Below are positions 1 through 44,556 of a stretch of 44,556 bases of DNA, in pieces. This DNA comes from Silvanigrellaceae bacterium (lineage in GTDB: Bacteria > Bdellovibrionota_B > Oligoflexia > Silvanigrellales > Silvanigrellaceae), in assembly GCA_049423385.1 (NCBI GenBank), contig JBMSQQ010000018.1:1-44556 (forward strand). Direction: 5' to 3'. How positions within the stretch are numbered: position 1 is the first letter of the stretch; each line of letters starts with the position of its first letter. Made by a program: the position numbers and the translations under genes. The notes under the pieces are model-generated. The model was given only the letters and a program-made list of their open reading frames with translations. It was not told where the DNA came from and did no database searches.

Positions 1-16
1 CCCGTTTCCCGCTCCA
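1..16 (+). tRNA. 3' end (T-stem 3' side, acceptor stem, CCA) of a tRNA truncated by the window edge, probably tRNA-Gly
   Basis: CCCGTTTCCCGCTCCA matches the typical bacterial tRNA-Gly 3' end (..TCGTTTCCCGCTCCA; U73 discriminator + CCA). The anticodon lies outside the window. Confidence 0.7.
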
Positions 17-349
17 ATTTCAATTCTACACCTCTAAAGAGATGAATGGCTTTTCACCTTGCCTGTTCGGTGAACACGACGGCGCAAGGCAAATATCAAA
101 ATAATGCTTGAGGGTGTTAAGAAAGTTCCAAGACAATCATTCTGGAACAAACTTCCTGTAAACCCACAAGATATCGAAATTGCATCCCTATTCAATATTT
201 TTTGAAAGTAAAGTTTTTCACCAATGGCGAGTCTCTTTCAGATTTCTCAGCACTATCCTGCAATTGAGTCACGATAGTTCTCTATCCGGGATTTTTTTTT
301 TGGCGTACCCTCGGCCTATATTGCAGAGACAACCTGGAGCATTGACCCA

Positions 350-652
350 ATGGCACTCAAACATATTGTTGCTAAGCAAATAAAAACTGTCCGCCTTCAG
401 ATGGGTCTGACTCAAGCAGAGCTGGCTCGCCGGGCAGGAATTTCCATCCGCTACCTATCACGTCTTGAGACGGAACCACAAAATCTGTCTCTGGATGTCC
501 TTGAGGAGATTGCCAAGGCCTTGAGAATGTCTCCGTCAGACTTGCTGACGCTCCAGAAAACAAAGAGAGCAGAGGACAATTCACCGGAGGCTCTGATTAT
601 GGAAGCACAGAGACTGCTCGATCTTGCGGGTCATTCACTGAAGTCCCGTTGA
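350..652 (+). CDS. XRE-family (HTH_3) transcriptional regulator
   Basis: IKTVRLQMGLTQAELARRAGISIRYLSRLE..NLSLDVLEEIAKAL is a Cro/C1-type HTH; GGAG upstream. Confidence 0.9.
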   Translation: MALKHIVAKQIKTVRLQMGLTQAELARRAGISIRYLSRLETEPQNLSLDVLEEIAKALRMSPSDLLTLQKTKRAEDNSPEALIMEAQRLLDLAGHSLKSR

Positions 653-675
653 AAGCAACGTAAATCGCGCTCTGC

Positions 676-981
676 TCAATGGCCTGCCAGATCGTCTGCC
701 GAATTACCATGTCGAGTGACCAGAACCAGCGACTCACCCTGTTCGGATGCCAATTCCAACAAATCCCCCGGCATAAAAATATCGTCCGACAAAAATTGAT
801 CGACGAAGAAAGTAATCACGGCATCAACTCGACCACGATAGGTGGTCACACCCGCCACAGGTACGCGTCCGTCCCCCTGCCAAAGCTCTCCATTGGTTGG
901 TCTGTGACCATTCGTATGGACCGATTGCAGAACATTTTCTTCTTTCAATTTGAGAGTGAAAATTCTCTCCCTTCGCCCCAT
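676..981 (-). CDS. Small hypothetical protein (101 aa)
   Basis: Strong SD (AAAGGGAG, 6 nt before ATG); convergent with the XRE gene; family not recognised. Confidence 0.55.
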   Translation of the reverse strand: MGRRERIFTLKLKEENVLQSVHTNGHRPTNGELWQGDGRVPVAGVTTYRGRVDAVITFFVDQFLSDDIFMPGDLLELASEQGESLVLVTRHGNSADDLAGH

Positions 982-1190
982 CTGATACTCCCTTTGACAA
1001 TGACAGGAAGCCTAAACCCGAAATTTGGGAAAGTTGAGTTCGAACCTTCAATCCTTTTCTTTCGGTAAGAAATGACCGGTCATCCAACTTGTAGTGTGCT
1101 TTACGATGTGGCATTCGGAAATTCGAGGCGCGCTGCTGCCGAAGATGTGAATGCAATAGTTTTCCAGGAGAAATAAGGAACAACTAACTC

Positions 1191-2438
1191 ATGATTACAG
1201 TAAAACCCTGGGCCGATTCACTTCGACCGACAGTGAACACAATTGAACAGCTCCAGGGGCCTGCGAAACGAATCTGGGAACGCGACCTCAATCGTTGGCG
1301 TGATGGGCACCGTGCACACCTTGTCTTTTGGGGTCCCCCCGGTTGCGGCAAGACAACCCTCGCACTTCTCCTCTGTGAATCTCAGCAGGGTCTCCCCCTT
1401 CGGAAATTGTCCGCAGTTCGTGATGGTGCTTCGGAAATCAAGAAAGCCATCGACTCCATAGCCGGTGGAGGAATTCTTTTTATCGATGAAATTCACCGCC
1501 TGACCCGGCCTCAGCAAGATATTCTTTTACCGACTCTCGAATCGGGAGATTGTTGGCTTGTTGCCGCGACGACTGAAAACCCCGCCGCGGTTTTGAGTCC
1601 AGCACTGTTGAGCCGAATCCGCACCCTTCGAGTGCATCCTCTTGGCGAAGCCGAACTTCACAATCTGCTTATCCAGTCGCTTGAGCAGCTCGACCTGAAT
1701 CAGCAGAAGAATTTGTCGGACGACAAAAGACTACGTATGGCTGAAAAGTGGTTACCACTTGTCGCAAAAAGAGCGGATGGAGACGCGCGCCTCGCACTGA
1801 ACATTTTGGATGGGTTATTGCAGTGCGAAGATGAAATTGCCGAAAGTGATTTGCTGACTGGGCAACTCAAGGCATGGACCAGCAAAACGCACCATGACTA
1901 CGCGAGCGCAATGATTAAAAGCATGCGTGGGTCCGACCCCGATGCTGCATTGTTCTATGCCAATGCAGCTCTTGAATCGGGCGAAAATCCTGCTTTTCTC
2001 CTCCGAAGGTGCATTATCTTTGCCAGCGAAGATATCGGAAACGCAGACCCACAGGCACTTCGAATTGCGATTGCGTGCGCCGAAGCGTTCGAAAAAGTCG
2101 GCATGCCTGAGGGACGTTACGCAATTGCACAGACTGTGTGCTACCTGTCATCCACTGCCAAAAGCAATAGACTTCTCCGCGCCCTGAATACGGTTTCCGA
2201 ATGGTGGAACAAGGCATCAAGCACACCCCGGTTCGTTGCGCCGCCATCCCACCTTATTTTGAAGGGTCACGAGAAATACCGATACCCTCACAATTATCCG
2301 CAAAGTTTCGTTCGTGAGCAGTATCTTCCTGACGAAATCGAAAAATATCGCCAAACCTCGGGACCTGCCTATTTGCCGTCTGACGAAGGACTTGAAGTCC
2401 GCCTCAAGGAGCGGCTCAAGTCACTCTGGAACAGGTGA
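1191..2438 (+). CDS. rarA: Replication-associated recombination protein A (RarA/MgsA AAA+ ATPase)
   Basis: Walker A GPPGCGKT, Walker B FIDEIHR, ATTENP, SAMIKSMRGSDPDAA, ASEDIGNADP, YRYPHNYP. Confidence 0.95.
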   Translation: MITVKPWADSLRPTVNTIEQLQGPAKRIWERDLNRWRDGHRAHLVFWGPPGCGKTTLALLLCESQQGLPLRKLSAVRDGASEIKKAIDSIAGGGILFIDEIHRLTRPQQDILLPTLESGDCWLVAATTENPAAVLSPALLSRIRTLRVHPLGEAELHNLLIQSLEQLDLNQQKNLSDDKRLRMAEKWLPLVAKRADGDARLALNILDGLLQCEDEIAESDLLTGQLKAWTSKTHHDYASAMIKSMRGSDPDAALFYANAALESGENPAFLLRRCIIFASEDIGNADPQALRIAIACAEAFEKVGMPEGRYAIAQTVCYLSSTAKSNRLLRALNTVSEWWNKASSTPRFVAPPSHLILKGHEKYRYPHNYPQSFVREQYLPDEIEKYRQTSGPAYLPSDEGLEVRLKERLKSLWNR

Positions 2439-2581
2439 GAAAAAGTGGAGGCCACAAACAAAAATCATACTCGCCCATTTTTAATGCGAAAAGCGTCCGA
2501 TCATTTTGACTTTTGAGTCGTTTGACCATTAAATAAATTTCCGGGGCCATCCCCAGATTCACTCCACGGAGACTTCTTGTC

Positions 2582-3436
2582 ATGGCGTTGCGGAAAAACT
2601 CGCTTGCTGGCGTGCTCGCTGTCTCCGCGCTCCTTGCCAGCTCAAGTGCATCTGCTGGTGGCAACAAATTCAGGGAATATTTGGCGCTGGATTCCAATCT
2701 GAACATTCCACTCACATGGCTGCACCCGGAATCGACTGCGACTCATCCAAGGGCTCTTGTGATTCTTCAACATGGCATGATGCGCAACGCAGAAAAAATG
2801 ATGGCGTTGGCTCAATCACTCGTCGAACGGAATATCGAGGTCGTGCTTCCCGGAATCACCGACACGCAGGCAATGGATCCACTTTTTCCGGAATTGTTCG
2901 CCAACGCATTCGACAAGAAGCAAGTCGATCCTGCAGGTCGCTCATTGCCAAACAAAATCCTGATGGCAGGCTTCTCAGCCGGTGCTAGATTTTTGTCCCA
3001 CGTGGCCGGTCTCCTGCAAAACAAGCAACGTGACATTCGCGGCGTGGTTTTGATGGATCCTGTGATTGGACTTTTGCCCGAGCAGCAACTGGGCCCACGT
3101 TTGCCGATTCCCTATTTTACAATTCTTGCCAAACCCAGCCGCTGCAATTCGGATGGAAATGCATTCCCATTGTTTGAATCTGGACAATTCGAAACTCAGG
3201 GCTTTCGCCTCAAAACGGCAAGCCATTGCGATTTCGAAGGTAAATCTTCCGACCCGCTTTGCTACGTGTTTTGTGGTTCCTCACCACGTGAAAATTCAGA
3301 AGTCATCAGAACTTTTGTAACAGAGTGGATTTCGGGTCTCGTGGACTCAGAAAAGCCTCACATCGATTATCTTCCCGGTGGGAAAATATTCACATTCTGG
3401 CAGAACCAAGGCCTTTTCGATTCAATCTTCAAATGA
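2582..3436 (+). CDS. Secreted alpha/beta hydrolase
   Basis: Signal peptide (..ASSSASA), HG oxyanion motif (LQHG), nucleophile elbow GFSAG, MDPV, SHCDFE His motif. Confidence 0.8.
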   Translation: MALRKNSLAGVLAVSALLASSSASAGGNKFREYLALDSNLNIPLTWLHPESTATHPRALVILQHGMMRNAEKMMALAQSLVERNIEVVLPGITDTQAMDPLFPELFANAFDKKQVDPAGRSLPNKILMAGFSAGARFLSHVAGLLQNKQRDIRGVVLMDPVIGLLPEQQLGPRLPIPYFTILAKPSRCNSDGNAFPLFESGQFETQGFRLKTASHCDFEGKSSDPLCYVFCGSSPRENSEVIRTFVTEWISGLVDSEKPHIDYLPGGKIFTFWQNQGLFDSIFK

Positions 3437-3483
3437 TTCCTTATTCTGGAGAACAGGAAATTCTGGGCCAGCCGCGTCATTCC

Positions 3484-4275
3484 TTATAGACCCTCCTCAG
3501 GATAGCGGTGGAATGGTCCACCAAATAATTCTCTTGTCAACAATGTATTGTCGATACGCTTTGAACTTGAATTTGTATCCAGATTTGAAAACGGATTGAG
3601 TTCAGGTTCTATCATCCCGTGTTTCTTAAGCTGCTCCAACAATTCACTCCAAAGCCGATGCCGTCCATCGCTGGCATTGATGCGAAGGCCACTCACGGGG
3701 TTTTTGATCCAATTGAAAACAATTTTGGTGACGTCGTCGCGATGTATCAGGTTGATGAAATTTGCGCCTGACTTGATCAACCCACGGCGGAGCCAGTTGC
3801 AGGGATCCCGGCCCGGGCCATAAATTCCCGCCAAGGCGAGTATGCAGCAGCCCCTGCGCCGCAGCTCCTCTTCAGCGCGCACGCGCACCTGCGTCAGATC
3901 CAACTCGAAGCTTTCATCAACCAAGGCCTGTGGGTTTGCAACAACGAAACAAGATGTGCTTGCAAGCACAAGAACCGGAATATTCTTGTCCCTCAGGGTT
4001 GAACAAAATTCCACGGCCATGGCGATATCGGAACCATTCAAAGCAGCAGGAAAGGTCCACACAACGGCGTCTGCAGGACCTACCGAGGACCAAGTTTCTC
4101 GCCGCTGAAGTTCAAAACACAGCGGGGCAGAAACAGATCCATCGCCAGATGAGCTTCCACTGCGGGTTGCGAGGCGCACATCAAAAGTGGCCGCCAAAAC
4201 TTCACACAGAGACTTCCCGACGTAACCGGCACCCAGGATTGCGACATGTTTTCTTGCAGGAAGTTTTTCTGGCAT
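3484..4275 (-). CDS. NAD(P)-dependent epimerase/dehydratase-like atypical SDR (YeeZ-like)
   Basis: ILGAGYVG Rossmann motif, LAGIYGPGR, NLIHRDD, SKRIDN. Confidence 0.8.
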   Translation of the reverse strand: MPEKLPARKHVAILGAGYVGKSLCEVLAATFDVRLATRSGSSSGDGSVSAPLCFELQRRETWSSVGPADAVVWTFPAALNGSDIAMAVEFCSTLRDKNIPVLVLASTSCFVVANPQALVDESFELDLTQVRVRAEEELRRRGCCILALAGIYGPGRDPCNWLRRGLIKSGANFINLIHRDDVTKIVFNWIKNPVSGLRINASDGRHRLWSELLEQLKKHGMIEPELNPFSNLDTNSSSKRIDNTLLTRELFGGPFHRYPEEGL

Positions 4276-4324
4276 GATTTGAACCTCAACTTGAAACTTT
4301 CACACAAACCCATTTGGAGGTCCC

Positions 4325-4840
4325 ATGGAACGCAGAGACACTCTCAAAATGCTCGCAGCAACAACCGGCGCTCTTCTTGCCACCCGGAATTCTCTCGCAT
4401 TGGCAAAAGAAAAAAAAGACGAGAAGCATGAAAAGCATCACGGGCATGGTGGAAAAAAAGCAGAAAAAACCTCCGACAAGAAATCCGAGGCGAGAAGCGA
4501 TGGCAAGGTCTCGTTCGGTGAATTGAACCATGCAGCAGCCCATTGCAACCATGTTGCCCAGATGTGTGCTGGCCATTGCATAAAGCTTGTGAATGACGGG
4601 CAAAAGAACATGATCGACTGCCTGCAATCGACGCTGGAAGTTCAGGCAATGAGCGCGGCTTTGAGCCAATTGGCGGGTTTGCGATCACCTTTGGCGGCTG
4701 CTCAGGCAAAGGCTTGTATTGAAGCTTGTGAAAAGTGCATGAAATCATGCGAACCGCACGTCAATCATCACGAGCAATGCAAGGAATGCTTTGAAGCCTG
4801 CAAAAGCTGTATGGAAGTCTGCAAGGCCTACGTTGGATAA
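4325..4840 (+). CDS. Tat-exported Cys-rich four-helix-bundle copper storage protein (Csp1-like)
   Basis: MERRDTLK twin-arginine signal; 13 Cys mostly in CxxC/CxxxC spacing; His-rich linker; SD GGAGG. Confidence 0.85.
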   Translation: MERRDTLKMLAATTGALLATRNSLALAKEKKDEKHEKHHGHGGKKAEKTSDKKSEARSDGKVSFGELNHAAAHCNHVAQMCAGHCIKLVNDGQKNMIDCLQSTLEVQAMSAALSQLAGLRSPLAAAQAKACIEACEKCMKSCEPHVNHHEQCKECFEACKSCMEVCKAYVG

Positions 4841-4868
4841 AACCAGCGGTTTGTACTCAAGCAAATTT

Positions 4869-6251
4869 TCAAAACCGTTGCGTTCCGCTGGCTTGAGTCA
4901 AAGTCTCAACTGACAAGCTTCCAACCAAAATCTCGATATCATTAATCTTTTTTGCACAACTGGTAAAGTTGCGTGAGCCGTGGGCTGTGACCAGAATATT
5001 GTCTTCAATTCTGATTCCAATCCCGTGCCAGCGGGCGTCCACATTTGCCATTCCCGGTTGAATGTAGATTCCCGGTTCAACGGTCATGCACATGCCAGGT
5101 TCAAGCAGTCGTTCGATATTCTTGATGCGATATCTGCCCACGTCATGCACATCCAGCCCCAACCAGTGTCCCAAACCATGTGGAAAAAACTCCTTGTGCG
5201 TTTTCTTTTCCAGAGTTTCTTCCAGCGATGTTGTTATGATTCCCAGATGAATCAATCCTTCGGCAAGAACCTTGCCGGCAAGGTCATTCAATTCGGTCAA
5301 CTTGACACCCGGACGGATAGCTTCAATCGATTTCAATTGGCTCTCGAGCACAAGTTCATAGATTGCCTTTTGCTCTCCTGAAAACTTTCCGTTCACTGGC
5401 CAGGTGCGGGTGATGTCGGCGGTATAAAAATTGGATTCACATCCCGCGTCAATCAAAAGCAACTCACCATCCGCAAGCTGACTGTTGTTGATGTTGTAAT
5501 GCAGGCAACACGCATTGGCCCCAGCAGCAACAATACTCGGGTAGCCCAATTGGGTTGATCCCGCAAAACGCATGCTCATTTCAAGCAGCGCCTGGATTTG
5601 GAATTCGGACATGCCAGGACGTGTGGCCCGCATTGCAAGTTCATGCGCCCGAGAAGCGATGTCATTTGCGCGTTGGAGCGATTCTATTTCGAGTTCATCC
5701 TTGAACAATCGCAGCTCATGAATCACGTCGCGCACGTTGAGAATCTCGGCACCGTTTCGTCGCAATCTGCTGCCTTGCAAAATCGGACGCAGCACATCGT
5801 AAAATTCAAGTTCCGGGGCTGCATCCCAATAAATGCTGTCGGCGTGCGTCAACCACTCGGGAATCTTTTTTTCGATCTCCGACAAAGGCAGCACGAGGTC
5901 GAAACCCAATTGCTCCTGGGCTCCGGCAACACCCAACATCGGACCATTCCAAAGTTCGGTGAGGGGATCTGATTCACGAATAAAAAGAATCGACTTGTGT
6001 TGCGGGTGCTGTGGAATGAATACCGCCAAGGAATCGGTTTCCGGACAACCTGTGAGATACATGAAATCGCTGTCCTGGCGGAATGCAGCCCGGTAACCTG
6101 CGGGACCCGAATTCGACTTTGCAGAAACGACCAAGGCAATGCCGTTGCCAATCGACTGCATCAGCGCCTCACGACGCTTCCGAAGAATATTCCTTTGATT
6201 TTCCGACAATCCCAAACGACATTCAGGTTTCAATTCCCACCTCCCCGGCAA
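4869..6251 (-). CDS. pepP: Xaa-Pro aminopeptidase (M24B)
   Basis: FRQDSDFMYLTG, LIDAGCE, ADITRTWP, HGLGHWLGLDVHD, TVEPGIY, GIRIEDN. Start uncertain. Confidence 0.95.
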   Translation of the reverse strand: MPGRWELKPECRLGLSENQRNILRKRREALMQSIGNGIALVVSAKSNSGPAGYRAAFRQDSDFMYLTGCPETDSLAVFIPQHPQHKSILFIRESDPLTELWNGPMLGVAGAQEQLGFDLVLPLSEIEKKIPEWLTHADSIYWDAAPELEFYDVLRPILQGSRLRRNGAEILNVRDVIHELRLFKDELEIESLQRANDIASRAHELAMRATRPGMSEFQIQALLEMSMRFAGSTQLGYPSIVAAGANACCLHYNINNSQLADGELLLIDAGCESNFYTADITRTWPVNGKFSGEQKAIYELVLESQLKSIEAIRPGVKLTELNDLAGKVLAEGLIHLGIITTSLEETLEKKTHKEFFPHGLGHWLGLDVHDVGRYRIKNIERLLEPGMCMTVEPGIYIQPGMANVDARWHGIGIRIEDNILVTAHGSRNFTSCAKKINDIEILVGSLSVETLTQASGTQRF

Positions 6252-6304
6252 GGCGCGCTGGCCTTCAGAGGCTAGGTAGCAAAGTTTACCGGACGCTCAA
6301 AGGA

Positions 6305-7057
6305 TTACTGGGCTTGGGATGATGCTTTTGTGGTATCGGGAGCAGCTGCCCCGGTCTTCACGCCCGACTTCGAAGCTGAGGACTCGCCTCCACTCTCTCC
6401 TGCGTCCGGGTCTGCGACTTCATCATTTTGAATAGGCGGAACGGAAGCACCCTGGGAACTCTTTGGATTCCGCTCTTCTGAAGCACTCTTGGTGTACTTA
6501 CCGGGGAACAACGGCGCATCGTTTTCAACTTTTGGCTTGCCAACCTTCGGAACTTCGCTGTTCAGGAGCGGGCGATAGTGGCTCGACTCTTGCACTTCGT
6601 ACTGCGGAGCCAGAATGTGCACGTTGCCATTTGAGTCGATGCGCACGTTGACGCCATCGAGCTGCTGTTCACGAACCGAGCTGATGTTTTTTCCATTCAG
6701 ATAAATCATTCGAGCAGGAAAATCGGTGGTCAATTCACCCACAATGGGTTTTGCCCTGCGGACGGGGAATGACGACATTGCTTCGCGCGAGGCAACCGGT
6801 TGACCAGGCAGTCCTGCAGCCGACATTCTTCCTTGCCGATTGGGCAATGGCATTGAGGTGACTCGCTGAAGTGGTTTTTGTCCGCCAAATCCAAGGAACC
6901 CACCACGGCCTGAATTCAAGGACTCGGTGCTGTCGGTGGCTTGCGCATTTCGGTCGCCACCGTCATTTGTCGAGCCTGACTGCATGTCCTGTGCCCGCGC
7001 TGTTGACATCAAAAGCGTTGTCACAACCAAAATCGTATGGCCAAATGATTTCAACAT
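6305..7057 (-). CDS. Secreted hypothetical protein
   Basis: Signal peptide ending TARA; compact beta-rich core (IYLNGKNISSVREQQLDGVNVRIDSNGNVHILAPQY) flanked by low-complexity sequence. Confidence 0.7.
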   Translation of the reverse strand: MLKSFGHTILVVTTLLMSTARAQDMQSGSTNDGGDRNAQATDSTESLNSGRGGFLGFGGQKPLQRVTSMPLPNRQGRMSAAGLPGQPVASREAMSSFPVRRAKPIVGELTTDFPARMIYLNGKNISSVREQQLDGVNVRIDSNGNVHILAPQYEVQESSHYRPLLNSEVPKVGKPKVENDAPLFPGKYTKSASEERNPKSSQGASVPPIQNDEVADPDAGESGGESSASKSGVKTGAAAPDTTKASSQAQ

Positions 7058-7091
7058 GGGTGCCCCCGATGCCCGTTTTCATCATTTTAGC

Positions 7092-8228
7092 TCAGAGTCC
7101 AGCTTTGTGGGCCTGCATTTTTTGCATCACAAGTTCGCCTATACATGGGGCAAACAGGAATCCGCTTTTGTGAGCGCCAGCGGCCACCCAAAGGGATTTT
7201 CCGACGATGGAATGCATCGCGGGGAGAGACAAGTTCTCAACAAGCAGCTCCCCGTGCCCAAAGCCAAGCCGCATTCCCCAATGAAAGTGGTGGCGAAAAT
7301 CGCCAATTTTCTTGCCAAGAAACTGTTCTGCGACCTCAATCATTCGGATTTTCTGGTTTTCCACGTGTTCAAGGGTCTCTTTCTGGTTTGGAATACTGGC
7401 CAAGCCCAGGTCTCGCAATTTCACGGAAATTGAAGAACAAAAAAGTACCTGATTTGAACCACTGAAAGTTATTTTTCCTGGCTCGCCTGAACTCGAAACC
7501 ACCTCGAAAAGCGAAACTCCTTCCGGAATTTTCCGTCCGGAGGTTTCAATCTCAAGTGTTCCGCCCCATGACCAACGCCGCTTTCCGAAGAAACGATCTT
7601 CTGAAGCCAAGCCCCACGCGGACAATATCCCGGGCGTCCATGCTCCGGCGCAAAGAATCAGGTGATCACAAGATCCGATGTTGGACTTCAATCCGCCAAG
7701 GTCGGTGGCATCGCATTCATCGAAAGCGACCCGCCGCTGACGACACACCTTTTCAAGCAAACCCAAAATATGGCGGGCATCGATCCATGCCTCGTCGCCA
7801 TATTCAATGGCGGTTTCACCAACACGAAAAAGAGACTGGGACTCAAGTTCGCGTTGGATGATTTCCAAGGGTGGCTGGACCACGCGTCGCCACTGTGTAG
7901 AACAGGATTCCTCGTCATCGAAAACATCCCGTCCCTTTGCAGAATGATAAACCAGAGACAACTCTTCGGGATTGGCCAGACCGATTTCCTGCCGGAGCCT
8001 TACAAGCCAGTCATGGTAACGCTTTTTTCCACGAATCTTGAGTTCAAAATGAGGATCGCGGGCAAAGACCTGCGCTTTTGTGGCAAGATTCGCAGCAGCC
8101 GCAGACGACGCCGTTATTCGTTGGGCATTGCTCAAAACACGCACCTGAACTTGCCCCGAGCGGGAGAAAAATTCGGCGATGCTGAGTCCAAGTATCCCTT
8201 TACCGACAACGACAATTTTCATCTTCAA
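7092..8228 (-). CDS. FAD-dependent oxidoreductase (DAO/glycine oxidase family)
   Basis: N-terminal VVGKGILG, ASSAAAA, LCAGAW, C-terminal GAHKSGFLFAP; overlaps the lpxH stop. Confidence 0.8.
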   Translation of the reverse strand: MKMKIVVVGKGILGLSIAEFFSRSGQVQVRVLSNAQRITASSAAAANLATKAQVFARDPHFELKIRGKKRYHDWLVRLRQEIGLANPEELSLVYHSAKGRDVFDDEESCSTQWRRVVQPPLEIIQRELESQSLFRVGETAIEYGDEAWIDARHILGLLEKVCRQRRVAFDECDATDLGGLKSNIGSCDHLILCAGAWTPGILSAWGLASEDRFFGKRRWSWGGTLEIETSGRKIPEGVSLFEVVSSSGEPGKITFSGSNQVLFCSSISVKLRDLGLASIPNQKETLEHVENQKIRMIEVAEQFLGKKIGDFRHHFHWGMRLGFGHGELLVENLSLPAMHSIVGKSLWVAAGAHKSGFLFAPCIGELVMQKMQAHKAGL

Positions 8229-9055
8229 ATATCTTCAGGCTTCTCAATTCCGGGACCAGAAAACCGGATTTTTTTCACATTCGGAACATCACCATCCAGC
8301 CAGTGCCGCTCAATCTGCCCCACTTCCGAAAGGGAGAGCCAACTTGGAGCATCGAACCACGCCGGGCCGCTCAAAAACCTGATGTCGCGCAAATAGTCGT
8401 CGAGATGAACGTGAATGTGTCCCAAAACGCAAATGCTGGGCTGCTGCGACAAATCCTCGACAAACCGATCAACGCAGGTAGTCAAAAATCTAGAATCGAG
8501 TTCACGATAATCATCACGAGATCTGGACAACCTGGCGTACGTCGAGAAAAACGCAGAGGTCAACATTCCTGGCACGGGACTCAACATCGCTTGAAATCCA
8601 TTGGATTTGACAACAGAACGAAATGCCCTGTAACCCTCGGGACAAACAACGTCATCAGAGTGCAACAAAACAACTTGCCCCAAGTTGGAATGATCAGTCT
8701 TGATGACGAAATCACCACATTCAAAGAAACAATTTTTAATTTCCGGACAAGGCGAGTGCTCGAATCCATAGTCATGATTGCCTTCAACAAAGACAACTTT
8801 CACTCCCCGGCTGTCGAGAAGTTCAAAACGTTTCATCACTTCCCGCCACATGCGGTAATAAAATCTCTGACGTGCGTTGATGAAATCAAAAATATCACCC
8901 AACAGCACCAACACGTCGCATTTTATCTCTTTGCCGATCTTGTCCAAAAAACCGCAGAATTTACGAGTCCTGTCATCGTCCGGCGTTCGCATGTGTACGT
9001 CGGAGACGACAACCAGATTATCGCATTCGCCAAGTTCAAGAACTTTGCTTGGCAT
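8225..9055 (-). CDS. lpxH: UDP-2,3-diacylglucosamine diphosphatase (LpxH family)
   Basis: SDVH, LGDIFD, EGNHD, LHSD and GHIH calcineurin-like motifs with LpxH layout. Confidence 0.75.
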   Translation of the reverse strand: MPSKVLELGECDNLVVVSDVHMRTPDDDRTRKFCGFLDKIGKEIKCDVLVLLGDIFDFINARQRFYYRMWREVMKRFELLDSRGVKVVFVEGNHDYGFEHSPCPEIKNCFFECGDFVIKTDHSNLGQVVLLHSDDVVCPEGYRAFRSVVKSNGFQAMLSPVPGMLTSAFFSTYARLSRSRDDYRELDSRFLTTCVDRFVEDLSQQPSICVLGHIHVHLDDYLRDIRFLSGPAWFDAPSWLSLSEVGQIERHWLDGDVPNVKKIRFSGPGIEKPEDI

Positions 9056-9058
9056 TTT

Positions 9059-10042
9059 TCATTGTCCTCTCGTTTGCGTCCAAATGTAGGCCGGCTCTTT
9101 TTCGCCCAACTTGAAAAACTCGTAGCGTTGCTCATTGGGTGTAAAGCGTCCCAACAAGGAGCCATGCGCACTTTCCGCGTATAGACTCTGCCCCGGGATT
9201 GATTCTATAGGGTAAAGGTCGGCCCCACCCCCGCCCGAAACGAACTGTTCAATTTCACAGTTTGCGGTTGAATATTTGCCATGGAGATGCTGAAGACCAT
9301 GGTCGTGCCCGCTGATGTAAACACTTGCACCGCTCTTGCAGTACAAATCAGGCAATGTGAAATGAGAAATTCCCCTGAGCGAGCGATACTTCCCACCCGA
9401 AATAATGGGATGGTGACCGACCAGTATTTTCCAGCGTGAAGCTGATTCCTTCAATTTTTCGATGAGCCAGTCGACGCTGCACAGCGAACTTATTCCGCAG
9501 CGGTCTGAAATTGTGGTGTCTGAAACACCCACCTCAAGAATACTGCCAAACTTCAATGAGTAGAATCTTGCCGGCATGGTCCATCGTCCACCCCGCGTGC
9601 GGGTGTAGGCGATCTGGGCATCCGGATTCCCCCGATAATCATGATTGCCAAGCAATGCGTAGAAACTGATTTTCTTGAGACATTCTCCACTATACATCTG
9701 TTCAAACCGAGTTTCCCACAATGTATCCGACGTCGATTCAACTCCAACATTATAAAAGTTGTCGCCCAGCAGAACAATTCCAGCCGGATCCGCTGCCAAA
9801 CACAATTCTTCCAGTTGCTCCGCCATCTTCTCCTGTGCTGCGCTGCCTGTTCCAGTATCACCCACAAACAAGAGACGCACTTCCTGCTCGTCGTTCATGC
9901 GCCCCATGAGTTCATGAGTGATCACGGTATGAGCGATTGCGTTCCAACCTTGCCAGAAAACCGTGAGGAAAATTGCAACAAAAACAACCCACCAAAATCT
10001 TCGGTTCAAGAGTTTCTTCAGCAGCTTTCGCTTTTTTGCCAT
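9059..10042 (-). CDS. Membrane-anchored/secreted purple acid phosphatase-type metallophosphoesterase
   Basis: N-terminal TM/signal; GDTG, GDNFY, LGNHDY, GHHP, SGHDH. Confidence 0.85.
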   Translation of the reverse strand: MAKKRKLLKKLLNRRFWWVVFVAIFLTVFWQGWNAIAHTVITHELMGRMNDEQEVRLLFVGDTGTGSAAQEKMAEQLEELCLAADPAGIVLLGDNFYNVGVESTSDTLWETRFEQMYSGECLKKISFYALLGNHDYRGNPDAQIAYTRTRGGRWTMPARFYSLKFGSILEVGVSDTTISDRCGISSLCSVDWLIEKLKESASRWKILVGHHPIISGGKYRSLRGISHFTLPDLYCKSGASVYISGHDHGLQHLHGKYSTANCEIEQFVSGGGGADLYPIESIPGQSLYAESAHGSLLGRFTPNEQRYEFFKLGEKEPAYIWTQTRGQ

Positions 10043-10056
10043 TTCAAACCTTCACA

Positions 10057-10395
10057 TCAATGCGGAGCTGCGCCACTCAGACGCAGCAAGCTTTCAAAGG
10101 AATCCGCCTCGTTCTCATCGTGTTCAAGGAAGCGATTCACTCGTTGCATACCACACTTGCGACAGACGTAATGGATCATCCAACCCTTCTTGGGATTTGA
10201 GCTGTACGACTCCGGCTTGAGAAGTCCACCACAATTTGCGGAGCGATCACCTGGATTGACGTCGACGTGCAAGCTCCAGAGGCAACGGGGACAATGATCA
10301 CGGCAGGTGGACTGTGCCAGCGGCACAGAATGTCCACAGTTCACACAATCAAACTTCTCATTGATTTTTGTAAATTTTGGCGAATCCTGACTCAT
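10057..10395 (-). CDS. RNHCP-domain zinc-binding protein (RDHCP variant)
   Basis: FDCVNCG..CRDHCPRCLWSLHVDVNPGDR..CGG..CRKCG. Confidence 0.85.
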   Translation of the reverse strand: MSQDSPKFTKINEKFDCVNCGHSVPLAQSTCRDHCPRCLWSLHVDVNPGDRSANCGGLLKPESYSSNPKKGWMIHYVCRKCGMQRVNRFLEHDENEADSFESLLRLSGAAPH

Positions 10396-10401
10396 GCAGG
10401 C

Positions 10402-11019
10402 TCAGCCACCCCGGGCAGCGCCGGCACGCACCCGTCCGAAGCCATCGATGGCCTGCTGCGGTGTAATGCCCGGATTGCTTTCCAACCAACCGACAAAGGC
10501 CAAAATGGTGTTTCTATCCACCTCGCCCGCAACCCTGTGTCGAACAACGCCTTCAGGACTTACAAAAAACGTCTCAGGTGTTCCATAGACTCCATAATCC
10601 AGTGAAATCTTGCCCGCCCTGTCGGCGACAACGGGATAGGTGAGGGAAAAATCCTTTTGATAATTCAAAATATCCTTGATTTCGTCCTGAATGTTGACGC
10701 TCACAAACAGCACTGATGCGTCGGCCTTGGACGCATCCTCACGCCAAAAGCGCTCAAGCTCAGGTGCTTCGACACGACAGACCGTGCAGGTCGTGCTCCA
10801 GAAATTGATGACAACCCATTTTCCCTTGCCGACAACATTTCCAAGATTGAAGCTGCTTCCCTGAGCCGTGTTTTCAACGAATCCAGGTGCATTCTGCCCA
10901 ACAAGCTGACTGGGAACGTAATTTGCATCCCGGTTCAGCGCGTATACCATGAGACCTGTGAATACCAGCAGCGCTGCCAGTGCCAAATAGAGTCCAGATT
11001 TCTTCTTCGATTGTACCAC
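10402..11019 (-). CDS. ccmG: Membrane-anchored thiol:disulfide oxidoreductase, CcmG/DsbE (TlpA family)
   Basis: N-terminal TM, INFWSTTCTVC, YGVYGTPETF; follows ccmE. Confidence 0.8.
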   Translation of the reverse strand: MVQSKKKSGLYLALAALLVFTGLMVYALNRDANYVPSQLVGQNAPGFVENTAQGSSFNLGNVVGKGKWVVINFWSTTCTVCRVEAPELERFWREDASKADASVLFVSVNIQDEIKDILNYQKDFSLTYPVVADRAGKISLDYGVYGTPETFFVSPEGVVRHRVAGEVDRNTILAFVGWLESNPGITPQQAIDGFGRVRAGAARGG

Positions 11020-11053
11020 TGTTGTTCACCTTGCATTCTTCGACCACAACGGG

Positions 11054-11527
11054 TCACTTCTTTTTTTCGTGCTTCAACAAGTCGTCAACAAGTCGAGCTT
11101 CGCGCATTTTGGAGTGGTCGACTTTCGTATCGTAGACTTCACTGTGTTTGACCATGAGCAGATTGGCCTGCAGACTGTTGTCCTTCTTCAGATCCGGTTG
11201 CGACAGGCGACCTTCAACAACCACTCCCTGTCCTTCCTTGAAAAGGTCGGGAGGCACGCCTTTGTATGTTACGGCAAATTCATGGCCGTTGAGGTCACTC
11301 ATCCTGAATTTCAATATTTTGTTCATTCCGTCCCAGTCTTTGGTCCCATTCAGTACCAGGCCTGAAACCCGAAACGTTCTATCGACAAATTTTTGTGGCG
11401 AAGCGTAGACTTCAGCCGGAGTGAAGAAAGTCACAGAGCTTTCAGGCTGCACCGCCATGAAGACGATTGAACCCAGCGCACCCACAATAACAACCGAAGC
11501 CAATAATTGAGGTCTTGTAAAATTCAT
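11054..11527 (-). CDS. ccmE: Heme chaperone CcmE
   Basis: YKGVPPDLFKEGQGVVVEG; heme-binding HxxxY (KHSEVY). Confidence 0.95.
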   Translation of the reverse strand: MNFTRPQLLASVVIVGALGSIVFMAVQPESSVTFFTPAEVYASPQKFVDRTFRVSGLVLNGTKDWDGMNKILKFRMSDLNGHEFAVTYKGVPPDLFKEGQGVVVEGRLSQPDLKKDNSLQANLLMVKHSEVYDTKVDHSKMREARLVDDLLKHEKKK

Positions 11528-11554
11528 CGGTTCTGACTCCTGTCAGGCAAACAA

Positions 11555-11722
11555 TCAAAATGATTTATCGGCGGAAAGGCCCTCTTCTTTGAGTGCTTCC
11601 TGAGCCTTGCAGTATTTCTGCCGGCTTGTCACGCCAAACAGGAAAAGCGAGACAGCTACAGATGCGTACGCTCCAACAACATAGAACACCCAGGAAATAT
11701 TGCCAAATTCTGAAGTCCCCAT
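11555..11722 (-). CDS. ccmD: Heme exporter small subunit CcmD
   Basis: 55-aa single-TM protein with YVVGAY motif and charged tail, between ccmC and ccmE; start moved to ATG 11722. Confidence 0.7.
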   Translation of the reverse strand: MGTSEFGNISWVFYVVGAYASVAVSLFLFGVTSRQKYCKAQEALKEEGLSADKSF

Positions 11723-11726
11723 GATT

Positions 11727-12422
11727 TCAACGCCCTTCTCTTGCAGCTTCAAGTGATTCTTCTGCCGAAATTGCGACCCTGCGAATTTTATACATCACGA
11801 CCGTCAACAGAATCATGGCCAGCAAATTCGCCATCAAAACCATTCCAACATCAGGAGACGCGCTGCCACCCTTGCGCACAAAAGTCTGAGGCTGATGAAG
11901 TGAACGCCAGATATTGACGCTGAAATAGACCACTGGAACATTTGCAGCTGCGAGAATGGCAGTGATCTGTCCCGCATTTCGCCGTGCCTGAATATCGGGA
12001 GTGAAACTGCGAAGCACGTGATAGGCGCAACAGACAAGAAACATCACCAGAGTTGAAGTCAGGCGAGGATCCCAATCCCACCACACACCCCAAGTCGGAC
12101 GTCCCCAGATACTGCCCGTGGCCAAGGCCAACGCCGCGAACAAAGTACCCAAATCTATCGCGGCATGAGCGCTGCGATCCATGGCCTCAAAGGATGATTT
12201 TTTTACAAACCCGTAAATGGCAAAAGCGGCCGCAATGATAATCCACATGAATGCACACCATGCGACCGGCACGTGGACAAACATGATTCGAAAAACCTCG
12301 CCCTGGTCCTTGTCAGCCCCAATCCAATAAAGCCCAAGCCACCAACCCACCAACTGAATGGCGATTGCAGGTGCCAACCATTTGTTCCACCGCTTGTATG
12401 TTGTTGCCAATTCTCCAGCCAT
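11727..12422 (-). CDS. ccmC: Heme exporter CcmC
   Basis: WWD motif GSIWGRPTWGVWWDWDPRLTS; HVP and SLHQP His ligands; start set at ATG 12422 after GGAG. Confidence 0.95.
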   Translation of the reverse strand: MAGELATTYKRWNKWLAPAIAIQLVGWWLGLYWIGADKDQGEVFRIMFVHVPVAWCAFMWIIIAAAFAIYGFVKKSSFEAMDRSAHAAIDLGTLFAALALATGSIWGRPTWGVWWDWDPRLTSTLVMFLVCCAYHVLRSFTPDIQARRNAGQITAILAAANVPVVYFSVNIWRSLHQPQTFVRKGGSASPDVGMVLMANLLAMILLTVVMYKIRRVAISAEESLEAAREGR

Positions 12423-12440
12423 CGAATTCACTCCAAATCG

Positions 12441-13148
12441 TTATTCCTGAAACAATGCATGACTCAAAAGCACGCCGATCGCCAAAAACAATGCCGGCAC
12501 ACCCAACAAAATTGTCCACCACGAAGTTCCTTGTGTCCCTGCAAGCATGACGACGCCCGGATCAGAATACGTTGCCAGACTCACAGCACCCAGAAGTACA
12601 CTCAGTTGAAGTGGATAAAACAGCAGAGGCATCAATAGATCACGCCCCGTGCTGCGCGCAGTCACACATGCCAGTAGTGCTCCAATAGTCCCGGTTCCGA
12701 GATTGAAGAGCATCAGCATGGGCAAAATGATTGATGCCAAAGAGACAATGGCCGCATTGGGCACATTGTAAAAAACAATCCAGACGAGCAGCAGAGGGAT
12801 CTGCAAAGACATCAGGTACAAGACCACGAAGAGGATTTTGCCCGCCAACAGGGAAGAACGTGAAACTCCTGTGGACAAGAGCATCTCGAGAATTCCCGAT
12901 TCCGCCTCAAGAGTGAAGAGACGGGCAACTGTCAATGCCACCACGAATTCATTGATGGCCCAAAACGCGCCATGACGAATCTCGGCCTTTTGAATCAATT
13001 CCGTTCCAAATGAAAAAGGAAAAAGAATTGCCAAACAAGCCGCAAAAGCGAGTGTTCCGGCCCAGGAGGCTTTGCGCACAAAAACTGAACGCACTGAGTA
13101 TTCAAAAATCAACCAACAACTCTTGGACCAGGCAATACCACTGTTCAA
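12441..13148 (-). CDS. ccmB: Heme exporter permease CcmB
   Basis: Multi-TM; LFTLEAESGILE, LLAGK, RDLLMPLLFYP; TTG start overlaps the ccmA stop (TTGA). Confidence 0.85.
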   Translation of the reverse strand: MNSGIAWSKSCWLIFEYSVRSVFVRKASWAGTLAFAACLAILFPFSFGTELIQKAEIRHGAFWAINEFVVALTVARLFTLEAESGILEMLLSTGVSRSSLLAGKILFVVLYLMSLQIPLLLVWIVFYNVPNAAIVSLASIILPMLMLFNLGTGTIGALLACVTARSTGRDLLMPLLFYPLQLSVLLGAVSLATYSDPGVVMLAGTQGTSWWTILLGVPALFLAIGVLLSHALFQE

Positions 13149-13783
13149 GGTGCCCACCTTTTCAAGTCGACTGAGTTTCCACACCAATCAATCAATTGCT
13201 GGTCGTGTGTCGCGATCATGACTGCCGACCTGGAATTGCTGCGAAGTTCCGACATGAGTCGGAGACAAAGCCCCACCCCTTCGGTGTCCAGACCATTCGT
13301 CGGTTCATCCAGCAACAACAATTCGGGTTTCACAATCATCATGAATGCCAGCGTCAGTCTGCGCTTTTGCCCGGTCGACAATGTCCTCGCGGTCTGCTGA
13401 AATCGACCCGACAAACCAACAGATTCCAAAGCATCACGGCCTTGTTGCACATCCCAATTCATTGCATGGGCACGCACGTAGAATTCGAGATTTGCAGCCA
13501 CAGAATGATCAAGAAAAAGTGCAGGCTGACTGGCAAGGTAACAAAGTCGCACGGTAGGGTTGTTGTCATCCGTCTGAGGCCAAAGCTTCTTTTCTCCCAA
13601 AAACACTTGTCCGCGATATGGTTTTCCAACCCCGCACAATGATCTCAGCAGAGTCGTTTTGCCGAGGCCATTGGGACCAACAACCGCCATTGACTCGCCT
13701 GCATTCAATTCAAGCGAAAATCCGCGAATTAAAGTTTTGTATCCAACTTTAAGTTCGAGGTCTTCGCATTTCAGAATTGTCAC
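13145..13783 (-). CDS. ccmA: Heme ABC exporter ATPase CcmA
   Basis: GPNGLGKT, LSTGQKRR, LLLDEP, ATHD; first gene of the ccm cluster. Confidence 0.9.
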   Translation of the reverse strand: MTILKCEDLELKVGYKTLIRGFSLELNAGESMAVVGPNGLGKTTLLRSLCGVGKPYRGQVFLGEKKLWPQTDDNNPTVRLCYLASQPALFLDHSVAANLEFYVRAHAMNWDVQQGRDALESVGLSGRFQQTARTLSTGQKRRLTLAFMMIVKPELLLLDEPTNGLDTEGVGLCLRLMSELRSNSRSAVMIATHDQQLIDWCGNSVDLKRWAP

Positions 13784-14469
13784 CTGTCTTCTGCCTCATC
13801 CTGGAGTTCGTTGGCGTCGAGAATGTGGAACACGGAACCTTGGGTTTCCAGAATCCCTGCTTGTTTCAGGTCAGCGATGGCACGGCTGACGGTTTCAGGA
13901 GTGACGTCGGCAAGCTCGGCGATATCGCGCCGATTGAGCGGTGGTTCGAAGGTCGTTTGTCCTTCATCTGCGAAAACCGTGAAAAGTTCATGAATAACAG
14001 ACGCAACACGGCTTTTTGCGGGTTTATAGAGATCGTTCTCTATTCGCTTCTCGAGCCGCGCGAGTTCGTTGCAGAAGATTTTCATGAATTGCAGCGAAAC
14101 AGCCGGACTCCTTGAGATCATTTCCATCACCGCCTGGGCATCGATGGAAATCACTTCACTGTCCTTGAGCGCAACACTCGTTCTCGAGTACTTGAACTCA
14201 CCGAACACCTCTCGTATGCCGACGATATTGCCTGGCCGCACGACGCGAGTGATGACACTCTCACCCTCAGTGCTTTCGCGAACAATCTTGAGACACCCGT
14301 TTGCAACACCGTAAATGGAGCGCGGACTGTCGCCCGCAATAAAAAGGTTTTGCCCCTTCCTGAGCCTGATGACCGATGAACTGTCCTGGATCCGGGCGAG
14401 TTCGTCTTCATTCAAAGCAGGAAAAAGCCGTCTGAGCGTGTAGGTACCTTTTGATTTTTTTTCCATCAC
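13780..14469 (-). CDS. Crp/Fnr-family transcriptional regulator
   Basis: cNMP-type beta-barrel (LFIAGD..GCLKIVRE..PGNIVG) plus HTH RRDIAELADVTPETVSRAI; GTGA overlaps on both sides. Confidence 0.92.
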   Translation of the reverse strand: MMEKKSKGTYTLRRLFPALNEDELARIQDSSSVIRLRKGQNLFIAGDSPRSIYGVANGCLKIVRESTEGESVITRVVRPGNIVGIREVFGEFKYSRTSVALKDSEVISIDAQAVMEMISRSPAVSLQFMKIFCNELARLEKRIENDLYKPAKSRVASVIHELFTVFADEGQTTFEPPLNRRDIAELADVTPETVSRAIADLKQAGILETQGSVFHILDANELQDEAEDR

Positions 14470-15977
14470 AACTCCGGTGGCAGCAATCGCCCCAAATCAT
14501 CATCAATGGTGTCGCGGGCAAACTCGATCCCGACGTTGGGCCTCTTGGAGGTACCATTCACCATGGCACAAAAGGCAACCCAATCACCATCCTTCAACCG
14601 ACTGTACCCTGCCAAGCCAACCGCGTCATGTGGTTCACTCAAAGTTCCCGTTTTCGCCCTCAACCTGTCACGCAGGTGTTTGGTCTGCTCAGACTGAAAG
14701 CGTTTTTTAACCGTTCCCTCTGCACCGGGAACCGGCAAGGCATTCAAAAACGCCGGAAATTCGCGGCTGTTCAAATACATTCTTTGAAGCACCGCCACGA
14801 CATCGCGTGCTGAAAGCTTGTTTTCGTGGGTCAGACCACTCCCCGAATGCATGACAATGCCGTCCGGATTCGACTGAAATGGATTTTTTGCTTTCTGGAG
14901 TACGAACGACATGTAATTTTCCAATTGGTTCGAACCGCCATCCAGGGTGGCGCCGAATTGCTTCTTGTCATCCAGATCCAATAGAATCGTCATCATGTCG
15001 GCAATGAAGTTGTTGCTGACCTTGAAAAGGCCCATCAACTGCCAGGCCATGGGAAAGCCTTCCACACTTGCCAGCGGCCGGCCCATGTCCTTGCGCGGCT
15101 GGCGCTCGATGCGAAAACCTCGGGGTATTTGGATCCCCTCTTTTTCCAGAAACGCCTTCAGCACTGCGCCTGCGTATTGGTCGGCATCCGAGACGGAACG
15201 ATAAATCCGCGTCGGCCAGGACAACTGACCCACGTGTCCACTTGCGGTGAAAACATCCTGCAAACCTGCACGGGTACGAGTGACAGCAACCCTGGACAGG
15301 TCGCCTCCTTGAGTTTTCACCGACCCCTGCACACGGGTTGTATCGAGATCGTAGGGCTCCAAAGCCAAGTGAGCTTTGGCTCCGGGAGATTCACCCGGGC
15401 TCACCACAACGCCCATCACACTGAAATTGACTGCAGCCGCCGACAGAGGGCTGTCGTAGGCATGGCGACTCCGCCTGGCTGCGAGTTTGCGGTCTATATC
15501 GGGCTCGATGTAGCCAAAGCGCGAAGTATTCACGACCAACTGGCCCTCGACTTTGCGAATACCTGCCCGGGCGACGTCGGTCGTGAGAAACCAAAGCTTC
15601 TCGTTGGTCAACGAAGGATCACCAGCTCCCTCAAAGACAAGATCCCCTTTGAGAACCCCGTTCTTGACAGGACCCGTGCTGTAAAAACGAGTCTCAATTG
15701 AATATTCGCTGCCAAAACGTTCCAGCGCAGCAGCGGCCAATACCACCTTCGACACTGAGGCGGGAGTCATCCGTGTATCCGGATTCCATTCGCCCAAAAT
15801 CTCACCTGTGCGCAAATTTACAGCAAAGCCTGTTGCAAGAGCTCCGCTTGCGCTCAGGGATCGCAAGCCAGAAAAATCTTTACCTGTTTGAGCAAATCCT
15901 TCTGGCCCCGCGACGACCACCAGAAGCAACGTGGACAAAGAACAATTTCTGACTAATCTGAGCCAGGGTGAGAGCAT
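14466..15977 (-). CDS. dacB: D-Ala-D-Ala carboxypeptidase/endopeptidase PBP4 (S13)
   Basis: SxxK PASVSK, GAGDPSL, SxN SNN, SGSGL, KTG AKTGTL; start at ATG 15977 (SD GAGGTG) gives a signal peptide. Confidence 0.92.
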   Translation of the reverse strand: MLSPWLRLVRNCSLSTLLLVVVAGPEGFAQTGKDFSGLRSLSASGALATGFAVNLRTGEILGEWNPDTRMTPASVSKVVLAAAALERFGSEYSIETRFYSTGPVKNGVLKGDLVFEGAGDPSLTNEKLWFLTTDVARAGIRKVEGQLVVNTSRFGYIEPDIDRKLAARRSRHAYDSPLSAAAVNFSVMGVVVSPGESPGAKAHLALEPYDLDTTRVQGSVKTQGGDLSRVAVTRTRAGLQDVFTASGHVGQLSWPTRIYRSVSDADQYAGAVLKAFLEKEGIQIPRGFRIERQPRKDMGRPLASVEGFPMAWQLMGLFKVSNNFIADMMTILLDLDDKKQFGATLDGGSNQLENYMSFVLQKAKNPFQSNPDGIVMHSGSGLTHENKLSARDVVAVLQRMYLNSREFPAFLNALPVPGAEGTVKKRFQSEQTKHLRDRLRAKTGTLSEPHDAVGLAGYSRLKDGDWVAFCAMVNGTSKRPNVGIEFARDTIDDDLGRLLPPEL

Positions 15978-16053
15978 GAGATTCACCTCTATCGATTTCA
16001 AATTTAATTCAGCATTGAAGGTACCGAAGATGGCGACAAATCCCAAGGGACCC

Positions 16054-16965
16054 ATGAAAACTCCCCCGGCGGTTCCGGCAACCCATCAAACCTTGTTTGA
16101 GACTTTGCTCGAGCTCATACGCATGACGAGCACGAATTTACCGCCGGATGTGCGCAATTCGGTTGTCGACGGTCTGCAAAAGGAAAAAGCAGGGAGCGCT
16201 GGCGAATATGCAATGAAGGTTATTCAACGCAACATCGACATCGCATGTGGCGTGAGCCAACCCTTGTGTCAGGACACCGGCAGTATTCTTTTCTTCGTCA
16301 AGACCCCCGTCGGCTATGACCAAATCACTTTCTCCGAAGTGGCAGAGGCAGCAGTCGCCAAGGCCACGGAGCTTGGTTACCTTCGACAAAACTCCGTCGA
16401 CAGCATCACCGGGCAAAACTCGGGAAACAACCTCGGCCCTGGAACGCCCACGATTTATTTTGAACAACACAGATCGGATGAGCTCGACATCCGTCTGGCG
16501 CTCAAGGGCGGTGGATGCGAAAACGTGGGAGCCCAATACAGCCTCCCCGACAATCGCCTTGGAGCGGGTCGGGACCTTGAGGGTGTGCGAAAAGTGGTTC
16601 TCGATGCGGTCTATCAGGCACAAGGCAAAGGCTGTGGTCCGGGAATCCTGGGTGTGATCATCGGCGGTGATCGAAGCACAGGTTACTCATATTCAAAAAA
16701 GTTGTTCCTCCGCCCCATCGACGATGTGAATCCAGATGACCGACTTGCAGAACTGGAAAGTCGAATTCTGAAAGAGGCCAATTCTCTTGGCATTGGACCC
16801 ATGGGATTCGGTGGCAACACCACTCTTTTGGCGGTCAAGATGGCAGCTTTGAACAGATTGCCAGCAAGCTTCTACGTCACCGTTTCGTACATGTGCTGGG
16901 CGTTCAGAAGGCAAGGTCTGAAAGCAAAATCCGACGGCACCATCAAAGAATGGATTTACACATGA
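16054..16965 (+). CDS. Fe-S hydro-lyase alpha subunit (two-subunit class I fumarate hydratase/tartrate dehydratase family)
   Basis: PLCQDTG, LRQNSV, KGGGCEN, GCGP, GIGPMGFGG, MCWAFRR. Start uncertain (16030 or 16054). Confidence 0.9.
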   Translation: MKTPPAVPATHQTLFETLLELIRMTSTNLPPDVRNSVVDGLQKEKAGSAGEYAMKVIQRNIDIACGVSQPLCQDTGSILFFVKTPVGYDQITFSEVAEAAVAKATELGYLRQNSVDSITGQNSGNNLGPGTPTIYFEQHRSDELDIRLALKGGGCENVGAQYSLPDNRLGAGRDLEGVRKVVLDAVYQAQGKGCGPGILGVIIGGDRSTGYSYSKKLFLRPIDDVNPDDRLAELESRILKEANSLGIGPMGFGGNTTLLAVKMAALNRLPASFYVTVSYMCWAFRRQGLKAKSDGTIKEWIYT

Positions 16966-17549
16966 GAGAAGTAAAACTGACATTGCCAGTAACAGAACAA
17001 CAAGTCCGCGAACTCAAAGTGGGCGACATGGTCCTTTTGAGCGGCGTGCTTTACACCGGCCGCGACGCTGTCCACAAGCATCTCTATGAGGGAAAATCGA
17101 TTCCCGTGGATATCAGCGGATCGGCCATTTACCATTGCGGACCTGTAGTGGTGAAAACCGCCTCCGGAGAATGGAGCGTGCGCGCGGCTGGTCCGACAAC
17201 AAGCACCCGTGAAGAACCCTATCAAGCCACCGTTATCGAAAAATATGGAATCCGCGCAGTGATCGGCAAAGGCGGCATGGGAAACAAAACGCTCAATGCC
17301 TGCAAACAATTTGGATGCGTCTATCTGCACGCCGTTGGTGGTGCAGCGCAAGTGCTTGCCGAAAGCGTGAAACGGGTTCGTGGAGTCTCAATGCTGGAGG
17401 AATTCGGTTCTCCTGAAGCTGTTTGGGAGCTCGAGGTTGTCGATTTTCCGGCGCTCGTCACGATTGATGCTCACGGTAACAGCCTTCATGCCGACGTTGC
17501 TGCGTCGAGTGAAGAAAAGCTCAACACATTGCTTGGACCAAAAAAATAA
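16962..17549 (+). CDS. Fe-S hydro-lyase beta subunit (fumarate hydratase C-terminal domain)
   Basis: LKVGD..LSG..TGRDAVH, YHCGP, AGPTTSTRE, IGKGG, DAHGNSL; ATGA overlap with the alpha gene. Confidence 0.9.
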   Translation: MREVKLTLPVTEQQVRELKVGDMVLLSGVLYTGRDAVHKHLYEGKSIPVDISGSAIYHCGPVVVKTASGEWSVRAAGPTTSTREEPYQATVIEKYGIRAVIGKGGMGNKTLNACKQFGCVYLHAVGGAAQVLAESVKRVRGVSMLEEFGSPEAVWELEVVDFPALVTIDAHGNSLHADVAASSEEKLNTLLGPKK

Positions 17550-17564
17550 ATCGAGGAATTTGAG

Positions 17565-18488
17565 ATGGAAAACGTTGTTATTATCGGCTCTGGACCTGCG
17601 GGTCTCACAGCAGGAATCTACACATCCCGGGCAGCATTGAATCCTGTGCTCATCGCCGGACTCCAACCCGGAGGACAATTGACGACAACGAGCATCGTCG
17701 AGAATTGGCCTGGAACACCGGAAGGTGTGGACGGCAACAAGCTCATGCAGGATATGCGCGCTCAAGCAGAAAAATATGGAACCCGCATCACCCATGGAAC
17801 GGTCATGAAGCTCGAAAAAATTGCGGGCGGCTTCCGAATCCACACGGACTCAAACCCAATCGACTGCAAAACCATCATCGTGGCCACAGGCGCAAGTGCA
17901 ATCACACTTCCGCTGCCCAACAAGGAAAAACTGATGGGTTACGGTTTGTCGACCTGTGCGGTTTGCGATGGATTCTTCTACCGCAATAAAACCGTGGCTG
18001 TGGTTGGCGGAGGTGACAGTGCGATGGAAGAGGCTCATTACCTTGCCAAACTCGCAGCGAGCGTGACGCTTGTCCATCGTCGCGACAAGTTTCGCGCCAG
18101 CAAAGCCATGCAGGACAAAGTTTTCAGCAATCCGAAAATCAAAATCATCTGGAACACCGAAGTTGTCGACACCACTTCGGACTCAAGTGGTTTGACAGGT
18201 ATTGTCATGAAAAATGCCAATGGCGAGACGACCCAATTGAAAGTTGACGGATTGTTCATGGCCATTGGTCACAACCCCAACACAGAATTCCTGCGTGGAT
18301 TGGTCGAACTCGATCCACAAGGTTACGTTCTTTGCAAACCAGGCAGCACTGCGACAAATGTTCCGGGGATTTTCGCTGCCGGCGACGTCGAGGACAACAA
18401 GTTCCGCCAAGCCATCACATCTGCAGGGCGCGGCTGCCAGGCAGCCCTCGAAGCGGAACGTTTCATTGAGGGACACGCTGGGGCATGA
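17565..18488 (+). CDS. trxB: Thioredoxin-disulfide reductase
   Basis: IIGSGPAG, GGQLTTT, CAVCDG, VGGGDSAMEE, HRRD, FAAGDV; SD GAGGA. Confidence 0.97.
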   Translation: MENVVIIGSGPAGLTAGIYTSRAALNPVLIAGLQPGGQLTTTSIVENWPGTPEGVDGNKLMQDMRAQAEKYGTRITHGTVMKLEKIAGGFRIHTDSNPIDCKTIIVATGASAITLPLPNKEKLMGYGLSTCAVCDGFFYRNKTVAVVGGGDSAMEEAHYLAKLAASVTLVHRRDKFRASKAMQDKVFSNPKIKIIWNTEVVDTTSDSSGLTGIVMKNANGETTQLKVDGLFMAIGHNPNTEFLRGLVELDPQGYVLCKPGSTATNVPGIFAAGDVEDNKFRQAITSAGRGCQAALEAERFIEGHAGA

Positions 18489-18533
18489 GCCCTGCCTTCG
18501 GGGCCTGGCTCCGCCCCGTTCTGAATTTCAAAG

Positions 18534-18989
18534 TCAGAGGGGCGGACGCGGAGCCTTGAGAGATGGATCATGGAGTCCATGACAGAGCTGATTGAGCCCC
18601 TCGTCCTTGACGTCCGCACAAAACCGCGTGTTGTTCTGAACATGCGAGTAGCACAAGAATTCCAAATTTGGATTCTCAATTTCAAAACATGCCAAAGACG
18701 TCTTTTGTTGCAGCGCGTGGCAGTATAAAACCAGATGCTCATCCGCGATATTTTCACATTCATATGGGTCTTTTTTGGAACTGCTGACACAGAGATCACG
18801 CCAATTCTTGTCTTCGATGAGTGAGCACTCTGATGTCTTGTTGGAACGCTTGGCCGCACAGAACGCATGGAGGTCCGGGTTTTGAACCGCTGAACACGGT
18901 GCTGAAGCTGTTGGAGTTGCAAACGCTTCACCGGCAAAGACATCTGCTGAAAACATAATCATCAGCACTAGAAAAACATTTTTCATCAT
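18534..18989 (-). CDS. Secreted Cys-rich protein with five 23-aa C-x11-C repeats
   Basis: Start at ATG 18989 (SD GGAGG); signal peptide ending VFA; 10 Cys at regular spacing. Confidence 0.75.
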   Translation of the reverse strand: MMKNVFLVLMIMFSADVFAGEAFATPTASAPCSAVQNPDLHAFCAAKRSNKTSECSLIEDKNWRDLCVSSSKKDPYECENIADEHLVLYCHALQQKTSLACFEIENPNLEFLCYSHVQNNTRFCADVKDEGLNQLCHGLHDPSLKAPRPPL

Positions 18990-19072
18990 GTCGAATTCCT
19001 CCCAAAAGGTAACACTACACCCCGTCCTGCCGCCCGCAAGCATGGTTTCGTCAATATCGGCGTCATTGCGGT

Positions 19073-19621
19073 TCAGAAATTTTGTGAAGGGACGTCCGGT
19101 GCCCAGGAGAGTATCAGTGCGTCATCATCCAGGTGACAAATTCGCACCGGTAAACTGCTTCGCCCAGCCTTCAATTGTCTGCGAACCGAGCTCAGAATCC
19201 CTTCAGATGCCAAGACAACCAAAAAGTATCGGACGTAGGTGCAAACATGAGCAGTGCCATGCTGCCTGCGCAGACGCTGTTCGTGAAATTGAGCCGTCCG
19301 CCACAAATTTCGAATCTGGTGTGGACGAATCAGCGTTCTCAATTGGGCTTCGTCGAAAAGATGACAAAACTGCCTCGCCGAACGCAGGCTCTTGGTTTTA
19401 ATCTCGGCGATGCAGATGTCTATTCGATCAAACTTGTCCTCGAATCTCCTGAGAAACAAACGATCTATTTCTCCTCCCGGAATCCGTATGTTTTTTTCGG
19501 GACAAGTCCAACCCATGCTGCTCAACCAGGACTCAACTCTTTGCTCGCCTTTCCTCCCCGACCTTGTGCTCAATTTCACACTCCTCTTTCGAACAGTTAT
19601 GTCAGAGCGCGCATGCTTCAA
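19073..19621 (-). CDS. YraN/UPF0102-like PD-(D/E)XK nuclease-fold protein with C-terminal extension
   Basis: GRKGEQRVESWL..GW...KNIRIPGGEID..IAEIKTK matches the YraN G..GE/N.R...GEID/EVK pattern; start uncertain. Confidence 0.6.
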   Translation of the reverse strand: MKHARSDITVRKRSVKLSTRSGRKGEQRVESWLSSMGWTCPEKNIRIPGGEIDRLFLRRFEDKFDRIDICIAEIKTKSLRSARQFCHLFDEAQLRTLIRPHQIRNLWRTAQFHEQRLRRQHGTAHVCTYVRYFLVVLASEGILSSVRRQLKAGRSSLPVRICHLDDDALILSWAPDVPSQNF

Positions 19622-19639
19622 AAAAGATCATTGCGGGGC

Positions 19640-19900
19640 AATCGATGCATCATTTGTCTACAAATTTCCGGTCGGTTACAGATTTTTTTCTGGCCCAGTT
19701 GACCCGGTCGATCGGCAGTGTTATCCACGGCGTCCGACCATGGAAAACCCACTTTATTTGGGTGAGCTACAGCCTGTTGACAGTCTGTGGATAAGTGCTT
19801 TTTAAGAGTGCAAAACCCCAATTCAATCATGTTAATATTACGCGTTTTTTTGGTGCTTTTTTTATTTTTTGCAAATAAGAAAAGCATTGTTGATAACTCT
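19640..19900. promoter_or_regulatory. DnaA-box cluster with AT-rich tract (candidate oriC or DnaA-binding locus)
   Basis: TTATCCACG 19721-19729, perfect TGTGGATAA 19786-19794, TGTTGATAA 19888-19896; weaker TTGTCTACA 19654-19662 and TGTTGACAG 19775-19783; AT-rich ~19799-19885. Confidence 0.6.
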
Positions 19901-19923
19901 GAATGCACAGGTCAAAAGCAAAC

Positions 19924-20532
19924 ATGACAAACCCCCAAATCTCACACCCCAGTCAGCTGAACGACGACGTCTTTTTTACGACGCTCCAGGAACTACAAAG
20001 CGCTTGCCAGCGATTCAACGAGACGTGTTCGCCCCAGAGGCAACTGCATCTCAGGGACTTCTGGTTTGTGATTGAGGATGGTCAGTCGTGCTTGGATTTA
20101 TTCGTTGAACCCCATCCAGGCCATTCAGGGCCTGGACCGTTTCCCGAACCCGACCAGGCCATCAGCCTCGATGAGTGCTACCCGCTCCACCAATACCTCC
20201 TGGAATCTGGAGCTCTGGACAACTTTGCGGATGCAATCAGCATCAGAGTCGGCTCCCTTGGCATGGAACCACCGTTGCGGACAATTGCTCACTTTGAGTC
20301 CGCAAAGGGCCATTTTGTGACATTGAAAACATGGACAAAGCGACAGGGACGGGATAGGTTCAAAATGATTCTGGACGATGTGAAAGCAGACGTCGCCAAT
20401 CCCACGCTTCTGCTGCGAGAGGGCTCGGAACTGACCGAAATCCCACTTTCAGCCGTCAAGTTTGCCCAGGCACTCCTTGAAAAACCAAAGGCAGCCAAAG
20501 CAAACGCGCCGAGAAAATCGAAGCGCGGGTAG
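19924..20532 (+). CDS. rimP: Ribosome maturation factor RimP (divergent)
   Basis: ISLDEC, RVGSLGMEPPLRTIAHF..G aligns with RimP EVSSPG.DRPL....F; canonical position upstream of nusA. Confidence 0.75.
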   Translation: MTNPQISHPSQLNDDVFFTTLQELQSACQRFNETCSPQRQLHLRDFWFVIEDGQSCLDLFVEPHPGHSGPGPFPEPDQAISLDECYPLHQYLLESGALDNFADAISIRVGSLGMEPPLRTIAHFESAKGHFVTLKTWTKRQGRDRFKMILDDVKADVANPTLLLREGSELTEIPLSAVKFAQALLEKPKAAKANAPRKSKRG

Positions 20533-20600
20533 CTGGCGTTAGCCTTTTTTATCGTTATATTACATTTGGTTAGGCTGATTTTCCCAAAAATGGGTGACAA

Positions 20601-20640
20601 CCAGGGGAGGCAGGGATATAGCGCCCTGCGAAGACACTGG
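20601..20640 (+). ncRNA. Putative kink-turn stem-loop in the nusA 5' leader
   Basis: CCAG/CTGG and CAGGG/CCCTG stems flank tandem G.A/A.G pairs and a GAA bulge; predicted by hand. Confidence 0.4.
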
Positions 20641-20668
20641 AAAATCCCGATTGTCGAGGGTGAGCAAC

Positions 20669-22285
20669 ATGCAAATTGATCTGAAGCGAGTCATTGAAAC
20701 TGTTGGCAAAGAAAAGAACATCGATCGCGAACTGCTGATTGGTGCACTCAAGGATGCCATCATCACGGCTGCAAAGAAGTTTTTCGGTGACTGCGTTTTC
20801 GAAGCCAAGTTCAACGAAGAAACAGAGGAAGTGGAATTGCTCCGTTTCCGTGTTGTGGTGCCAGACGATCAATACACAAATGAATTCCGTGAAATCAAAT
20901 TCAGCGATGCACAGAGCATGGATGAATCGCTTCAATTGGGCGATGAAATTGGCGAGGCTCTGCCAACCGACCAGCTCGGACGAATTGCTGCACAAGCCGC
21001 CAAGCAGGTGATCGTTCAAAAGATGCAGGAAGCTGAAAAAGAGAAGATTGTGCGTGACTTCCGCGACCGCAAGGCACAACTCGTGACGGGTCAAGTGAAG
21101 CGCTACGACAAACAGGACCTCATCATCGACTTGGGATCGTGCGAAGGCGTCTTGCCAATGCGCGAACAAATTCCGCTTGAAAAGTTCAAGCTGCGCGACA
21201 AGATCACTTGCTATGTCCTGGATGTTAAAAAATCGACTCGTGGTCCACAGGTGATTCTCAGCCGAGCACACCCAGAGATGCTGGTGCGCTTGTTTGAACA
21301 AGAAGTCACCGAAATTGCCGAGGGTATAGTCATTATTCAAAGTGCAGCCCGCGATCCGGGAAGCCGCTCCAAAATCGCCGTGTACAGCACCGAACAGTCT
21401 GTAGACCCCGTGGGTGCCTGCGTGGGTGTCAAGGGTTCACGCGTGCAGATGGTGGTTCAGGAACTGCGCGGCGAGAAGATCGACATCATTCCATTCGATC
21501 GCGATCCGGCTCGTTTTGTTTGCAATGCCCTTGCACCTGCTGAAGTTTCAAAAGTGATTGTCAACGAACGCGTTCATACAATGGAAGTCGTGGTACCAGA
21601 CGATCACCTCTCCCTTGCGATTGGCCGCCGTGGCCAAAATGTTCGCCTGGCAGCCCAATTGACAGGCTGGAAGGTGGACATCCGCTCGGAAAGCAAGATG
21701 CGTGAACTCGTTCAGGAATACAAAGCTGTCCTTGCGCAGATTCCCTCGCTGGGAGAAATGCGGGCAGAGATTCTTGTAAACGAAGGCTACAAGGATCCAA
21801 CCGACGTGGCCCGGATGGAAGCCAAGATGCTGAGCAAGTTGCTTCGCTTGTCTCCTGAAGAAGCTGAGGTCGTCGTCGCCGGTGCCAAGGAACTTTCCGA
21901 TAAATTGGCGGCAAACAAGAAAACTGAAATCGATGTTGATTCCGAATTTGATGCTCTCGAATTGACCGGAGCTCTGAGCGGTTCCAACTTTGATGCAGCG
22001 GCAGAAGCATCGGCATTGGATGACCTTGTCGCCAAATCACGCCCTGCCGCCCAGCTTGACCCGGAGAAAGTCGATCCTCGTCTGGTTCCAAGCGAAGTCC
22101 TTCATTACTGGATGAAACTCCGCGGTGTTGGTGAATACACTGCCGCAGTGCTTCATACCGCCGGATTCAGCGACTACTCGGCACTTGCTCAGGCAACTCC
22201 GGAAGACATCGCAGTGCGTACCGGATTGCCATACAAATTCTCAGGGAAAATTCATGCTGAAACTGCCAAAATCGTTGGAGGCTGA
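20669..22285 (+). CDS. nusA: Transcription termination factor NusA with C-terminal HhH-like extension
   Basis: GRIAAQAAKQVI, ARDPGSRSKIAV, GACVGVKGSRV, SLAIGRRGQNVRLA; start at ATG 20669 after GAGGGTGAG. Confidence 0.97.
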   Translation: MQIDLKRVIETVGKEKNIDRELLIGALKDAIITAAKKFFGDCVFEAKFNEETEEVELLRFRVVVPDDQYTNEFREIKFSDAQSMDESLQLGDEIGEALPTDQLGRIAAQAAKQVIVQKMQEAEKEKIVRDFRDRKAQLVTGQVKRYDKQDLIIDLGSCEGVLPMREQIPLEKFKLRDKITCYVLDVKKSTRGPQVILSRAHPEMLVRLFEQEVTEIAEGIVIIQSAARDPGSRSKIAVYSTEQSVDPVGACVGVKGSRVQMVVQELRGEKIDIIPFDRDPARFVCNALAPAEVSKVIVNERVHTMEVVVPDDHLSLAIGRRGQNVRLAAQLTGWKVDIRSESKMRELVQEYKAVLAQIPSLGEMRAEILVNEGYKDPTDVARMEAKMLSKLLRLSPEEAEVVVAGAKELSDKLAANKKTEIDVDSEFDALELTGALSGSNFDAAAEASALDDLVAKSRPAAQLDPEKVDPRLVPSEVLHYWMKLRGVGEYTAAVLHTAGFSDYSALAQATPEDIAVRTGLPYKFSGKIHAETAKIVGG

Positions 22286-22748
22286 TGAGCGCGCGAACCA
22301 GATTCGCGCGCGTCTCGGCAAAAACCTGAAACGCTTGTGGAGCGAGGGTCGGATCGAAGTTCCGACCCTCGAACTCAATTTGGGATTGGAAAAGGCTTTG
22401 TCCCTTTCGCGACGGGCAGGTCAGCTGCGCGGAGGCCTGGAAAACATCGAAGCATGTTTGCGGCGGGAACAACAGGGGCTCGACGCCCTCAAAAGCCGAA
22501 AGCTCGCTCAGGACTCGGGCAGGATCAGCCGGATACTCCTGATGAGTTCGGATGGCTCCGAACGGTTTTATCGACATTGCGAAGCATTGCTCACCGAGCA
22601 CGCCGATCGCCTTGTCGGCATTCGTTTGAACATCCTCAGCCAAAATCTGGGGCAAAAATTCTTTGGCAAAGATGCACAGGTCAAGGCGGTCTTGGTCACA
22701 CACAAAGATTTCGTTTCGAAGGCTCTCGAATCCCTAGCTGAATCTTGA
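22254..22748 (+). CDS. L7Ae/L30e-family RNA-binding protein (YlxQ-like)
   Basis: LSLSRRAGQLRGG..ILLMSSDGS..LGQKFFGK..AVLVTHKDF resembles YlxQ; occupies the nusA-infB position; ATG 22254 overlaps the nusA end. Confidence 0.7.
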   Translation: MLKLPKSLEADERANQIRARLGKNLKRLWSEGRIEVPTLELNLGLEKALSLSRRAGQLRGGLENIEACLRREQQGLDALKSRKLAQDSGRISRILLMSSDGSERFYRHCEALLTEHADRLVGIRLNILSQNLGQKFFGKDAQVKAVLVTHKDFVSKALESLAES

Positions 22749-22829
22749 GAAAGCTGTTAAGGGTCCAGTGGTCATCGAGAGAATCGGAACCCTGCAGTGC
22801 ACGCGGGGTCTATTGGGAGCGGAGATTGG

Positions 22830-25800
22830 ATGAGCCGTTTGAGGGTATTGGACATCGCAAAAGAGCTTAAGCTCGACACTAAAACAGTCATTGCGAAGCT
22901 GCAGGACTTGGGAATCCAGGTCAAAAATCATTTCAACGCGATTTCTGATATCGAAGCCGACAAGCTGCGTTCATATCTGCGCTCGGGAAAAAACCCGGAG
23001 AAGGATTCTGCTGCGAAGCCGTCGGCAAAGGTGGTCATTCGACGCAGGACAGAATCTGCACAGGAAGCACCTGTTTCTGAACAAGCAGAAGCACCAGCCG
23101 AAGCTGCACATGCGGTTGCCCTTGCAACTCCAGAGGCCGAGAAGCTGCAATCAACTCCTGCTGCCTCGGTTGAACCGTCGTTGCCGACGAGAGAAACTGT
23201 CGCTGTAAGTTCCACGTCATCGGCTTCGGTTGAAACCGAAGTTGTACAAATTCAAACGACCAAACAAAGCGAAACGGAGAAGACTGCGGTTGCTTCTGCA
23301 AAGACTATTGAAGCCGCCGAAACTCCTTCTGCCAGCGCAACTGTGACGCCATCCCATTCGGCGGTGAATCAGGCTACTGCAGCTCCTTCCACGGGTGCAA
23401 CAGTGGTCAGACCAGCAACCCCGCCCATCAGCGCCACAATCATCCGACGCGCAGACCCAACCCCGGCGAGCAGCTCAGCCGGAGGCCCAAGACAATATTC
23501 ACCAGGCGGACCCGTGCCGGCAGGTCAGAGACCATCACCTCGTGATGGTCAATATGGCGGGCCACAACCACGCTCAGATCGCAATTCGTATCAACGTGGC
23601 GAACAAGGTGGATATCATCGTCCAGAAGGTGCTGGTCCAGGGGGATACTCGGGTCCTCGCTCACAAGATTCAGAGGGCCGCGGAGGATTCGGTGGACCCC
23701 GTCCTGCGGGTGCAGGCGGATTTGGCGGACCACGTCCTGCGGGAGCAGGCGGTGGCTTTGGTGGACCACGCCCTGCCGGAGCTGGCGGTGGATTCGGTGG
23801 ACCTCGTCCTGCAGGTGCGGGCGGTGGATTCGGCGGGCCTCGTGGACCTGGCGCTCCAGGAGGAGCCGGCTTTGGCGCGTCGTCAGACGTCTCGCCAATC
23901 GGCAAGGAAACAACACGTGGACGTGACAAGGACAAAGAACACGAAATTCGTCGGCGTCGCATGCAAGACGAAGAAGAAAGCCGCAAGGCGCGAGCAAAGA
24001 ATGCTCGTGGAGCTGAAGGTGATGAGTTTTTTGATGAAGAAATCTATTTCGGCGCTGAAGGTGAATCCTCTGGCTCGGAAGAATCCGTAAGCCAAGTCCG
24101 GACGGTGATTCTTCCGAATCGCCGCCGCGGCTCAGCTCCATCGCGAAAGCGCGAAGACAAGCGCGCGGAGCAGGCAAATCCAATGAAAGCGTCGAAGCGA
24201 ATTGTGCGCGTCGACGAATCGATCTCGGTTGCCGACCTTGCTGGCGAGATGAGCATCAAGAGCTCTGCCATCATCAAGGTACTGATGAAACTTGGCATGA
24301 TGGCGGGCGTCAATCAGCAGTTGGACGTTGAAACAGCAACCTTGGTTGCCAATGAATTCGATTTCGAAGTTCAGAACACTTCAGTCAGTCTGACCGACAT
24401 CTTGAACACCAAAAAGACGGCAAAGACCGACTCGGCGCAGGCGGCTGTCGTCTTGCGCGCGCCCATCGTTACGATCATGGGCCACGTCGACCACGGAAAA
24501 ACCTCTTTGCTTGATGCCATTCGCTCTGCGGAAGTTGCAGCAGGCGAGGCCGGCGGCATCACACAGCACATCGGTGCATATCAAATTGAACACAATGGTC
24601 GTCACATCACGTTCCTCGACACGCCGGGCCACGAAGCCTTCACCAGCATGCGTGCGCGCGGTGCCCAGGTGACAGACATCGTGATTCTGGTTGTGGCCGG
24701 CGACGATGGAGTCATGCCACAAACAGTTGAAGCGATTTCTCATGCCAAGGCTGCAGGAGTCCCCATCATTGTTGCCGTCAACAAGATGGACAAACCCGGT
24801 GCCAGCATGGAGAAAATCCAACGCGAACTCGCACAGCACAACGTCACTCCCGAAGAATGGGGCGGCGACGCGATGTTCGTTCCTGTGTCTGCAAAGACAA
24901 AGCAAGGTATTGCAGATCTTCTGGAAGCCCTGCTCCTCCAATCTGAAGTCTTGGACTTGAAGGCGCCAAAAGAAGGACTCGCTGCTGGTGTTGTGATCGA
25001 AGCAAAGCTCGACAAGTCTCGCGGCCCAGTTGCCACGGTCATTGTTACAAGCGGTACTCTCAATCAGGGTGATTGCATCGTTGCCGGACTGGCATACGGA
25101 CGTGTACGCGCCATGTTTGATGACAAGGGCAATCGCTTGAGTATGGCTCTGCCAGCAACACCGGTGGAAATCATCGGCTTGTCGGAAGTGCCTGCTGCGG
25201 GCGACCAGTTCAACTGCGTTGTCAACGAAAGCATTGCAAAAGAAGCTGTTGCTTACCGGGTTGAGAAACACCGCCAAAAAGAACTTGCAGGCAAGCCCAA
25301 GGCAACCCTTGAAGATTTCCTGGCAAAACTGGGCGAGGACTCAAGCAAGCCCAAGGAAATGCCAATCATCCTCAAGGCAGACACGCATGGATCGGTTGAA
25401 GCGATCCGCGCAAGCTTGCAGAAGCTCGACACAGAGAAAGTCAAAAACAGGATTATTCACTCTGCGGTTGGTGGAATTACGGAAACGGACGTCACTTTGG
25501 CAGAAGCTTCCGGAGCAACGATTCTTGGCTTCAACGTTCGCCCGGACAAGTTGTCAAACGCAGCTGCCGAAGAACGCGGCGTCGAGATCCAGTGCTTCAG
25601 CATCATCTATCAACTCATCGAAACCGTTGAAAAACTGATGGCTGGCAAGCTGGCCCCGGTCAAGACGGAAAAAGTGCTTGGCCATGCAGAAGTGCGCAAC
25701 CTGTTCTCGGTTCCGAAAATCGGAGTCATTGCCGGTACAGCCATCACCGATGGCAAAGTTACCCGCAACTCGCACATTCGTGTTGTGCGCGACGGTATCG

Positions 25801-25967
25801 TGGTCTACACGGGCCGCATCGGTTCGCTGAAGCGCTTCAAGGATGATGCCAAGGAAGTCCTTCAGGGATTCGAATGTGGTATTGGTGTTGAAAACTACAA
25901 CGACCTCAAGGTCGGGGATGTGCTCGAGTCCTTCGTGATCGAAGAGACCGCTGCCACCCTCCACTGA
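22830..25967 (+). CDS. infB: Translation initiation factor IF-2
   Basis: IF2_N (RVLDIAKEL), [35 protein letters not shown] before ATG 22830. Confidence 0.98.
23682..23843 (+). repeat. Coding tandem repeat in infB: five GGFGGPR(PAGA/PAGAG) units
   Basis: 33-36 nt units differing mainly at synonymous positions. Confidence 0.9.
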
Positions 25968-25976
25968 GTGGTTGAT

Positions 25977-26007
25977 AAACACCGGGCCCAGAGCCCGGTG
26001 TTTTGTT
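25977..26007 (+). terminator. Intrinsic terminator-like hairpin between infB and rbfA
   Basis: AAACACCGGGC-CCAGA-GCCCGGTGTTT, continuing TGTT. Confidence 0.7.
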
Positions 26008-26025
26008 CTGAGCCGGAGAATTTTT

Positions 26026-26427
26026 GTGTCCTCTAAGCGTATTCTTCAAGTTGGTGAACAGATTCGCGAACACATCGCCATGATGCTCATCCGCGGTGAA
26101 CTTTCGGATCCCCGTTTGAAAAACATCACGATCAATGCCGTGCGCGTGTCTCCAGATTTGCAGCTTGCAAAAATCTACTACAGCGTCATGGGCAATGAGA
26201 CGGAACGGGCAGCAGTCGACAAAGGACTCAAGCAGGCCAGCGGATTTGTGCGCCGCTCACTCGGTGAAACGCTTGGAATGCGTTACACGCCGGTGGTTCA
26301 TTTTTATTACGACGAATCCATCGCCCGCGCAGCCCGTATTTCTGAACTGATCGAAACGATCAAACAAGAAGACGCACAAGCAGACAACTTGAATCCAGGA
26401 TCGCCGGGCAATTCCGACAAAGAGTGA
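26026..26427 (+). CDS. rbfA: Ribosome-binding factor A
   Basis: DPRL..ITINAVRVSPDLQLAKIY, GFVR, MRYTP..FYYD; GTG start after GGAG. Confidence 0.95.
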   Translation: MSSKRILQVGEQIREHIAMMLIRGELSDPRLKNITINAVRVSPDLQLAKIYYSVMGNETERAAVDKGLKQASGFVRRSLGETLGMRYTPVVHFYYDESIARAARISELIETIKQEDAQADNLNPGSPGNSDKE

Positions 26428-26510
26428 TCAACGTCAGCGTGCGCTTCCTGGCACTGGCCCGGAGTCTCACATTCTGCCAAGCAACCCATTGCCCGACACT
26501 GGATGCGAAA

Positions 26511-27500
26511 ATGTCCCTGATATTGATCGACAAGCCTGAAGGCCCCACAAGTCATGCCGTGGTGGCCACCATCAAAAGAGCACTCAAAGCTGAAAAGGTC
26601 GGCCATCTTGGCACGCTTGACCCTTTCGCCTCCGGACTTCTTCCGGTGATGATCGGCAACACTGCACGCTTGTCGGACGAAGCCATGGACGGAAAAAAAG
26701 GATACCTTTTCACCATCAGCTTTGGTCGGGAGACAGATACGCTGGATCACACCGGTCGAGTTGTTGCCGAAGAAAACCTGCCGGATCAGGAATCCATCTC
26801 ACGCATCGCGGAGCTACTGCAGAAGTTCACAGGCCTCATCGAGCAGGTTCCGCCAGCATATTCAGCCCTGAAGCACAACGGAATGCCGCTCTACGAATAC
26901 ATGCGGGCAACCGGAAAATTGCCAATGGACATCGAAAGCAAACGCCGCAGTGTCACCGTCCATTCGCTTGAAATGGTCGAGGCTGGCACAGAGCATCTGA
27001 CTTTGCGGGTTGTTTGTTCAAAAGGGACCTACGTCCGCTCATTGGCGCGCGACATCGCCCGAACTCTGGGGAGTGTTGGGACCTGCACAAAACTAAGACG
27101 AGAGTTGGTCGAACCTTGGCATGTCAGGGACGCGTTGAAACTTGAACTTGACGAAAGCGGCAGGATAGCGGCTCCGTCGGAGTCTTTGCTGCTGGAAAGA
27201 AGCTTGCCTGCCTGGAGCGTGGCACCAACGCTGCCACGTGCGCGTTTGCAGGACTCACTGGAAGCAAAACTCATCTCTGGGAACCCAATCAGTCTTCCAG
27301 AAAGTGAATTCACATGGGAAAAGGGCTCAATTGAATCCTTATCGACAACACCCCCCGCGGTTGCAAACATTGCATTCAATGAATCCGCGAATGAATGCAT
27401 CAAGGTCTTTGCCAGTTGCAAAGAAACACTCTTTTTGTGTGAACTGAAGCGAGGCGAGCAAAATCTGCTCAAGCTTCAACCCCGAAAGCGGATTCACTGA
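26511..27500 (+). CDS. truB: tRNA pseudouridine(55) synthase
   Basis: DKPEGPTSH, KVGHLGTLDPFASG, QVPPAYSALK, CSKGTYVRSL; start set at ATG 26511. Confidence 0.95.
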   Translation: MSLILIDKPEGPTSHAVVATIKRALKAEKVGHLGTLDPFASGLLPVMIGNTARLSDEAMDGKKGYLFTISFGRETDTLDHTGRVVAEENLPDQESISRIAELLQKFTGLIEQVPPAYSALKHNGMPLYEYMRATGKLPMDIESKRRSVTVHSLEMVEAGTEHLTLRVVCSKGTYVRSLARDIARTLGSVGTCTKLRRELVEPWHVRDALKLELDESGRIAAPSESLLLERSLPAWSVAPTLPRARLQDSLEAKLISGNPISLPESEFTWEKGSIESLSTTPPAVANIAFNESANECIKVFASCKETLFLCELKRGEQNLLKLQPRKRIH

Positions 27501-27509
27501 GAAGTCGAC

Positions 27510-28265
27510 TCAGAGGAGTCGAATCGATCGCCTGATGCTGTCGACATCATCATCCGTCAAAGGATTCCCTGCTATTCCCAAGCTCGACAGCATGGAAAGC
27601 TCCTTGATTGGCTTGAGTGACATGATGCGATTCTCACGCACATCCAGCTCGTCAAGGTCACGCAAATCCTCAAGACCTTCCAGGGAGGTGAGCGCGTTGC
27701 GACGCAGGCGCAGCACCCGCAAGCTCTTGCGTTTTGCAATTGGCCCTGCATCTGCAACCATGTTTTGCGACAGGTCCAACAATCTGAGTTTCTCGAGCCC
27801 GGCAAAAGGCTTCAAGGTGGTCAGGCTGTTTTCAGCAAAGTTAATCTCACGCAATTTCGACAACGAAGCTGCAAAATCGACGTTGCGAAGCTTGTTCCGA
27901 CGTGCCGAGAGAACTTCGAGTTCAGAAAATCCCGCGAGCCAATCCAAAGACTCCAGGTCGAGTTCATCAACATGAAGCGCTTTCAAGGAAGTCAGACCCT
28001 TGAGGGGATCAAGACTTACGACGCGGCTGCCGTTGAGTTTGACGCCCGTCACGGTTGGCATTTTCGAAAGCACCGACAAATCCAACGCCCATTGGCGCTT
28101 CATCCACGGGTCCACCGACAAATCGAAAAGATCCAACTGTGCAAGCTTTGCCAAAGCTTCCTCGTTCGAGGAGGCACGCACAAGCTTGCGGATCAATTTG
28201 GCTGTTTGAATCGCGGGATCCTGACTTGCCTCTGCTTCCCACATGGCAAAGAGTTCTGCACTCAT
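27510..28265 (-). CDS. Cytoplasmic internalin-like leucine-rich repeat protein
   Basis: 22-aa LxxLxLxxNxL repeats (e.g. LRLLDLSQNMV, LRVLRLRRNAL); no signal peptide; ATGA overlap with orn. Confidence 0.85.
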   Translation of the reverse strand: MSAELFAMWEAEASQDPAIQTAKLIRKLVRASSNEEALAKLAQLDLFDLSVDPWMKRQWALDLSVLSKMPTVTGVKLNGSRVVSLDPLKGLTSLKALHVDELDLESLDWLAGFSELEVLSARRNKLRNVDFAASLSKLREINFAENSLTTLKPFAGLEKLRLLDLSQNMVADAGPIAKRKSLRVLRLRRNALTSLEGLEDLRDLDELDVRENRIMSLKPIKELSMLSSLGIAGNPLTDDDVDSIRRSIRLL

Positions 28266-28801
28266 GGTGCGACTCCCAACTTTGAGTAATCAAGGAAGGA
28301 CAAGTAATACTTGAATTCCGAAATCGACTCCTCGATATCTCCCAATGCCTCGTGGCGATTTTGCTTTTTGAACTTGAGGCCAAAGGCATTCTCAAACACG
28401 ATTTTGAACGAAGAAACATCGAGCATGCGGTAGTGCAGTTTTGCAGCGAACTTCGGTAAATACAAATCGACAAATTTTCGGTCCTGACCAATCGAATTGC
28501 CGCACAAAACGATTTTTTCGTCTGGCTTGAAGTATTCGTTTGCCAAAGCACACAACGCTTCGTCAAGTTCGCTTTCCTTGAGACCTGCCGGGACCCGCGC
28601 CAACAAACCGCTCCCGGTGTGGGTTTTCACACACCAGTCATCCATCTTTGCCAGTTCGTTCTCTGGTTGAAAAACTGCACTGGAAAATGTTTTCAGATTA
28701 TCGAGCTTCCAGTTTGTCACAAGCACTGCGGCTTCAAGGATGCGATGATTTTGTGGCTCAAGTCCGGTCATTTCCATATCGAGCCAAAACAGGTTCTTCA
28801 T
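28262..28801 (-). CDS. orn: Oligoribonuclease
   Basis: WLDMEMTGL, HTGSGL, LCGNSIGQDRKF, HYRMLDVSS, HEALGDI (DEDDh). Confidence 0.95.
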   Translation of the reverse strand: MKNLFWLDMEMTGLEPQNHRILEAAVLVTNWKLDNLKTFSSAVFQPENELAKMDDWCVKTHTGSGLLARVPAGLKESELDEALCALANEYFKPDEKIVLCGNSIGQDRKFVDLYLPKFAAKLHYRMLDVSSFKIVFENAFGLKFKKQNRHEALGDIEESISEFKYYLSFLDYSKLGVAP

Positions 28802-28819
28802 CCAACTTCTCCCAGGCCT

Positions 28820-31501
28820 TCAAGCCAATGACTGCAAACTGGCCTGCAAGACAGAAAGTTCTTTCTCGTTGCTTGCAAGCTGCTCACGAGCACCTGCAAC
28901 AATATGCGCCGGTGCAGATTTGACGAATTCCTCATTGGACAAACGCTTGCGGATGCCTTCGAGCGTCTGCTCAACTTTCTGGATTTTCTTGGTCAAGCGG
29001 TCGCGTTCGGCTGCCGGATCAACAAATCCCGTGAGATCGACAAACACCTCCATTCCACCCGCAAGTGCAGTGCCACACAGAGCAGGACGCTGATCAGAAA
29101 AGGTGAATGCCGCGCGGGCGAGAAATTCCATTTGCGGAACCATGAGTCCGAAACGTTGCCGGGATGAATTGATTGTGACCTTGAGATCGGCCCCCGGATG
29201 GATCGCAAATTGTCCACGCACGGCGCGAACGGCTCCAACAACCGATTGCACCTCGCGCATGGCTGCGATGGCATTTGTATCAATGAATCCAGGCTGTGGA
29301 CGCGGCAAGACTGCATGACCCAGGGTATTTCCTTGATGGTCACCCAAATTCTGCCAAATTTGCTCGGTGACAAAAGGCATCACTGGGTGCAGCAGGCGCA
29401 AAATCCCATCCAGAAGCTGGAGTGCGGTGCGGATGGACTCATTCGCCAGCTGCCTTTGCTCGGCAGTCATGCCTTCCGGATCAGCAAACCGGGGCTTGCA
29501 CAATTCTACAAACCAATCGCAGTAAACCATCCAGACAAATTCATACAAAGACGATGTGTAGTTTGAAAATTCGAGCCTCTGGATACTGTCGTGAGCTTTT
29601 TGCACGACAGCAAAAAATTCAGATGTCACCCAACCCAGCAGGGTGTCTGATGGTTTCGCAGTCAGCTGATCGAAACTTACACCTGCCGAATCGATTCCAT
29701 GCTTTTCGGCATTCATCAACAGAAACCGCGTCGCGTTCCAAATCTTGTTGGCAAATGTGCGGCCCAGTTCGCATGCGTCGTCCGCCCAAAGGATGTCTTG
29801 CCCCAATACGACCTGATTGATCACGCTGAAGCGAAGGGCATCGGTTCCATATTTGGCAATCAGCTGATTCACATCAGGACTGTTGCCGAGGGACTTGCTC
29901 ATTTTGCGCCCCTTGGAATCGCGAATGATGGGCGTAAAATAAACGTCCTTGAACGATGTCTTGTCTGTAAAATATCCACCCGCCATGATCATCCGGGCGA
30001 TCCAGAAAAAGATGATATCCGGACCGGTGACAATAATGTCTGTCGGATAAAAATACTCGAGATCCTTCTTTTGCTCTTCGCTCGGGTTTGCCCAGTTGTG
30101 CACACCAAACGGCCACAACCAACTGCTGGCCCAAGTATCGAGGCAATCAGAATCCTGCTTCAGATCGGCGTGCCCGCACTTTTCGCACCCGGTGGGTTGC
30201 TGCTCTGCGCACGTCACATGCCCACACGATTGACATGTGTACATGGGCATTTGATGACCCCACCAAAGCTGGCGCGAGATGCACCAATCCTTGATGTTTG
30301 TCAGCCAGTATTCCCAAATCTTTTCCATGTGCGGAGGATGCAGCTTGAGCTGGCCACTGCGGGTCGCATTGAGGGCAATCTCTGCCAACTTGTCCATTTT
30401 GATGTACCACTGTTCGCTCAAGTAATACTCAATGGGCACACCACCACGCTCAGAAATGCCAACAACCATCTTGTGGGGTGCTGTTTTTTCCAGAAGCCCA
30501 AGGGATTCAAGTTCGGCGACCAGTTTCTTGCGCGCAACAAAGCGATCGAGCCCCTGATATGCCTGCGGAACCTTGTCGTTCAAGGTTGCATCGGGATTCA
30601 TCACGTTGAGCAGGCCCAATTTGTGACGCTCTCCAACCGCAAAGTCATTCATGTCGTGGGCAGGAGTGATTTTCACCACACCGGTACCGAATTCCTTTTC
30701 CACATATGTATCGGCGATGACAGGAATGCTTCGGTTGCAAACCGGAACAATAACTTTGTTGCCAATCAACTTTGAATAGCGCTCATCGTCGGGATGAACC
30801 GCGACGGCAAGGTCGCCAAAAAGAGTTTCGGGACGCGTTGTCGCCACAACAAGAAACTCGCCCGTCTTGCCTTCAACAGGATACCGGATGTGCCAAAGAT
30901 TTCCATTCCGCTCTTCGGGATTCACCTCTTCATCGGAAATGACCGATTGGCTGACAGGACACCAGTTCACCAAACGATGACCACGGTAGATCAAGCCATC
31001 CTTGTAGAGTTTCACAATCGCCTTGATTACGGCACGGGAATAATCGGGCGACATGGTGAAAACTTCCCTGTCCCAATCGCAGCTCACGCCGAGCGTTTTG
31101 AGCAGTGAAACAATACGGCCTCCGTATTTTTCCTTCCATTGCCAGGCATGCTTGAGAAACTCTTCCCGACCTATGTCCCGCTTGTTGATTCCCTGTTCGG
31201 TCAACATCTTGGTCACCTTGGCTTCGGTCGCGATGCTCGCGTGGTCGGTGCCCGGTATCCAGCACGCTTCCTTGCCGTTGGCACGGTTCCAGCGGATGAG
31301 GATGTCCTGCAGTGTGTTGTTGAGCACATGCCCCATCGTCAGATCGCCGGTGACATTCGGCGGGGGCATGACAATCGTGTACGCCTGCTTTGACGAATCG
31401 CGCTTGGCCCTGAAAAACTTGTGACTTTCCCAGTAATTCCTCAAACCTGCTTCAATCTGGCCAGGTTCAAATGGTTTTTCAAAAGCGTCACGTCGAGCCA
31501 C
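28820..31501 (-). CDS. valS: Valine--tRNA ligase
   Basis: PPPNVTGDLTMGH (HIGH variant), DWCISRQLWWGH, KMSKS, C-terminal coiled coil; start set at GTG 31501. Confidence 0.97.
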   Translation of the reverse strand: MARRDAFEKPFEPGQIEAGLRNYWESHKFFRAKRDSSKQAYTIVMPPPNVTGDLTMGHVLNNTLQDILIRWNRANGKEACWIPGTDHASIATEAKVTKMLTEQGINKRDIGREEFLKHAWQWKEKYGGRIVSLLKTLGVSCDWDREVFTMSPDYSRAVIKAIVKLYKDGLIYRGHRLVNWCPVSQSVISDEEVNPEERNGNLWHIRYPVEGKTGEFLVVATTRPETLFGDLAVAVHPDDERYSKLIGNKVIVPVCNRSIPVIADTYVEKEFGTGVVKITPAHDMNDFAVGERHKLGLLNVMNPDATLNDKVPQAYQGLDRFVARKKLVAELESLGLLEKTAPHKMVVGISERGGVPIEYYLSEQWYIKMDKLAEIALNATRSGQLKLHPPHMEKIWEYWLTNIKDWCISRQLWWGHQMPMYTCQSCGHVTCAEQQPTGCEKCGHADLKQDSDCLDTWASSWLWPFGVHNWANPSEEQKKDLEYFYPTDIIVTGPDIIFFWIARMIMAGGYFTDKTSFKDVYFTPIIRDSKGRKMSKSLGNSPDVNQLIAKYGTDALRFSVINQVVLGQDILWADDACELGRTFANKIWNATRFLLMNAEKHGIDSAGVSFDQLTAKPSDTLLGWVTSEFFAVVQKAHDSIQRLEFSNYTSSLYEFVWMVYCDWFVELCKPRFADPEGMTAEQRQLANESIRTALQLLDGILRLLHPVMPFVTEQIWQNLGDHQGNTLGHAVLPRPQPGFIDTNAIAAMREVQSVVGAVRAVRGQFAIHPGADLKVTINSSRQRFGLMVPQMEFLARAAFTFSDQRPALCGTALAGGMEVFVDLTGFVDPAAERDRLTKKIQKVEQTLEGIRKRLSNEEFVKSAPAHIVAGAREQLASNEKELSVLQASLQSLA

Positions 31502-31596
31502 GGTTTCCCCCAGAGCAAGTTTTGGTTTTGCACGGACTCTGTGTACCATTCTGCAAAGCGAGTTCAAAACTTTCTCGAAAAAGGAGTCATGGCCGG

Positions 31597-32367
31597 ATGC
31601 CAGCCAACTGGAATGTTTCCTGGTCAGGTGCCACAGACCAAGGCAAAGTCCGCTCACAGAACCAGGACAATTATTATGGAGACCCCCGCGGTCGATTCTT
31701 GATTGTGGCCGATGGAATGGGCGGGCATTCAGGTGGAGAAATCGCCAGCCAGATTACGGTTGATGCCGTGATTGGTGTGCTGAATGAGGTGGATTGGGAT
31801 GACCTGCCTTCAGCAGAAGAACTCGTCGACCAGTGTGTTAAAGCAGCGACAGACGGACTCAAGGAATGGGTGAAGACTCACCCGGATCAATCGGACCTCG
31901 GGACAACTTTGCTGTTGTGGATTCGTTCCCATGGACGAGTGATCCTGGCCAGCCTTGGGGACAGTCGTATTTATTTGCTGCGGGAAAACCGCCTCTTCCA
32001 AATCACTTTCGATCAAACAATAGAGTCCGAGCTGCGGCGGCGTGGCGCGACCCGCGACCAGGCCTTCAAAAGTCCAGGTTCAGCGTACCTTTCGCGATGC
32101 ATACTCGCCTCACGAATCTGCGAGCCCGACATCATCTCCATCGACAGTCGTGATTCGGACGTATGGATGCTTTGTTCCGACGGATTGACCCGTGAAGTCG
32201 ACAATGAGGTCATACACGAGATGATGACGCGTCTCTTCCAGAGGCCTCCCCGGGACACGGTGCATGCTTTGGTTGAACGCGCGTTGCAAAATGGCGGTCG
32301 CGACAATGTGACCGTGGTGGTGGCAAAGCTCAACTCAACCACACAAATCAACGTTGAAAATCTTTAA
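31597..32367 (+). CDS. PP2C/PPM Ser/Thr phosphatase (Stp1/PrpC-like)
   Basis: TDQGKVRSQNQD, VADGMGGHSGGEIAS, GTT, GDSRIY, LCSDGL, GGRDNVT; start at ATG 31597. Confidence 0.92.
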   Translation: MPANWNVSWSGATDQGKVRSQNQDNYYGDPRGRFLIVADGMGGHSGGEIASQITVDAVIGVLNEVDWDDLPSAEELVDQCVKAATDGLKEWVKTHPDQSDLGTTLLLWIRSHGRVILASLGDSRIYLLRENRLFQITFDQTIESELRRRGATRDQAFKSPGSAYLSRCILASRICEPDIISIDSRDSDVWMLCSDGLTREVDNEVIHEMMTRLFQRPPRDTVHALVERALQNGGRDNVTVVVAKLNSTTQINVENL

Positions 32368-32401
32368 AAAATCGCAAAAAATAAAATTTGATTTGGATGT
32401 T

Positions 32402-32488
32402 TGGTGCCCAGAGAGAGACTCGAACTCTCACGACCTTGCGATCGGTGGATTTTGAATCCACTGCGTCTACCGATTCCGCCATCTGGGC
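32402..32488 (-). tRNA. tRNA-Leu(CAA)
   Basis: GCCCAGA/TCTGGGC acceptor stem + ACCA; anticodon arm GTGGA-TTCAAAA-TCCAC; long variable arm; GTTCGAG T-loop. Confidence 0.97.
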
Positions 32489-32578
32489 TCACGAGGACTG
32501 TCAGCCGAATCACACCGACCTTTTGTGCTTGACTGGAATCAGGGTACACTTTGGTCAATCGTCTTCGGGACAGCCTAG

Positions 32579-32608
32579 GGTGTACGATTGCGGCGGTGGC
32601 GTTGTCAA
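32579..32608 (-). promoter_or_regulatory. Possible sigma70 promoter for tRNA-Leu
   Basis: TTGACA-18 nt-TACACC on the minus strand, ~90 nt upstream of the tRNA. Confidence 0.35.
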
Positions 32609-32662
32609 GTTGGGCGGACACCGACATTTCGATAAGCTGCAACATGGCGATTTTGGGAGGGA

Positions 32663-33142
32663 TTGAACTTGGAATACGTTGTTCAGGAACACAATGGGGC
32701 GCACTGGGTCACACTTTCCGGCGTTATCAACGAAGACGCCGAAATGCCTCTGAAAAAGGTGACCGAGGAGCTTGAAGGCTCGAAAATGGTGATTTTCAAC
32801 TTCAAGAACGTAAAGTCGGTGAACTCTCTGGGCGTGCGAGCCTGGGTGACATTCCTGCGCGGAGTGGACGGAGCCGCTGGAAGAACCGTTTACTTTGCCG
32901 AGTGTATTCCCGACATCATCATGCAGATCAACATGATACCGAGCTTTCTTGGCAAGGCCTCCATTTTGAGCTTCTACGTGAACTATGTGTCCACGGCGAC
33001 AAATAAAACCCACCGGGTTTTGATTGAAACCAAAGACCTCGCTCCGCAATCCATTCCGGCTGCACCCAACTGCCCTGATACCGGAACCCCCATGGAAACC
33101 GAAGAACTCGAAGAAGAATACTTTGCGTTTTTGATGCGTTGA
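32663..33142 (+). CDS. STAS/anti-sigma-antagonist-like protein
   Basis: LSGVINED..VIFNFKNVKSVNSLGVRAW..; TTG start after GGAGG. Confidence 0.75.
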   Translation: MNLEYVVQEHNGAHWVTLSGVINEDAEMPLKKVTEELEGSKMVIFNFKNVKSVNSLGVRAWVTFLRGVDGAAGRTVYFAECIPDIIMQINMIPSFLGKASILSFYVNYVSTATNKTHRVLIETKDLAPQSIPAAPNCPDTGTPMETEELEEEYFAFLMR

Positions 33143-33251
33143 ATGTTTTTGACCAGCCCAAGTTAAAGTTTTCACCCTCCGGCATTTTCAAACTAAAGTT
33201 CTTTCCGGATTCGTCCGAACCCTCCCTCGCAAGAACAGGGAGGCCTATTGC

Positions 33252-34298
33252 ATGTCTGCTGTCGCAATACCAATCAGGGACATTTCCGAACAGGAACACA
33301 AAGATGCAGAACTTCTTGCGAAGTTTGAGGTGTTTCGCGATTTCACGCGGATCTTCCTCGACGGCTTTGTGTTGATCAACTCGCAGCGGAAAATCCTGAA
33401 ATTCAACCAGGGTTTGTGCGCGGCCTTTGGCGTTAAAGCCATCGACGTGAAAAAACTCAACACCATCGATGACCTCATCAACATGCCAAATCCAAGCGGA
33501 GTTGGCAGCGCCGTGGATGAAATCATGAAAGCCGCTGGCCCTCTGCGTATTGATGAAATTCAGGCGACCCGCAACAACGGCGAAAACTGCTACCAGCTGA
33601 TTGTCGGAAGCTATCCGTTTTTCGATTCGAAAGGTGAGTTCATTGGTGCCTGCATTATACTTCGCGACGTGACCGCAGAAACCAACCTCCAGGGCAAGTA
33701 CAAGGAAAAATCGATTCAAAGTGTCACCGATCCTCTGACCGGATTGTACTTGCGGCGATATTTCGAAGAACAAGTTGATTCGGCAATGATGAAACTTAAA
33801 GAGATGAATCAACCCCCGGCAATTGGAATTTTGATGTTCGACCTCGACAAGTTCAAGAGCATCAACGACACATTCGGCCACCAGGCGGGTGACTTCGTGT
33901 TGGTGGAAACTGCGAAAATTCTAAACAGTGTATCGCGGAAGACAGACATCGTTGGTCGCTACGGAGGCGAGGAAATCCTGATTGTCGTGTTTGGCGCAAC
34001 CCGCGAAGGATGTTGTCAGGCCGCGGAGAAATTCCGTATTGCCGTTGAGGAACATGAGTTTATTTTTGAAGGCAAACGCGTTCCGGTGAGCACCTCTGTG
34101 GGGGTCAGCCTTTTCACCGACCTGAACGACAGCCGCGAGAACGTGGTCGCACGCGCAGACAAATGCCTCTACGCTGCGAAAGCAAACGGAAGAAATGCGG
34201 TGTACTGCGACTTCGGCGAAAAGCCTGATCCTGAACGGGTGACTCCGGAAGGCCAAGGTGGACGTCCGGATCTTGGTGCTGCAGGTTTTGGTCACTGA
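33252..34298 (+). CDS. PAS-GGDEF diguanylate cyclase
   Basis: PAS/PAC (..ILRDVT), DPLTGLY, DLDKFKSINDTFGHQAGD, I-site RKTD, A-site GGEEI. Confidence 0.92.
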   Translation: MSAVAIPIRDISEQEHKDAELLAKFEVFRDFTRIFLDGFVLINSQRKILKFNQGLCAAFGVKAIDVKKLNTIDDLINMPNPSGVGSAVDEIMKAAGPLRIDEIQATRNNGENCYQLIVGSYPFFDSKGEFIGACIILRDVTAETNLQGKYKEKSIQSVTDPLTGLYLRRYFEEQVDSAMMKLKEMNQPPAIGILMFDLDKFKSINDTFGHQAGDFVLVETAKILNSVSRKTDIVGRYGGEEILIVVFGATREGCCQAAEKFRIAVEEHEFIFEGKRVPVSTSVGVSLFTDLNDSRENVVARADKCLYAAKANGRNAVYCDFGEKPDPERVTPEGQGGRPDLGAAGFGH

Positions 34299-34951
34299 GC
34301 CTCTCTTGGGTTGTAGAACATCTCGGCGTTTAATTTTATTGAATTCAAAGTCATCAACACCCACTCATCGAGTGGGTGTTGTGTTTTTTCCGGCAAATCA
34401 ACAGGGGCAAAATCGACCCTGATCCGACTGAACGGAAAGGGCACTATGAAACGATCCCATGACTTGAGGCGAATGCACCAGCCCGTTGAACGCGGAAAAG
34501 TGGGAGTGACCTCGCATTTCAAAAGAAACAGCGAACCTGTGGCGTGCCACGCGCAGACGGCAACACCTGGCTTGGGAACGAGACGAGGCCCCCGTGGGCC
34601 ATCGAATGTGATGGCCACCGGTTGGCCTTGGGCAACTGCGTTCTTGAGCTCCGCGAGTGCTTGTTTCCCCCCCCTGCTGGACGACCCCCTGACCAGGGTG
34701 AAGCCTCTTTTCGCAAGAAATCGAGAAGCAAATTCACCATCCGAACTCAAACTGGCGAGCAGAGTCGCCGGGCGATTTCTATAGCCCAGGGCACCCAACA
34801 ATATCGTGTGGTGTGGCACGGCAAAAACTGGCACGCGACCGCTTGCCAAATCCTGGTCAACCAATTCAAGTCCATGAATTTCCATGCGAACTGTCCAGCA
34901 CCACAACCTCCAGATGCATTCCAAGAGGACCGACAGAAACAAATTCATCAT
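34292..34951 (-). CDS. DUF374 / lysophospholipid acyltransferase-like protein
   Basis: LASLSSDGE, VRGSSSRGG, ITFDGPRGP..KPG, KSWDRFIVPFPF. Confidence 0.85.
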   Translation of the reverse strand: MMNLFLSVLLECIWRLWCWTVRMEIHGLELVDQDLASGRVPVFAVPHHTILLGALGYRNRPATLLASLSSDGEFASRFLAKRGFTLVRGSSSRGGKQALAELKNAVAQGQPVAITFDGPRGPRLVPKPGVAVCAWHATGSLFLLKCEVTPTFPRSTGWCIRLKSWDRFIVPFPFSRIRVDFAPVDLPEKTQHPLDEWVLMTLNSIKLNAEMFYNPREAQ

Positions 34952-35056
34952 CTCACCTTTGGCACTTGCGACCACTCAAATCAGAAAGGCGCTTTAGCAA
35001 ACTTGCCCACCTGACGATACATGGAATGACGAGGGTTTTTCCAGTGATTTCGGCAT

Positions 35057-36694
35057 ATGGCTTGTCGAAAATGGAAGCCCGACGATTTTGAGGTGCGCGT
35101 GGGAGCATTGCGGAGGTCGTTCCAGATTTGCTCGGTTGGACTATTCGCTGTTTCTGCGATGGCACAGGCAGCATCAGTGGCCGTCCCACATGCGTCTGCG
35201 CATGCGGGTGGTCGGGAAAGTGCGGAGTCAAAAGCCAAAAAGCTTGTTGAAAGTGCGCGAATCCTGATCGCCAACGCAATTCCCGAGGAGCGGATTGTTG
35301 CCGAACAACAACTGGTCGAAGCAACGCGTTTGTGTCGCTCATGTGCACAGGCTTATGCTGAGCTCGGCCGTCTTTGGTTGACGGATTATTCACTTGGAAG
35401 AGCCGGAATTTCGGCTCTGCAAAAAGCTGCCTCTATGGCCGAATCCACCAAGGATCTCGAGCCGAACAGTCCTGTGGGTGAATATCTCGGAGTTGAAGTC
35501 CTTCTCTCGATTGGTCGACAAACCGAAGCATTCCGACTCTACAGCAGCGCACGACAAAATTTTCCGGAACACGTTGAGACACTCGCGTTCGATGCACGCC
35601 TTTGGGCCGAAGCCAAACCGGAAATCGCGCTTGTTGCCGCACAATTGGCGTTGTCGCGCGGCTATCCGATTCAGGAATTGTCGCCGTGGATTGGCAACGC
35701 GATTGTTAAAATTGCTGGCGAAGACAAAAGCGGAGCAGCTCTTCAGAGCTTTGCCGAAGTTTACCCTGACAGGTGGCTTTGGCATCGAGCTGCAATGGCA
35801 CATGCCATGCAAAAAAACTGGAGCAATGCAAAACACTGTTTTGAAAAGGCCATGGCACTTGGGAACAACCTGGAAAGTCCGCTCCAGTTGAGCATCCTTG
35901 AATATAAAGAGATGAACGCGGCAAAAGCGGGAGCGCACCGGCTTGAGGCTCTATTGAAGGTTGTCGACAGCCAGAAACATCTGAGTCAGGATTCACGAGC
36001 CTTGGTGGAAAGTCATGCGGCATTTGCTCATCTGGCTGCTGGTGACAAGCAGTCTGCACGTTCTCATGCTGAGAAAGCTTTGGATCTGAGCATGAACAAT
36101 GAAGCGCGAATCCTGCAGATTGTAGATGCTTTCAGGACTGTCAATCAGCTCAGTTTGATTCGCGATGCACTTCATCGGGTGGCATTGAACAACCCGCTGG
36201 TTGAAGATGCCCACCTGGCTCTGGCCATGATTTCTTCGGAATCCAAGGATTACCAGAGCACAATTGAACACCTGAGCTCGGCGATTGCTTTGGCACCCGA
36301 ACGTGACGACCTCTATTCCGCGCGCGGACAAGCTTCGTACATGGCAACCAAATACGAAGTTGCGCTGCAGGATTTTGACACTGCAATCAAGCAAAAGCCT
36401 GAACATGCGACTTATCACTACAACAGAGCCTGTCTTCTGAGTCTGCTGGGGAGAAAATCGGAAGCTTATGAGAGTCTCAAGATTGCAGTCGTGATGAACC
36501 AAAGTTTTCGCGACCAGGCAGGATTGGACAGCGACCTGGACAACCTTCGGCGTGACAAGGATTTCGAATCCCGTTTGAACCAGCTTGGCATCACGATCCA
36601 GACGACAGTTGCGAAGAAACAATCTCCAAGTGCTGCATCACAACAGTCCAGTCCAACTTCAATGCAACGCCTTCGACCAGGCAAGGCCGAATAG
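35057..36694 (+). CDS. Probably secreted TPR-repeat protein
   Basis: Multiple TPR-like helical repeats; C-terminal YNRACLLSLLG..DSDLDNLR cap; N-terminal hydrophobic stretch. Start uncertain. Confidence 0.8.
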   Translation: MACRKWKPDDFEVRVGALRRSFQICSVGLFAVSAMAQAASVAVPHASAHAGGRESAESKAKKLVESARILIANAIPEERIVAEQQLVEATRLCRSCAQAYAELGRLWLTDYSLGRAGISALQKAASMAESTKDLEPNSPVGEYLGVEVLLSIGRQTEAFRLYSSARQNFPEHVETLAFDARLWAEAKPEIALVAAQLALSRGYPIQELSPWIGNAIVKIAGEDKSGAALQSFAEVYPDRWLWHRAAMAHAMQKNWSNAKHCFEKAMALGNNLESPLQLSILEYKEMNAAKAGAHRLEALLKVVDSQKHLSQDSRALVESHAAFAHLAAGDKQSARSHAEKALDLSMNNEARILQIVDAFRTVNQLSLIRDALHRVALNNPLVEDAHLALAMISSESKDYQSTIEHLSSAIALAPERDDLYSARGQASYMATKYEVALQDFDTAIKQKPEHATYHYNRACLLSLLGRKSEAYESLKIAVVMNQSFRDQAGLDSDLDNLRRDKDFESRLNQLGITIQTTVAKKQSPSAASQQSSPTSMQRLRPGKAE

Positions 36695-36756
36695 TCGCAG
36701 AATTCAAAATCCTCTCTCGTCAGCTTTGACACGCTGGAGTTGGGCCCCAACCCAAC

Positions 36757-37848
36757 TCAGTTTTTGACTGGATATTCGCGGGTGTCGATCAGCAAACTTG
36801 CACCCGCAGCCAATGGATCGGAGTTGGACTCCTTGCGGATTAAAAGTATGGCGGAGTCTTCATTCGATTTTGAAGGCTCGAAACGAATCACATGCAACTC
36901 CGAACCACCAGGACCTGTCAGGTGCATGCCGATTTTCAATCCATAGGCGAGGCCCCTGTCGACAGTCACAAAGCGACCTTCCCTCTTGATGACCTTGATA
37001 TTTTTCTCGGTCAGCGAATGAACCATTGAAGAGAGTTCCTGGCTAACCATTCCAGCGATTCTTTCAGGATGAAACGGCTCCGGTTTTTCTGTTGAAAGTT
37101 CCCTGGCTTTGAGTGTGGAATTGAATGGCAGTGCGATAAAGCCAATTTTCCCCGACATCATGGGCCACTTCTGGGGTTCCTTGGGACGCAGCCCTTGCAA
37201 GCGAACCTTGACCTGCCGATGGCCCTTTTTCAGAACCACACCCACATCGTTTTGTTTTGCTGGTGAAGCCTCGCCTTTCTTGTCCGACTTCTTGATCTCC
37301 TTGAAACAGGCGAGGCCTGACAAATCCGAATGAACAACCAAGCCATCGGAAGACAATTTTTCAGCAAGCGCAGATTCGCTCAACCAAGCCAACGCGGGCC
37401 CCCAGTATCCGAAGGTCTCGAGAGACAGACGCACAGGTGACCTGAGGTTGTCGAACTTTCGAGCTGCAGCCTCCTTGAGCCTGTTGGCATCCTGCCCCGC
37501 AAGTCCAGACGGCAAGGTCGCGGACCATTCGCTGCCCCAAACGATATTGCTACCCAACAATTGACATGAATCTTTTCGAATCAAGACTGCAATCCTGGCG
37601 AGTTCTCCACTGTCAAACTTCGAGCCACCGGGAAAGACAAAATAAGTTTGCAGCAATCCGTCGAAAGATTCCTGCCAATCGTAAAACCTTGAATTGCGAA
37701 AAGCGCCGACCTTGATTTCCTCGCCAGGACTTGCATTCCAGAGCTTGACGAGACCAGCGCGGAACTCGCTCATGACCTTCTGGTGCTTCACCAATCGCTC
37801 GGCTTCATATGGAATCACCTGCGTCGGAGGAACAAAAAGCAAAGGCAT
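36757..37848 (-). CDS. Hypothetical protein with possible FlgT-C-like C-terminal beta domain
   Basis: TGATG coupling to the upstream gene; VIKREGRFVTVDRGLAYGLKIGMHL resembles FlgT C-terminal-type domains. Confidence 0.6.
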   Translation of the reverse strand: MPLLFVPPTQVIPYEAERLVKHQKVMSEFRAGLVKLWNASPGEEIKVGAFRNSRFYDWQESFDGLLQTYFVFPGGSKFDSGELARIAVLIRKDSCQLLGSNIVWGSEWSATLPSGLAGQDANRLKEAAARKFDNLRSPVRLSLETFGYWGPALAWLSESALAEKLSSDGLVVHSDLSGLACFKEIKKSDKKGEASPAKQNDVGVVLKKGHRQVKVRLQGLRPKEPQKWPMMSGKIGFIALPFNSTLKARELSTEKPEPFHPERIAGMVSQELSSMVHSLTEKNIKVIKREGRFVTVDRGLAYGLKIGMHLTGPGGSELHVIRFEPSKSNEDSAILLIRKESNSDPLAAGASLLIDTREYPVKN

Positions 37849-40313
37849 CAGAAGAGGATTCCCAAGGCACCCGTCAACGCAAAGGGTGCACTGAAGTCGG
37901 TGCCACCCCGACCATCACTTCCGACAATCGAAAAGTTCTTGAGCTGAAGGTCGAACAAATATTTCCTTGCCATGAAAAAACGACTGCCAATGGCAAAACT
38001 TGCCATTGGACTGGTCTGGGCAATTGGAGTGGGACGCCCCGAGAGACCATATTTGTTTTCGTCGGTCGTTCCGACATCTTTCATGTTCACTATTTTCCCA
38101 TCCACTTCCAAAGTGTCCTGGAGAGGATAAAAGTTGCTCATGGCAATTCCCGCTCCTGCGCTCAGGTAGAAATCCAGATAAACCACCTGCGACAAAAAGA
38201 AGAGCGACTTTCCGTAGACCGGAGTCCATTGATAGTTGGCCGCAACGACCGTACCAATTTCGCGGATTGGCATGTAGGCTGCATTTTTCTGAAATGGCGC
38301 GCGTTTCTCATAGTACTTTGGATTCTGAGCAACCTTGTCTGGATTCTTTGTCCCGGCATCCGGGTCCCCATAGTCGATTGGCAAATTTGCCGCATCCTTG
38401 GGTGCTGCGCGTGGGTCTGAGACCTGTGCACAGGGAAAAACCACGGGCTGATTTCGCCCGGCATAATCGGTGTCGAGATAAAAGTTTTCCACACATGTTC
38501 TGTCGAGCTTGTCCGTCGAACTGCCCAACAGAAATTCCACGTTGAGTGCGTTCCATTCGTCGAAATGATAGGTCGCGCCACCACCAAACAAAACGGTATT
38601 CACGAACGACTGGTTGAGAATAAGGCCACCTCCACCACTGAGCTGAAAACGACCTTTTTTGGGATAGAACTTGCCCTTGACGACCTCATTCCCCTCGACT
38701 GACTTTCGATAGTCTGCCTGTGCTGGACGAGGAGCGAGTGCAGCCAGAGTCCCGAGAACCATCAAAAGTGCTGCAAGCAGGGCGCCCTTTTTACCGCCTC
38801 CGGTTTTGCTTCCCGCGCTGCCCACTTTCGATGCGGCCGTGACGGTCCCCGGAGTTTGAATCATGTTCAGAGTCTGGGGATAAACGGTGTGATTCAAAAA
38901 TCGCAGGCCCATGACGCATGAATTGCCAGCTTTGCCTCGCCCCATCGTGGGCATCAAAGGATGCATCTGTGTCGTTGGCTGGGCATTGAGAACAAGTGGT
39001 ACAACACAGTGGCGGCGGACGTTGAGAATTGTCGACTCGTTTTGCGAAAAGACGGATACCGCCCGCGCGCTCGCAAGGTCGTTCAAAGTCTGCACCGCTG
39101 CATCCATGCTTTCCACCGGAACAATGGCAACATCAGGAGCAAAAAAAGCGTTTGATGCGTAGACGCTGCTTTTGATCTTTTCATTTTTCATGAGGTGAAC
39201 GCCAGGCGAAACAAAATAGCCTCCACCCGGGTTGTCGATCGCCTTGCCCCAACGCAGCGTTTCGATGGATTCACGGGCAGCTATACCTTGAAAGCGCAAG
39301 AACCGATCCCAGGACGTCTGGCTGCACAAAGGCCCCATGACATGATGCGTTGAATCGGCCAAATCACTCTTGACACCAATGGGCATCTGTTTGACCGATT
39401 TGACGAACTTGTCGACAAACGCGTCGACAATGCGATGGTCCACGAATGCGAGACTCGTTGATTCAAGCCTCTGACCCGCATCAAGACAGGCACCCAAAAG
39501 AACTTTTTCAACGGCGTCATCGAGGTTGGCATCCGCTGCCACCACTGCAGCATTTTTTCCGCCTCCGCAGAGAACAAGGCGGACGTTCTGGTCGGTGGAC
39601 ATGTCCCTGCGCAGTTGCTCCAGTGACTCCTCACCACCTGTATAAAAGATCGTGTCGAATTGGTGTGAAAGCACGAGCCGACGATAGACTTCCAGGTCTC
39701 CGTAAACCACCTGGACAAGACCTGCCGCAGGATTGGCCTGATGGATGCAGCTGGCAATCAGGGACGCGGACAGTGGACAATGCGCGGATGGGCGAAATAC
39801 GACAGCATTTCCTGCTGCCAATGAAGTGAGAATACTGTAAAGCGCCGTGTACACCGGCAGTGCAACGTTCGTGCTGATCAGCACCAAACCCACTGCTGCA
39901 TAAGTCCAATTCCAACCCAATTCCGATTTTTGTGGCGAGAGCTCTTCGGAACAGTAGCGCGGCAGATTTTTAAAAACCTCTTCGCAAAGTTCCCATTCAT
40001 GATCGACGGCCCAGCGGGAGCGACCCAACTCGAGCATCATTTGGCTCTTCATCTCGTCGGCCGATTGTCTCATGTTTGAAATAATCGAATTTATGAATTG
40101 CATCCGTGAAGAAAGCGACTGCGCTGCAAACTGCAGTTGTGCCCGCTTTGCAGATTCAACAATCTCACCCACGAGATCCTTGTTCCAGCCGGTCACTGCC
40201 AGGATATCGAGCGGTTTCATCGGATTCACAGTGTGAAAAATCCGCTCAGGTTTCTCGAGCGCAAGAAACCTTCCATTGATGTAAGGCGAAAGAATTGTGG
40301 ATGACGTACCCAT
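37848..40313 (-). CDS. Fusion: degenerate aldehyde-dehydrogenase domain + internal signal peptide + outer-membrane beta-barrel
   Basis: ALDH motifs (AGNAVVFRPS, YTGG, LCGGGKNA, AGQRL, MGPL, GYFVSP, FAP); then KKGALLAALLMVLGTLAALAPRPAQA; then a barrel (VVKGKFYPKKGRFQL..WTPVYGK..LDFYL..GILF). Start set at ATG 40313 (SD GAGGA). Confidence 0.85.
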   Translation of the reverse strand: MGTSSTILSPYINGRFLALEKPERIFHTVNPMKPLDILAVTGWNKDLVGEIVESAKRAQLQFAAQSLSSRMQFINSIISNMRQSADEMKSQMMLELGRSRWAVDHEWELCEEVFKNLPRYCSEELSPQKSELGWNWTYAAVGLVLISTNVALPVYTALYSILTSLAAGNAVVFRPSAHCPLSASLIASCIHQANPAAGLVQVVYGDLEVYRRLVLSHQFDTIFYTGGEESLEQLRRDMSTDQNVRLVLCGGGKNAAVVAADANLDDAVEKVLLGACLDAGQRLESTSLAFVDHRIVDAFVDKFVKSVKQMPIGVKSDLADSTHHVMGPLCSQTSWDRFLRFQGIAARESIETLRWGKAIDNPGGGYFVSPGVHLMKNEKIKSSVYASNAFFAPDVAIVPVESMDAAVQTLNDLASARAVSVFSQNESTILNVRRHCVVPLVLNAQPTTQMHPLMPTMGRGKAGNSCVMGLRFLNHTVYPQTLNMIQTPGTVTAASKVGSAGSKTGGGKKGALLAALLMVLGTLAALAPRPAQADYRKSVEGNEVVKGKFYPKKGRFQLSGGGGLILNQSFVNTVLFGGGATYHFDEWNALNVEFLLGSSTDKLDRTCVENFYLDTDYAGRNQPVVFPCAQVSDPRAAPKDAANLPIDYGDPDAGTKNPDKVAQNPKYYEKRAPFQKNAAYMPIREIGTVVAANYQWTPVYGKSLFFLSQVVYLDFYLSAGAGIAMSNFYPLQDTLEVDGKIVNMKDVGTTDENKYGLSGRPTPIAQTSPMASFAIGSRFFMARKYLFDLQLKNFSIVGSDGRGGTDFSAPFALTGALGILF

Positions 40314-40399
40314 TGAGCGTGTCCTCAGAAAAATTTCCTGCACAGGCCTCTCAGGTCATGCTAAACGGTTTACTTCTGAAATGAAATTGGCGCGTTCCG

Positions 40400-41530
40400 T
40401 CAAGACCTGGAAATATTTTCCCAGATCTTGCGGTCGAGTGAAGTCGCGACGCTCCTTTCTGTGATGGATTTTGACACCCATCGGGATGAGGAGATGAGAT
40501 TCGGAAATTGCTCAGTAAGCCCTCTGATGAAATGGCCAGCAGCATCCAACTTGTTTTTCAAGCTGACATCAATGATTCCAACCTTGATCTGATGATTGGT
40601 TATGGTGTGGGAAACACTTTTATCAAGAACTCTTGAGCATTTGACATCAGCACTCCGGGCAAGCCAGTCCAAAAGCAGCTGCCTGTCGCTGCCAGCAAAA
40701 AGTGGAAAACCGACAGTATGAGACAAAAATCCGCCTGCCCGGCTGATGAGCAATATCGAATCGTCCGAATGCTGTTCATTGCTGAAGCAACAAACATTCA
40801 GCGCATCCAGTTCAACGGCCTCGAAGCTCTTGCGAGGCTTGGGAACAGGACAATCCTGAACCGATTGTTCACGATATGCCAAACAAAAACGACTGAGGGG
40901 ACACCCGCGACAGTCGGGTGACTGCTTCTGACATACTGTCGCCCCCAGTTCCATCATCCCTTGATTGAAGTCACCCGGACGTTCACTGTTGATACAGCTG
41001 TCGACCAAGCTCTGAATCCTCGACTTGCCAACTTCACTCCAGATTTCGGGCGAAGAACAGCCTGTCAGTCGAGCAACAACCCGAATCACATTTCCATCCA
41101 CACAACCTTTTGGAGTCGAAAAACAGATGCTCGAAATAACACTGGCCGTGTATGGACCTACCCCAGGAACCTTCAACCATTCTTCATAAGACCCCGGAAA
41201 AACACCGTCGCGTTCCGTGACGATATACGTTGCACCCTTTCGCAAGTTTCGCGCGCGTGCGTAATAGCCAAGGCCCGACCACAGCTCGCGAAGAGTTTCA
41301 TCCGAACAGGTTGCCAATTGAGAAACGGATGGGAGGGCTTTGATGAACTCGACAAAGCGGGGAACAACCACTGCCATCGTGGTTTGTTGACTCATGACCT
41401 CGCAGATCCACGTACCGTATACCGTTTTTTCTCGTCGCCAGGGAAAATCACGCTTGTTGACATCATACCAATTCAACAATGCGTCAACCCAAACAGGATC
41501 TTCACGAAGATGCGCGTCATCCAAAAACAT
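40400..41530 (-). CDS. mutY: A/G-specific adenine DNA glycosylase
   Basis: RDFPWR, EVMSQQT, WSGLGYYARARNL, VPGVGPYTA, VDGNVIRV, Fe-S motif CQKQSPDCRGCPLSRFC. Confidence 0.95.
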   Translation of the reverse strand: MFLDDAHLREDPVWVDALLNWYDVNKRDFPWRREKTVYGTWICEVMSQQTTMAVVVPRFVEFIKALPSVSQLATCSDETLRELWSGLGYYARARNLRKGATYIVTERDGVFPGSYEEWLKVPGVGPYTASVISSICFSTPKGCVDGNVIRVVARLTGCSSPEIWSEVGKSRIQSLVDSCINSERPGDFNQGMMELGATVCQKQSPDCRGCPLSRFCLAYREQSVQDCPVPKPRKSFEAVELDALNVCCFSNEQHSDDSILLISRAGGFLSHTVGFPLFAGSDRQLLLDWLARSADVKCSRVLDKSVSHTITNHQIKVGIIDVSLKNKLDAAGHFIRGLTEQFPNLISSSRWVSKSITERSVATSLDRKIWENISRS

Positions 41531-41572
41531 AAAAGTCCGGCCTCGGTTCTTGGGGAACTTCCGCCGGACTTT
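41528..41572 (-). terminator. Hairpin after the H1-like gene, abutting the mutY ATG
   Basis: Minus strand AAAGTCCGGC..GTTC/GAAC..GCCGGACTTT-T-ATG-TTTTT. Confidence 0.6.
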
Positions 41573-41600
41573 CTATAGTGGGTAGATTAAAACGGCAAGA

Positions 41601-42053
41601 TCAGAGCTGGCCGCCTTCTCCCATCATTGATTCAGAAGCAGTTGCTGATTTGGCAGAGCCCTTGCGTGGACGACCACGACGGTGAGTCTGACGGAGCTTT
41701 TCAAGCTTGCTCGGACGACCGCGTTTCTTGGGGGCAGCTGCCTTTTTTGCTTTTCCAGCTTTCTTGGCTTTGCCAGCCTTTTTGGCCTTGCCGGCTTTTT
41801 TAGCTTTGGTTGCCTTGGCAGCTTTCTTCTTGGCAGGCTTTTTTGCAGCTGCCTTCTTCACGGTTTTCTTGACCGTCTTCTTGGCAACCTTTTTGGCCGC
41901 TGGTTTTTTAGCAGCAGTCTTCTTTTTCACTGCCTTCTTCGCCGCAGGCTTCTTTGCTGCAGGCTTCTTTGTCACCTTCTTTGCTGCAGGCTTCTTTGTC
42001 ACCTTCTTTGCCTTCGCTGCTTTCTTTGGAGCAGCCTTCTTAACCTCTGCCAT
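41601..42053 (-). CDS. Histone H1-like (Hc2/AlgP-like) Lys/Ala-rich protein with two AT-hooks
   Basis: KKPAAKK/KAKKAG repeats; KKRGRPSK and RRGRPRK; SD AAAGGAG. Confidence 0.88.
   Translation of the reverse strand: MAEVKKAAPKKAAKAKKVTKKPAAKKVTKKPAAKKPAAKKAVKKKTAAKKPAAKKVAKKTVKKTVKKAAAKKPAKKKAAKATKAKKAGKAKKAGKAKKAGKAKKAAAPKKRGRPSKLEKLRQTHRRGRPRKGSAKSATASESMMGEGGQL
41956..42009. repeat. Exact 27-bp tandem duplication within the H1-like gene
   Basis: GCTGCAGGCTTCTTTGTCACCTTCTTT x2 (KKVTKKPAA x2). Confidence 0.9.
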
Positions 42054-42197
42054 ACGATTCTCCTTTCCCTGAAATCTGGCACCAACGAATCAAATACATT
42101 TCGAATGATAAACTACGTCAAAAAAAAATGGTAGCGTTCGATGGAAAGCAACTCGTATTTTTTTTGCTTCGCAATTTCGTGGCTCTCGTGTCGCGTT

Positions 42198-42226
42198 GGT
42201 ATAGGCATCTCGATCATCGATGTCAA
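42198..42226 (-). promoter_or_regulatory. Likely sigma70 promoter of the H1-like gene
   Basis: TTGACA-17 nt-TATACC on the minus strand. Confidence 0.5.
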
Positions 42227-42281
42227 GAACACAACGCGAAGAAAATAAACGTTACTTTTGAAAACGATCGCAGAGAAAAAA

Positions 42282-43358
42282 ATGAAGAGAAAAGATCCTC
42301 AATCGATTGAAGACAAATCATTAACAATAGGTCTCGTTTATGATGTGCCTCGCAAACTCAAGAGAAGCCAACAACACCCCTTCCCGGATTTTGCTGAAGC
42401 GGAATGGGAAACAACAGAAACGTTGAACCGGATCTCCGAAAGTTGGAATCAACTTGGTTATCGGGTGATCGATTTGCCGCTGGATAATTCTTTCCTCGAT
42501 CGCTGGAGCAAATTGAATCGAGAACTCGATTTGGTCCATACCTTGGTTGAAGGCTGGGGAAGCTTGTCCCGCGAAGCTTGGATTCCTTCCCTTTGTGAAC
42601 TGTCCGGGATCCCCTACATCGGCAGCAACCCATACGCACAGTGTGTTGCCATGAGGAAAAGTACTTTCAAATTGATTTGCAGACATCATGGTGTGCCCAC
42701 CACCCACTTTCACGTCATTCAAAACGAGAATGACCTGGATACCCTGCCCGATTCCTTTTTGCGTCATCGTTTGTTTATCAAGCCCGATTGTGAAGGGTCT
42801 GGCATGGGAATCGACGTGAGTCATTCCATTTCCGATTCTCCCGAGAAGACCAGGCAGACCTGCATAAGCATGCTCAAGGACTTCCCGGATGGAATCATCC
42901 TTGAGGAACTGCTCGAAGGAATGGAACTCACGTCCGCATTTCTCGGCCACAATGATTTGGAAATGCTGCCCATCGCACAAATTGAAGTTTCAGGTGGGGT
43001 CTATGGCCTTGCCAACAAAAGCAAAGAAGAAATGGGCGAGAAAGTGACCTTTCCGGAATTGCCACATATCGTTAGAACGACAATCGAAAGTGGAATGCAG
43101 ATTTTGCGCAGTCGCATCGGGCTCGAGGACTTCACGCGATTTGATTGGAAAATGAATGCCAAGGGAGTTCCCATGCTGCTCGAGGCAAACCCTCTGGCTG
43201 GTCTTTCATATTATTACAGTGTCCTGCCAAAAATGGCGTATTCGGCTGGGTACAATTACGAGACGTTTTTACAACGTCTCGCGCAGTCGGCGCTGGAACG
43301 GCAAAATGATCGCCGCTTCTGGTACGGCCGCCAAAGAATTCAACAAGCGAAAAATTAA
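42282..43358 (+). CDS. D-Ala-D-Ala ligase-like ATP-grasp enzyme (non-canonical subfamily)
   Basis: IGLVYD, VEGWGSLSREAWIPSLCELSGIPYIGS, IKPDCEGSGMGI, RFDW, LEANPLAGL. Confidence 0.8.
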   Translation: MKRKDPQSIEDKSLTIGLVYDVPRKLKRSQQHPFPDFAEAEWETTETLNRISESWNQLGYRVIDLPLDNSFLDRWSKLNRELDLVHTLVEGWGSLSREAWIPSLCELSGIPYIGSNPYAQCVAMRKSTFKLICRHHGVPTTHFHVIQNENDLDTLPDSFLRHRLFIKPDCEGSGMGIDVSHSISDSPEKTRQTCISMLKDFPDGIILEELLEGMELTSAFLGHNDLEMLPIAQIEVSGGVYGLANKSKEEMGEKVTFPELPHIVRTTIESGMQILRSRIGLEDFTRFDWKMNAKGVPMLLEANPLAGLSYYYSVLPKMAYSAGYNYETFLQRLAQSALERQNDRRFWYGRQRIQQAKN

Positions 43359-43390
43359 AAAAGACGTTTCTCGAAAGAAACGTCTTTTTT
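43357..43390. terminator. Bidirectional intrinsic terminator between convergent ddl-like and gap genes
   Basis: AAAAAAGACGTTTCT-CGAA-AGAAACGTCTTTTTT perfect inverted repeat. Confidence 0.85.
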
Positions 43391-43419
43391 CATTGACTCC
43401 GATTCTCAAGAACCAGATC

Positions 43420-44427
43420 TCAACGCTTTCCGGTTGCCACCAGACGAGTCAGGTCGATCATGCGATTGCTGAAGCCCATCTCGTTGTCATACCAGGACAG
43501 GATTTTGACCATGTTGTCGCCAATGACGGTTGTGTACTCGGCATCAACAACACTGGAGAAAGCGCTGCCGTTGAAATCGCAACTGACAAGAGGTTCGGTG
43601 CTGTAACCCAGAATTCCTTTGAGTCGACCTTCGGCTGCTGATTTCAGAGCTGCATTCACCTGCTCGGCAGTTGCAGTCTTTTCGAGCTCGAAAGTGACAT
43701 CCACAAGAGAAACGTTGGGAGTCGGAACGCGAACAGCAATGCCATGCAGTTTGCCCTTGAGAGAAGGGATGACCTCGGAAATTGCCTTGGCAGCACCCGT
43801 GCTTGTTGGAATCATGCTGAGCGCAGCCGCACGAGCTCTCCGCAGGTCGGAGTGGGGAAGATCAAGAATTCGCTGGTCGTTTGTGTAGGAATGAATGGTG
43901 GTCATCAATCCCTTGCGGATTCCAAACGCTTCATTGATCGTCAACGCCACTGGCGCAAGACAGTTGGTCGTACAGGAGCCGTTGCTGAGAACATTGTGCT
44001 CATTGAGATTGTATTCGCCGTCATTAACGCCAATCACAATGGTTTTGTCGACGGCTTTGCCAGGCGCACTCAGAATCACCTTGCGAGCGCCTGCACGAAT
44101 ATGGGTTGCGACTTCCTCGCCTTTCGTGAAGCGACCCGTGCATTCCAGCACGACATCGACCTTGTTCTGTCCCCAGGGAATTTCGGCTGGGTTGCTGATC
44201 GCCGTCACTTGAATGGACTTTCCGCCAATCACAAGAGCATTCTCACGGGCTTCAACCTGAGCCGCCACGGTTCCATGGACAGAATCATATTTGAAAAGGT
44301 GAGCGAGTGTGGCTGCATTGGTCAGATCGTTGATAAGAACCAGCTCGATGTCCTTCTGGGTTTGAAGAGCGCGAGCAACACAGCGGCCAATACGACCAAA
44401 ACCATTGATACCTACTCGAATTGTCAT
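43420..44427 (-). CDS. gap: Glyceraldehyde-3-phosphate dehydrogenase (type I)
   Basis: GINGFGRIGR, SNGSCTTNCLAP, IPTSTGAAKA, WYDNE. Confidence 0.98.
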   Translation of the reverse strand: MTIRVGINGFGRIGRCVARALQTQKDIELVLINDLTNAATLAHLFKYDSVHGTVAAQVEARENALVIGGKSIQVTAISNPAEIPWGQNKVDVVLECTGRFTKGEEVATHIRAGARKVILSAPGKAVDKTIVIGVNDGEYNLNEHNVLSNGSCTTNCLAPVALTINEAFGIRKGLMTTIHSYTNDQRILDLPHSDLRRARAAALSMIPTSTGAAKAISEVIPSLKGKLHGIAVRVPTPNVSLVDVTFELEKTATAEQVNAALKSAAEGRLKGILGYSTEPLVSCDFNGSAFSSVVDAEYTTVIGDNMVKILSWYDNEMGFSNRMIDLTRLVATGKR

Positions 44428-44556
44428 ATGCAGGATTCCTTTCTAAAGAATGGGAACTCATTACTTAAGGCGCCAAAAGAATCAATGCCGCGGATGCCGT
44501 TGCCGCCTGCCACGTGAGCCGACAGGCGATGGATTGTGCCCAGAATCAGGAGCATG

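Follow-up and report, generated by a model that had tools for sequence, protein, structure and literature searches.

On the minus strand of the 44,556-nucleotide stretch of DNA analysed here (the window), we identified a single conserved frame that joins an aldehyde dehydrogenase (ALDH)-fold domain to an outer-membrane protein (OMP) domain by way of an internal Sec-type signal. We lean slightly towards reading the product as a polyprotein, whose internal signal would insert via Sec and from which signal peptidase I would release a beta-barrel.

Architecture of the fused gene

The open reading frame is uninterrupted from 40343 to 37848 (37848..40343, minus strand) and comprises 831 aa when counted from a GTG at 40343. 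The coding sequence proper (37848..40313, minus strand) ends with the TGA at 37850–37848 and probably starts at the ATG at 40313 (M11 of the 831-aa frame), since a Shine–Dalgarno (SD)-like GAGGA (40322..40326, minus strand) lies 8 nt upstream of this ATG and the consensus of 41 aligned orthologs begins at the corresponding Met. In the window's genome, a 4-mer SD core precedes 42% of the first ATGs of long ORFs versus 6.8% of internal ATGs. All column statistics given below refer to the same set of 41 aligned fused proteins. The frame has four parts. The ALDH-fold domain comes first and is joined by a disordered Gly/Ser/Lys linker to a Sec-type signal of 26 residues, behind which lies the TIGR04565 domain (288 aa). 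A first-pass annotation, made from the sequence alone, had already described the ALDH fold and the barrel as joined in one continuous frame, with which both the ORF and its translation agree. Its coordinates were correct throughout (ALDH end at ..HTVYPQT, linker, signal at 38792–38715, mature part at 38714–37851, and an ATG at 38864), and its end coordinate of 40313 coincides with the probable start codon.

The ALDH-fold domain (38871..40247, minus strand) matches Pfam Aldedh (PF00171) at residues 33–486 (E 5.3e-59; 200 bits versus a cut-off of 23; profile positions 7–455 of 461) and continues to ..TVYPQT at residue 491, so that the family proposed from the translation was recovered by the HMM scan. 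Homology to the ALDH superfamily extends over the whole domain in both sequence and fold; 206 ALDH sequences of the PDB match at E ≤ 1e-10, and the AF2 model of this part is confident. As it carries no N-terminal signal, we take the domain to be cytoplasmic. The catalytic Cys of ALDHs lies in a G-Q-x-C motif and the general-base Glu in an E-L-G-G motif. Canonical NAD(P)-dependent ALDHs share full-length homology and fold with the fused protein, but both residues have been lost in the latter and are absent from all 41 proteins. In the alignment to 10fm_A, the general-base position is taken by Cys259 (codon 39567..39569, minus strand; LCGGGKN versus canonical LELGG, LELGGNN in 10fm_A), with C in 39 proteins and S and V in one each. 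The catalytic Cys position is taken by Leu293 (codon 39465..39467, minus strand; GQRLES versus GQRCTS in 10fm_A), the column holding L in 31, I in four, V in four, and M in two proteins. Outgroup homologs carry Gln at the general-base position and mostly retain the catalytic Cys. Furthermore, the invariant residues (GQR-E-T and FLRFQGIAARE..TLRWGK) differ from the canonical ALDH set, and no NCBIfam equivalog was reached (top score 150 bits versus a cut-off of 770). The domain is probably a pseudo-enzyme.

The linker LNMIQTPGTVTAASKVGSAGSKTGGG (38793..38870, minus strand; residues 492–517) contains the in-frame ATG at 38864–38862. It is highly variable (mean column identity 0.20 versus 0.69 in the ALDH part), and pLDDT falls below 50 at residues 496–520 of the AF2 model. 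The whole junction measures 22–58 aa with 23 different lengths among the 41 proteins, and similarity between genera is undetectable, yet it is always in frame: neither a stop nor a frameshift was found in the junctions of 18 family genomes and 47 database proteins. The linker is followed by the internal signal KKGALLAALLMVLGTLAALAPRPAQA (38715..38792, minus strand; residues 518–543), which is laid out as KK, a 17-residue hydrophobic core, PRP, and AQA, and agrees in position and features with the textbook Sec signal (KK, core, Pro, AQA) noted before. It thus shows the basic n-region, the hydrophobic core, and the small −1 and −3 residues of Sec signals cut by signal peptidase I, and AF2 models residues 519–536 as a helix. 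The hydrophobic core is present in all 41 proteins (best 12-residue hydropathy window 2.1–3.0), Ala occupies −1 in 40 and −3 in 28 of them, most having a small residue at −3, and the orthologs' signal segments keep a helix-breaker and a polar c-region. The orthologs' cores measure 15–18 residues, a length intermediate between those of typical signals and membrane anchors. The segment directly behind the signal, DYRKSVEGNEVVKGKFYPKKGRF (38646..38714, minus strand; residues 544–566), is the predicted new N-terminus after cleavage, and nowhere else in the protein is conservation as high (mean column identity 0.87); an OmpA-type topology would place it in the periplasm.

The mature part, DYRKSVEGNEVVKGKFYPKKGRFQL...GALGILF (38714–37851, 288 aa), contains an eight-stranded beta-barrel with long loops (37851..38645, minus strand), as assigned by TIGR04565, AF2, and Foldseek. 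The TIGR04565-like barrel suggested by the first-pass annotation just reached the cut-off of TIGR04565 (OMP_myx_plus), as the mature 288 aa scored 60.2 bits versus 60 (E 2.3e-16), compared to 59.5 bits with the signal included and 57.5 bits in a genome scan, or 60.4 when neighbouring pieces were counted. The match is marginal, right at the threshold, and an inter-strand insert is absent from the model. The barrel fold itself is modelled (AF2 pLDDT 80.4, pTM 0.73). Foldseek placed the OmpA transmembrane domain on top (E 1.9e-6, TMt 0.70–0.80), followed by OmpW, the OprF N-domain, Ail, and NspA (E 1.9e-6 to 7e-4 and target TM-scores of 0.5–0.8 overall). Sequence identity to these OmpA-type eight-stranded barrels is only 7–12%, and the fused barrel differs from them by an insert of ~80 residues with conserved Cys residues between strands 3 and 4 and by the lack of a periplasmic OmpA_C domain. 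Here the chain ends in Phe; across the 41 proteins, 26 end in F and 15 in L. Mean column identity of the barrel part is 0.51. The protein therefore shows the barrel fold and the C-terminal aromatic residue expected of TIGR04565, but not an N-terminal signal, its signal being located at residues 518–543 behind the 491-residue ALDH part.

Conservation of the fusion and its unfused relatives

Among the 24 other genomes of the family, 18 have an open junction (40–91% identity; 6–7 further genera), comprising 11 of 12 genus mates and seven genomes of six other genera at 40–55% identity. Four of the remaining six genomes are ALDH-only and two were not assessable; adjacent split ALDH and OMP genes were found in none of the 24. 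Stop codons flagged in two relatives (G010 and G003) are located at codon 0, 5′ of the start, and not at the junction. In a database of 5.8 billion proteins we found 47 fused proteins, and all 47 longer proteins with the barrel of the fused gene also carry PF00171. Sources name them "aldehyde dehydrogenase" or "outer membrane beta-barrel protein", and no source name covers both parts. The first-pass annotation had pointed to 38700–38900 as the region in which a hidden stop might lie, and to two separate genes in all relatives as a sign of a lost stop or assembly error. Neither was found: the region is free of stops and indels, and contigs of two independent studies bridge it unchanged, one of 7986 bases spanning 37700–40387 (one substitution, no indel) and one of 1462 bases spanning 38026–39487.

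One genus (four genomes, each 98% complete) has the ALDH-like gene alone, ending in a short polar tail. No copy or remnant of the barrel was detected in this genus, and an 800-base gap at one of its loci (L018) is AT-rich non-coding DNA. A near-length search for free barrels returned six proteins. Two lie on contigs of 1.1–1.4 kb, of which P0052 begins with the ALDH C-terminus and is a cut fused gene; P0051 is a 196-aa fragment, and two are distant unfused homologs. The remaining one, P0054 (1.9-kb contig), may be truly unfused, and a metagenome scan for it gave no match. The database proteins P0054 and P0057 (~41% identity) are apparently unfused and have a long N-terminal extension.

In sister families, the ALDH-like protein, a phosphomutase, and the OMP are encoded by separate genes. 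Unfused TIGR04565-type barrels were found in four other families and as two paralogs in the window's genome (L024–L027, P0058, and the paralogs). They are homologous to the fused barrel at 32–38% identity and share its C-terminal Phe, but all have ordinary signals at the N-terminus of a 230–340-aa protein, and in the four families their gene lies downstream of the separate ALDH-like and phosphomutase genes. The internal signal of the fused protein aligns with these N-terminal signals, and the predicted cut falls at the aligned position, before a Y-x-K-A-V-E-G..VV..K-x-Y-P-K motif common to both. Together, the ALDH-only genus and the separate genes of the sister families imply that a covalent link is not needed for either part to work.

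The neighbourhood of the gene is conserved across the family, including an upstream HhH-GPD (MutY-like) gene (40400..41530, minus strand). The ATG of the downstream gene (36757..37848, minus strand) overlaps the TGA of the fusion by one base (TGATG). No Pfam or NCBIfam family was found for its 363-aa product, and Atlas leads (LpoB/CsgG/FlgT_C at 0.88) were weak. A homolog of this gene lies 3′ of the fused or ALDH-only gene in 21 of 21 other family loci (22 of 22 with the window); a profile of the protein found no homolog in distant loci.

Putative processing and alternative readings

According to the polyprotein reading, the gene would be translated as one ~820-aa polypeptide, of which the ALDH-fold domain would be made first and remain in the cytoplasm. 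The emerging internal signal would then engage Sec in an N-in/C-out orientation, like a type II membrane protein, the C-terminal 288 aa would cross the inner membrane, and signal peptidase I would cut after AQA (residue 543). The freed OmpA-like eight-stranded barrel, with DYRKSVEG as its N-terminus, would be inserted into the outer membrane by BAM, and the ~58-kDa ALDH-like part would stay anchored in the membrane by the signal segment at its C-terminus, at least for as long as this segment escapes degradation. Genes for signal peptidase I and BamA were both found in the window's genome. Cleavage by signal peptidase I, as proposed in the first-pass annotation, is only indirectly supported, by the near-universal Ala at −1 (40 of 41 proteins) and by the homology of the site to the N-terminal signal cleavage sites of unfused homologs. 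Given the order of the parts, release from a longer precursor is probably required for the barrel. The fusion most likely goes back to the family ancestor, in which the phosphomutase gene between the ALDH-like and OMP genes would have moved out; the barrel would thereafter have been without its own start, and selection on barrel production would have locked both parts in one frame. We judge the chances to be evenly balanced that the family (labelled Silvanigrellales in one database) has kept since its origin a route by which an envelope-straddling polyprotein would leave the pseudo-ALDH tail-anchored to the inner membrane, 1:1 with the barrel. Our findings lend no support to the earlier suggestions that the ALDH-like part is tethered and that a ligand controls barrel export. 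The loss of the catalytic Cys and Glu and the genus with an ALDH-like gene but no barrel weigh against an obligatory functional coupling.

The barrel precursor could also be produced mostly from an internal start, with read-through from the ALDH part being tolerated and irrelevant, a reading that we consider unlikely. One candidate is the ATG at 38864, which precedes the AQA site by 50 codons and had been described as the only in-frame ATG near the signal and as lacking an SD. The latter was confirmed, but there are further candidates, i.e., a GTG at −37 and TTG/ATG at −17/−16, of which the last two fall inside the hydrophobic core. An in-frame ATG (TLNM) is present 41–54 codons before the cut in all genus mates examined, and 32 of the 41 proteins have a Met somewhere in the junction; however, no start codon is conserved across genera, and ATG/GTG/TTG candidates differ even between close relatives. 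One ortholog (L015) lacks any ATG, GTG, or TTG over the 75 codons that precede the cleavage site, and in another (L017) there is none between −39 and −13, while a third (L009) has a plausible internal start, a TTG with AGGTGA 10 nt upstream. No SD precedes the genus-wide ATG, and third codon positions upstream of it vary freely. Since 58% of the first ATGs of long ORFs in the window's genome are without the 4-mer SD core, a missing SD does not exclude internal initiation, and both parts do work separately in other lineages. A consensus scan of the gene's interior revealed no sigma-70-like promoter on the minus strand, a result of little weight, and two 151-base contigs from a metatranscriptome run (X9; within the barrel part, 95–99% likeness) are uninformative on starts or expression here. 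If the barrel had a start of its own beyond the linker, stops and frameshifts in the hypervariable linker would be harmless, yet none occurs in the 18 genomes and 47 proteins. Thus, a dominant internal start, which the first-pass annotation had named as incompatible with a polyprotein, finds no conserved start codon or SD, although the genus-wide ATG and the frequency of SD-less starts leave some room for it.

It is less probable still that the signal is a permanent, uncleaved anchor of a bitopic protein, which would hold the C-terminal domain at the inner membrane, whether this domain lies in the periplasm or reaches across to the outer membrane. From the helix to the first strand there are only ~28 residues, too short to cross the periplasm by textbook envelope dimensions. 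The 15–18-residue core is long for a signal and would suit such an anchor, but the nearly invariant Ala at −1 and the mostly small −3 residues are not expected to be kept in a plain anchor. The title of a 1987 paper does speak of an internalised signal that stays uncleaved in the ER. Against an anchor, genuine N-terminal signals are cut at the homologous site, and the domain has an outer-membrane barrel fold with its C-terminal motif. That the fusion is an artefact or a decaying gene, whether through misassembly, a frameshift in sequencing, or a stop codon lost recently, is very improbable. The window does come from a draft genome of 183 contigs, yet the fusion recurs down to 40% identity in the family genomes and in 47 proteins from several sources, the contigs of two studies agree, and purifying selection is clear on both the ALDH and the barrel domain, as judged from their column identities. 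From these comparisons, the fusion is neither an assembly error nor a recently lost stop.

Relation to known systems

A bacterial parallel may be FbcH, the cytochrome b/c1 polyprotein of Bradyrhizobium japonicum described by Thony-Meyer and colleagues around 1991, which is reportedly cut at an internal signal. By analogy, one bacterial ORF would give rise to two proteins in both cases, the downstream one being exported via an internal signal and released by signal peptidase. In contrast to the fused gene, which places a soluble cytoplasmic fold before an outer-membrane barrel, both FbcH products remain together in one inner-membrane complex, and a polytopic membrane protein forms the upstream part. 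Among the best 150 of 931 matches to the barrel, the only other long architecture was P0095 (615 aa), which combines a caspase-type peptidase domain with the same barrel family. It differs in having an N-terminal signal, so that the peptidase domain and the barrel are exported together in the usual order. In bunyavirus and flavivirus polyproteins, according to the excerpts available, host signal peptidase splits a single translation product at internal signals; these are, however, eukaryotic ER systems that deliver no beta-barrel to a second membrane. A 2026 review on BAM, as far as its accessible text goes, describes outer-membrane proteins as carrying a Sec signal at the N-terminus, and the "internal signal sequence" mentioned there is an internal beta-signal rather than a Sec signal. 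The partly accessible literature searched contained no case of a bacterial cytoplasmic domain joined to an outer-membrane protein via an internal signal, and the search returned no mention of TIGR04565. By this literature, the ALDH–signal–barrel arrangement appears to be new for bacterial outer-membrane proteins.

Annotation pipelines and signal predictors rely on the N-terminal position of the Sec signal in outer-membrane proteins. In the fused gene, the single frame that places a barrel after a cytoplasmic-type domain of ~490 residues has outlasted the divergence of at least eight genera. If the polyprotein reading is true, N-terminal signal prediction misses such barrels, and Sec and signal peptidase I would cope with a naturally internal signal that follows a large folded domain. 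The family could then serve to study, in a natural setting, late targeting (SecA- or SRP-dependent) and what becomes of a "signal peptide" with a 58-kDa passenger. The gene is also a clean example of how neighbouring genes, once fused, can stay bound together after the downstream one has lost its own start.

Architecture of the fused gene

An uninterrupted ORF runs along the minus strand at 37848..40343 (831 codons counted from a GTG), and the fused gene likely starts at the ATG at 40313: GAGGA lies 8 nt 5' of this codon in the window sequence, and the consensus of 41 aligned fused orthologs starts at its methionine. Residues 33-486 of the encoded protein match Pfam Aldedh (E 5.3e-59), and NCBIfam ALDH models gave only sub-threshold matches (best 150 bits vs. 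a cut-off of 770). By translation, the ALDH part ends at ..HTVYPQT (residue 491), followed by a linker of 26 residues (Gly/Ser/Lys/Thr), the internal signal segment KKGALLAALLMVLGTLAALAPRPAQA (38792-38715, minus strand), and a C-terminal domain of 288 residues from DYRKSVEG to GALGILF. The latter matches TIGR04565 (OMP_myx_plus) just at the cut-off (60.2 vs. 60 bits, E 2.3e-16). The coordinates in the first-pass annotation all agreed with the ORF and its translation, and its assignment of an ALDH fold joined to a TIGR04565-like domain was borne out by these two profile matches.

An AF2 model of the whole fused protein (pLDDT 81.8) shows the ALDH fold with confidence, followed by disorder in the linker (496-520), a helix (519-536), a second disordered stretch (538-556), and then strands. 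Modeled with 23 homologs, the mature barrel domain forms eight long strands (pLDDT 80.4, pTM 0.73); a Foldseek search of this model against the PDB gave the transmembrane domain of OmpA as top hit (E 1.9e-6, TM-score on target 0.70-0.80), followed by OmpW, the OprF N-domain, Ail, and NspA.

Alignment to solved ALDHs places Leu293 at the position of the catalytic Cys (GQRLES vs. GQRCTS) and Cys259 at that of the general-base Glu (LCGGGKN vs. LELGG). The catalytic-Cys column holds Leu, Ile, Val, or Met and in none of the 41 fused proteins Cys; the general-base column holds Cys in 39, Ser in one, Val in one, and Glu in none. Separate ALDH-like homologs of other families have mostly kept the Cys, and Gln replaces the Glu. 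Since both catalytic residues are replaced but GQR-E-T and FLRFQGIAARE..TLRWGK are invariant, the domain is under selection, yet is unlikely to act as a standard dehydrogenase.

Conservation of the open junction

We searched 40 related genomes and then read the loci; the counts below refer to the family's 24 other genomes. The junction is open in 11 of 12 genus mates (73-91% identity), the remaining one (70% complete) containing only fragments of the fused gene, and in seven genomes from six other genera (about 40-55% identity). One further genus (four genomes) carries the ALDH-like gene alone, and one small genome of the family is without an ortholog of the fused gene. One open genus-mate gene is interrupted by contig ends, with the junction whole on one piece, and one gene among the six other genera is spread over two contigs overlapping in FLFSTVFPKTLSLRQD. 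'TAA' flags in two relatives were rejected as junction stops, as both represent codon 0, ahead of the start. Adjacent separate ALDH-like and barrel genes, which the first-pass annotation had named as a possible sign of a lost stop, occur in none of the 24 genomes, and the junction is open in 18 of them. A database of 5.8 billion proteins contained 41 fused proteins of 764-832 aa; looking there for long proteins that include the barrel yielded 47, all with PF00171 and one of them labeled Silvanigrellales by its source. The assembly error also considered at the outset is contradicted by contigs from two studies, one of which may have produced the window: a 7986-base contig spans 37700-40387 with a single substitution and no indel, and a 1462-base contig spans 38026-39487 with no indel at the junction.

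Across the 41 aligned fused proteins, the distance from the ALDH end to the DYRK motif is 22-58 aa in 23 different lengths, and in the shortest junctions the hydrophobic core directly follows the ALDH end. Mean column identity amounts to 0.69 in the ALDH part, 0.20 in the linker, 0.35 in the hydrophobic segment with its c-region, 0.87 in the 23 residues after the signal segment, and 0.51 in the rest of the barrel. All 41 proteins have a hydrophobic core (best 12-residue Kyte-Doolittle mean 2.1-3.0), with Ala at position -1 of the predicted signal peptidase I site in 40 and at -3 in 28.

Unfused homologs and history of the locus

Four other families of the same class encode the homologous barrel separately, as a protein of 289-338 aa whose N-terminal signal ends exactly at the end of the fusion's internal segment; the motif after the signal (Y-x-K-A-V-E-G, VV, K-x-Y/F-P-K-K) is common to both. 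A scan of the window's own genome (G000) revealed two shorter TIGR04565 paralogs (about 230 aa), both carrying an ordinary signal at the N-terminus (G000:C53:13557-14063, minus strand; G000:C5:19749-20258, plus strand). Searching 1.84 billion representatives with a profile yielded 931 barrel relatives, 68 of them at E ≤ 1e-30. Nearly all of the best 150 are 220-350 aa long, their domain beginning at residues 20-80, and the ALDH fusion is one representative among these 150. One other long protein among them, P0095 (615 aa), has the conventional order of N-terminal signal, caspase-type peptidase domain (PF00656, E 2e-11), and barrel, unlike the fusion, and is a surface- or periplasm-facing protease-barrel protein. 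Two unfused relatives in the database at about 41% identity, P0054 (323 aa) and P0057 (318 aa), have 40-55 unrelated residues before the hydrophobic core; they may form a sister lineage whose n-regions are very long, or their starts may have been mis-called.

The four other families share the gene order ALDH-like, phosphogluco/phosphomannomutase (about 600 aa), and barrel (one or two genes), each time on the same strand (L024:1972-6382, L025:988-6152, L026:1718-6087, and L027:1879-6445). This conserved clustering suggests that a functional link of the three genes predates the fusion. The ALDH-like gene of all four clusters encodes Gln at the general-base position. The mutase ortholog of the window's genome (43% identity) sits on another contig.

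Within the family, the order mutY-like gene, fused gene, and 363-aa gene is kept. The start of the latter (36757-37848, minus strand) overlaps the stop of the fusion (TGATG); its product belongs to no known family, and Atlas returned weak leads only (LpoB/CsgG/FlgT_C). Every family locus has a homolog 3' of the fused or ALDH-only gene, and the distant loci have none. Elsewhere in the window, a PAS-GGDEF diguanylate cyclase (33252-34298, plus strand), a PP2C phosphatase (31471-32367, plus strand), and a small leucine-rich-repeat protein (27510-28265, minus strand) are encoded among housekeeping genes (valS, truB, gap, ddl-like).

In a quick ML tree built from the ALDH part and using separate homologs as outgroup, the ALDH-only genus falls within lineages that have the fusion (SH-aLRT 80). 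This suggests that the fusion arose once, in the ancestor of the family, and that one genus later lost the barrel part. In the four genomes of this genus (98% complete), a barrel copy was undetectable and no remnant was found at the locus: in one genome, about 800 bases of AT-rich non-coding DNA (L018:3142-3958) lie between the ALDH-like gene and the 363-aa homolog, and the two genes stand back to back in the other three.

Possible routes of barrel export

We consider it somewhat more probable than its negation that the whole ORF is translated as one chain, in which the internal signal would direct type II insertion and signal peptidase I would free the barrel for assembly by BAM, the ALDH-like part keeping a C-terminal anchor. 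Signal peptidase I and BamA are encoded in the window's genome. We prefer this reading because the reading frame persists across a hypervariable junction, the features of the cleavage site are kept, the site is homologous to that of real signals, and no start is conserved. The last point bears on internal initiation, raised in the first-pass annotation, by which the barrel would be made independently. In-frame ATG/GTG/TTG codons and SD-like matches were listed for 75 codons before the cleavage site at 18 of 19 loci (L006 lacks the placing motif), and no start position was common across genera; the relative locus L015 has no candidate at all in this range, and L017 none between -39 and -13. What did hold is that the 11 scannable genus-mate loci keep the ATG of TLNM, 41-54 codons before the cleavage site; third positions differ freely in the 20 nt before it, and no SD core was found there. 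Chance-like candidates occur in single species (e.g., a TTG with AGGTGA 10 nt upstream in L009). A 4-mer SD core precedes 42% of the first ATGs of 2035 long ORFs vs. 6.8% of 14747 internal ATGs in the window's genome; SD sequences are thus used, yet a missing one is not decisive. No sigma-70-like promoter was found inside the fused gene on the minus strand, which is weak evidence. Altogether, we regard internal initiation as unlikely.

Still less probable is an uncleaved anchor, as the hydrophobic segment would then hardly be expected to keep the cleavage-site features and a site homologous to real signals. An artefact has a nearly negligible chance, given the open junction across family genomes, the 47 database proteins, and the contigs of two studies. 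Combinations, e.g., both products being made, take up the rest of the probability. The fusion may bring no advantage: with the barrel's own start gone, selection for the barrel would suffice to maintain the frame, and the link is needed by neither part, as an ALDH-only genus and split sister families show.

A large cytoplasmic N-domain before a single N-in/C-out segment is ordinary in bacteria, as in PknB-type kinases and RodZ; the fusion shares this layout, and what is unusual about it is the proposed release of an outer-membrane barrel. In the parts of the literature accessible to us, we found neither a description of the fused gene family nor a bacterial outer-membrane protein placed behind a cytoplasmic domain via an internal signal. 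The nearest precedents are presumably the FbcH cytochrome b/c1 polyprotein and, as far as the accessible sources go, viral polyproteins cleaved by host signal peptidase. As described from sequence and structural models, the fusion is genuinely interesting for research on protein export.
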